From: Podarcis cretensis
Lineage: Eukaryota
Reading direction: 5' to 3'
DNA length: 64,000 nucleotides
NCBI GenBank assembly: GCA_951804945.1
Contig: OX638152.1
Location: 46,872,001-46,936,000 of the forward strand
In this document: positions 1-64,000 of the stretch, piece by piece
Layout: the number at the start of each line of letters is the position of its first letter
Numbering within the stretch: position 1 is the stretch's first letter
Notes under the pieces: generated by a model
Told to the model about the DNA's origin: nothing
The model's input: only the letters and a program-made list of their open reading frames with translations
The model's database searches: none
Translations under genes and position numbers: made by a program

Positions 1-160
1 CTAGCTTGACGATCCAAAGAGCTCTTTGTTTCATCTATGCTGGATGTATGCTGTCGTTCTAGAGAACTTCCTTTTCTCTCTGTCGAACCTCCACGTTGGC
101 CAGGGCCTATCTGCTGCCTTAAACCCTGACCAGGGGGTGGGTCTGGCGGTGGTGGAAGAT
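1..160 (-). CDS. ROBO2: ROBO2 exon with CC3 motif (truncated by window edge)
   Basis: Acceptor ttttag at 161-162; (D)LPPPPDPPPGQGLRQQIGPGQRGGSTERKGSSLERQHTSSIDETKSSLDRQA; not in ORF track. Confidence 0.95.
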
Positions 161-3113
161 CTAAAAATGTGAATAGACTCAGAATTTCAATGACATATTA
201 GTTACATTTAAATTTTAGCGGAAAATGAAAGGATTGGAAAGACTTGACAAAATATAGTTATCCTACATTTTTCACTTGGTTTTAGACAATTGCTAGATGT
301 TTTTGGCTGTAAATAACTGAACATGCCCTTCACCAGAAGAGTAATTTTTGTTGTGCTGCACTTGACAAGGTCAGTAAAAAAAAAAAGCTTTTATTTTCAG
401 TAGATGGGGGTTGTTTCCTTTTTCATCCTGTTTGCTATGAAATAGTTTTGAAATATATATATTCAAAATGCAGATCACATGTACCCTATCAGTTAAATTA
501 AAAGTGGCTTCATATGAAAGGTTTTCCTGAAGTTTTAACATGCACTCAAATGTTGAGTGAATTTGCAAATTGCTCTAAATATGTCCAGATTATAACACAA
601 CAGATTCTGGGAGGGTGGGGATCTTCAAATGCAAACTACTTTTTAAAAAAGAAGTCACCAGCCTGTGTTTAACTTCAAGCAAACTATACCCACGATAACA
701 TATATCAAATGTGTATGAGTTTTCCTTTATTTTTGAACCTTGCAATGGTGAAGAGACATTAGTAAGCACGATTTTTCAACATTTCTTAGTTGCAATCCAA
801 CATTCTGTCCATGCTGTTTCAAAATAAACATGCAAGACTATTTACATACCACTGCTCACTAAATCCTCTTAGATAAACACAGGATTTGCAATGCTTTGAA
901 TCATGCCTCTGTGAAATATTTTCTATGCATGAACTTTATAGTTCTTTCCTTTTCTGAATTGGGGCTATAGCAGTACTCTCACATGTGCATGCCAGTTAAT
1001 TTCTTTGTCCATGCAGCACTCTTGACCATCTTTGAGAAGATGACTGTACCATAGTTGGAACCACATGTGACTATGGGGAATCAAGAGTCTTCTGGTTCTA
1101 TCCATCTATAGTTTGGTATATGTTGATATTTCTGCACACAAATCTATACCCAGGGTGGTCAGTAGGAGTAAAGTGGATGGGAAAGAAACAGCTGGTGTTA
1201 ATACTTGTGAACCAGCCCTAATGGTGGAACAGATACTCGGGTATTTGGAGCATGACAACACCATTTTGTCTCATGGTGTCTAATTAGTCTAATTGTCTAA
1301 TTAGTTATTCAAAATAATTGAGACAATAAATCTTCCCCATGCCTATCCTACATGGCAATTTTCTCTTTGATTCATATAATGCTGAAAACACTTGTGCCGT
1401 TCATTCAAGCACTTTAACAATTGAGGTAGTAACTTGACATTCCATATTGCCTAATATCCCTTCATATGCAGTGTTTTCAATGAAAGTTGTTCACACATTT
1501 AGCCAGCAGTAATGTACACTTGTATTCAAGTTTCCCTTTCTCACTGGGACTGGATGGTGCACCTGGAGGAGACTAACCTTAATACAACGAGGAACTTCCA
1601 TCTTGATGTAAATAGCAGCTTTATGGAGGAGGTGAAGATTTGCATTGGAACTGAAGCAGAGGGGGGAAAGGGTTTAAACTCCACCCCTGCCTCCTACAAC
1701 CCCCACCCAGAGAGTCTCCATACAGCTGCTATCTGCATTCCTAAAGTGTCATGTAACTTAAAAAGCATCACGTGTAGTTGGGCCCAAGAGGTTCTGAGGT
1801 ATTTTTGTTTTTCAGGTTTGGTGGCAGGAGCTGTCTGGGGTCAAACTGGATACCTTAGGGGTGGCCTGTGTGCTGCTGCCCCATGTGGTGAGCCACTGAA
1901 CTGCAGATTGCAGCATCTTACTAGACAGATTTGCATCCTAAGGCCTCAGGTAAGTTTATTTATTTATACCATAACATTTATATGCTGTTTGAGTTATTAA
2001 AAAAATTATTAAGATATTAACAAAAAGAATAGAACAATGAAATTATCATGAAGAACAACCATTTAAGACATTCGAAAGATAATTAAAATAAATGATAAAC
2101 TAAAAACAGATTAAAGTACATATCAACATTCTACATATATGGGTAGTCTTGTCTGAACAAAATGCTTTTAGCTGATGGTTTTAGGTAGTAGGTGGATCCT
2201 CCTGGAGAGAAAGGACGATAGGCAGGCTAATGGCTCACCCTATGATGCAGCCACATACAGTCCCAATGGTTACCCATTTCAGCTTCATAAGCTATTGACC
2301 TCTAGTGAAAAGGATTTGTGGATAGTACCTCTTTGACAATAACAGATTTACTGGATAGACTACTCATTTGGTCAGTATTCTTGCTCCCACTCGTGTAAAC
2401 TAAACATGAAGAGGATCATAATAATTTGTAGTTTTTTCTCTGTGGTGCTTTAAGAGTCTGTTTGTTGCTTCAACCAAAATTGTGAGACATTTCTTATAGC
2501 ATGATATATTACTACAGTGACTTAGATTTTCAGTGCATTTTGAAATTGTCTTTCAATTTACTTTCCTTTTCTCCCCTTAGTTATTCGAGTGACAGAATAG
2601 GTTTTTGGATTCAACCTATAAAAGATAGTTTAGGATATAGGAGAGGGTAAACTGAGTTTCCAGTGCATGGGCAAATATTATTTGTAACTTGTCAAACAAG
2701 GCGTGTCAAATTGTTTCCTGTAAACGACAAATGCTGAACCATAATATATGGGCATGGAGCTCTGGCATCTTGCATATAACCGTGCATCTTATGACTATCT
2801 TTGGTTGTTCTCTTTCAGTGAGGTTTTATCCCCATTGGGGTTCATATAGTCAGTAAAAACATATTTGTCTGGAACACCTAGAATTTGCTGACTGCTCTTG
2901 CATTGGTTGGAATTTAGCCAAGTCATCAGAAGCTGCATCTAATGACAGCACAATTCTGGAAAGAGAAATTTGCAAGCCAATTAGTACATTAATGTAATAT
3001 TATTGGAGAGTGGTGGCTTTTCTCCCAATTCAGTAATTAGGGAACTGGGGATTCTGATATTTCGTGACAGCAAAAACCTCAACTGAGCCTAAATGTGTTC
3101 CCATTTGACTCAC

Positions 3114-3154
3114 CTTGGATTAGTGTGAACAGTGTGAGAGATTACCCAGTGTGA
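3114..3154 (-). other. Candidate 41-nt stop-containing cassette exon of ROBO2
   Basis: Minus strand: ctaaactaataactgttgttttcag | 41 nt | AAG gtgagt; in phase 1 reads VTLGNLSHCSH-stop. Confidence 0.5.
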
Positions 3155-3561
3155 CTGAAAACAACAGTTATTAGTTTAGACTTTTAAAAGAGCTTAATGT
3201 TGCTAACTCTCTAGCAGTGCACTTTAATGGAAATCTCAATTAATTGCAGATGATACCCAGGGAAAGAAATTGTGAATAAAGAAAATTGTTTCATGTTTAC
3301 TTGTGAACTGGACTATGTTTGGGCATTATATGGTTGACTCCCCTTCGCCCCTCAGTCTATAATGTAATCAATCTAATACTTTTGCCACTGATTTTGATAG
3401 GATGGTTGATAGTAAAGCATAGGTCGCCAGAAAGAAACTCTGATTATTTTCCTCATATGCCAGTCTTTCTGTATTTGGCAACCTGATTGCATTCCAAACT
3501 ATCTGGAGGGCTTTGTGTCAATGCGATTTCTTTCCTTCCTACCTTTTGTTCTGTTGTCTGG

Positions 3562-4080
3562 TAGGGTTGCCATAGTTCAAGGAGTAAAAATCTGGGCACC
3601 CTCAAAGTTGTTCAGCTTTTTTATCACCTTTCTCAAGGTCCTTAGCATTTAACAATCAGTTCTTCCTCTCCATTTCCCACCATCTGCTCCATAAGTAGGT
3701 CATCCTTCCCGTTAGTGCAGATTTCCCTGTCCCCAATCTAGATTGCAACTCTAGCATGGGACTAGGAGAGTTGCTTGCCATTTGCATTGCATTATAGGAA
3801 AAGGTCTCACTTCTGTCAGTGTGATGTTTTCCACAATGCAGATGGCTAATAGCGGACAAAAGGTCACTCCCAGTTTGCAATTCAGATTGCTGCCCCCCGC
3901 CCAGCACTGACAGTTTGTAAGAGGAGGGAGGAACCCTCACATGTAGTGCGACCTTTATTATCAAAGTATATAGTTAGGATTTATATACATGGATATTAAT
4001 CCCCAAAAGACACTGGTCCTGGAATAAATTTGAAACAAATCAAAATTTGCTATACTGTATAGTAGCAGCGTGACTGCCTA
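3562..4080. mobile_element. Non-autonomous hAT (Tip100-like) element, degenerate
   Basis: Starts TAGGGTTGCCA, a typical hAT-Tip100 terminus; degenerate right end gtgactgccta; no ORF. Confidence 0.45.
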
Positions 4081-4452
4081 TATTACATATTAGGTCGCAG
4101 TAGTCATTATGCAATATGGAAAATGAGTGGGCTCTGTACAAGGATCATGATTTTGGTATTGCAGCCATATTACTTCAGGCAAGCAGATGTGGAAGATAAT
4201 GTTTGAAAACTATTCACTAGGTGAAAGCACTTTTGTTTGTTCTATTTCACATTGTGATACTGTAACAGCTAGTAACAACTGTAAATTAATTGTTGTGTTC
4301 TGTTTTATCATTACAGATGGTGTAGAGATGGAAAAAACTTGACGTGCAATTTATGATGGTAATATGCAGAAAGGCAACTATTGTGGAATGTGGTCTAGAA
4401 AAAATTAAGATAAAATGCAGGAAGGGAAGTTGGCCTAGTTAACATATGGATG

Positions 4453-4510
4453 TGAAACTGCACATTAAGTGTTGTAACAACATGAAACTGCACATTAAGT
4501 GTTGTAACAA
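4453..4510. repeat. Tandem duplication, 28-bp unit, period 30
   Basis: tgaaactgcacattaagtgttgtaacaa at 4453-4480 and 4483-4510. Confidence 0.95.
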
Positions 4511-4529
4511 TGGATAAGCATATCCATTG

Positions 4530-5960
4530 TTAGAGACCTCCTAGGAAAGTACTACGTCCCGCCCTCCAGCAGTCTTATGTTTGAGCATTGCTGCATTTAA
4601 CTTCAAGACATGCTGCATCTTTGTAGTTAGCTAGCAGCCAATAGCTAGCAGGTAGAGAGAAATAAGCAGCTTGATTGAGGACTTGATTGAGGTTAATGTT
4701 ATGGTCATCACAGTGCAAATGATTCAGTCAGGGAACTTGCAACAAAACAAGGCAATGAATGGATTTGTACAATACAGGTTTTGTTAGACAGTGTAATAGT
4801 TCCACAATCATTGCTGCTACTATACCTGTGGCGTGTCAGAACCCCTACACATGAAACAAGGAATCAATTTAGTACAACTGGATGACATACCAATTCGGAA
4901 AAGTCACTGGCATTTGAGAAACTGTGCAAGTACTCTTAAAAACATGATGAATGCCAGTGCAGTATCGGTGAGTTAGTTGACAAATTGAAGGGGTTATCCC
5001 CCTTCTCAGGCAACGCACAGCGAGAAACATCTCGTAAGTAAATTAGAAGGTGCCTTTGGGGAAGTAACGTCTGCTTCATGTGCTCCAGGATTGAACAAAA
5101 AACAGCTTTGATAAAACTGCAACATACTTTCGGTACCAGAACACGAAAGTTGATATTGATGCACATCGACAGTACAAATAGCAGCAGCAATAATTTGGGA
5201 GGAGATTTATTTAAAGATCTATAGCTGTGACAGATTCAAGACTGGTGAGGTCGCTATAGCTATGGCAGAAGCTGGGAAAAGTCTACATGAGAAGATGTAC
5301 CACCTGTACAAAAAACGTTTAGCTTGCCAACCATTACATGCAAAATTTGACTTCACAGCCTTTTTACCAATGTTCACTGCTGTTAGGCAGCATAGTCTCA
5401 AGCATTTTCTACTCCTGTTGTGGTGCTGACCTATTGATTACTACATAATAATTCTATTTATATTACTTTATCTAATAACAACTTGCACATTGCCTTGTAA
5501 TATTACAGATGTTCCTAAAAATGGCATATTGACATCCTTATCTGTCAGCTGTATCAATGAGCTGCCAAGGACTATCAACACACTTCCATTTACAAATTTT
5601 TCACACACCTTCATCTGCTCACATTTTCGACCTGATTGTAGACATTAAAATATTGGTAAAACCCATGTTGTGGTGGTTTTACTGTTTCAGCAGCCTTATT
5701 TGTAACTATATCTTGGTATCATCACAGCTACTGAACAAGAAATAGGGATGGAGGTCGCAGTGGAATATTTGACACCAAAATCATGGTCCTTGCTGGTATA
5801 GAATCTGCATTACAGTAATTTCCCATATTCATATTTTTGCCACGATTATTTCCAAGGTGGGGTTGTTAGGGACAACTAGTATGTCGCTCAGGAAGTCAAG
5901 CTGCCATTATGTTTCAAATTTCTTCTTGGTCACATGTCCTACCAAACCTCGAGTATTTTT
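4530..5960 (+). mobile_element. Internally deleted Academ (AcademX-like) DNA transposon relic; ends approximate
   Basis: Frameshifted peptides in order: DSVRELATKQGNEW (4721), FHNHC, AFEKLCKY (4910), HDECQCSIGELVDKL (4943), SEKHLVSKLEGAFGE (5019), VQIAAAIIWEEIYLKIYSCDRF (5172), YHLYKKRLACQPLHAKFDFTAFLPMFTAVRQHSLK; resemble recalled Academ transposase motifs. Confidence 0.7.
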
Positions 5961-7454
5961 CTAGTTTTTTTGGGGGGGGAATGCATCTGTGCAGTAGATT
6001 CTAGCCTAAACTGGTCATTCTTTAATTTTTGTTATAAAATATATTAGAACATTAAAGTAAATTCCACCCTTCCCCCACATTTTGTGGTTGTATCAGTAAA
6101 CAACATGAATATTATTTACTGTTTGAACTTGCACCAAATGTGTAATCCTACGATTTTGAAAGGAACAAAACCTTGTCAAAAGCTGAAATTTTAAAATAAC
6201 CCGAAGCAGCCTATATTAAGCCTAAGTTACAGAATGTCATCAGACATATGTGTGAGAATAAATTCATATAATATTGCTTTGCTGTCCTGGTGAGACTGGA
6301 TTTCACATCTCAGTAGGAGAAACTAATGCTTGGCTAAATAGCCCAGCCATAATTCATAGCCTGACATAGATCTAACATCAACACTGACTGAAAGACTTGA
6401 AAGTAACAAATAGCAAGTGAAATGGAATCACAACATCCATCTTGGTTTCACTATCATCAATTAAAATGTTTTTTGATAAGAAATTTGAGAGATGAGAAAA
6501 TGGAAAATAAACTGACCACCTTTGAGATAATCAAGGTAGTAGAGCAAAACATTGTTATGAGAAAGGTATCAATTACTTATCAAGACAGAACAGTGACAGA
6601 AAAGATGTTTGTTTGTTTGTTTTAAAAGGGAAACGATGCTAGAGGTGGAAAAACAAAATGAAATCTAGAAGTCTGCCTTTCCTTGTGGTCCTGCCATGCC
6701 AACTTACATTTCTTTAAAAGAGAGTAATTTCAAAATACTGTACTGTGTGTTTTTAACACCACAAAATAAGTGGCATATTCATGCATATCTGGTGGAAATA
6801 TAAGAAGATGAGCTCTTTTTGGAATGATATGCATATGAGACAGACATTTGGATCTATTAAATATAATGCAACATTATTCTATAATATTATTTTGTAACTT
6901 CATTATACATCACTTAGAAACTATAGTGTTAAGTGGTAAATAAATTGTTGAAATAAGTAAATAGGTTACTTGAGAAATAAGATACATGCAGAACATATGG
7001 AATTGGTATGATACTAACTACAGCAAAAGTTTGAATTGCTTATAAACAAAAAATTTCTACTATGGTAACTATGAATAAATGGTTTATTAGAACCAAGTTT
7101 GCCCTGATGGAAAACTTGACACAATTTATGTAGTTAGGAGAGGGAAGTAAATTGACAGGAACTTTCCAGAAAGAATGGACCCCTTTTACTTCATATATTT
7201 AACATGGATCTTAACACATACAAAGCATTTTCACTGCTGTCTTAAACAGTAGTATAAGATAAATTATAATTAATGAACTGTGAGAATCTGTATGTAGAAG
7301 TCTATATATTTTGAATATTATGAATGTGAAAAGAAATGTGACAAAAATAGTGAACAAACACAATTTAATATAAACTTTCACGTAACTTGTTATACTAATT
7401 TGGAAAGTACCATTTTACAGTTAACATGGAAATGACTTCTAACAAAGAACTTAC

Positions 7455-7619
7455 CATCTGTCATTCCTTCTCTACGGTGAGGCAATGGAGGCTGATCCAC
7501 TCTGCCTCCCTTGTGTTTTTTGGTAGGCCTAGGCCTCTGACTCTGGGCTGCACTCGTGTTGCTGTCAGTAGAAAAGGGGCTGGTTGGCCGAGGCCTCTGA
7601 GAAGAGGAATATGGTTTGC
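7455..7619 (-). CDS. ROBO2: ROBO2 intracellular exon (165 nt)
   Basis: gtttgtag | (G)KPYSSSQRPRPTSPFSTDSNTSAAQSQRPRPTKKHKGGRVDQPPLPHRREGMTD | gtaagt; phase 1-1. Confidence 0.96.
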
Positions 7620-10050
7620 CTACAAACAAAAATGGAAATTGATACGTTATTCTGCTTACATGCCTGCTCTAACAGGCTTCCGTTTCTTTATTTGCAACAC
7701 CTCACATGAAAACTCATGACAACTGTTATTGACAGCACCACCAGCAAAGTGACAAACTCAGTGTTGGAGTTTACTGTTAAAGTTTATTTGAAAAACATTT
7801 TCACCATTTGCTGACCATCTTTTTTGTATGCTAAACAGAAATGCGAAACTAATACATTTTTTAAAAAAAGATTGGAAGCAACATTTACGCACCATGACTT
7901 CTATGCAGAAAACATGTGTTCTGGATGAGGAGTCTAACCTCAGCTTTGCCCAACACATGCTGTATTTTTATTGCATAAGTAACCACATTAGACAATTTAT
8001 TCTGGGGCCCAAACCATTCAAGAACAGGCTAATACAGATAAGATTTATCCATATTTCATTATTTTGTATGCATGCAGATGTTAATATTTATTGAAAAAGG
8101 TAGCTATTGGCTAATCAAATAGAGTTGTCATTTCCAGGTCTAACGAGACAGTTGTGTTCCCTTCAGTACTAATGGAGTGTTCATCAGCCAAAAAAAAAGT
8201 TATTCCACTCAATTTATATGTATTGCTTAAATTAACCAAGCAATACAAATTAACCAAGCAACACAGACTGTTTTAGTTTTAGTAAGAATGTATATTTTTC
8301 TTTCTTTTCAATGTCATCCATTTTAGAAACCTGAGGTGGAATCCAGTTTGTGCCCCAGCACTCATAGAAAGACTTTTGATCCACGAGACATCTCTAGTAG
8401 TGGAGGAGGAAGGGGGCAAATTTTAATTGATTCCTCTCCTGCAGTTCCCACACCTTAGAAATTACGATATGCTGAATTTTTGTAATTTTCTATAAAGTGA
8501 GGTTTTTGTTTTTTTTAACAATGGTTTCATAATTTTAAACAAGCATACATTAAGTTCGGTTTTTCAAAGCCAATGGAAGAACAAATGATTTTCGGCAATA
8601 ATCTACTTGATTAATAATACTTCAATATAAAGTCTTAGGATTTATGTAGAATACTACAGTATATTAGTCCTTTATTGTTCTTGATGAGATTGCAGTCTTA
8701 TAAAGCCTTCCTCCTCCTCCCTGCCTCCTCCCTGCTTTCAGTGACAAGTGCACTGCTCCCTTACAAGAGTCTATCACACAGACCACTTGGGATGTTTGTA
8801 GGAGAAACATGCATGCCAGAACCCTTACAAAGCCCTCTGTTTTATGTACAGGGTGGTTTAAATTTTACAACCATATGACAGCCATCCCACATAGTGGGTG
8901 TTAGGAGTTTGTTATGCTGTTGAAGTTTCTTGATCTGTGTAGTAATCCCTTTGTGTTATAAACAGGCCCAAGAGTAGCCAATGTATCTCTGGGCACTTCC
9001 ACACCATACTCTGGAGACTCTGCTGCTCATTCATGCAAGATTTGTGCAGCATCCACATGACATGATCCCCATCAAAATGTCATCCCATATTCCTTCCTCA
9101 TTTAATCTGGCTGTATTTTTGCTGGAATTTTACTTACTCAGTTTTCCACGGAAATAGAACAAATTGGAAAATAACACAGAGCGAAACACTATGTAGGGGC
9201 TGCACAAAACTTTCATGTAGTAGCTACAGAGTCCCCAATCTGCCATTAGGAAGTGCCCTCTGCCTCCTTAATGCACCTACTATGATCTGAACACAACCAT
9301 AGCCTACTTCTAAGCATTTTATGTACTTTGACTCATCTTTTTTGCAGAGAAGGAAAGAGAAGTAAGCACAGAAAAAATAAAATATAAGGTTGCCTTTATC
9401 TGGCATTTGAAAGCCAAATCAGAGTCACTTTGTTTAAGCAAGGCAACTAATTTGTTTAACTAGATGCTGTCCATGATACAATTTTAATTATAATCTTGCT
9501 GTCAGACACAATAAATGATTGGATTAAGTGCCTTAAAAGGCAACCATTTAATAAGGCTGTTAAACTGTTGCATTGTTAGAGTGATAAACTTTCACCAACT
9601 CACCCCATGCTCACAGTCTTCCCAGAAAATACATTTGGCAAGAGAGATGCAAAAGAGAAGCAGTAATGGAGATAAAAGCTAAGTGTGCAGTTCTTCACAA
9701 GAAATATTATTGATTGTGAGAAGGTTTTGCAAATAATAAATCATCAAAAATTGCATGGCAAAATTAGCAGTCTCCTTGAGGCCGTATTAAAAGGCAGTAT
9801 GTGTCGGTGTCAGTAAATCCATAGCAGAGTCAAGAGAAGTGTTAAAATGTCTGTGCACTGCACTGCTTTGTTTCTGCTTGAAGTACTATTAAACAAAAAA
9901 CAAAAAACCTAACAGGCAGAAACAAACCATCTGCTTTATATGCATGTTAGGCATATTTATGCTGAGGTTTTACTTTTCTTAGGAAAGGAGGAAGAAAGAA
10001 AAGACAGAGGCCCACATCATGCAAAAAGCATTAGCTTTGTGTCTACAAAC

Positions 10051-10233
10051 CTGTTCTTGATAGGCTGGTTCCATCCAGCCTAAACCCAGCTTTATCTGCT
10101 GCTGCAACCAGAGCTTGTGCAAAACTGCCGCTGGTAAAGATGGAGTCATCTGAGGAGCTACCTACACTAGATCTATGACTAGAAAAGTTACGGTCCTCAT
10201 CAGACGCAGAACCCCATCCATTTACAAGTGAAC
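10051..10233 (-). CDS. ROBO2: ROBO2 183-nt symmetric (cassette-type) exon
   Basis: tttttag | (G)[60 protein letters not shown] | gtttgt; paralogous to the ROBO1 NGWGSAS region. Confidence 0.93.
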
Positions 10234-13200
10234 CTAAAAACAAATGTAGGGGGCTAGTGAGTTGCACACATGAAATAGCTTAACTGTTATGTAAATTCCA
10301 AAGGGCTATTAAAATACCTCTTTTCCTTCTACTTTCAAATCTCAATTTTGTATTTCTAGAATAGGGAAATTCAGATAAAAATTCATTGCAGTTTTACCCA
10401 TTACCATGGATCTCAGCCAATGGAGAAGTTCAGATTTTGTCAGGTTTTTTTTAATAAAGGATCTTAAAGTGGACATTTCTTACCTCAGAATTCAAAATAA
10501 GAAAAACATGAATGCACTGTATCATACAATTATTACCGGTACCTGCTGTCCTAAACTTAAATTTTTAAACTCTTTACTTGCTGTGGTATTCAACTAAGTT
10601 TTACTCAAAGCAAACCCACTGAAACTAATGGTCATATCTTAGTCATGTTCATTTTAATGTGTCTACTCTGAATAAAACTTAGTTGTATACCACCCTTAAA
10701 CACTACCTTCCATAGGTTAGTGTGGCACGAGTAAGTTTTGTGTGTAGAAAATTCAGGAATGAGGCAAATCCAGTCAAATGGAATCTTTCCTTTTGCATTT
10801 TGCTTTTCCAGGTATGAGCACTCTGCTTTCCGGGATATATAAAATGTATAAAAATTCAAGGCTTTAAAGTTTGGAATTAAAATCTCAGCCTCTAGTCTTC
10901 AAGGTGAAAAGTTACAGGTCACTCTTGAGATAAGGCTGCAAATGGCACCATTCAAAAATGTTCAAGTTCTGAGGATTTTCAAGTCTCACCACCTACTGGG
11001 AATTCTTGCTCATTTAGACTTTTAATGGAAGAAATGGAAGATGTAAATAGGGCAGATGTTGGTTTGTTGTTGAAAGTGCTGAGAAAAGCTGCATCTGATG
11101 ACATTCCCTTTTCTACTCCACTACTAAAAGTAAAGGTGCTCTAGTCACTAGTTTTTCCAAACTCTAAAACACAGATATTTTCAGCCAGCCCATTGCAATG
11201 AGCAAAATGATTATAAAAGTTGTTTGGGGCATCTCAGAGTCTCAAACTTCTAGTCTGAAACTAGAAGCACAGGATGCCTACGTGACAATTCAAAACATCC
11301 GTGCTATACAAAACCATAGGAAATAGCTTTGGTGCCAATTAGCTTTCCAAAACAATGAAAATAGTTTGCAGTGGTGGAATGACCAAATCTTTTAGCATCA
11401 ATGCAGTGGTATGCTGTAATAAACAAGTTTCTGCACTCCAAGATACAAGAACAGAAGCTGAAGGAGTCGACAGAGATTTGACAGGCTGAAAGTGGGTTAA
11501 GCGCAACAGAGACTGACAATTTGATTCTGCTTGCCAGAGGCACAAATAAAATTGTTACTTTCCAAATTGACTCTGCCTGACATAGACAGATGTAGGTAAG
11601 GCAAGATAACAGCTAAGGCAAGCTGGGGGGAAAAGTGAAAAAGCCATTTCTTAAAAAGTAAAACTACATAGATTTCTGAACAGAGATCACTACAACAGGC
11701 TAGCTGAAGAGATTATTTGTGTATAGAAATGTTCAGGATAATGATTTAAAACAAGCCTTGCTTCATTTGACTTGGTGACCATCATTTGAAGAAAGAATGT
11801 CAACTGCTCAACATATATACCTTAAATGAAAAAAGGTTTAGGAGTTCTGTAACCAGGACATGTATACTTTAAATGAAAATCAGTTTAGGTGTTTTGTGGG
11901 ATGTAACCAGAACAACAACAACAACAACTCAGCGAGCAAGGAAATTACCTAAACATGAAGGCTGAATTTTGCTTGCTCTTTTTGCTGCAGCATTTCCCAC
12001 TGGTGAAGAGACCAGCACTGATTTTCATTAAAAAAAATACACCCCAAACAGAAAACAAAGTGCTGACTATGTACACAGATCTCTTACACTAACTGATATT
12101 TTGTTGGATCATAGCCTGTTTACAATAAGCTGCATATTGAAAACAAGATCTAAATTATAACATGCTGATATTCTGAATTGCTTAAAGGTTGTTATATTGT
12201 GTGTATGTCTATATATCTGTAAAAACACACAATCACACTCTTTTAATGTATTTCCTTATTTTTTTCAAGGACTGCAGAACGTGATGAATCAGCTGGTGTA
12301 TGTGTGTGTGTGAATAATATTAACAGCAATGTTGTGAGTTGCTCCACAAGAATGGTGTCATAGCCTTAATTCAGGGAGGCAACTCATCCTTTCCCAAAAT
12401 CGCTTGTATGATATAATAATGCGGGATACTACTCGAGGGATGTTACTGGAGAGCAGAACTGTCAAAAACTTTACAGACACAACTAACTGCACTGTCAAAT
12501 CAGACTGCACATTTCAGCTCTTTTTAAAGTGTCAGAAATAGGAATTCCATCAGGGCAATCAGAAATGTCCCTGCAGTTTGTGAGAGACAACCCAAAAGAA
12601 CAGCTTGTTTTTTGTGAGAAGGCCCAAACTGCCTTTGGTGATGGGGATAGTCGCTATTACTGTGAGACAACATTGTTGGGTTGCCCTTATGCAGTACCAC
12701 AATCCACCAACTAAGGCTGATAGAACCAATATCGGACCATTCTGACCCAGATTCAGGTGCTAATATGACATTTAGGTGTAGCGTATTCTAGCAGGACAAA
12801 GCATGGCACAACTGTGAACCCATATGGTTCTGTTTTTATAAGATTATAAGATTATTTGGAAGACAGAAATTCAACTGGACAGAGTGGGAAAGAAAGATGA
12901 ACTGCAACATTACAGAAAATATGGGAATATTTTCATATGAATATTATATATAAACCAATTTAAAAGAAAATCACTTTAAAATTATACATGGCAGAAAAGA
13001 CTCAGGAATATGACAATAATACAGCATGGCAAATGTTAGAGGTGTCAGCAAACTCATGTAGATGATCTTCATGTCTTGTGCACCTCCAAAATTACTCTTT
13101 TTTGAAAAGGAGTAATAGCTATCTATTAAGGAAATAATGGGAAAAGTCTGGTTTTTATATTAAACAGCCATTTGCAGCTTTGCTGGTTTACTTAAGACAA

Positions 13201-13279
13201 GACCTTGTGATTAATATCCAAGTTTTGAAAAGGGACTTAAAAGGGAGTAAGTCTAGAAGTAGTTTAAGCTCAAACTTCA

Positions 13280-13358
13280 GGTGTTGCTAGACTTCAAATC
13301 CCATCAGGCTCAGCCAAGTGTGGCCAATGGATGGGAGTGATGGGAGCTGTAGTCCAGC
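13280..13358. mobile_element. Short palindromic hAT-type MITE remnant
   Basis: gacttcaaatcccatca...gatgggagctgtagtcc; same family motif as the intact copy at 36884-37019. Confidence 0.6.
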
Positions 13359-13789
13359 TTTAAGCAATAAGCTCTGATTTTCATTGGGTGTTATTGGGTT
13401 GTTGTTGCTTCTTTAAAACATACAGAAAACCCTTTCTAACCTGCAGTGACACTATATATATTTGTAGCTAACCCACACTAACAAGACATCACCAGATGAT
13501 TGTTTTTAACTGCAGTTTTTAAAATCAGGAATTATTAGGGGAGGCACAACATGCCCGCCCCCAATATTCTCTAGCTTCACTTAAGTCTCTTCCTTCACTC
13601 AAAGTTCCTCCAATGATCTGCTTTAGGAGGAATCTGCAAATTATTTCCGAATTTTGTTTTAGGAGGCATCTGTTGACAATATAGGGATGTACAGAATGCC
13701 TCCTGGAATTTTTTTACAGGCCTGTCAAAACTCTCTTTTTGCCTGCCATCTGTATTAAGACCAGTGCTTTTAAACTTTTCTGTAAATGA

Positions 13790-14705
13790 TCTGAAGTCAG
13801 GAGTGAGCAGTGTTGTGGAAATGACACCATATAATTCAAGGATTAAACAATAAGGGATCAAGAGGAGCTTCAAAAGGATCTTTCCAAACTGTGTGAATGA
13901 GTATTAAATTGCTAAATGAGTTTCAGTGAAAGTGTAAAGTGATGCACCCTGGAGCAAATAAAACTCCCAAAACTCACATATACACTGAAAGGGCCTAATT
14001 TGGTGGTGACTGACTAGAAAAGATCTTGGAATCATGGTGGATAACTTAATGAAAATTTCAAATAAGTAGCTGTGAAAACGTGAATTCCATGTCATGGATT
14101 ATAAGGAAAGGGATAAATAAAATAAAATAAATCTGATAATATTACAATGCCTTTATACAAATTACGATGAAGCAGTTATTTGATTACTAAATACAGTTCT
14201 GGTTTCTGCAAAAAAAAAATTGTAGAACTGGAAAATGTGCAGAAACAGGCAACCAAAATTATCAAGGAGCTTTAGCAACTGCCCCATCAGAAAAGGTTAC
14301 AATGTGTTCTTTACTTTGGGCTGGGGGAAGCATCATAACAGATGTTTTTAAAAGTATGTATAGTAAGGATAAAGCAGATTGAAAGACAATTTTCTCCCTC
14401 TTCATAATATTAGAACCCAATACCAACCAATAAAGCTGAAGGATAGAAGATGCAACACCAGCCTAGATTGCTTTAAAATGGAGTTGACACATTCACAGGG
14501 CATAATTGTAGGAACGGGTACAGCCATAATGAATCATAATGAATGTGGCTGCCTTCAGGATCAGAGGTACTGTGCCTCATCAGTCACTAGGGAAATGCAG
14601 GAGAGGGCTATTGTGCTCATATCCTATCTGTGGGCATCTGGTTGGCCACTATGGAAACTGGAGTAGATAGGTCTTTGCTCTTATCCAACAGGGCTCTTTT
14701 AACGT
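13790..14705 (+). mobile_element. CR1 LINE 3' fragment, old
   Basis: Decayed RT C-terminal motifs (aagtgtaaagtgatgcac = KCKVMH; gaaaagatcttggaatcatggtgg = EKDLGIMV) and CR1-type 3' UTR. Confidence 0.75.
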
Positions 14706-17700
14706 TCCCTTAAAATTTGAGCACAAGGATGAGCAGCAAATTTGGTTTAAATCTGGCTTTAGGAAACTTCAGATCTAATTTTGTCACAGATCAGCTGTGC
14801 CTTTTTCAAACAGGATGAAACAGGCTCCAAGCAGGTGTCCATTTCATACAATACAGCGCACTCTATTTTCCAATAGCTTGTTTGAATTCCCATGCTGTCT
14901 GTCAGCTGCAATTTTTTCCTCCTGCTGAAAGCAGCAGTAAGCATTTTATCTAGAACAAAATCCACTATTTGAAAAAGCTGAATTCTCTATTTTCCATAAA
15001 AATTTCAAGGTGCTGAAGCAATCAAAAAGTTATAAATAAAAGAGGAAGTGGGGGTTAGACTCACAAGTTTGTTCCTGGACCTTAGTATTACCAGATGTTT
15101 TTGCAGGTAAAAAAAGAGATGAATGTCATTCTTATTCACATTTAGCATTCTGTTTCTTGAAGCTAACAAGCTCATGAAACAGTAATAGGCATCTATACTG
15201 CACTCTTTTAAATACTAGTCTTTTTCTTCAGGTGCAGTTATCTTCTAGTGGTTCTACTTGAAAGAATTGATTTTATACACCTCAGCTTCAAATATGAAGA
15301 CTCTGGCCTTAAATGGATGCTATGTTGCAACATAATTTATCATGACAGTAAGAAGACATGAAAACCACTGATATGTCTATGATTCTACAAAGCTGGGAAC
15401 CATATTACATCAGAATACAGGCAGGGTATGTTCATACCTATATTCCGAGAAAGAGACCCATGGGCTGCACTACTGAACATTACTGAAAACCGAACCTCAG
15501 AGTTACAACATGTTCTACCATTTCAGAAGGGCATAGATAAATTAGTTGACAGGGTTCATTTGCATTGGTTTTTGTGACCTATTTCTGCATAAGAAGTGGG
15601 CAACCTTTTTGTTCTTGAGAACCGAGTTATCTGTGACGCGACTGGTCAGTTAGCGAAGTATTTTTATTTATTGATTTAGGGGGGAGCAACTGCCCCCCCG
15701 GGCTACGCCCATGAGTGAGGGTGCACATGCAAGCGGTAAGTGGAACAAACACTGGTGATGGAAAAAGCCAAAGATAAAAGTGTTCTGGATGAACTAATCT
15801 GGAATGCATATGACCTTGTTTAAATTTTTGCCTTGGCTTCTTCAGATTAGAATTTCCAGTCCTACATGGTCTATGCAGAAATTAGTCCTGCTTGATTTGA
15901 TGGGTTACTCTCAAATAAGTAGAAAGAAGTTATTTTTTGTGTGTTTTTGCTTTAAAAAGTACAATGGGTCGATTCTGCTACTTTTCTGGAAAGCAAGTGG
16001 AAATAATCCCTTTCTACTTTAGTGTGCTATATAAACACATACACAGCAGAAGCCTGCTTATTTGTTCTCAGAACCCCTCCCTCCCAGCCATAAAACCAGG
16101 AAACAAGTAAAACAAAAATTAAAGTATTTTTATCAAATAAAATGTTGCTTCTTCCAATTTTTTTGAAACCACATGGGGTTGAGAGGCAAAAAGCCAGGAA
16201 AAATAAGGTGGAAACCAAACTGAAAGGAAGGGACTCGGGATAAGTATGGAACAGCTTCAGGTGGTGTCAAGGGCCACATAAACTGAGGTCCAAGTCAAAG
16301 GTTTCCCACCTGTGCTATACTTTCACACATGCACAGTGTACTATTAAGCTGCTGGAATCTAGAGGGAAATAAATCTTACGATCACAAATTATTTTATGGT
16401 CCTTCAAATTCTGGCCTTGGTTGCACATGTTTTGCAGTCTCCAAGGTGCTGGATGAAGCTCCTGGTTTTGGATAGGCTGAGACTGAAAGCACCTCATAAT
16501 CTATGGCTGTCATAGGAGAGGTCTGACAGAGCCCAATGTGAATTATGTTTTATTGAATTCAGTGCTACATACACATGGGGATGTGTGTGTATAAACCTGT
16601 AAATTTCAGTTTATCTCAAAATGAATCTATCTTTCATAGAACTTCCACAGCAAAAGAAAGACAAAAAGCTTTATTTTCACTTTAGCGATTGCTGCCCCCC
16701 CTACTTTGTTTTAATAGCTTAATGCAACTTCAATTTTTTGTCTGCGTTTCGCTATTTAATGTGGTAGACATATTTACGAGGTGACAATATGCCATAATTG
16801 CAGTCTGAATATTTTAGTGAGTCTTTTATACAATTAGATCCCCAATGTACTATAAAGACACAAAAGACAAATGAAAGAGTAATAGAGCCTTGTATTTAAC
16901 CCTAGCCCTAGCCACAAGTGACAAGGAAGTGTGTGCAGGTAAGTGAGCAGGCTGGTGGAAGAAGGAAGGGGTGCTTCACCCGTCATCTACATCCAGCATA
17001 GAACCAAGTCTCCTGCCAGAGGAAATATGCTCCTTCTTCTTTTGGCTCATTTAAAAAGCTGCAGTGATGTGCTTTAGGTTGAAATGCTGCTTATTATCAT
17101 CATAAACAGGAAGACTCATAAAACAATGCCCACACATAACATTTTCATTCTGCCAGAAGTTCTGACTATATCTATGTTAGCAGTGGTCAGATTTTTGTTC
17201 TTTCTGTTTTATATCTGGGCCATACTATGCTTTAAAATAGACTGGCCCTCCTTTGGTCAAGGGTGAATTTTTTAAAAATGGGAAATTGTAGCAGCGTAAA
17301 AGTTGAAACAAGGACAAACACCTGTTACTTTGGGACTCTTGCCAGACAAGTTGCGGTTAAATTGTGGTATAACATGTTTAGCATTGTTATCTAAAAGACT
17401 GCTAGTGGCATCTGTGAAATGTTTTAATGATTTGGCTACGCAAGAGAGTCTACTTCTTAATCACTGCACTGGCATTAGCCACAGGAAGCAATGACATCAG
17501 CAATGGTGACAAGGACTGGCACACGTTACCTTTCTTCCCTGCCTTGTCATTGCAATGTCAGTGGCCAAGTAAATGAACCACAATAATGTCCTCTGGAGAA
17601 TAAATCAGGGTTGCACCTGAAAGTAGTAATATAGAACACACAAGCACATAGCACAAGGGAGGGAAATCTGTCCTTTTAATTATTATTTTTTAAGCATTCA

Positions 17701-18907
17701 TTTTACTGTGCAGGCAGTGTGGCAGACTTCATTTAGTGGAAATAAGGTGTTCATGGCTTAATATGAGCTCTGAGAAGGGGACCTGCTAGATTTTGTATCT
17801 CATAAAAATGGTAATGCAACAATTAGCAGGGTCATATTATAAAGCACAGATTTTACTCTAGCTTAATGGATCTAGGGATACACATTCATCAGCAAGGATG
17901 GATTTCGCATAAAACGACATGTAAATGAATTGATGACTGATCATAAATTAATTTTAGTGCTGAAGATGTAATGGAGGCACAGCAAGATGCCACTTTATCA
18001 TAGTATTTTACTGCTCAGCAACATTTGAACAACTACTTAATGTTCTATGTGCATGCTAACAGCTTGAATAAATTTGACAAAATTTTGTGCCTTTCAGCAA
18101 TATGGAGGAGAGAAAAAGATTGCAGGGAAAGATTGAAATTTCAAACAGAAATAAATTTGGCTAAGTGGCATAAATTCATTTTTCATTAATGTTTATAAAT
18201 GCTTTGATGATGTTTGCATCTATAAAAAATGTCAAACTTATATATTGCTTGCATTTTGTTCATTATAATGTTCTGGAAAGGAAACAAGTATATAAAATAT
18301 AGATTCCACCTTATGTTTAAATGTTTAATTTTAATTGGGATACTGTTATTCATGTATGATAGTCAGTTTAGATCAAGGTCTAATTACCCAGTATTAGTAG
18401 TGCCTTTTTTTATTCTTGTATTAATCTTTTAGCATATTTCCCAAAGTCTGTTGGCTTCCATGTATGAAACTCCCCATATTTGCTTCCGTAGTAATTACAG
18501 CAAAGATTTCATGTTATCGTATCCAGTAGTACAACGTCCACAGAATCTATGTTACATTGTGCTTAATGCATGTCCCAATATGTCTTTATTAAGGGGGAAA
18601 AAGATTTTATAAAACTTTTGATACTTATACTGGATCTCCTATTTATAATGGTCTTAAACAGATCATAAGACAAGGACATAGCCTGCTTCCTCCACAACCC
18701 GAAAAACCGTGATGTGGGGGGAAATGGAAGTCCTTCTGCCCAGCAGAGTGGCAGAAGGAATCTTTTTGCCTCCAGAAGGAATTGTTCTTTATGGACATGG
18801 GTTATTAGAATCTTAATGCCCACCTTCAACTTCTTCTCTGGCCTCTGTATCTACACTTCTGAAATATAGGTAGGGAAAAACAGACAGTGATAATCTTTGA
18901 TCTTAAG

Positions 18908-19095
18908 GGAAGGGGTTTAGCTTAGAAGTAGAGCACATGCTTTGAGCAGAAATTGTCCCAGGTTCAATCCCTGATATCTCCAAATGGAAATATAGTCCTG
19001 TCGTAAACCCCATAGAACCTCTGTTGCCAATATAGGTAATATTGAGCTAGATGGAGGAATGGTTTGATTTGTTTTAAGGCAACTTCCTATGTTCT
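18908..19095 (+). mobile_element. tRNA-derived SINE (squamate type)
   Basis: A-box-like tagcttagaagtagagc, B-box ggttcaatccc, tail gagctagatgga...aaggcaacttcctatgttc; reverse copy at 31262-31420. Confidence 0.75.
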
Positions 19096-21329
19096 ATTTT
19101 GCCTACCATATTCTTCAGCAAATAAATAAATGCTGAACTTTGATGCATTTGAATTATCAGAGACAGAAGGGTCTCTGATCTATTATGTAAATGAATAATC
19201 GCAGTGCAATGGAAAAGAAAGCATTCATATACAAGATTCAAAAAACAGAAAGTCAAATAAGCTAAATGAAGAAAATGTGTGGGATATTTCTTTGGCAACC
19301 AAGACTGGGATATTCTGAGTGTCCTCCTCCATCTAGGACCTGTCAACTTCATACTAACGGTAACAAAGAGAGTTAAGTCTTCTTTCCTAACTTGAACTTC
19401 ACCCTTTGAAAAGGTGATTCAGAATCATGTTTGCTTTCTTTTATGATCACTACTTCTACCACTAATGAAAACAAGACACTGATTATGCTTTCCTACAGAA
19501 AGCATAAGGAGGCAGAAAAGGATACATAAGAAGATATGCAAATCCATTTGGTGTTGGCCTAATTTTTTCGCCCCTATCACTTTGTTCCCTAAGGGTTTGG
19601 CACAATAACAAAGTATTAGCATTTTAAAAATAATGACGTAGGCAACTGAAGGCTTCAGTGAGCAGTGTTGGTTTTTAAAAACCAGAATTTGTAATCAATA
19701 TACTTGTACATTGCTAGGAAGAAAAGAGACAGCGACTTATAGAAAAGCAAATATGCAAATCATGCACGCGTACACACACATATAAAGACTGACATATTAA
19801 TACATATAAATGAATAGTATTTTGGTAGCAGGTTTTAAAATACATATTATCACTCTAAGACCTTCGATGGATTGCTACAGGAATGCCTCCCTAGACACAT
19901 GCAAAAATGCACAGTATTACAGCCAGAAGGAGATTATGCTAAAAATTCCAGCAAATTCAGGTAAAGTGGCTTAACATACTTGTGCACTAATAAGCCAATC
20001 TTCCAAATTCAGAGACTTAAACTTGTAACTACAAGTCTTCAGTTGGATCTGGATTTCAAATCACAGCGGTCAAGCTACAGTTCTTAAATCTTAATTAGCT
20101 TGGCAAGCAGCCTGGCCCCAGGGCATGGGGAAGGGAAACTGGAAAGTGGGAATAAAGCACCATTTCCCTTAATTCAATGACACAGAGAGGGAGAGAGGGA
20201 AATCCGAGGTACTGATGCTTCATTACTGTCATATTCCCACTCTAATTGGAAAGTGCAATGTGTTTTCATAGCTGCAGTGTTTAGATAAGGGCATAAAAAA
20301 CCCAAACTCAAAACAACTTGCAAGGCACACAGAAGGAAGGCAAGTATTAAAAGACGCTGCATTAATCTGTCTTCAGCGAACAGAAATTTCATGAAGATAT
20401 ATTCAGAAATTAGTACTGTCCCATAAAGATCAACAACTGAAGAGATGTGCAATATTTTTAATGAGCTATATAGACCATGCATGCTTGGGCTTCAATAGAC
20501 CTCAGTCAACCTAGATACAGTACGTTAAGTGCAGGTCCAACATCAGTTGAAATGAAAGTCTGCTGAAGCCTAGAATGAGGTCATGCTATTCATGTAAGAA
20601 CAGCACTTTCTCGCAAAACGGAATGGTTGTCTATCTTCTACCAACAGCAGTTTTATTATCAATTCAGGCTGGGCAAGCTTAGTTTTTTCCAGGTTGGACT
20701 TTGATTATTCTAGCTGTAACATCTCCAGACATGTGAGGAATAAGAAACAGTCAAGCAAAAGATGTTCGATTAATTAAATGGGATTTGGCTGAAAGGGAAG
20801 AATGATTAAATATGTAGTGGGCACAAAATAAAGGTGTCACCACATAGCTGTTCTTTCATACTACAACTTGTTCTGAGGTTATTCAGAAAAAAACATCTTC
20901 TGACATTCATCACTTTTACAAAGCCCCAAAATAAAATAAAAAACATAGAAACCTTTTATAGATGTCAGCTTCTCATGTTGTTCCTGAGATACAAAGTATA
21001 TTTTTTAGTCTAGCTGCTTTTGCTGTACCCCTCTCTCCACCATACATGTAATAAACTTGCTTTCCCAGTAAAGTGAACTTTCTATGAAAGCTGGGATATA
21101 ATTGATTTTTCTTTCATGTTTTTAAAGCTTTTTAAAATTCATGAATTTTCTTATCATTTGCAGCAAAGCAAAAGCATTTTCAAATCCTTTAACAGTTGTG
21201 AGCAATATTAACACAACTTTTTAAATGCCACAGAAATAGAGCAGAATAGAATACCCTTAAACATTATTTTATTTAGAACATATTTTACATCTTTACTAAG
21301 CCGGTTCATTCTTAATTTTGTTTGCCTAC

Positions 21330-21544
21330 CTGTCACTGAGCTGTCTAGATTGTCCATGCTAGAGCCTGGAGTATGCTCTAGTCCTCTCAGTGGTCTTGTG
21401 ATTTCTAAAGCTTCTTCAATATCATCCTCATCCTCATCTTCATCCTCTGGAATATCTGTTTCCAAATCTGATATTAGAGATCCAGACACATATCCTAATG
21501 GTGGAAGTGGAGTCTGGGGTGGCTGAGTATTGCTTTGAATGTGC
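21330..21544 (-). CDS. ROBO2: ROBO2 intracellular exon (215 nt)
   Basis: ctctag | (W)[71 protein letters not shown] | gtaggc; phase 2-1. Confidence 0.96.
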
Positions 21545-21669
21545 CTAGAGCAAAAGGGAGAAGGCAAAAGGGGAAAGCACTTTAAAAAGCTAGAAACATG
21601 ATCCAGTCATAAGCCATATACTGCACTTTGCTGGGAATAAGTCTCATTTAACTCAGTGGGACTTAAGAG

Positions 21670-22350
21670 GTTTTAGGGGAGGGGTAGTACCTCTGGTGGG
21701 GAACATGCCACGCTCCTTCTGGAGTAGTTTGCTCACCTTTGGTCCCCACCCTGCACGCAACTCTCACCTGTGGTTCCTAGAAGCTGTCAGTCTGTGGCAG
21801 CAGCCAAATCCCAAGAAGGGCTTTAACTGGCTGGCTAAACCAGGTGAGGGTAGCTAATGGGCCTCAAACCTTTGCTGAGTTAGGGACTTGCATATGAAGG
21901 CTCCAGCGGACTGAGCAGACAAGACCAGTAATGGGTTAAATGGTCAAGAAGGTAGTTTCTGCATGTGCTGTGGAGGGAAGTGAGGGGCAGATGGGGCTCA
22001 TTAATCTCAGAAGGTAGCTCATCTAGGAGAAGGAAAACTATTGACTCTAATCCTTGCAGGATATCTTCAGGAGAAGAAAAGGCAAAGGAGTAAACTCTCC
22101 ACAAATTTGGAGTGGATTTGAATGGTGCCTTGTATGCCTCCTTCAGCAACTTCTGCGGCCAAGCTGGTGCCCTGCTTTCCTTTGGACATCAGTGAGGGTT
22201 GGTTTTTTTTGCCATTTAAGTAGTCCAGGACTTCCATACATACTGTCCAGGCTTGTGCCCCAGGGAGGACACTTCAGTGCTGGTAACGCAGTAATTTGAC
22301 TTCACCCCTGGAGACACACTCCATTGTTTCTTGAGACAGACAGATGCCAA
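21670..22350 (+). mobile_element. Probable RTE-derived non-autonomous retroelement
   Basis: GC-richer block resembling recalled squamate RTE 5'/3' bipartite elements (…ttgacttcacccctggag…gagacagacagatgccaa); no intact ORF. Confidence 0.45.
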
Positions 22351-23409
22351 AAACGGAATAGGATTAAGGTGTTGAAACTCCATTTATAACAAATAGTGAG
22401 ATTTAGGGTGATGTACTTAACACTTCCACTGAAATCTCTCAGATTTCTATGTGCTTTTGCAGTCCTTTAGCCCATCATGATCACCACAAATAAGAACATC
22501 GTCAGTTTATCAGATACAGCTAACTGATACAATTTATCCAATACTGAGTGTGTAATTCCCCATCTTAAAAGCACAGATTACATAATGAGATTCATGATGT
22601 TAACTGACATCCAAAGTTGCACCTGCAGTTTGTATGCCACCACAGGAAGCGTAACAGCTGCAAGGTACAGGCTGAAAGCATGCCAGGGCATGCATCTGTG
22701 TCCTGCCTGGCACAATTATACATTTAACCTAGACCTGAATTAGCTGATGCCTGGGCTTCTGGCTTGTTACATAAACAAGCTATATCCCATGGAGGAGGTG
22801 GCCTAAGCACCCTGTTGATTGGCTGCAGCTTGCAAACGAGGTTGGAGTACTGAAAATTGTCCAAGGAAAACAGCTGGCTTTGGCATTGGCAGAAAATTCA
22901 TACAAGCCCCTTTGACCTATAATAACTCTTTCAGTGTAAGTTGTGGCCTTTGTATGTCAGGAAACATTCATTGGCACTATGCCATTTAGCAACTTTATGT
23001 CACTTAACAGCACACGGTTTCTTGTCCTGCTGAAGTTTTCTTTTACTTTTAAAATAATATTTCTACACATTAAGATGTACAAAAAGCCTGTGACATTCTA
23101 TTCTATAGTTCGAGTCTGTTTTGCTCTGTTTTTCAGTCCCCAAACAGCCTCTCTCATATAGGTGAACTACTTTGGTATCTTCTTCTTCCTTTGAATACCA
23201 AACAAGAATTTGGATTTATGCTATGAATATTTTTAAGCAACTGCTTCCATAATCTCTTTTACTCAAATACAGCAGAATTGGGAGGTTATACTTGTCAATC
23301 TTCAGCTTTCCCAGAATGGGATCTGAAAGTTTTAATTCTACAGTTTCTTTACTAATACAACCTGAAAGAGACATTAGGACTTTCCTCAAGAACAAGAGTG
23401 ATATCCAGT

Positions 23410-25380
23410 TATGACCGATTTCAAAACGTTTAAAGAAGTACTGGGTGAGATCCTGTGGTCAGAAATACTCAAAGAGAAGGAAGTCTAAGATGGTGGGAGT
23501 TTCCCAACGGTGAAATATTGAAGACACAAATGCAGACAGAACCATCAAGAAAGAAAAGTGGGAGGCATCTAAAGAAACCAGTGTGCCTGCAAAAGGAAAT
23601 TTACAGAGGAGCTGAGATGTAAGATGAGCATGTATAAGAAATGGAAGAAAGGACAAATCACAAAGTAGCCAACAGCCGGATGACAAGAGAGAAGGCAGAA
23701 CGGCTTCACACCTACTTTGCCATTGTCTTCACCCAAAAGGAAAGCGGTGCACAACCTGGTGAACACAGAATAAATGATGCAAGGAGGGAGTTGCAGCCTG
23801 CTAGGAAAATAGGTGGTAAGGGAACACCTAGTTACTTTAAGTGAACTCAAATCTCCAGCACCTGATGAGCTGCATACAAGGGTACTAAAGGAGCTTGCAG
23901 ATGTTGTATCAGAAACTCTGTCTATAATCTTTTAGAATTCTGGGAGAACAGGTGAGGTCCCTGCAGACTGGAGGTGGTCATATGTTCCCATCTTCAAAAA
24001 AGAATTATCCAAGTACCAACCAGCCAGCTTGACAACAATTCCAAGAACAGGTCTAGAATAGATAATGGTTGGTCTGTGAGCACTTAGAAAATGATGCTGT
24101 GATTACTAAAATCCAGCATGGGTTTCTCAAAAACAAATAATGACAGATGAATCTCATTTCTTTCTTTTTCTTTCTTTGGGATAGCGTTAGAAGCTCGGTG
24201 GATCATTGGAATGCTGTGGACATAGTATTCCTTGATTTCAATGTGGGTAAATTTGTTTAGTGGCATTGTGGTGTTTATGCTTCTAACTGACAGTCCCCCA
24301 TGAAATTATTGTGGAGAAGCTGGTAAAATGTGCGCTGGACAAGTTAACTGTTAGGTGGATTCGTAGCTGGTTGACTGGCTGAACCCAAAGAGTGCTCACT
24401 AATGGTATCTCATCATCCTGGAAAAAAGTGACAAGTGGGGTGCCGCAGGGTTCTATTCTGAGACCATTGTTGTTCAACATCTTTATAAATGAATTGGATG
24501 GTGGAATTGAGGGGATGCTCATCCAATTTTCAGATGACACCAAACTGGGAGGGGTAGCTAGTACCACAAAATACAGAATCAGGATTCAAGATGATCTGAA
24601 GTGATTGGAGGACTGGGCCCAAACTATCAAAATGAATTTCAGCAGGGACTAATGTCTGGTTCTACATTTAGGCAGGAAGAACAACCTGAACAAATATAAG
24701 AAGGGGAACACCTGGCTTGCCAGTAGTACATGTGAAAAAGCTCTAGCGGTCTTAGTGGACCACAAGCTTAGCATTTGTCAACAGTGTGATGCAGCAGCAA
24801 AAGAAAAGAAAAAGCTAATGCTTTTCTAGGCTGCATGAACAGAAGTCTAGTGTCTCAATCAAGAGAAGTACAGTGGTACCTCGGGTTAAGTACTTAATTC
24901 GTTTCAGAGGTCCGTTCTTAACCTGAAGCACCACTTTAGCTAATGGGGCCTCCTGTTACCGCTGCGCTGCCGCCACACATTTTCTGTCCTCATCCTGAAG
25001 CAAAGTTCTTAACCCGAGGTACTATTTCTGGGTTAGCGGAGTCTGTAAGCTGAAGCGTATGTAACCTGAAGTACCACTGTAATAGGCCCGCTCTACTCTG
25101 CCTTGTAAAGAGGAGAATGAGATGAGATATGATCGTCATCCTCAAATATTTAAAGGGCTGTCACAAGGAAAATGTACCAGGCTTGTTTTCTTCTGCTCTT
25201 GAGGCTAGGACCCAAACCAATGGCTTCAAGTTGCAAGGAAGGAGATTCCAACTAAACACCAGGAAGGACTTTTTGATAGGAAGAGCTGTCTGACCATGGA
25301 ATGGACTCCCTTGGAAGGTGGTGGACTCTTTTTTCTTGGAGGTTGGATGGCCATCTGTCATGAATGCTTTAGTTGAGATT
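23410..25380 (+). mobile_element. CR1 LINE, 5'-truncated, interrupted by MITE
   Basis: RT motifs WKKVTSGVPQGSILRPLLFNIFINELD...FSDDTKLGG (ORF 24392-24604), stops and frameshifts, CR1 3' region. Confidence 0.93.
24871..25079 (+). mobile_element. Tc1/mariner (Tigger-like) MITE inside CR1
   Basis: TIRs cagtggtac...gtaccactg, TA target duplication on both sides; inverted sister copy at 48738-48979. Confidence 0.9.
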
Positions 25381-25382
25381 AA

Positions 25383-25536
25383 GGGCCTGAATAGCGCAGT
25401 TGGTTAGAGTGTGGTGCTGATAACACCAAAGTTGCAGGTTCAATCCCCGTTTGAGACAGTTGCATATTCCTGTATTGCAGTGAGTTGGATTTAGATGATC
25501 CTCAGGTTCCAACTCTACAATTCTATGATTCTATGA
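25383..25536 (+). mobile_element. tRNA(Ile)-like SINE with CR1-derived tail
   Basis: tagcgcagttggttagagtgtggtgctgataacacc...ggttcaatcccc head; tail cctgtattgcag...ttctatgattctatga. Confidence 0.8.
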
Positions 25537-26267
25537 ATGGACTTCCACTGGAGCAATGAGACCTCCTTCCTCTCCTTTCGGATGCAGCCCCCCTGCATGC
25601 TATCCAAATCTGCTCCAGAGGGCTGGGGGGACATTCCAGGACATATGTAGAAGGTTACATCAGGGAGAGAGGTAAGGAATGCCTATTCAAATGACACTGC
25701 ATTTCACCCATTGACTTGTGGGCTTTGATGGTTGTTTTTCATCAGTCAAGATAACTTGATATTATAACATTCAGAAAATGGGTGTGTTTTACTGTATGGT
25801 TACAGAAGTCTTCATTAAATTACAAGTTCCAAAAAGTACAACTTATGGTATAACAGTGCTTAGGTTCACAGCTTGTATAAGATAATTATTTTGAAGAAAA
25901 GAGATCCTCTGTGTTTTAAAAAGAAGCTAACTGAGCTAATCTTAAAATATTCCATGCATTTTTAACACATGGAATGAATTTAGGAATGAATTTAGTAAAA
26001 TATATCTCTGTTGATAACTATTCTAAAAAATACAGATTTTAAATGCCTCCATAGTTATCAATATCCAAGGAATGTTCATGGGTTCAAAATCCAGCAATGT
26101 GACATGCAAACTCTTTCCCATCAGGCTGCAAAGGAGTCAGAATCTACATCTGACAAAATCTTTTTGTTAATTAGTTACTTAAGGCACAGGCAGATCCTTC
26201 AAGATGAGAATTACGTTCTCAAGTGCTGTGGCTTCCGATGTTTTTCATTTCCCAAATAGTATCTGGG

Positions 26268-26400
26268 TCTGCCACATTTACCATGTTTGCTTTGTATCTG
26301 TGAGGACAGCATATGAGAACCTGCTAAAAAGAAAGAAAGAAAAGAGACTTCGAAAGACAGCAGTGGCTTTGTATCTGCCACATTTACCATGTTTGCTTTG
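26268..26400. repeat. 27-bp direct duplication of the exon/intron junction, offset 106 bp
   Basis: tctgccacatttaccatgtttgctttg at 26268-26294 and 26374-26400. Confidence 0.95.
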
Positions 26401-26648
26401 CTATATCAAACTGATAGGCCCTGGTAAGTTCATCAAGATGGGCTTGAAGCATAGGTTGCATCTCCTCCCGTGGAGAGGGCGTGAGCGTGGCAGTGGACTG
26501 CTGCCCAAAGGAGATTGCCGGGGAAGAGGCCACTCCTCGAACTGGAGGTGTAGGAACTCTATCATCTTCCTCTTCAAGCTCATCCTCCATTCCCTGATGC
26601 AAATATGTCTGGACTGGTAAAGGTGGGCACCAACCATCACTGTCATAC
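26388..26648 (-). CDS. ROBO2: ROBO2 intracellular exon (261 nt)
   Basis: ttctag | (G)[86 protein letters not shown](W) | gtaaat; phase 2-2. Confidence 0.97.
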
Positions 26649-27299
26649 CTAGAATAGAAATGGTTTAGGTTTAGGCTATATATAATTCATTGAAATAATG
26701 ATACTGTATATTATACTGTATGCACAATGGGGATTCTATTTTGTGTTATGAAAACAACAACTAAGAAACTTGAATAACCTAAATAATACCTGACTCCATA
26801 AAACCAGGCACAGACTCCCCATTTATTTCAGCAAAGCTAACACTTAATTTCACTCTTTATCTTTTTGATATGATAAAGGGCAAAAAGGGCCCAACCAACA
26901 GTGATACCGAATAAAATCTATTTGTTAATCTCATTTCTAAATGAAGCAATTTTTTTCAAGAGCAAAAGAGTAAAACAAAACAAAGAACATGTCATTTTCA
27001 GTACCAGTTATTATATATTATGTTGGTATTCCAAAAATCTCTAAAGTTAAATCTGTGCAATGTGGATAAAAGGATACAAGAGGGCTGATCAGATCTGATC
27101 AGTCCATCAGTTTCCCTGTTTCTGGCACACAAATTTGAAAGCAAGTTCCACGGAATACATGGGACTCAATTCGAAGTAGATGTGCAGCTTTGGGTTGCAA
27201 TCATGAAAAGGTTTGTTATATCAAAACACTCAGATGGAATTCTACTGTGCAATCAGTTACCAAGCCTTATGCAATAGTTTCCCACAGAAAATCTATCTG

Positions 27300-28507
27300 C
27301 TTCTTCTTTTTTTATTGATACAGCAAAAAAAAAAGAAAAAGAAAACACAGATACAGAATTACACACAAGAATAACAATAAACACAAAATTTTCTTAACAA
27401 ACAATAAAACATAAGTTGGTCTTAACACTATAGACCCGACCTCCTGTCTATTCCTTATTTCAATTTCATATTACTTATTGCCAATACACACTTTTATCAT
27501 AATTTAACTTTTTCTTAATATATCTTAACTCTTATGTCTAACTTGCAACTATTGCTGCAACAGAGTTTAAACTACTGTAATTATATTTCATATATTCTTT
27601 GAAAACCTCCCATTTTGAAACAAATTCCTGTTTTGGTTTATTCTTTATTTTTTCTGATAGACCATCTAATTCAGCATATTCTGTCAGCTTTTGGATCCAT
27701 TCATATACTCTTCCATTTTGCCGCAATGAGAACTCTTGCTGCCGCCGTAGCGTATTAAAAAATACCCTTCATTTTTTGTGGAATATCCAAATCTGTAACT
27801 CCCAGGAGATAGGCCTCTGGTTTTTTCTTAAAAGAGACCTTTAGCATTTTTTTCCAGTTCTGAGTGAATACTCTCTCAGAATACCTGTATTTTCTTACAT
27901 AACCACCATATATGGTAGAAAGTTCCTGAATTATCTCCGCATCTCCAGCAATTACTTGGCACATTTTTATACATTTTTGAAAGTTTCCAGGGTGTTAAGT
28001 ACCATTGGTGTTGCATTTTTAGAAAGTTCTCTCTAATTGTATAACAATTTGTGTATTTCCAATTGTTCTTCCACAAATTTTCCCATTGGGACATAGTTAT
28101 TGAATGGCCAAAGTCTTGTGACCACCTCACCATGGCCGCTGTTACCTCCTCCTCCTTTACTTTCCAGTCAAGGAGGAGTCGGTAGGTTGTGGAAAGAGTT
28201 TTTCTTTTAGAATTTACAAGATCAGATTCAAATCAGGAAATATCTGTTGAGAATCCCTTTTGTTTATCAGATTTAAAATTTTCAAATATCTGGTGGTATT
28301 GGTCTGAGATGTATTCTCTTATTTCCTCAAAGCTTTTTAATTTTAGTTGACTATCACCGTCTCTTAAAAGTGTTTTATATGTTGGCCAACTTTCCTGGGT
28401 ATTTTTCCTTTTTACAGCTGTGGCTTCTATTGGAGAAGTCCACCACAGGACTTTAGGCTCCATCAGATCTTTATATTATTCCCATACTGCAAAGAGTGAC
28501 TTTCTAA
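27300..28507 (-). mobile_element. L1-clade LINE 3' fragment (ORF2 C-terminus and 3' UTR)
   Basis: Frameshifted ORFs 27538-28463 with WYLTP and the zinc knuckle CWRC...GTFYHIWWLC; A-rich tail near 27310. Confidence 0.9.
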
Positions 28508-28509
28508 TT

Positions 28510-28747
28510 CAAGTCATATGAAAGAAGATTCTGACTAAACATCAGGAAGAGCCTTCTGACAGTAAGAGCTGTTCAACAGTGGAACAGACTCCCTTGGGAG
28601 GTTGTGGACGTTTCTTCCTTGGAGGTTTTTACGCAGTGGTTGGATGGCCATCTGCCATGGATGCTTTAGTTGACATTCCTGCATTGCAGAGGTTTGGACT
28701 AGATTATCCTCAGGGTCCCTTCCAACTCTAAGATTCTGTTATTCTAT
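28510..28747 (+). mobile_element. CR1 LINE 3' end
   Basis: Matches 25230-25380; ends gggtcccttccaactctaagattctgttattcta. Confidence 0.88.
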
Positions 28748-29189
28748 TTGAGGAGGTGGGAAGCTGCAGTAACAAATTACTGTCATTTTTGTCCTTACTG
28801 CTCCCTTCCAAAGTGTCTCCATCATCATTACTTTGCTTTACTGCCAGCCTTGATCCTCAAACTCTTCTTAGTTATTGAAGGGAATGGGGAAGAGAGTTTT
28901 CATTTCTACAAATTGTTCTTTAGGTAAAGGGATTTCCATGATAATGAAATATAAGGATATTAAATTGTCTTTTTTCAAGAGAGCAACCATAAAACCTTTT
29001 GCTTCTATTTGCAAATCCTTTTGATTTTAAATAAAACATTGGCTGATTTGGTTAGCAAACAAAGCAAACAATGCATTCCATAACTTATTTTTAGTGATCT
29101 TCATTACAGTTTGAAAACCCCACGTTTAGGAGTAACAGAAGCATAATGGTGACACAACAAGCAGGCAGTAGTATCGGGTGGAATGAAAG

Positions 29190-29350
29190 GAAGGCAGGGC
29201 CATGGGTTCAAGCCCCACATTGGGTGAAGGATTCCTGCATTGCAGGGGGTTGGACTAGATGATCCTCGTGGTCCCTTCCAGCTCTACGATTCTATTCTAT
29301 TCTATTCTATTCTATTCTATTCTATTCTATTCTATTCTATTCTATTCTAT
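29190..29350 (+). mobile_element. 5'-truncated tRNA-SINE with CR1 tail and expanded (ATTCT)n microsatellite
   Basis: B-box gggttcaagccc, tail cctgcattgcagggggttggactagatgatcc, about 12 ATTCT units at 29289-29350. Confidence 0.8.
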
Positions 29351-30279
29351 GCATTACTGGTGACAACCCTTAAGCTGTTGTGGCTACTGAAAGGGATGTA
29401 GCAGAAAGACCAAATTGTATTTTGTGGTGCTTAATACTTCTGGCCTTTCCATTTCTTCTCAGGGTCAGGCACTGGCATCTAAATGCTCTGATCACACTGT
29501 GACCAGGAAGTAGCAGCCAGCTGAAAGGTCTTGCAGTAAGGGGCTGTCTGCCTCTCCCACTTACCTGCTTGTTACACAGGTATTCTTTTAATAGTCACAT
29601 ATTACTTGCATATATTAACTCTTTCCCTCATATTTAAAAGTCAGTGGAATAAAATGGAAAAGCTTCATTCTTCCTGTGCACACTTTCCTTATTTTTTTCC
29701 TATAAGGCACTTGTCTTTTCAAATTTAGCTTTCTTCTTCTAACAATGCACTTTCTGGGGCAGGGAGAACTGTGCTCATTATCACTGCAATATTATAAATA
29801 ACTGGAAAGTGTAATTGAAAGACAAACATAGTAAAAGCTATGGCTGAGCTGTGTGAATCTTGAAAGTATGCTGTCAGCATCACTGATTACTTAGCTTTAA
29901 ATAACCAGTGTTGTCTTGGTGACAAATAAAATTCTCCCCGCCAAATAATAGATACTATACACAACTGAGAAGCCAAGACCTGTGTCACAAAGGTTTCTCT
30001 ACAGATAATGCATCAATTTACCTGTCTTATTTATCATTGTGGTGTCTTAAAAATATATGGGAGTTATTTGTCTTTTATTGCACAATTATCTGAGCTGAGA
30101 ACAGCAAATACATTAAAGTGCAGATATCGTTATTGAGGGTGGGGGGGGGGAGAGAGGATAATTATTAATCAGTACCACTTGAAGCAAAGTGTCTTTCTTT
30201 GTGGGTAGACCAAGTGCCCTCTTGAACAAAACATTTTAAAGGCAAATAGAAATCCTGTTAGTAGAGTATTTTGGGGTGA

Positions 30280-30990
30280 AACAGATTCTCTAGAATCATT
30301 TTAATCAGCATTTAGGCCTGGCTACAGCACTGTGATTGCTTTGTGACCCTGAATAACTGATAACCTGTGCTGCGGGAAAGACAAGGTATGTGTACCTGTT
30401 ACTTGACAACTTTTTGGCTTTCAATACCATTGACAATGGTTAACTTCTGGAGAAGGAAGCCGGGTTGGCAGTTGGTAGGAGCTGCTTTGTGGTGGTTCCA
30501 CTTTTATCTACTGTTTGATAGATGTTGCTTGGTTTTGTGGAGTCTAGTGTTCCATCTCGCCAACCAAGCTGTTTTAACATCTACATGAAGCTGCTGAGTT
30601 GCATCATCTGGAGTTTTGGAGTGCACTGTTTTTCATATGCTGATGACATTTACCTTTATTTTTTCCCCCTCTACAGCTCAAGCAGATGTAGCAGTGAATG
30701 TACTGACACCAGTGTATGTCCTTGAAAATGGACTGGATGGGAGTCAGTAAACTGAAGTTTAATCCAGACAAGACTGAGACACTGAGTGGGATGCATTCTG
30801 CTCTCGATGGGTCACACTCCCCTTGAAGGAGCAGGTGTGCAGCTTGGGGGAACTCTTTGATCTGATATTGTCACTGGAGACCCTGACACTCCATGGTATC
30901 AAATACATCCTACCAACATCTGCTGGTAGCCCAGCTGCACTTTATAGGTATAGCTTTGCTTCAGTTGCCTATGCTCTGGGCTCCTAGGCT
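30280..30990 (+). mobile_element. L2-clade LINE RT fragment, old
   Basis: FNIYMKLL...HCFSYADDIYLY and aaactgaagtttaatccagacaagactgag (KLKFNPDKTE). Confidence 0.8.
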
Positions 30991-31213
30991 GATTATTGGG
31001 ACGGGGGAAGGGGCTTTGGTTTTCACCACTTTAAAAAGAAAACAACTTCTTCAAAGTTCAAGGTTCTTCCAAGTAGCCCTATTTTGGTCAACCAGCCAAC
31101 TTACTTAGCTGCTAGTATGTATGATTATTGTTTTTTTGATTCCTTTCAGGAACACTTTAGGCAAAAAAAGACAAGAAGTGAACCCATTCACAGTCATCAA
31201 GACTGTAACACAC

Positions 31214-31214
31214 A

Positions 31215-31257
<43 letters not shown>
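31214..31257. repeat. (CTG)n microsatellite
   Basis: About 14 CTG units with one interruption; source of spurious poly-L and poly-C ORFs. Confidence 0.95.
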
Positions 31258-31258
<1 letters not shown>

Positions 31259-31261
31259 GAT

Positions 31262-31420
31262 GTTGCATTATACAGGGACACAGCATTTTCTACACTGACT
31301 GCCAGCAGCTCTCCAGAATTTCAGACAGAAATCCTTTCACAAGTTTTCTTGGAGATGCCTGGGATTGAACCAAGAAACTTTTGCATACAAACCATGTGCT
31401 CCAACAGAGCTATGGTTCTT
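31262..31420 (-). mobile_element. tRNA-derived SINE (same family as 18908)
   Basis: Reverse-complement B-box gggattgaacc and A-box region. Confidence 0.75.
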
Positions 31421-32723
31421 TCATTAAATGTGTATGAATAAGTATGATGATTAGTGGACTGGGAATATTCTGTGTTAACTGAGCTGAGAATGTGTTGTGT
31501 TCTAGCACAGGAAATTTATAACGAACTATTGTTTCAAATAACACACCCATATTTATAGATCCTTTCTGTAAAATTTAAATTCTACTGGGGTTTATTTTCA
31601 CAAGTTCAAGAACAAAATGACGCTGAATTACTGCCAAAAAGATGTCCCTGGCATCTCTTGCAAAACAAGCACTAAGGATAAGTTGAGTTACACAGATTTT
31701 CAAAAGAAAAATATTTCTCTCTGTATCTGAATACACATGGATTTTCTACAGAAAATCTCTGTGAACACACAAAGACATACAATGCATACCCCATATCAAT
31801 TCCAACTAGTTTAATGCTGGCACAAGCCCATATCAAACAACAACAAAAATATTTTCCCCACCCCAAAAGCTAAAATTGCTTAGCTTTTGAAAAATTTCAA
31901 GGATGTGGACTATCTATTAGGAACTATGGTGAGAACATAAAGAGAGGAGGCTGGATCACAGATATGCTTTGTCCAAGCTACTAGACTTTGCTAATAGAAA
32001 ACTATAGGCAGAAAGTTAACCCCAAGCCAATGGACAATATTTGGCCAAGGTTCTTTTGTCCTCCCCCCTGTACTGCAATAATGTGGCTGCTGTATTAGCA
32101 ATTTTCAAATAGCCAAGCAGGAGATGGTGCTGCTGAGTCCCATTGGAGATTATTGCATTGTTTTCGCTAGAGTATAGTGAAGGGACAGTGGCAGTGTTCC
32201 TCGCAGTGTATGGCCCACCATCCAGTGTAGTATGGATATCTGAGATGGAACCTTAACACATGAGGGTAGGGACAGGTCAGCTGCACAATAGTGGGGGGGA
32301 GGCCAGGGCCACAGCCCTGCCCCACTGCCCCTTCCTGCATTGTCCTTCATGTAAGCAATGCATGAAGGGGCCTTTAAACTTTGGAAAACTAGGAGGGATT
32401 CAAACAACTATATAGTATGAAAAAGGAATGTCAAAAATTTACTGCCATAAACACATTGTATTGCAGGCCCATTGAAGATTGCATTATCTTACTATTGGCA
32501 ACAGTGTGTACATGTGAGGGTGCATCCAACAATTGTATTATGAAGCTGTTTGCTGAGCTACACCTAAAAGGCCTTCTGCTCCACACATATTAGTCCCCTC
32601 ATATCCAAACACCAGAATCTGATTGGGGTAAAAGGCCTTACACATATTACACACCACAGCTGTGAGATATTGCATTCCACTACATTCAAAATGGCCCTTC
32701 CCCCTCAAAAAAAGATACCTTAC

Positions 32724-32880
32724 CCTCCTTCTTGCTGATCCACACCATAGTGTTCTAGTTCTGTGCCTGGAAGAGGCTGTATTGGAGGGGGTGGGAGTGG
32801 AACGTTGGCCCAGTTAGACCCATTATTTTTCTGAGGTTTGGAAGTATTTTTGTTTTTCTTTTTCTTCCCTCCTTTCCCAC
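32724..32880 (-). CDS. ROBO2: ROBO2 exon with CC2 motif (157 nt)
   Basis: tttcag | (G)GKGGKKKKNKNTSKPQKNNGSNWANVPLPPPPIQPLPGTELEHYGVDQQEG(G) | gtaagg; not in ORF track; phase 1-2. Confidence 0.96.
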
Positions 32881-34643
32881 CTGAAATCAAGAAACATTAC
32901 AGAAGTATGAAGAAACAAACTTGACTATTTATATTTCCTGAAAGAGCTCTGATTCCAGATGGTACACTCAAAAAAAGAAAAAGAAAAAAAGAAGGGAGAA
33001 GAGAGGAGTATTTTTATCTTAGCAACATCAGCAGCAACATGTTATAGTTGTCATAAGGTTATAAATAATAATAGGGTGGAATGGAATGAAAATAGTCTGT
33101 ATAATTGCCCGGAATTACTTCTTTTTATTTCACACACTCCATATAGCTTAGTCACAATGAAGCATGCGCTGAAAAAAAGTTAAAATGTACTTGCTATATC
33201 AAAACTATATTTATTGATTTATTCACGTCTGCTCTAAGCCTCCGTGCAGTCATTGTTGGAAAAAATAATAGACTGCAGCAAACTCTTTCAGATAGCAAAT
33301 CGCAGTGTATTCATAATACCAGTTTGCATAATCTCTCTCCCTCTCTCTTTGGAAATGAGTTGTTAAGGACACATCCAAAAACTTTACTGTTTGAGTTTCT
33401 TTCTCTTTTCCTTCACAAGGCCAAATGTAGTTGCGAAAAATGTAAATCGCAAATGTAACTGGTTTCTTACTGAAATCATATTGGGACATTCAATTGAAAA
33501 GTATGGATGAGTTATTTTTGTAATATTTTATGCCCATGTAATTCAGTGGTCTTTTCATTCTAGAGAAAAAGGACATATGTTATAGAGAATTGGAAGAGGA
33601 CCAAATAAACCAACACGGAAATGAGGATTCAAGGAGAAAAGAGATAGATGAATAAAGGATAATTTTAGTTAATGTATAAAACAATGTGATAGACAATTAG
33701 GGTTATGTAATGAATCCTGAGGAGGAAGAAGGCAACAAAGAACATGAATATAAATGACCACGCAGTGGAACATGTATATGTGCGTGAACATTTGTATGTT
33801 TGTAATAAAATAAACCGAACATTTGGACTAGGAACTGAAAGCATCACAGGGACTTATAGGGAAATAAAGCAGAAGAGCAAGGGAGGGGGGAAACAGTGCT
33901 GGAATGGCAAAAGAGAAGTTATTGTAAACTAGCCTCATAACATATTTTTAGAATGTATTAAGAAAATGGCACAATTCTGCACAGAATAATGTAACACAGA
34001 AAATTTGCTGCTAATCCATTTTGCAATGGCAATGTGCAATAATTATAATACAGCATGCAGCATAATACCTATACTTTATGCTTGTAGGCAGCTCTGAAAC
34101 TTTTAGGATGATCACTATCATAAGAAGCTTTTCTATCAATTCCATTATATTGCTATGGGTGGATTTCTTGATACGCAATAGAAATATTGTGAAATCTCAA
34201 AGGAGTTGGGGGCTTCAATAATGATACAACCAAAATATTAACTTCATCATGAAGCTCCTCAGAGAAGGACAGTGCTGTAAAGTGAAGATTGATTTACGAA
34301 TAAAGTCAGCACTGTGCCAGAAAAGTGAGAATGTTACAAAATAAAATTTCCAATCATGCTGAAATACACAGGGTACAAAGGCTACAAATATTTTCTTATT
34401 ATCTCTAAATGGGTTTCTTGTTCGGTTAGGGCAAATAAGGCACACTTCTTTTTTATCAAGCTCATGGTTTTCCAGATGATTGTGACACATTCACATGTGT
34501 CTAAATGGAAGGCAAACTGCAATATTTGAACACAAGCTCTGGGTACAGTGATCATTCTTCCAAGGTTATAATTAGTTTGCGTTTTTTTAAAGCTTCTTAC
34601 AAGCACAAACACTTCTCCTTACACGCATTGTATTGAAACCAAC

Positions 34644-34797
34644 CTGAGANNNNNNNNNNNNNNNNNNNNNNNNNNNNNNNNNNNNNNNNNNNNNNNNNNN
34701 NNNNNNNNNNNNNNNNNNNNNNNNNNNNNNNNNNNNNNNNNNNNNNNNNNNNNNNNNNNNNNNNNNNNNNNNNNNNNNNNNNNNNNNNNNNNNNNNN
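34644..34797 (-). other. Assembly gap (148 N, 34650-34797) probably hiding a ROBO2 cassette exon whose 3' end is 34644
   Basis: Minus strand leaves the gap as nTC TCA G | gttggt, matching the end (L-S-G) of a recalled 42-aa ROBO2 alternative exon at this position. Confidence 0.6.
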
Positions 34798-35110
34798 GCC
34801 ATCATGTGATTAGTTTATAGCACATGCACAACATGCAGTTAGCTGGTAAACAGTGGATGTGGCAGGACTGTGAAAAATATTTAAGTTAATATATTCTAAT
34901 GGTAGCAGGGGTGGGGGAAAGATAATGTGATACTGGCAAAAGCTAAAGCAAACTAAAATCGTAACACAATATAGTTTGTTGCATAAGTATAGGATACATG
35001 CAAGGTATGCAATTAGTTAAGGGAAATGGGAACAAAGAAGGACAATTTTCTACTGTGCACAAGAGATTCTTACAAACAATTGTAATAAGAAAAATGAGAA
35101 CTAAAATCAC

Positions 35111-35392
35111 CATTGTTGCCTTTGCTCTGATCAGGCAGAGAATAACCAAATCCCATTAGGTCACTTTTTTGCTGAATCGAACTTTTCCACTGAGGATCTG
35201 GTAAATCAACTGCTAATTCATGGATGCTGTTGGAATGCAGTATTTGTGTTGTGGCGTATGGGGTAGCCTGCGTTATTTGGCTGGAACTGTTGTAACTAGT
35301 TTTGGTAGTGAAGTCAATGCTGCTGTAAATGGCTCCATCAGAAAGCATTGTGGCAGTTTTATCCCCTTGACCTGGCACCGGAGGCAGCACAT
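35111..35392 (-). CDS. ROBO2: ROBO2 exon with CC0/CC1 region (282 nt)
   Basis: catcacag | (D)VLPPVPGQGDKTATMLSDGAIYSSIDFTTKTSYNSSSQITQATPYATTQILHSNSIHELAVDLPDPQWKSSIQQKSDLMGFGYSLPDQSKGNN | gtgatt. Confidence 0.97.
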
Positions 35393-36883
35393 CTGTGATG
35401 AAAACAGAGAAATGAAACAAATCAGCATGGGAAAACCCCAACAAGAAGTTTTAATATAAAAAACAAATGTGTCATTCTGCACGTTTGCATTTCAGCTGAG
35501 ACAGTGTCCATGAGCCAATGGAGGGAAGATGATGTACAGCCATCGCCTCGCTATCAGCATCTGTGACAAACTTTCCACTTGTCCTTCACGTCTCACTGCC
35601 TAAAACCATCTTTCTTCCATACCTTCAGCTGTGAAAGTGAAGTTTGGAATATTTCTGTCCTGAAGAATGTTTTCAATTGTTCATTTCATGTCAGAGCCAA
35701 TGAAACTGTCTGTGCTCCAGGGAAATGATGAAAGGAGTCACTCCACAAATCACAGAAGAAACCATCTCCCTCTGCTTTCCCCCACCATCAAGAAAACACC
35801 TTATGAGTATTGCACAGAACTGAATGAACATGGAACAATCCTCAGATAATTCTTTTCAAGGTATGCAGAGCTTAAATGTTTTTTCTTTTTCTTTCTTTCT
35901 TTCCTGCTGAACATTATCTGGCTTTATTTCTGAAGTTAGCCAGACATTTTTTTCCTGACAATAAAGAGGGGTGAAAAAGATATGAATAAATCATTTTGAA
36001 ATGTGTCAAGATTTCAGCAGCTCTAAAGTGAATTAAATGATCAGTCAATTATTTTGCTAAACTAAGCCTTTGAAACTGAAGGGCAGCTTCTCTGGGAAAA
36101 AAGTACATCTAAATTACAGTTAAGCCATAAAAATATTAAAATACATTTACATGATATCTAGTAAATATGTCATGTGTTGAACCAGGGAACTCCCTCACCC
36201 ATTTATCTATGTCAACCTTCCCCAACATGGTACCCACTCCAGATACTTTGGACTACAACTCCCATGAGCCATAGGCAGCACAGGGAAGGCTGATCTAGAT
36301 AAATCAATAATTTTAATCTTTTTGCGTGCTGAAGACCTGATCATGTATCTTCACAGGGGCAATCTCTGACACCATCTCTGACACCAGGTTCAAAAAGTTA
36401 ATGTTTCTGACTAATGAAGGTATACCAGTTGCATAAGGCTCAATGAAACATCCAGTGCTGACAGAAATGTTGAACAAATGCATATATCAAGGTTCTGAAC
36501 AGTGGACAGAGCTTAACTGTTGTGTTTACAGACTTTAATGAATACTACACGATTATATCAGATAAGAGGATTATTATTTTGCAGGTTGGATGTTAAAATA
36601 ACTTGGTTTGGTATTTGCTTTAAAATGTTACTTAAAGGAGGTTCCTATTTCCTTGCACTAGTTTTCTTTCCTGCACTAAGCCAACAGCCCATATTTTCTC
36701 CTTTCCCATCAACATGCAGGTTTTTACAGAGGACTTAGTTTGAAATCTCCCTGGTCAGAGACACTCCTCCTTGTGAACTACTGCTAACAGTTGACAATCT
36801 GGCTCCAGTTTTCCAGTGGAAGTGCTCTGGGAGTCTTCCTCTCAGCTTCAGCTGCCTGCAATTTCAGTCCTGTTGTCCTAAGC

Positions 36884-37019
36884 CAGGCATAGGCAAACTC
36901 GGCCCTCCAGATGTTTTGGGACTAGAACTCCCATCATTTCTGACCACTGGTCCTGTTAGCTAGGGATGATGGGAGTTGTATTCCCCAAACATCTGGAGGG
37001 CCGAGTCTGCCTATGCCTG
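36884..37019. mobile_element. Intact 136-bp palindromic hAT MITE
   Basis: CAGGCATAGGCAAACTCGGCCCTCCAGATG...CATCTGGAGGGCCGAGTCTGCCTATGCCTG; 8-bp TSD tcctaagc/tcctaagt. Related decayed copies near 36210, 42130, 42440, 51020, 54970, 63760. Confidence 0.92.
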
Positions 37020-37779
37020 TCCTAAGTTTTCATTCCTTGGACAGCCAACACTTGCTGCCACTGGAGCTTCTGCTGGCTTCTTTAGCTCCAAACTCAAGAC
37101 TGACTCTTGAATTGCTGTGTCTGCCTTTTTACACCCTTCAGCCACAGTGTTACAACCAATCAAAACCTTCTCTCTGACAGTTAAATGGAACACCCACTGA
37201 AGGATCTATCACAGACTGACCTTTTTGATCCCACTGTCTAATATAAAACAATGGTCTCTAATGCCTAATGACATACCAGAAAAACTCAAGACACATATTC
37301 ACCTTCTAAGTAACTGTATCAGTATAATGGTTTCTTGACAGACCAACAGCTGTAAGATTGCCTGTACACTATCTCTTAGGCCTCAATTAAAGGTAATTTG
37401 CCAACCTTTTACCTTCACTGAGTTAACTACTCACAAACCAGATGCTTTTTAAAATGCAATAATACTATTACACATACATTTACACATTTACTGTTACACA
37501 TACTATTACACATACACATACATTGCATTTATTCAACTTTTACTTCACAATTTTGCTGTTTGTCCAAAACTGGCATTGTTAAGTAACTTTGCATATATAC
37601 AGCTTTCAACCAGGAAAAATAATCTCAAAAGCTAATGTAAAAGGCAAATAAGGCAGACTTAGTAAATGTATTTTAAAAATAGCATGAAAAACATGTTATA
37701 ATTGGTAAATGGGAGGGGCAACGAAGTAGCATGGGGCAGGGAAGTGTATTTGATGGAGAGGGGAATGTAAATTTAATAC

Positions 37780-38100
37780 TTACATTTATTTATTTGATTT
37801 TATTTAACAAAATTTATATACTGCTTTATAGCAGCAAAAATGATTTAAATGGGTGCTGAAAAAATACAGTGAAGGTGCCTGCCTGATGTCAATAGGCAAG
37901 GAGTTCCAAAGTGTAGGTAGTGCCACACTTAAAGAACAATTTCATACAAGTACAGAACAAGTATGATGTGGCACCTGTAACAGTGCCAGTTGAGCAGATC
38001 AAAGCAGTCGAGTGAGCACAAAAGGGGTGAGTTGGTCCCAAACTGTTAATGGCTTTATGTACCAATAGTAACACCTTGAACTTGGCCTCGTAACAAATCA
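37780..38100 (-). mobile_element. L2 LINE 3' end, old
   Basis: FKVLLLVHKAINSLGP on minus strand; (TTTA)n tail near 37785. Confidence 0.75.
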
Positions 38101-39791
38101 GCCAGGAGGGGCAGGGGTCAAGTGGAGGGTATAGCTGCCAGTGCCTGGTCCACATCAACTGATTGCATAAGTTGAAATCAATTCCATCACTGACTCTGCC
38201 AGTGGAATTGCAAGAAGTACAGAGTCAAGATCACTTTCTCTTCAAAGTGTGTAGCCAGTTGGCCACAGCAAGTCCTCAAATGCTCTAGAAGTCCCTCTCC
38301 CACAGTGGAAGTCAATAATCTCTGGATCATCCAAACTAACTCTGTGAAGAGGTGTATGTGAATCTGAACTTATGGTATGGTTTACCTCTGTAGATTGTGG
38401 GATGTATAAGATTGATATAGCTCTAATATGACATGACACCCTCCATTATGAGCTTTGGTGACCCTGGAACAATCCTGGTTCCAGCCCTCTGCCGAAGGGG
38501 CATTTGGGCATATCCTGAGTTCACCCACATCTGACCTAAAGATTAACACATGGAAATTTAGTTTTCAAGTACAGGATACTCAGCTCCTCAGTGGTAAGGT
38601 GATTTGAAAGCAGATAGCAGACAAGGATACCCAGGTTCAGATAATGGCTCAATATCAAAGTCTTTCACCCTTTTGTTAAGGAAACAGGATAGCCAGATTT
38701 AGCCATTTTTCGAGGTGAGGATTTGGCAGCAAATTCTGGAAGGAACTATGGAAATTGTAGAAATTACTCAATTCACAGCCCTCTCCCCTCTCCACTGGCA
38801 TGCCTTGGCAAAAAGGTATTAAAAATCCATTAGATTCAAAGGTTAGTTAATTTTTCCAGGTCCAACATGACAGCGTTTACCCAGCGCTCTCCACGATTCA
38901 GCACACTTCTGCTTTGCTTTAAGGACAGGTATATTTTCCTTATGCCTCCTCCCCCCCCCCCCATCCACTTCTTTATGGCAAAATTGTTGTGCTCTTTTAC
39001 TCTTTAATGAAGGTGTGTTTATATTGTAGAATTTGCTACCTACCTAGACTGTAACTTTGCTATCTGAAACAGCATTTATATACTGTTACTCTTATTTTAT
39101 ATAATAAACCAAGCTTTCCTTATTCCTTCTATAACAAGTGCATGTCATAACTCCAGCAGAAGATCCTAAACCTCTCAGCAGTGTCTATACGAACATACAT
39201 GAGTGCTGGCTGTGGAAAGGTGAGTCTAGGTACACACTTGTAACAACTTCTCTGGCTGACTACCAGAGGATTCAAGCTCAATTCAATGGGTCACATTCAG
39301 TTCTGCATGAGCAAAGTAGGATTTCATCTTCCATTCCTTTCCCCTGCAAGTCCCCAAAATCTGTTTTGGATGGTCTGTCTCCCGAAACCTGTTTCACTTG
39401 TGCAACAGCAGCACAGGATACAGCCCAATATAATGAATGTGTAGCATCTTATGAAACGGTTAAGCACATTAGAATAGCATAGTCATTCTGCTAAACTATT
39501 TCATCTGGTTTAGAAACAGTACTCAAGTTCTATGGAGTAAATTCAAAAGGAAGACTTTGCAGAATCATAGACACATGTCCATAACCCGTCCCCCTAAACA
39601 CTAATATTCAGAGGGAAATGTAGCTTTCCTTTTTTTCTTAATTGATGGTCTTGTTCTATTGCTATGTGGTGTTCTTCCTTTTAGTTATCTATATTTCCAA
39701 ATGTAGTCAAATAAAATTTCATGTAAAAAATGAATGGATAGTTCTGCAAATTATTATTATTATTTTGCTAAAGCACTATGAACAAACCTAC

Positions 39792-39919
39792 CTCCACGTC
39801 CAAAATTTCCAAGATCATTTGGTCCACTAGTGCTGTTGTTTACAGGCAGGCTGGTGGCAGGCCAAGAATCTGCTAGCCAAGGATAACTCGGGTCACTTGC
39901 ATTTAACAGGCCTGGTCGA
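39792..39919 (-). CDS. ROBO2: ROBO2 exon (128 nt)
   Basis: ttcttcag | (S)RPGLLNASDPSYPWLADSWPATSLPVNNSTSGPNDLGNFGRG | gtaggt; phase 2-1. Confidence 0.96.
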
Positions 39920-40858
39920 CTGAAGAAAAATGAACATCAAAATACATTTGTGAGAAACTCTTTATAACTGCAAACTGAAGAGACTTTATACATCTCTCTC
40001 AACAATAAAATGTAAAATTTATTTCATATTAAAATTGTGAAGGCTTTCTTGACCTAAATGATTCTGCAGTTAATTGGAGCTTTACACAAATTAGTACTGA
40101 ATGTGGAAGTGGAATCAGTTACAAGTCTGCTAGAATCCAAATGAATTCTGTAGTTCATTTCAAAATAAGGAATAGGCTGTACCATTGAAGGATCCTAAAC
40201 TAGGGATGAATGATAAATTACCACCTCAAGGGAACAATCACTCAAAGTGACTGTTCTGTATCAGCCATTTCCAGGACTCTGGGTGAGTATTCCTTCACTT
40301 CCTGCATCCCAAATGTATGTCTGTCATCCACAAGCTGCTAGCTCTTCCTTTGAGCAGCCTTGCGTGGTTTTAAACGCAAGTAGGTTTGAGTGGGATTAAT
40401 GAAAAGTTCAAAACAGCATTTTTATCTGTGTCAACAAACTTTCATGTTCATATAATTTGATTTCAGATTTCAAGAACAACTGAAGACTGAGCACTTTTTA
40501 TCTGAAAGGAACTAGTCATTAAGACGTTAGAATTTGGCTCAGTGGGCACGTTCCTAAAACTGGGAGAGATGAATAGGAGAAAGGTGGGGGGACAAGCACA
40601 TTAAACAAGTAAGTCGGAAGCTGTACTTGATTATTAGTACGCGTAAACAAGATACTGGTCTAGATCTGCTTTTGGAGTGATCCAGCAAGGCTCCTATTAT
40701 GTTCCTTTTTAACAGTTATTGTTATTGTATCCCTTCCCACCCCCCATGAATCCCTTCTGGCACAATCCCTAAGAGAAATGTGGGTTTCTATGGAAACAGC
40801 AATAAGAAGATCTAGCAGCATTCTTGCCACATCTATGAACTCTCATTAGGCCTAATCT

Positions 40859-40934
40859 TGTGTATGTGTGTGTGTGTGTGTGTGTACACACACACGCGCA
40901 CAAGCGCGCGCGCACACACACACACACACACACA
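40859..40934. repeat. Compound (TG)n-(CA)n-(CG)n-(CA)n alternating purine-pyrimidine tract
   Basis: Directly visible; self-complementary. Confidence 0.95.
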
Positions 40935-41517
40935 GATATTGATTAAACAGGAGATTGGAAGTTATTACCAGAGCTTAATTACAATCTCCATATTGGCATA
41001 GAGAAAATAGATGAGGATATATGGCTCTGTTATCAACTTTTATCAATTTCAATTGAGTAGCCAAAGTTGTAGAATCTAGTCCTATCAATCTACAACCTAT
41101 TCATCTTCCATGAATCATTTATTTTGTGATCGATTGTGTGTAATTGTTCACTCACAGCAATTTAGTGGGAGCCAATAAGGAGTCTTAAACAACAGCAACT
41201 TCATTTACTAATGCCTAATTAATGCAATAAACATCCTGAAAACAAATGAACACATTCTTTCTGATACTTTCTACTAATTTCTTCCTGGGCATCTGGGAGA
41301 TATGAAACATCTGGACTTGATTCCCCTCAAGTGTACAACAGATCATTAAAATCTGGTCTAAGCCATTTAATTCCTCCCAGAATTGTCACTCTAGCAACTG
41401 ATCATGTAGTAGTCTGTCTTTCTTTTTTTTTTAGTTCCTAATAAAAAAATAAATCTGATGGGGCTTAAATATGACACAACCTGAAACTGAATATGACCTT
41501 TTCAATAGCAGACATAC

Positions 41518-41560
41518 CTTCCATTGCTCATAAGTCCCCCATCTCCTCTTTGGAAAGTAA
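41518..41560 (-). CDS. ROBO2: ROBO2 exon (43 nt)
   Basis: caccag | (V)TFQRGDGGLMSNG(S) | gtatgt; phase 1-2. Confidence 0.95.
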
Positions 41561-42527
41561 CTGGTGTGGGTTTTCATAAATAAGAGAGTAGGAAAAATCT
41601 GTTAGGTATAGTAAGTCATTTATATCAAGCATATCACAATATACAATATAATGTGTTAAACAATATAATCAAGTATAGGTGGGAAAGCAAAAATTGCCAT
41701 ATCCCCCAGTTATCTCTAGACAATATTGATTTAAATCAATCTTTCTCAGTCACAGTCTCATAGGACAACTTATTTCTGATCCCTTGATATTATGGGTTTT
41801 GGGGGGAAATTCTCAAATCAATAGACCTTTGGCTTCAAAATGTATAAAGCTAGAGACCCCTGAATCATGCAGATTCCAATGAAAACATTACCTTCATATC
41901 TTCAAACTAAATAAAAATGAATCTGTGCTCTCTTTAGCACGTTAGTACTTTAATAAGTAATTAACAATGACCTGGATCTGCTAATCATTACAGTAGGAAC
42001 AAAAGTGGAAAAATTTGGGGAAACTGAAATGGGAAAAAAATATTCAAAATACATTCTCATCTTATATTCTAACACCTTTTATCCATGCCTGAAGTGTTCT
42101 TAACAGAGTGAATGATGTAAAACCAATGCCATACTTCCTAGCTAACAGGACCAGTAGGAGTTGTGGTCAAACAATAGCTGGGAACCCAAGTTTGAGAAAC
42201 AATGATGTAAACTCTTAATTGCCAAGATCAGTCTTGTAATCTCAAAAAATTATGAATACTTTTCAAACATAGTCTAAACACACCTACCTTACAACAAGAT
42301 GTTGTTATAAATTTAGGGTCCTGCATTGCTTATAACTGTGACAATCTCTATGTTGTAAGAAGTCCTGTTTAAAGCAGTACAGTACAGTGGATAGTATGGC
42401 CAGACACAGTATCAGTGTTCTGCATAACATACAGCAGCCTTTGTCAGATAGTTTGGACTACGATGATAAGAGTTGTAGTCCAAAACATGTCATGGGCACC
42501 AAGTTGGTAAAGGCTAGGGTAAAGCTT

Positions 42528-42877
42528 GGGACGTGGGTGGCTGTGTGGGTTAAACCACAGAGCCTAGGACTTGCCGATCAGGAGGTCGGTGGTTCGAATC
42601 CCCGCGACAGGGTGAGCTCCCGTTGCTCGGTCCCTGCTCCTGCCAACCTAGCATTTCAAAAGCACGTCAAAGTGCAAGTAGATAAATAGGTACCGCTCCG
42701 GCGGGAAGGTAAACGGCGTTTCCGTGCGCTGCTCTGGTTCACCAGAAGCGGCTTAGTCATGCTGGCCACATGACCTGGAAGCTGTACGCCAGCTCCCTCG
42801 GCCAATAAAGCAAGATGAGTGCCGCAACCCCAGAGTCGGTCACGACTGGACCTAATGGTCAGGGTTCCCTTTACCTT
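42528..42877 (+). mobile_element. Sauria SINE, full length
   Basis: tRNA-like head, B-box ggttcgaatccc, acctttt-type tail, 13-bp TSD tagggtaaagctt (42515-42527 and 42878-42890). Confidence 0.95.
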
Positions 42878-43898
42878 TAGGGTAAAGCTTACATATTGGA
42901 ACCCCTGAACTATCTTCTCAAATGACAATTGTGTGTGTGTTCCTGTGATTTAACGTGATGCAACCTCTGGCATCCACCCATAAAGAAGAGATACCCCGAA
43001 GTAAAGAAAACCCTGGAATTTCAGTGTTAGCTGTCAAAAAAATGAAGAAAGTCTGGAAAACCAGTGAAGGAGATTGAGAAAGCAAGGGACATGGGAGAGC
43101 TTTACATGTGTAACATTGCACCAGGAGTCCAAAGGGGATAAAATTGGTTTCCCCCTATTTTTTTTCATTATATCTGTAGGATAGGTTTGGCTGGGGTAGC
43201 CTGAGTTCAAAGACACCTACTGAGCAAAGTCACCCATCAAAATGTAGTGATGACGGTGGTGATGATACCCTGCTCTTTACCAGCAGGTCTCAGAATGGGT
43301 TACAACAATTTAAAATTTAGAATTAAAACCAGTTAAAACAAATGATCTCATCAAGTATACCATACTGGTTTCAACCATCACACAACCACAATCCATATTG
43401 GAGTATAGTCACTGGTCTTTTTGTACAAAGCACCACAAGAGATGCTTGATGCAACTCACAGGATTAACTGAAATGATCAACCATCCTGGGCGATCATATG
43501 CATCTGAAAATTCCACAAAAATGCTTCTCCATTAATACAGAAACACTTCAAAATTTATAACACAGAGCAGCTTTCTCTTGATCTCTTGCCATACACTCCG
43601 CAATCTCAGTTAAACAACTGTACAGCATCAAGATGGAAATGCTATGATCAGCAAAGACACTGACATATAAAGCAGGGTAGTTGCAGCTTTCTGGTGATAC
43701 ATTACATTTTTGCTGTGTTATCAGTTCCACAAGTGGCTTCACAATGCGTGTTCAACTACAATGAAGACAAAGAGGATCCCTTTGGGATCCCATATAGAAT
43801 GAACTTAGGAACCTATGATTAATTGCCTATCACCACTGTATGGGCAATTATGGTTGCTAGAAAATCACAACAGGCATATCACAAATTAAATGCTTTAC

Positions 43899-43919
43899 CT
43901 AGTTGGAAATGAATTAATG
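43899..43919 (-). other. Candidate 21-nt in-frame ROBO2 microexon (ALIHFQL)
   Basis: cactttctctgtgatcag | CATTAATTCATTTCCAACTAG | gtaaag; symmetric phase 1, no stop. Confidence 0.45.
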
Positions 43920-44569
43920 CTGATCACAGAGAAAGTGTATAAAATATTAAATACAAAGTATACACAAGCATTCTAATGATTCTTAATATACTAAACAATC
44001 ATAATACATGCTAAAATAGTTTAAGCGAAATTGGGTGGATATTGTACAGCAATCTGCAGGGAAACAATGGGTGCAAGTTTATTTATTTGTAGCTGGCATC
44101 GTAGCTGTTAGAAAATGTGACTAACATCTACATTGGAATATATCACTTTCATTTCTGAATCTTCTTCCATAACCTTACAAACATAATTTGAAACTTGAAA
44201 CCGAGCACTTATATTCTACATTTTAAAGTTTAAATTGAAGACTTATAATTTCGTTTATACTATGCCGAAAGTGTGCCAGACAAATGGCTTGCTGAAGATA
44301 GGCTTAGTGCAATGAGTTTGTTCTCTTGAGGCAGTGAGGTAATGGATGAGGCCTTCTGGGGATGAGGACGTCCTAGCAGTGTCCCACTCCCAGAGTGAAG
44401 AGGGGAAGAGTTGATTGGTAAAGAGGAAGTTGAAAGGTAACGTCAAGGGGCTCCAATATCTTCAGAATGTGTGGGTGTTATTAGAAACCACAATACTGCA
44501 AGCTCAGCCTCAATACAGGTCAGGCAAGGTACCACCAAGGCCAAGGGACTACCAGCAAGCTTAACAAGC

Positions 44570-45110
44570 TAACTATGAGAGATCAAGAAGCCTTTCTTCA
44601 GAAATTGAAGTCTGGCCCAAATAAAGAGAACAAAAAGGAACACAAACATTGCCAACAGAAATGCAAACAGACAATAAGGGACAAAATGAGCAAATTCAGG
44701 GAGGGCATTTTTAGAATCTTTAGGACCACAATTAAAAAGTTATTTAAACACTTTGAAAGCAGGAGGAAACTGGCTAGGAAGGCAGTTGTATCTTTAGACC
44801 ACAAGGGAGTCAAGATGTACTAATGAAGGAAAACAAGATTGTGGAGAAGCTGAATGAGTTCTTTGCATTTGTTTTCATTCTGGAATGCCACAGAGGATCC
44901 CTGTGGCTGAATTAACTTTCTTGGAAAGGAAGTCTGAGGAACTGAGGCAAAAACTGTTGACAAGAGACATTCTAGGCCACCAGATCTCAAATTTTAAATT
45001 GCTGGTTTTCTAATATAAACATGTAACTTGTTCTGAAGACTAGCATTTGTACCTGAAGAATAGAAACTGGCCAATGTAATACCATTTTTTAAATAAAAGG
45101 ATCCATGATC
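44570..45110 (+). mobile_element. CR1 LINE ORF2 fragment, old
   Basis: Decayed linker/RT-start motifs (gagaagctgaatgagttctttgca = EKLNEFFA; gccaatgtaataccattttttaa = ANVIPFF). Confidence 0.7.
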
Positions 45111-48100
45111 ATTTATGTAAGCAGGTGCTCACAACGAACACTTCTTCAGAGCTTAATCCTACCCCCTCCCCCAAGAAAGGCGTTAGATATAGAGGGATTA
45201 TGTTCCTCTTTTGCTCACTAGTAGGGCTATTAAAAATAAAGTATTCCTAATACAGATGGCCAAACTTCCAGTCACATGAGAAGCTCCTAAATAGCACTTT
45301 CCATCTTGTCCCCATTCTCTATGTTCTGGGACATGATGTCCGCTTCTTAATAGCAGCCAATATTTTGCAACAAAGCAAGCAGTTGGGCAGAATGCTTAGC
45401 TACAGGAGCTTTCCTTTCACTCAGATTGTAGTACTATATCAGGGGACAGGAGGAATGGAGTTGACCCTGCAGTCTGATTTCTGTAGGCTTATACTGGCTC
45501 AGTTAGGCAATCCTGAAAGTAAAGTAAAGAGTGCTGGCAGAGTGGTGAGAAGGGAATACCTTGGCAATAAGAAGCTAAGACCCCCTGTGTTCTTATGATT
45601 CTATGAACTGGACCGATGTGGTTGTCATTCTGATTGCTTGAGTTATTTTCTCCATCAAAAACAAAGTCATGTTTCTTTATCATTTTTTAATGTTTGCTGG
45701 GTGTTATAAATAGTTCTCATATGGTGAGGTTATAATGCAATATCTGTTTTCAGTAGTTGCATTTCTTATGGAATTATCTTACAGCCTTTGGGGAACACAT
45801 TTATAAGGAGAAGTAACCACAGAAGAATGGATGCTGCTTCACTATTACATCTGTCTCTGGAAATTAATATAATTTTCAGAGTGACAACTGTTATCCTCTC
45901 AGAGTGACAATTGTCAAAGGATAATAAGTTTATAATATTGCAATTAATGTCTCCCTCCTCCAAAAAATATCCTCCCTTATTATTTAAGTTATTTTATTTC
46001 CCAAAGCTTCATACAATCCACAATAAAAATAGCTGGGCAAGCCAGCAAGAGAGCATCACTCTGAAAGGATCAACATTCTGTGGAAAAGGCAGCAAAAGTC
46101 ACAAATGATAGTCTGCCAAACTAAGCACTATGTTTATCACTGTTACCATATGTTTGTGTCAGCATTTTTGCCTGCAGTTTGATTTCTGGAATTGCAAAAC
46201 ACGCCTAAAATGCTGAAGGGAAACATATTTGAATACAGTAGACTACAGTCCTTACAGACATAACGGGGGGTGGGGGGGGGGGGGTGGATCAGCAAAGCTG
46301 ATTTAATTCAGGGATCTAAATTTCAAAAAACTGCTGAGACATTTTGAAAGTTGAAAGGGAGATGAAAGACAAATTCCATCTATTATCACAAAAAACTGTT
46401 TATATGATTATGGATCTCATACAGATTCTTTAAAAATCTGCAGAATATAAAGGGAGGAACATGTTTTAAAAATATGACGTACACAAGGATGTATTGAAAG
46501 AGGGAATGAGAGAGGTTTGAAGAATCCTTGTTAACCTGTGTTGCAAGGTCTATACAAAAACATGCACAATTAAGCCTCACACAAAAATTGAAAAAAAACT
46601 CATATACATACAGTATACAAAGATACTATGGTACTAGTTGAACTATTTACGAATACTATCTGGCAAGGTTAAACCCAATCTTCATGCAGGCTAGAACCAA
46701 AAAATAGAAATACACACTCAGCTGACATTTTGAGGAAATAAAGCTTTCTGTGTGCCTATCTCTAGTGGGCCACATTTTCCTAGTACAAATGAAAACTTTA
46801 ATGTTGCCAGCCAAGTCTCTTCCCTTTTTCTGATAAGCTGTTCCTCAAATATGAATACAGATTAATCCTCTTTTAATAAGCATTAACTCAGAACAGATAA
46901 TCAGCATATAAAAATTCTGACAAATCTTCCTGCATTTGGATGGTTCTGTCAAATAATTTATAATAATCTACCACTGTTAGGACTTGCGCGCGAAATGTTT
47001 AGTTTGCCATTTGTAATTTGTTTTTATTTACTCAGTTTCACAACAATCTTTAATCCCCAAGCTTAGTATTTATAAGCAAAAATGTATGGTTTTCGTTCAG
47101 GCTGATAGTGTATGCAGTTAGAGGAACATGTCTGCATTCCTGCAAATGGATGCACACACACTCAGGAAACTGAGGCCAGATGAAAGATACATTACATTTT
47201 TCCTGTTTCAGTAGATGGATTTCTATGAATTTATAAGAAGCATTTTTTATCCACAGGATGGATAAATGTGATGGGGTACTACATAGCATAGAAGGATTCA
47301 CCTGAGAAAATGGATTCTTTTTTATCATTCTTATGGAATTTGAAAAGTTGGTATCTGCCTAGAAAAGAGGTATGTGCTTTCTGTCAGCTCACCTTTCTTT
47401 CAACCATGTTAAAGCCTGCAGTGTATGTTTGCACAAGGAGAATTCAGAAACTAACCATGAAAAACATAACAAGCACGATTATACCTACCTGAAGTGTAGT
47501 TTTTCATTCCCTACGAATGAAAGGTCAGCAGATTGGGTTGCTGGTTCCGACCATGGCCCAAAGCGGGCAGTAATGTTTTGGGGTGTAGGGTTCCAAGGAT
47601 TCAGTTTGCAAACTCTCCAAGCTCAAGGGAAAGACAGACATTAAGAAGGAGAAAAGTATATCCTACATCCCAGAAATAAAGGAAGGAGCTAGCCTTGAGG
47701 GTGGGGCCCTGCTGACCTTTCACTGGGAATGGAAAACTATGCTTCAGGTAGATACAATCATACATTTTCCCATTCCTTCAATGAAAGGTCAGCAGATTGG
47801 GAGATACCAGAGCTATCCTAATCTCAGACAGCAGAGAGGCTGCAATGTTATGGAGGAGAGAGAACATTTTGTAATGTTTCATGAAGGTGCTGTGGGAGGA
47901 CCAGGTGACTGCCTTGCATATTTCCAGCAGTCCAGCATTAACTGAAAATGCACTGCAGGGAGCTGCAGAACAAGAGGAGTGAGCTATGATGTGCAAAGTG
48001 ACAATAAGTCCCTGAGCTTTGCAGGAACAGGCCTTTATCCATCTAGCTAGAGTGGCAGAAATCACAATCCTAAGGAGAAGAGATGGAATGAAACAAAGAG

Positions 48101-48678
48101 TGAAACTGTCCATCTGAGCTCTTTGGTTCGCTGAATGTAGACTTTTGAAGCTCTACGTACATAGTGGGAGTGCCAAGCTTTTCCCCTGTGGTCACTAAGG
48201 AAGGGCAGAAGGAGGGAAGACCCAAGTTCTTGTTGCAAGTGGAAGTTGGAGGTGGCCTTAGGAAGGAAAGCTGGTTGGGAGAGAATGGAAGAGAGTGTGC
48301 CTGCTTGTTGGGTGAGGGTGTTAGGGTGGAGGCTGTTCGGAAGAAAGCAGAGAATGGTGGCAATTTCCACTTTCTAAAGGGAAATGTATAATAATAATAA
48401 TAATACCCTGTCCATCTGGCTGGGTTTCCCCAGCCACTCTTGGGGAAGAAAAGCTGAGGGAGTGGGAACAATCTGTGGGAGACAGTCTGGATTCACAGTT
48501 GTGAACAAAGCGGTGGAGGAGAAGGCTGAAAGCTTGGAAAATCTTCATCCCCATTGGAGGAATGAGAAGGGTTAATCACATGATCTAGGGCAGACATGTC
48601 CAAGAAGTCTATCGTAATCGACTCGGAGATCCTGGGACTGATATTGGTCAGTCGCAGGCTGAGAAAGATAAAATATTT

Positions 48679-49140
48679 AAAAAAATAAAAAAATTGTCCA
48701 GTAGTACCTTAGAGACCAACTAAGTTTGTTCTTGGTACAGTGGTATCTTGGGTTACATACGCTTCAGGTTACATACACTTCAGGTTACAGACTCCGCTAA
48801 CCCAGAAATATTGCTTCAGGTTAAGAACTTTGCTTCAGTATAAGAACAGAAATCGGGCTCTGGCAGCGCAGCAGCAGCAGGAGGCCGCATTAGCTAAAGT
48901 GGTGCTTCAGGTTAAGAAGAGTTTCAGGTTAAGTACGGACCTCCAGAACAAATTAAGTACTTAACCCGAGGTACCACTGTATAAGATTTCGTGTGCATGC
49001 ACACTTCTTCAGATACTTGAAGAAGCACACAAAAGCTTATACCAAGAACAAACTTAGTTGGTCTCTAAGGTGCTACTGGACAGTTTTTTATTTTATTTTA
49101 TTTATTTTTACTGCGTCAGACCAACATGGCTATCTACCTG
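48679..49140. mobile_element. Penelope-like (pLTR) inverted-repeat relic with hammerhead cores
   Basis: tgtccagtagtaccttagagaccaactaagtttgttcttggta and its reverse complement at about 49040-49082; CTGAAGA-agtgtgcatgcacac-GAAA on minus strand at 48987-49012. Confidence 0.85.
48738..48979 (-). mobile_element. Tc1/mariner (Tigger-like) MITE inside Penelope relic
   Basis: cagtggta...gtaccactg with TA TSDs; reverse of 24871-25079. Confidence 0.9.
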
Positions 49141-49859
49141 AATCTGAGAAAGAAAAGCCTTTCTCCGCAGCCTGCGACACAGCAGCAGCAGTCACTGCTG
49201 CTGCCAGTCTCATGCAAGCCTGAGCTCCTCCTCCTCCTCCTCCCTCCTTCTAAAGCCAGCTTGACTTCCTTCCCGCTGCCTGCTCTGCGCTGCTCTGGGG
49301 GGGGGGGGAGTAGAGTTCTGGTGATGGGGGGAGGGGGATGTGGTGGTGGGGGGAGGCAGAAAATGAAAAGCTCTGTGCCTGCTTGCCTGCTAGTTCAAAT
49401 GCAATGGAAGGAATAAGAAAGGAGCCCCCCACCCCAACAGCGAGGAAGGCAAAGAACAAAACACATGAGAAAAAGCCCCCTTAGCGCTCCATGAGTTTGA
49501 GTGAGGGAAAGGCTTTAACGCAACAGTAGGGGAAAGAGAGGTGGAGGAAAAGGCGTGGGAATGCTGACACAAAGTTAGCTGCGATTTAAAGCAACAGTAG
49601 GGGAAAGCTGGAGAAGCCTGGCACACTCTGACTGGCTCCTCAGATCTGTGTAAACTAATATAAAAATATAGTTTGACTTTTCCACTTGTTTAGTTACTTG
49701 ACCATCTAACAACTATTTGGATCTGTCATGATGATATCCAAACATAACTATTGTAACTGTGAAATAAAGACCCGTTCATACATTCATTTTACTTAAATTA
49801 CTTTGGAGGGTGGTAGATCACTGCCAGTTTTTGATATTGGATTGTAGATTACAACCTAC

Positions 49860-50490
49860 TGGAAGTTGGACGTGCCTGACCTTGGGTATATTGGAGGTTG
49901 TCCTGACTGCCTGAGCCTCTACCTCTCTCTCCTCCTAAATGCCTGATTGGGGTTAGAGGCAGCCATTTCTTCAAGGTATATAGTCCATCTAGACTTCCTT
50001 GGTTTGCACTGAAGCAGGGACTTATGTTTCCCTTGAGGATTTTTCTCTGCTGTCTTGTCCAAAGGGTGCCATTTGAAGGAGGCTTTTCAGCCAGCAGGGT
50101 GATCATAAGCTCCAGAGACCAACAAGGGGGCAGAATCCATCACTGGGAGTGTTAGGCTAATAGGTACTCTAGGCACAATGCAACACACCCGCTCTCAGGA
50201 GAGCAGCGTGGATGTGGTAGGCCAGGTGAGAGTGTAGGACTGAATCAGAGGCTTAGCAGCTATGTGGAAGCCTCAAAGAGCTGAAGAAAAAGTTGTTGGT
50301 GTTCCAGACCTCTGCACTGAAAATGAAAGTAGAAGATATGGTTTTTGCCACATAGGCAATCCTTCCCATTGTTTATGCTCGCCTGCTATAATGCTGGGCT
50401 TCTCTGGCTAAGTACCCGCCTGAGGGGGTGACAGAGCAAAGATGCGTGGTGAAAAGGGTCTGCTCCTGTCTTCCTTCATTGAGGCAGATA
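49860..50490 (-). mobile_element. Probable Vingi/Ingi-type LINE 5' fragment
   Basis: GC-richer block resembling recalled squamate Vingi 5' sequence; no diagnostic protein motif seen. Confidence 0.4.
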
Positions 50491-51772
50491 GCGAAGATTA
50501 GGAAGGTAAAGAGGGTTTTTTATTTTTTTAAAAAAATATTTTAAGCAAGAAGCTGGGTGGTGGGGGGGAACAGGGAGGAAAAAGGCTTCTGTAAAGATAG
50601 AAGGTATAAGTCAGGAGTTAGGGGAGGGTTTCCAAAGAACTGGAAGAGGAAGAGGAAGTAAGCCTGATAAGAGAGAAGTTGGGAGCAGGTGGTCGGTGAT
50701 CTGGCTGCACTGACAAAGGCAACAGCAGAATTGAATCCTGGGAGCCCTACATTCCAAAACATTGCTGCCTGCCTTTGACCATGGGTGGAGCCATCAATCC
50801 AATCAGCTGACCCTTCATTGCAGGAAAGGGGGAAATTAGTGTTTATTCTAGTAGCATGAGTTGTATATGTTTGCATGTAACTCTCCATGCGTGCATCTGT
50901 GCCCTTGTCCGCACATCACATGAATAAAAAGCCATAGCTTTGTGTAACAGTCAGAGGGAACTGAAAACTTTTCAAATTGATATTGCAGGCACATAACTGA
51001 TAAAGTAGAATGTATGGAGGATAAGGCTATTGAGGGCTACTAACCGTGATGGCTATGTACTACCCCCAGCATCAGAGACATTATGAATCTGAATCCCAAT
51101 TGCTGAGGATCACAAGTAGGGAGAGTGCTGTTGCACTCACATCCCGCTTGCACACTTCCCATAGGCTGGTTAACTACTGTGATGCTGAAATAGATAGGTC
51201 TTTGGTGTCTTCCAGCACAGCTCATCTTATGCTATCATCAGTGTCTTTTAAACTTCTGTTACATCTATCTATCTTATATTAGTATTCATGAACACAATTG
51301 AAACTGCTGGATTTACTGATCCTAATGCAGAATGGCATTTTGCTGCACCCTGCAGGTTTGCTGATATGCAATAATATGCAGCTGCAGTTATACCATTCCA
51401 TACTTTCCTGCCTCATGTATCTCCAGAGTTTGACCCCACACTTTCCCCCACCAAACAAGCATGTCAAGAGTCCTTGGCAAAGATAGTTCGGTGTTTTCAT
51501 ACCTTGTCATGGGGGACTGCAAGGACCAAAGTCAAAATTATTGTGGTAGATATCCTGCCAGCTGCCTCTCTCAGCAGGCAATTGTGGCCTCCTGCTGAGC
51601 TTTGCAAGAGAGGCAACTGAAAGAGGGAGAGAGAGTTCTCAAAGCCAGGTGCTGAAGGAAGCAGCTGGCAAAGACAGAAAAGGGGTGGGGTTCTCTGAGC
51701 GGCCAGGAGTAGAGCAGCCTGAACATGAAAGGTAAAAGGATGTTTTAAATAAGTTGAATAAAGGCTGGTGAA

Positions 51773-51776
<4 letters not shown>

Positions 51777-51818
<42 letters not shown>
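51777..51818. repeat. (GA)n microsatellite
   Basis: About 21 GA units. Confidence 0.95.
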
Positions 51819-51822
<4 letters not shown>

Positions 51823-53337
51823 TTAATTTTTGAATGAAAGGAGGGAAGGGAAGGGTCAAGCTCATTTAAGAAAAGGTGATCTGATAGATATGTAACAGGG
51901 GTGTAACAGGATGCCTTGAACAACAAATGTGACATGTGCACACAGCAAATTAGGTGAACAGTCTATAACAGGGATAGAAGAAGCACTCTTGTTGCATGAA
52001 CCTGTTTTGAGAAAAACAAGGAGACCCAAGTCTGAGTCACTAGAAATTTGTTTGAATTCCGGTTGATAAAACTTATCAAGGTGAGTGTGTAACAGAAGTG
52101 GGGCGAAAGGTGGTCACACAGTTGGTGCAATTTTTCTTGGAATATCTTGTTTTCATTTGTCAAAATGTCAACCAAAAATAAAGTGCATTCACATCTTCAC
52201 AGTAGCTGCAAAAGTATTCACAACTGTGCTTATTTGTGAGCAAGCTTAATGCTGGCAAGGGTGCTGCTGATATTTTCTAACAATAAATTTTGCTTGACAG
52301 ATTGTATCAATCATGCAGATGTTGAGGTAATCATATTCCTGCACGATGAGTATTGGCAGAACAAAAATATATCTTGAGAGTCTTGCCATTGCATACAGAA
52401 TTTCCGTCAGCCTGGGCAAACTGGATAACAACTGAGTATTTGCTCGCCATATCCTTATCAAAATGGGTAAGAAATGCCACCTTGGAGATTTTGCCTAAAC
52501 CAATGTGGACTAGGAAGGGGCAAGCTGTGGAAACCACAGGATAACTATTTGTCTTAATAGTGGCTTTTAACTGTACTTATTACTTTCCTCGTCCACGCAT
52601 ATGTTGGGTAGGTTGGTTCAACCTGCCATTTCAGCCACAGTTCATTTACTTTTCACATCACTTTAATCACACTAACTATAATAGCTAGCTTTATGTTAGG
52701 TCTGCTAAGGAAATGATAATGGCAGAGTCATTTCAAGGTTTTGTTTTGCAAATAGGTTTGGTCTAAATGAAAGCTGTAGAAATGTGTGAAAATATGTTGC
52801 TTAGAATGGGCTGTTTATGCATTAATAGTAACTCAACTTGTATTGAGTATTAAATTTATGTGAATGGCTTTATTTCTGACCATGCCTGGCATATGTTCAA
52901 GTTCAGGAAGAATCTACAAAGAAGCTAGGATAAGTTCTGCTTCTCTGACCATCAGTAAATATCTTCAGAAATTTGCAAGTTAAGCGTGGAGATCCTTAAG
53001 CATAAAATTTGGCCCTTTGTGATTAAAGGCTTCATGTGGATAAATATATTATTTCAACCAATGTGCTACAAATTACCTTTCAAAACAGAGTAGGTTAGAA
53101 GGGCAGGGTGAGTGGGCAGGATGCACAATTATAAAGAAAGGTTTATTACTTTGTAGCCTTCTGCTGGAATCACTGGTACAGTCAATATCACATTAGTGTA
53201 ACTGATGAGCAGACAGAGTGCTTCTTCTTGCACTTGAGTGTTAAGTCTTTGTATAATCTGAATAATTAGAAGGGGTTCAACCACTATATGCTGCACTGAT
53301 ATGTTGCTGGGGTAAGAGACAGACTAATGAACAGTAC

Positions 53338-53364
53338 CTGCAGGGGTGAAGGTGAAGGACTGAA
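53338..53364 (-). CDS. ROBO2: ROBO2 27-nt juxtamembrane microexon (VQSFTFTPA)
   Basis: tacttttcttgttttgcag | TTCAGTCCTTCACCTTCACCCCTGCAG | gtactg; symmetric phase 1; paralogous to ROBO1 VPSFTFTPT. Confidence 0.9.
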
Positions 53365-55669
53365 CTGCAAAACAAGAAAAGTAAATACATTGTGAGTTAT
53401 AAACCCCATTAAGAAGTGCGCCAATTAAAGGGCACAAGTGCCCTTCAGAATTGACTTATGTATGTAGCTCAAAATCTTGTGCAGATTATAGCAACTCAGC
53501 TTTAAGCACTAGCCAGCCAGCAGCCCATGAAAAATAAAGGATTGAAAAGAGGTGGAAGGCGATTTTGACAATTATATTGAATAATAACCGGCAACATGGA
53601 CATGCAATCCATCTCATAGATGCTATGACCAGCTTTGAAATGTAACTGCTTATGAGATTTTACTGTCGAACAAATGCAATGTTTGAAAATTAATGGACAA
53701 CCCTGTGTCACAATACAGCAGCCAGCCACATACTGAGCAGGGTCACTTAAAATGTCATGAATGCCAGTACCATATACATAACTATTTGGGGGCAATGAGC
53801 CTTCTAACTTAGATATTCCACAGTTTTGGGTGCTGACAAATGGATATGGCTGTCAGCTAGAAACCAAATTTTCTACATATTTTTTGCTGCATAAATATTT
53901 ACATATATGGTAAAATCACATATTGTTAGATGATACAAGCCTGTTCACAGAAACATGCTGTTATACATAACACAAAAGCCAAACAACTGAAGACATGAAA
54001 CATTTCATTAGCAATTAAGAAGTATACATGTGTATTTAGCACATCTGATGTATACAGAAATATAGCATAAAATAGTGAATCTACTAAACCCATAAAGTCT
54101 TATTAATAGCTATCTAACGTAAGGAGGTGACAACACATTGCAGCTTTCAGTGTCACTGATCTTGATGTATCTAACTTCTGAACAGAGTTTGGTGATTTGT
54201 TTAAAAAAAATAATCAGAGAAAGCAGAAGCTACCATCATATATATGCACATTAATTAAAAGGAAAGGAAGAAAAACATGTGCAAACAGCATAGCCTATGA
54301 ATAATGTAGCTTCACCACCGTGGTCATTCAGGCACTGTATATAATTAATAAGAAATCAACAGGATTCTGGAGTTAGATTTGTGTAGCACACAGCCAGAAG
54401 TAAATCTGCTTGAATTGCCCTGAGTGCATAAATCATTAGAGATATTTTCTTTATCAGAAAAGATATGGCACCTAAACTGATGGTTGAACTTTATGGAAAT
54501 GCAGATTCATTAATAAGAGTTTCTGATTCACCTGCCATGGAAAGCACGGCTCTAGCACTTTTACTACACACAACAATATATAAAGGGGGCTATAGGTAGG
54601 AAGGGTTGTTTTTATAATAAAAAACTGTTGTTTTTCTGTTGGTTTCAACACAGCTGTGAACTATGTGTTTACACCCAGAACCACACTGCAACAAGTTACT
54701 ACTCAACATGAGACAAAATTCTGAGGAACACATTCTACAAAGCCTTTGCTTTCATAACATGGATACAGAACTTCATCTGATCCAAAATAATTTTCACACA
54801 GTGAAAATTAAAGGATTTTGAGGTGCCAGTGTTCATGCCTATGCATCTGTTTCTTTTATGAGCTATGGAATGCATCGTGCATGGAACAGGAAAGCCTTAT
54901 ATACCTCTGGATTGTTGTATTTAATACAAGAGAAAGGAAGGCTTACTCATGAAGTGAATGATGCTCTGAATCAGGGGTATCCAATGTAATGCCCTCCAGA
55001 TGTTTTGGACTACAGATCCCATCATCTCGGGTCTATAGCCATGCTGACTGGTGCCAATGGGAGTAGTAGTCCACCCCTGGAGGGCATCACGTTAGCTATC
55101 CCTGTTGTAAATACCATCCAGTTCAGTGAAACCTTAGTGAATACAAAGTTGGGACACTGTGATGCACTGGATCTACATTTTCTATATTCCTTTTCATCTA
55201 TTCATACTATAAGACTGGATCACGCCTTAATTATGTTTGCTTCAAAGAACTAAAACATAATGGTTCTCATCTAGTTACAATTATTCAAAACTGTGACTAA
55301 AACCAATGGAAGGAAGTAATTCTTCGAAGAAGACTCTGTTCTAAGTAATTTAAGTGAAATAGGTGCCATTTTATTTTGCTTGTTCATGTTTCAAGCTTCA
55401 CAATCCTCTGAAATACTGAACGTGGAAATACATACACTTCTTTTCACACCAAGACCTGAATGAAATAGGATTGAATAAGAATGAATAAGATTCCTGAGTG
55501 TCTTACATATATCAGATGTATTTATTATGGGAATATTAATTTTTTTGCAGTAATGTGATGCAGAGCATTACTGAGCAAGCATACAACAATCACCCATTCC
55601 ACTCTTCATTTCATGAGCTAGCAATGTTTTTGACTGAACATGTGTTTAGAAAACAGCTCTTGTTCTTAC

Positions 55670-55852
55670 CTGCATAATTGCTGAGGCCCTTCCTCTTCTT
55701 TCTGCGCCAGTACAGCCAGATGCTGAAACCCATGAGTATTACCCAGCATGCACCACCAATTCCAGCTATAAAGGCAGGCTGCTTGACAACATCCGTTATT
55801 TGCTCAGTGATACTATTGTTGTTTTCCGTGATGACAACTTCATTACGACTTC
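55670..55852 (-). CDS. ROBO2: ROBO2 transmembrane exon (183 nt)
   Basis: gagcag | (G)[60 protein letters not shown] | gtaaga; not in ORF track. Confidence 0.97.
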
Positions 55853-56694
55853 CTGCTCAAAAATAAAACAAAAACAAAACTGATGACACCAAACATTACA
55901 GATGCTTAAAGACAGAGGTGATGAAGGTTCTTAAAATCCAGGGAAAAAATAGCCACAATTCTCTCACACAGTAACTATACTTTACAACAGAAATGGTCTG
56001 CTGGATTAAGACTTTACTCTCCCTCTCCACAAACTGTTGGAGAATGCTGGATGAAATTCTGTGCCTAGATTGGAAGCTAGAGCTCTCAATGAACAAGGCT
56101 CATCTTCCCTCCTCACCATGATGTTCTCCTTGTATGGTGTTGGAGTCTGTCTGCCTGGCTTTAGACAGATTATTTTCTAGCTGTAGATTGAAACAAATCA
56201 CTGCAAATTGATTTTGGGTCCACCTGATGCTGCTCTGTCGTGATCTGTAGCTGTCTTGACCTGATCTGGATTTGGCACAAGTTGGACCAATTAGATTCAT
56301 GATTTGCACAAACTGTCTGCTCAGCCCTAATACTACAAACCTTTACTAAGCAACACAACTAACATGTAGCAGAAAGAATATGCTGACTGGCATTGTTTGA
56401 AAAATTGCTGCTTCTCTGCCTCATTTCTTCCCTCCTTTTAGCGGAGAAAGTAGCCACGGGTTAAGTCACAAACCAAAGACCCAGTGTAAATATCTGCTAG
56501 CAAGTCAATGATATAGTGTGTGGCCTGTAAACTGGCAAATGCTGTAGTTAACTAGCCGTTTGAATGGCTCAGCAATATTAGGCTCCGTTCCAAGTTCTGC
56601 CACAGAATGTGAACAATTGTGTAATTAAAAGGTCTAATCCAAAAAATAAATTATTTCCCTTACAAAATAATCCTGCATTTTGGAGCATGCTATC

Positions 56695-57050
56695 CCTGTG
56701 TAAAATCTCAGCGCCTAGGAATTGCCGATCGCATGGCTGGCGGTTCGAATCCCCGCGGCGGGGTGCGCTCCCGTTGCTCAGTCCCAGCGCCTGCCAACCT
56801 AGCAGTTCGAAAGCACCCCCGGGTGCAAGTAGATAAATAGGGACCGCTTACTAGCAGGAAGGTAAACGGCGTTTCCGTGTGCGGCTCTGGCTCGCCAGAG
56901 TAGCTTCGTCACACTGGCCACGTGACCTGGAAGTGTCTGCGGACAGCGCTGGCTCCCGGCCTATAGAGTGAGATGAGCGCACAACCCTAGAGTCTGGCAA
57001 GACTGGCCCGTACGGGCAGGGGTACCTTTACCTTTACCTTTACCTTTACC
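56695..57050 (+). mobile_element. Sauria SINE (5' end clipped), CpG-rich and young
   Basis: Homologous to 42528-42877; (ACCTTT)n tail. Confidence 0.93.
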
Positions 57051-57811
57051 CCCAATTATACAACAATTTAAAGCCCTTTGATGTAGAATGATTGTATTTC
57101 TGTAATTTATTGGAATATAGTTGCCAAGCTATGTAATACCTGAGCTCCTTAGCTTATTTCCTGTCATATTGCTGTTATTTTTGGAAGAAAATACTTACTT
57201 AAAGCTATAATCTTACAGAATGTGTGTGAAAACAGCGACCACATAATTGCACAGTGCAAATGGTTATAATGTTATATCATTGTGCCTTGCTTTGAAAAAC
57301 AAGCAAACATGTTTTTCCTTTTCAGAATGATTAAAATTGTAGTTCATTTTTTGGAAGGAAGCAGTGCTATGTCAGCATATTTATTCAAGCCTCAGGTAAG
57401 TAAAAATAAGGTCATTTGTTAAACTGATTGCAAATGACTAAAGGCTAGGTGTGTTATTTCCGACTCCTACCCTTTCATTGCCAGATAAGAGAATGAAAAT
57501 AGCATTCTGTAAATGGTTATCAAAGCCTAGTAACATCTGCATCCATTTTATTTTATTAGATTATGCATCCTTAAGACCTGCTCAGCCTGTGTCAGCTTCA
57601 CAAATGCAATTCCATATTGTCTAAGCAAAAGTAACCCTCACATTCTTACTGAAACTACAATTTCACACAGTAAATATAAATGAATTATACTTGCAAAGGA
57701 CAAGAAGGAGCTTGTTCCACAGTAGATAAGGAAATATCAGGTTTCTCCACTTGCCAATCTCAAACTTTAACTTGCTGCCACTATTTAAAAAGATCCTAGC
57801 TGCTGCACTGT

Positions 57812-57869
57812 ATCAAGTACCACTCTATGATGGAATCAAGTACCACTCTATGATGGTACTCTATGATGG
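57812..57869. repeat. Short tandem duplication (23-bp unit plus partial copy)
   Basis: atcaagtaccactctatgatgga x2, then actctatgatgg. Confidence 0.9.
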
Positions 57870-57912
57870 CATACCTTCCAACATTTTGTTGAATAAAATT
57901 ATAACATTTATA

Positions 57913-57992
57913 CAGGGTGAGTCTTTTAAAAGAGGCCCCGTGGAACATGTGTTCTCTGTATCCACGGGGCCTTTTTTAAAGGACTTACCCTG
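57913..57992. mobile_element. 80-bp palindromic Tc1/mariner MITE
   Basis: ta-CAGGGTGAGTCTTTTAAAAGAGGCCCCGTGGA...TCCACGGGGCCTTTTTTAAAGGACTTACCCTG-ta. Confidence 0.88.
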
Positions 57993-58090
57993 TAATAACC
58001 CTGTTGTCAAAGGATGGATCACTTGTCTTAGTCCCATCTACTATTTCACATTACTCAAAGTTGCCATTTTGTCTCAGTATGAAATATTCA

Positions 58091-58470
58091 GTAAAGGCAA
58101 AGGACCCCTGGACAGTTAAGTCCAGTCAAAGGTAACAATGGGGTGTGGTGCTCATCTCACTTTCAGGCTGAGGGAGCCAGCGTTTGTCCACAGACAACTT
58201 GCTGGGTCATGTGGCCAGCATGACTAAACCACTTCTGGCTCAGCAGGACACTGTGACGAGTGCTAGAGCACACGGAAACACTGTTCACCTGTCTGCTGCA
58301 ACAGTACCTATTCATCTACTAGCACAGGTATGCTTTCAAACTGCTAGATTGGTAGGAGATGGGACAGAGAAATAGGAGCTCACCCCATCATGCAGACTCA
58401 AACTGTTGACCTTCCAATCGATAAGCCCAAGGGGCTCAGTGGTTTAGACCACAGCGCCACCTGCGTCCCT
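58091..58470 (-). mobile_element. Sauria SINE, older, reverse orientation
   Basis: Reverse complement of the 42528 element (gtcatgtggccagcatgactaa; accacagcgccacctgcgtccc). Confidence 0.92.
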
Positions 58471-60165
58471 ACAATATATTCAATTACTCAGCTATTGCCT
58501 GCCATTGACCAATTTAAAAGGCAGGCTGTATGCTACATGGTGTTTTAGTGTTCAACTGCACTCATGTATGACCCCCTACTTTAAGATTTAACTTCTGTGG
58601 GCATGGGAAGGGAGCTGAATGCTGAAGAATGAAACATTTAGTAACCTACATGAAACATTTTAGTAAAGGATCTCCAAAGCACCAAAACAGGACTGTGATT
58701 TACTAAGATTAGTGCAAAACAGAGTATATATGATAGGGCTGTCAGTAGGGATGTTACTTTTTCCATGCATTGTCTCAAAAAAGTCCTTTGAATGGCTCAG
58801 CACTAGAGGTAGGTATGCAAGTTTTACCACAGTGAAGCATAGTATTTGAGCATAAATAAATCAAATTTATTGAAAATACAGTCACTTGTGGTTTCTGACA
58901 GACTTCAGGAAATTAGATTGGCCCATTACAATATACTGAACATACTTCACTGATCTCTTTTATTTTTAACTTTTTTTTAAATCAGCTAAGTCAATGGAAA
59001 CACGCACTTCTGATTCCCACTGACCTAATTCCTCCCTATCAATTTTAAACCATATCAGTGATGCTTCACCAGAGCTCAACATTTTAATTGAAGGCCCCTT
59101 GGCCAAATTTTCTAAACAAGATGAAAGTACAACTTTTCTAAACTAAAAGTTTGGTCATGAAGCTACATCTACTAGTACGTTCACTGACTGTGGGCTGTGG
59201 ATATCCTTTTAACACAATGTGGCTAATTTGATCTGATGTCCTTTAGTGCAGCTTGGCAAGCCTCATACTTCAAGTTGGCTTAACTGCTCTGATGTCACAG
59301 AAAAAAACCCCCCAGGGCAATCTAAGCTTAAGAAGCTTAGGGGCAACTAGCAGACATCTGAATTGGAATCGGAGGGTAAATAAGCAGTGTGTGTTAAATA
59401 AACAACTTCAGCATTGCATGGATACTATGAGATTCTAAATTACACTTTGTTGGTTCAAATCCACAAAGTAGTTCTGAAGCCTTTCAGGGGAAACAGAAAA
59501 CCTCTTCCTGCTTATAGTATGTGACAGAGAAGGAAATACTTGAAATCCAAAGGGAATGGCACAAGGCTGTAACAAAGAAGTCACTGTAATTTGTAGTGTC
59601 CACATTACAGAATGCATTAGGTTTCTCCTGACAGCCTGCTGAGTAGTGACTGTGGCTCTAAGTAGCATTACTTTTCCTTTTCATTACTTTCCCCCATTCC
59701 TGTGGCCTGCACCCATGCTAGGCTGGTGATGGAATGGCATCTTATTCCCTGTGCGCTGTGCACCTTAAAACTGCACCAACCACATCCCCTAAGAGTTCAA
59801 AAATGCCTTTTCATTTAACTGAAGAGCTGAAAGAAAAAACTTCAAGGGAGTTTTAGAGGACTGCAAAGCCTCCCACAGGGTCTTCCTTAAGAAAGTGTGT
59901 TTCCAAATTAGGTCAGCACACTTTTAAGTTAGCATTCTGGCAGCCTGTTCTACCCTTCAGTGCCTTGCAATTACATGAGCAAAAGTAATAATTCATTTAA
60001 ATGTCAGAATAACATATGCTTTGTGATTTCAGCAGCTGAACATAAATGAATATGGATGTACATTTCCCATTGATGTTCAACAGAATTAATGTAAGTGTTA
60101 AGATTTGGAGAAAAACGGCATTAATTTGATATTTCTTTACATTATATTTAATCAGAAGATAGCTA

Positions 60166-60192
60166 GATAGATAGATAGATAGATAGGTAGAT

Positions 60193-60233
<41 letters not shown>
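60166..60233. repeat. (GATA)n microsatellite
   Basis: Directly visible, two interruptions. Confidence 0.95.
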
Positions 60234-60840
60234 CTATAAAGCCAGGCTTTATCAGTGTATTGCTTCATATACTGCAGGTGTTTCTATAACAATGCTGTCA
60301 GTTCAGCTAATTAAAATATAGACGAGGTATGTGTGCGACCTGCAACGCTCCATTGTTTCAGCAGACAAAATATAATGAAATATAATGTCTTCCTCCCATT
60401 GGAGAGTAATGAAGAACAAAACTAATTTGCTGGACCAAAAATTAATTAGACACATCAGATTTGATTGCACCTATTACTGTGAAAGTTTACAGCTGTTTCT
60501 GATATTATTACACCAACGATTGAGTCTATGCACAAGTTAACTGTTAAGTGAAGTAGCAGAACCTTATGAGGAGCCATCAGATTAGGTTCTTCTTTTTTAT
60601 TCCTGATTCACTTTGATTTTATCCCTCCTTGACTGTAGCCTCACAAAACTATGATCTATTAAATTAATGGTTTGCATTTACTAACATGCCTTTTGCCATA
60701 GCTTCTCCTTATTTCAGTACTTTGAATTTTGAAGGATGTGGTGAGAGAGTAAAAAGATGCCTGCATCACAAACTACCGTGTCACTTCTGACCACTTCTCT
60801 CTCAACTTCTTCTTTAATCTGTTTTGCATTTTTCAGTATA

Positions 60841-61065
60841 CAGTAAACCCAAACTTACGTGGGGATTACTTTCTGGGAATCACACCTGAAATCAAAATTG
60901 CATATAATCAAAACACATTGGATGCAATGGGGGTGGGATTGCCAAAGTCTTTTCCCCCAGACTCTGGCCCGTTTATACTCCCTTTTTAATTTCTGTATGT
61001 ATTTTTTGTCAAGTGCGTAAAGCTGAATGCACACAAGTTAAATCACACAAGTTGTGGGCTTACTG
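60841..61065. mobile_element. Tigger-like MITE, old
   Basis: ta-cagtaaaccc...gggcttactg-ta termini. Confidence 0.65.
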
Positions 61066-61138
61066 TATTATACACTGTATTGCATGGCCTTTTGTCCACC
61101 CAACATCTATCTAATGTATTTTCAGGGTGTTTTGGGAC

Positions 61139-61172
<34 letters not shown>

Positions 61173-61475
61173 TTATACCCCGCCCATCTGGCTGGGTTTT
61201 CCCAGCCACGATGGGCAGCTGCCAACAGAATATTAAAAACACGATAAAACATCAAACATTAAAAAAATTCCCTAAACAGGTCTGCCTTCAGATGTCTTCT
61301 AAAAGTCAGGTAGTTCTTTATTTCCTTGACATCTGATGGGAGGGTTTTCCACAGGGCAGGCGCCACTACCGAGAAGGCCCTCTGCCTGGTTCCCTGTAAC
61401 CTCACTTCTTGCAGGGAGGGAACCGCCAGAAGGCCCTCGGAGTTGGACCTTAGTGTCCAGGCTGAATGATGGGGA
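61139..61475 (-). mobile_element. L2 LINE 3' end with (TAA)n tail
   Basis: RAFSVVAPALWKTLP...FRRHLKADLF (ORF 61259-61480); same tail fragment at 48386-48440. Confidence 0.9.
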
Positions 61476-63372
61476 AACATTATTTCCAGGCAAGTTGTAG
61501 GTCCTCATCATAGGGACTGTGCTCCATAAAGTGCCATGTTACATGTTACATAGTAGTAGCAGTAACCAACAGTAGATGCAGAAAGACTTTTGAGAATGCT
61601 GAAGAGAATGTGGAAGCTGTAGTCTTGACTGAAAGCAAATGGCATGTGCTGCTACTTTCCTTGTTTCCGTGCAGCATGAGCTGTCTCTAAGCAATATAGA
61701 CATTGCAGAATAACACCTGGTTTCAGTGTGGTATAGTGGATAAACTACTGAGATCAGAGCTGTACGTAGGGTCCCTCGTGCTCTTGGCAAGGAGCTGTAT
61801 TGGGTCCCCCCGAAAAAACCACCTTACTGCAATAGTCACATTAGAAATTACTACATTTTACGTGGCACGAGTACCTGAAGTGTCTGGAGTAACAATGAGG
61901 TGAGGAGGAAGGCAAAAAAAATAAAAAATAAAAACAAAATGCATGCCTTTGTGCCACATTGTGATAAGGACAGGAAGTTCCACATTTGATGTTCTGCAAC
62001 AGCGGTGGCACGTCACCGTGAATGTACACACTGTACACTCCATCCAGGTGATTTTTGCTCCCCCCCCCCTGTATCCCCAGTGGGGGCTGATTTTTCCAAC
62101 TCCTAGGTACACCTCTGACTGAGCTTGGATCAGAATTGAGTTCAAATTCTCATTCAGTCATGACACTAGACTGGTCACTCTCTCTCAGCAGAAACTATCT
62201 CAAAGGGCTAGAATGAGGATAAATATATACTGCCATATATCCTGCACCCCATGTATACTGCATACATAAGTGCTCGTTACTCAACAGAAGAGCAGGATAC
62301 AAGTAAGGGATATGCAGCTTTATCAATTCTGTCTCAATCCACTTTATATAGAAAAATATACGTATAATTAAAGCACATCAAATTGGCATTAATTTATGCA
62401 TCAAAAACCATCATTTTGTAAAGCCCTCTTGAGATTGCACCATTCAAACTGCAGGTGTGGTGTTCTGCTTCAATGCTATCAATATTTTTAAGAAAGATCT
62501 TCCCTAGATGTAGACAACTAGCACATCAAACCAAAGGGTAGAGACAATATTTTTCTCTCTCTGATATGCTAGTTTTAAAAATACATATACCGGTAAGTAT
62601 TTTTTTTTTACCTGAGGGAAAGTTTAAATATGCAAATCACCTTCTGTAGTACCAACAGAACTCTACATATGAATATTCCAAATTTATGGAGTTGTTCTTT
62701 TTTTAAAAAAATGCAGATTTTCTATATTATAAATATTTCCAAACAGCAATGAAGCACACAACTGAGTGCAGTTTTACTGCATATTTCATACAGACAAAGC
62801 ATGTTTTTTCCAATTTATGCTTGAGAATTTTCTCAGAAGGATAAGGTTCTAGGTTTGCCTTAGGTTATGAAATTAATTCAGCATGGAAACTACTAATAAG
62901 AAAAAGGCAGTTCAAAGAAAAGGGATAGTATTACCAGTTTCCCTCTCTATTTTGGACTTGAGAATCTTTGTGCTTTGGCATAATATAGGATAGATCATCT
63001 GCTTAGAATAGCTGATAAACAGTAACCCACAAATGCTACAAAAACAACCTTTAAACATGGCCTTGGGCACCAGCAACCTAAGTAAAGCAATAATCTAGCA
63101 ATCTTAACAGGCTCAAGAGAAAGCTTTAGTTAGGTGTCCTATAAATCTATCAAGCTGTTGCAGTGATAAATTCATAATGCAATATTAATTTCACACAATA
63201 ATCTCTGTTTGTTAAACTCAGGAAAACCAGCCATTTAATCTGTTTTCATTTTGGAAACTTTTCTTAACTGAAAGAGTAATTCAACTATTTTATATTTTCA
63301 TCTACGACTGCAGAAAGGTATTGTAATATGCTAAGGACACAAAATACAACTGCAAGATAAATAATCACTTAC

Positions 63373-63544
63373 CAATTATTATGGGCTGAGGTTCACTTTT
63401 CACTCCAACACCAGCACTGGTACTTGCTGCAACTTCTATTCTGTATTGAATACCTGGATACAGGCCTCCAATGACAACAGATCGAATGGCTGCATCTACA
63501 GTCTTGTTGATATGAAATTTTGTTTCATTACCCAAGCACCAGAT
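63373..63544 (-). CDS. ROBO2: ROBO2 exon, end of third fibronectin-III domain (172 nt)
   Basis: tttcag | [57 protein letters not shown](G) | gtaagt; phase 0-1. Confidence 0.97.
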
Positions 63545-63881
63545 CTGAAAGAGGGAGGTTGAATTATGTAGATACAATTGATAATACCCCTTTGAGAATA
63601 CAAGGTAGTAGCAATGCTAATTACAAAAATAAATATACATAAATCTGAATTGTTATATTTTGAACTTTTAGTGAAAGAAATATTAATACATGCAACATCA
63701 TCATTATTATTATTAACTCTAAGACAGACTGATATTAACAATATTGTTTTTACTTAGGGGTAGCAGCATGTCTAATGGTCCAGGATGATGGAAATCATAG
63801 CCAACAACATCTGGAGAGAAACATTTTGGCTGTCTCTGACTAACATTGAAGTTATTCTATGCTACTAACAAAGTACTGCTT

Positions 63882-64000
63882 TGGGGGGACAGGGGGCAGG
63901 CGGATGTGGAGGACTCCCTGGTCCTGAATGGGGTAACTGTGCCCCTGAAGGACCAGGTGTGTAGCATGGGAATCATTTTGGACTCCCAGCTGTCCATGGA
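63882..64000 (+). mobile_element. L2 LINE fragment, continues past window
   Basis: LVLNGVTVPLKDQVCSMGIILDSQLSM, typical L2 RT C-terminal segment. Confidence 0.8.

Follow-up and report, generated by a model that had tools for sequence, protein, structure and literature searches.

A 41-nt exon-like element in ROBO2 intron 25 of Podarcis cretensis, probably a silenced pseudo-exon upstream of the CC3 exon

Introduction

According to the accessible parts of the papers cited here by PMC number, to which the statements taken from them are limited, most unproductive splicing is noise, produced at cryptic sites that lie in long introns and are not conserved (Fair et al. 2024, PMC11387194). Cryptic NMD exons can also be controlled by NOVA, as was shown by CLIP, RT-PCR and NMD block for Dlg3 and Scn9a (Eom et al. 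2013, PMC3552424; the accessible text does not mention Robo). The conserved poison exons of SR-protein genes and of SCN1A/SCN8A are characterized by deep conservation, regulated inclusion and a premature termination codon (PTC) that precedes later junctions by more than 50 nt (PMC13542418). Within the Robo family, 3′ splicing is tied to NMD and to an altered C-terminus in the Robo3.2 isoform, an experimentally established intron retention in a paralogue of ROBO2 (PMC13542418). ROBO2 itself has the cassettes 6b, 21, 24b and 26, which keep the reading frame and are common to lizards and mammals (PMC6687390; PMC13078869), and exon 6b is under NOVA control (PMC6687390).

The candidate described here, a 41-nt stretch in ROBO2 intron 25 of P. 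cretensis, resembles the unconserved cryptic exons of PMC11387194 in its strong-looking sites, multi-kb intron, non-triplet length, absence from protein annotation and predicted NMD if used, but differs from them in its clustered QKI/SF1 and NOVA motifs, which are usually missing from random pseudo-exons. With the Dlg3 and Scn9a exons it shares a neuronal NOVA target, a YCAY cluster and a PTC, whereas it is a candidate defined from sequence. The position of its PTC is that of the conserved poison exons, but no equivalent of it was found in the tables searched for mouse and human. Compared with Robo3.2 it is a predicted cassette instead of a retained intron, and compared with the other ROBO2 cassettes, which lie in the same gene region and of which exon 26 is its downstream neighbour, it breaks the phase-1, multiple-of-three pattern. 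In our assessment the candidate is probably a silenced pseudo-exon that is almost always skipped.

Materials and methods

The window, i.e. the whole stretch of 64,000 nt that was analysed, and 50 kb of neighbouring genome were used for the placement of lacertid ROBO2 proteins, from which the exon map was derived. Exons were numbered after the mouse primers in PMC6687390 on a by-eye reading. The protein set comprised 155 ROBO2 proteins, made up of listed matches, short matches and cluster members. Contigs of four runs (X1, X5, X6 and X11; four studies, two organisms), drawn from the 17 of 22 runs guessed to be RNA, were placed on positions 1-7700. The strict pattern used for chance estimates consisted of a perfect 9-mer donor, at least 8 pyrimidines in 11, a branch motif and a length of 25-250 nt.

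Results and discussion

Exon map of the ROBO2 3′ region

ROBO2 lies on the minus strand, with its 3′ part in the window; the exon that ends at 7455 matches lacertid ROBO2 isoforms, including Podarcis muralis, without differences. The following exons were placed:

21544-21330, minus: ROBO2 exon 24, by protein mapping
10233-10051, minus: exon 24b, 183 nt in lizards and mammals alike
7455..7619, minus: exon 25, 165 nt, phase 1-1, upstream partner of the candidate; matched by an X11 contig (7455-7621)
1..160, extending 85 bases past the window edge, minus: exon 26 (CC3 exon), 246 nt
outside the window, minus: exon 27, 201 nt
G000:C4:46865144, minus: terminal exon, by protein mapping with isoform support

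Exon 26 is an in-frame cassette that starts at 160 and has only its 5′ part inside the window. The terminal exon is backed by a P. lilfordi isoform that continues into it, and also by isoforms whose last residue is the first one past a phase-1 donor. Exons 24b, 25, 26 and 27 (1-21544; G000:C4:46865144-46871915) are phase-1 modules with lengths divisible by three, and many skip combinations of this modular tail occur in annotated gecko and lacertid isoforms. A micro-exon of about 27-30 nt at 53339-53368 (minus) is present in 4 of the 29 lacertid and cordylid isoforms examined and absent from the four ROBO2 cassettes of the mammalian tables.

Splice signals of the candidate

The elements that the earlier note had described (ACTAAT, pyrimidine tract, AG, 41 nt and the donor AAG|gtgagt) were all confirmed on the minus strand:

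3114..3154, minus: candidate cryptic exon, 41 nt, frame-shifting, in ROBO2 intron 25
3155..3175, minus: acceptor, with ACTAAT at 3175-3170, an adjacent UAAC half-site, a pyrimidine tract and an AG ending at 3155
3108..3113, minus: consensus donor gtgagt after AAG
3120..3122, minus: TAA in the frame read from exon 25, 6 nt upstream of the donor
2980..2985, minus: third ACTAAT, downstream of the candidate donor

The TAA overlaps the second ACTAAT (3124-3119, minus). Both the 3′ and the 5′ splice site look functional, as is expected of a poison exon: the donor is one of two perfect 9-mer donors on 113.5 kb of sense strand, and in a matrix trained on just 10 ROBO2 exons the acceptor ranked 54th among 7,424 AG and the donor 6th among 5,938 GT of the same strand. 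U1 and U2AF could bind these sites. The exon itself is short, contains no GAA and consists of 41% purine, a composition by which weak exon definition would lead to skipping. Positions 2950-3300, described earlier as repeat-free, had a single match in the genome itself in a search skipping simple repeats and very common words. No matches were obtained with Rfam for 1-10000 (E up to 1) or with Pfam for four intronic open reading frames.

Two other origins were rejected. A recursive-splicing exon carries a GT donor straight after the acceptor AG, and the candidate starts with TCAC. Local duplication was discarded as none of the repeats covered, namely 20 of 23 direct families and 25 of 46 inverted pairs, overlaps the exon.

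Chance occurrence of similar elements

The strict pattern occurred in 15 of 100 (Markov order 2) and 13 of 100 (order 4) simulated 64-kb strands, figures that are lower bounds because the pyrimidine threshold was lowered from 9 to 8 after the candidate had failed at 9. Without the branch motif it was found in 37-48 of 100 strands, and with one donor mismatch allowed there were about 3.5 occurrences per simulated strand. In the real sequence the candidate is the sole strict match on 113.5 kb of sense strand, and the antisense strand of the region has one. Under the looser rule (one donor mismatch) seven further unannotated sense-strand donors qualified, together with just one of ten true ROBO2 exons, two of which exceed the length limit. 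Among the other non-exon pairs, eight on the sense strand and three on the antisense strand reach the summed site score of the candidate. The splice signals of the candidate are strong, yet just moderately beyond chance.

Its stop codon carries little information. Of the 11 other pseudo-exon pairs in the window, ten are closed by stops in all three frames, so that a stop is to be expected in elements of this kind, and a length of 41 nt shifts the frame anyway. None of the 11 shares a 6-mer with any ROBO2 protein fetched. Other pseudo-exons with perfect or near-perfect donors were seen on the minus strand at 29565-29801, 47302-47510, 21737-21967, 37784-37855, 30022-30094 and 53077-53201, and on the plus strand at 16718-16938, 39048-39219 and 57326-57395.

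Predicted consequence of inclusion

Joining exon 25 to the candidate in silico yielded 11 new residues followed by the TAA at 3122-3120, as the earlier note had claimed. The distances from the stop to the downstream junctions are 6, 252 and 453 nt with exon 26 included, and 6 and 207 nt with exon 26 skipped. By the 50-55 nt rule, a stop farther than this from the last junction usually triggers NMD. Since this distance is 207-453 nt whenever exon 27 is kept, NMD is predicted, and the candidate in this respect has the PTC position of a poison exon. The proposed logic of frame shift, stop and decay was therefore borne out as a prediction.

The earlier note had suggested a switch that either degrades ROBO2 mRNA or makes a receptor without CC3, and the second half is weakened. 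CC3 is required for the binding of srGAP3 to Robo2 (PMC3104994), and a receptor cut after exon 25 would lack CC3 and the tail. Such a receptor could be made if the candidate were joined directly to the terminal exon, the sole path escaping NMD, with the stop 6 nt before the last junction. However, on every path through exon 27 at least 207 nt separate the stop from the last junction, so that a stable truncated protein is not expected as long as exon 27 and the terminal exon follow. A near-identical product is moreover already annotated in gecko, where an isoform skipping exons 26 and 27 (P0150) ends one residue past exon 25, and CC3-less receptors already arise by in-frame skipping. We consider a stable truncated receptor extremely improbable.

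In-frame skipping of the CC3 exon

The peptide of the candidate was found in none of the 155 ROBO2 proteins. Exon 25 was followed by exon 27 in 68 of these, by the CC3 exon in 70 and by the last exon in one; seven read into the intron and nine lack the end of exon 25. Among the best 120 of 848 matches, exon 25 led to exon 27 in 61, to the CC3 exon in 56 and into the intron in three. A search for short proteins returned just four intron read-throughs and no candidate peptide. Splice-like flanks are thus combined with absence from annotated coding isoforms, as is expected of a pseudo-exon. Further skips in gecko models concern exon 25, exon 27, and exons 26 and 27 together.

Four ROBO2 cassettes, of 12, 126, 183 and 273 nt, are listed for mouse brain and likewise for human brain (PMC13078869, supplements 3 and 5, as far as accessible); all are flagged as ORF-preserving and none lies in the intron of the candidate. 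The CC3 exon is the 273-nt cassette; for mouse, the entry carries the ORF-preserving flag together with an NMD prediction by a model (PMC13078869). Annotation and brain tables show that the CC3 exon is skipped in frame in lizards, birds, mouse and human, and a CC3-less receptor therefore needs no poison exon.

ROBO2 was not found in the supplementary tables of PMC11632617, PMC9882217 and PMC8091538, nor in 11 of the 20 supplementary files of PMC13004596, all of which possibly carry no gene names. A metagenome scan for vertebrate ROBO2 loci gave 595 pattern matches, of which none was confirmed, and no ROBO2 poison exon at this position was described in the literature listed. Absence from protein databases and from steady-state RNA says little, since both under-represent NMD isoforms.

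Putative QKI and NOVA sites

Three ACUAAY motifs (QKI/SF1) lie within 190 nt, at 3175, 3124 and 2985. They are the sole cluster of three within 200 nt on either strand of the 113.5 kb (Poisson P about 0.003 given the branch site). Intron 25 (161-7454, minus) holds nine ACUAAY where 2.9 are expected (P 0.003, uncorrected, with 11 introns and seven motifs looked at and the motifs chosen post hoc) and is the only one of the 11 introns enriched in this motif on the sense strand. The candidate exon contains three YCAY (NOVA) motifs at 3154, 3137 and 3128, a count reached in 3% of 41-nt windows. RBFOX, PTB, MBNL, TDP-43 and TGC motifs showed no clear enrichment within 300 nt.

A YCAY cluster and an ACUAAY branch site, the features of exons repressed by NOVA or QKI, are thus present, at modest significance and on a post hoc choice of motifs. 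Given that exons with ACUAA branch sites are repressed by QKI (PMC13004596) and that NOVA acts on cryptic NMD exons and on Robo2 exon 6b, the candidate could be a poison exon under regulation, probably confined to lacertids or squamates: QKI and NOVA would repress it, and at low levels of these proteins it would be included and lower ROBO2 mRNA by NMD. The strong splice sites and both motif clusters speak for this reading. On the other hand, an equally rare motif of any kind occurred three times in 19% of 3,000 random 240-nt windows, and the accessible mammalian tables (PMC13078869) contain no such exon. In Nova1/2 double-knockout mice the total amounts of Robo2 mRNA and protein do not change (PMC6687390, section 6), a finding that speaks against conservation of a NOVA-gated version. 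Weighing these points, we regard a regulated poison exon as a tentative and rather unlikely reading. The repressor sites also fit the plain silencing of a dangerous pseudo-exon.

Decoy exons, which act without being spliced in, are a known concept. As such a decoy or QKI-binding platform, the candidate would help to set the inclusion of the CC3 exon 3 kb downstream. The ACUAAY enrichment of intron 25 includes a site at 202, 42 nt before the CC3 acceptor, and inclusion of the CC3 exon is regulated in mouse brain (PMC13078869); but 3 kb is far for direct action, and no paper listed in a literature search on QKI, ROBO2 and splicing dealt with this event. We consider this role very unlikely. Independently of the candidate, the ACUAAY excess in intron 25 raises the possibility that QKI represses the CC3 cassette exon.

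Contigs over the candidate

In the contigs of the four runs, from which rare variants are dropped, no joint or displayed loose end was found at 3154 or 3114, and the control joint 7455-160 was likewise not listed. X1, X5 and X11 have no cover at the candidate, though X11 holds exon 25 at a depth of 51.7, with one contig matching it at the exon borders. An X6 contig (2708-3226) passes unspliced through both candidate splice sites, which fits pre-mRNA or DNA. It differs from the window in 8 of 507 letters (1.6%, a close lacertid), compared with 74 of 2,249 letters in the seven other X6 contigs listed (Fisher P 0.04, heterogeneity P 0.19). This slightly low divergence would favour a regulated poison exon; the contig, however, also has 16 gap letters (placement within the contig not displayed), unlike an ultraconserved element.

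Antisense RNA in intron 25

A joint 1949 -> 4317, with GT..AG when read on the plus strand, is present in contigs of X5, where its short side has 133 letters. X1 shows it less clearly (27 letters, with one differing letter at the joint). The two runs come from two organisms and two studies. The joint defines the following features:

1816..1949, plus: antisense exon, with a strong acceptor at 1815/1816 and a perfect donor at 1949/1950
4317..6634 (3′ end not fixed), plus: long antisense 3′ exon, with a good acceptor at 4316/4317

The antisense intron (1950-4316) spans the candidate. The strong acceptor at 1815/1816 lies close to the start of the X5 piece, and X1 contigs form long pieces over 4368-6634. 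Positions 4300-5400 are single-copy in the genome; the small exon contains a fragment of a dispersed repeat (about 1866-1920, 31 other matches). The longest Met-started frame of the joined exons has 67 codons. A spliced, apparently non-coding antisense RNA thus crosses intron 25 in lacertids, its direction being suggested by the splice signals; a polymorphic deletion would be an alternative explanation of the joint. Its arrangement differs from that of dog ROBO2-AS, located at the 5′ end of the gene (PMC7745631).

The exon 1816-1949 is one of four perfect-donor pairs on the plus strand, and it turned out to be spliced. Further observations were near-consensus plus-strand donors upstream of it, a 165-codon stop-to-stop frame at 1503-2000 (plus) that overlaps it and has no Pfam match, and a perfect 28-nt direct repeat at 4453-4510, 30 nt apart, in the 3′ exon, where X1 contigs have deletions.

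The antisense RNA is abundant in a run whose contigs show no ROBO2 exons. Intron 25 might act as a regulatory hub, in which a QKI/NOVA-gated poison exon sets the receptor dose beside the CC3 cassette and the antisense RNA helps to silence the locus, an arrangement that we hold to be improbable.

Conclusions

A silenced pseudo-exon is favoured because the chance rate is 13-15 in 100, seven look-alike donors exist, the peptide occurs in 0 of 155 proteins, the mammalian tables are without such an exon, Robo2 levels are unchanged in mouse Nova knockouts and the X6 contig is unspliced. Against a plain pseudo-exon stand the sole strict match on the sense strand, the motif clusters, the low X6 divergence and the spliced pair on the opposite strand. 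As a silenced pseudo-exon, the candidate would be kept out of mRNA by its weak exon definition, with additional repression through YCAY sites of the NOVA type and ACUAAY sites of the QKI type. If it were included on rare occasions, the frame would be shifted and NMD would be the likely outcome, with no selected switch. CC3 would in practice be controlled by skipping exon 26, and the phase-1 exons next to it, in frame.

If the candidate were used and regulated, ROBO2 dose would be under a splicing-to-decay control for which the literature search found no prior report, and Robo3.2 would have a lineage-specific parallel. By the available evidence the candidate is an ordinary look-alike within an intron. 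Two other results are better founded: across amniotes CC3 is already switched by skipping in frame, and in lacertids a spliced antisense RNA runs through intron 25.
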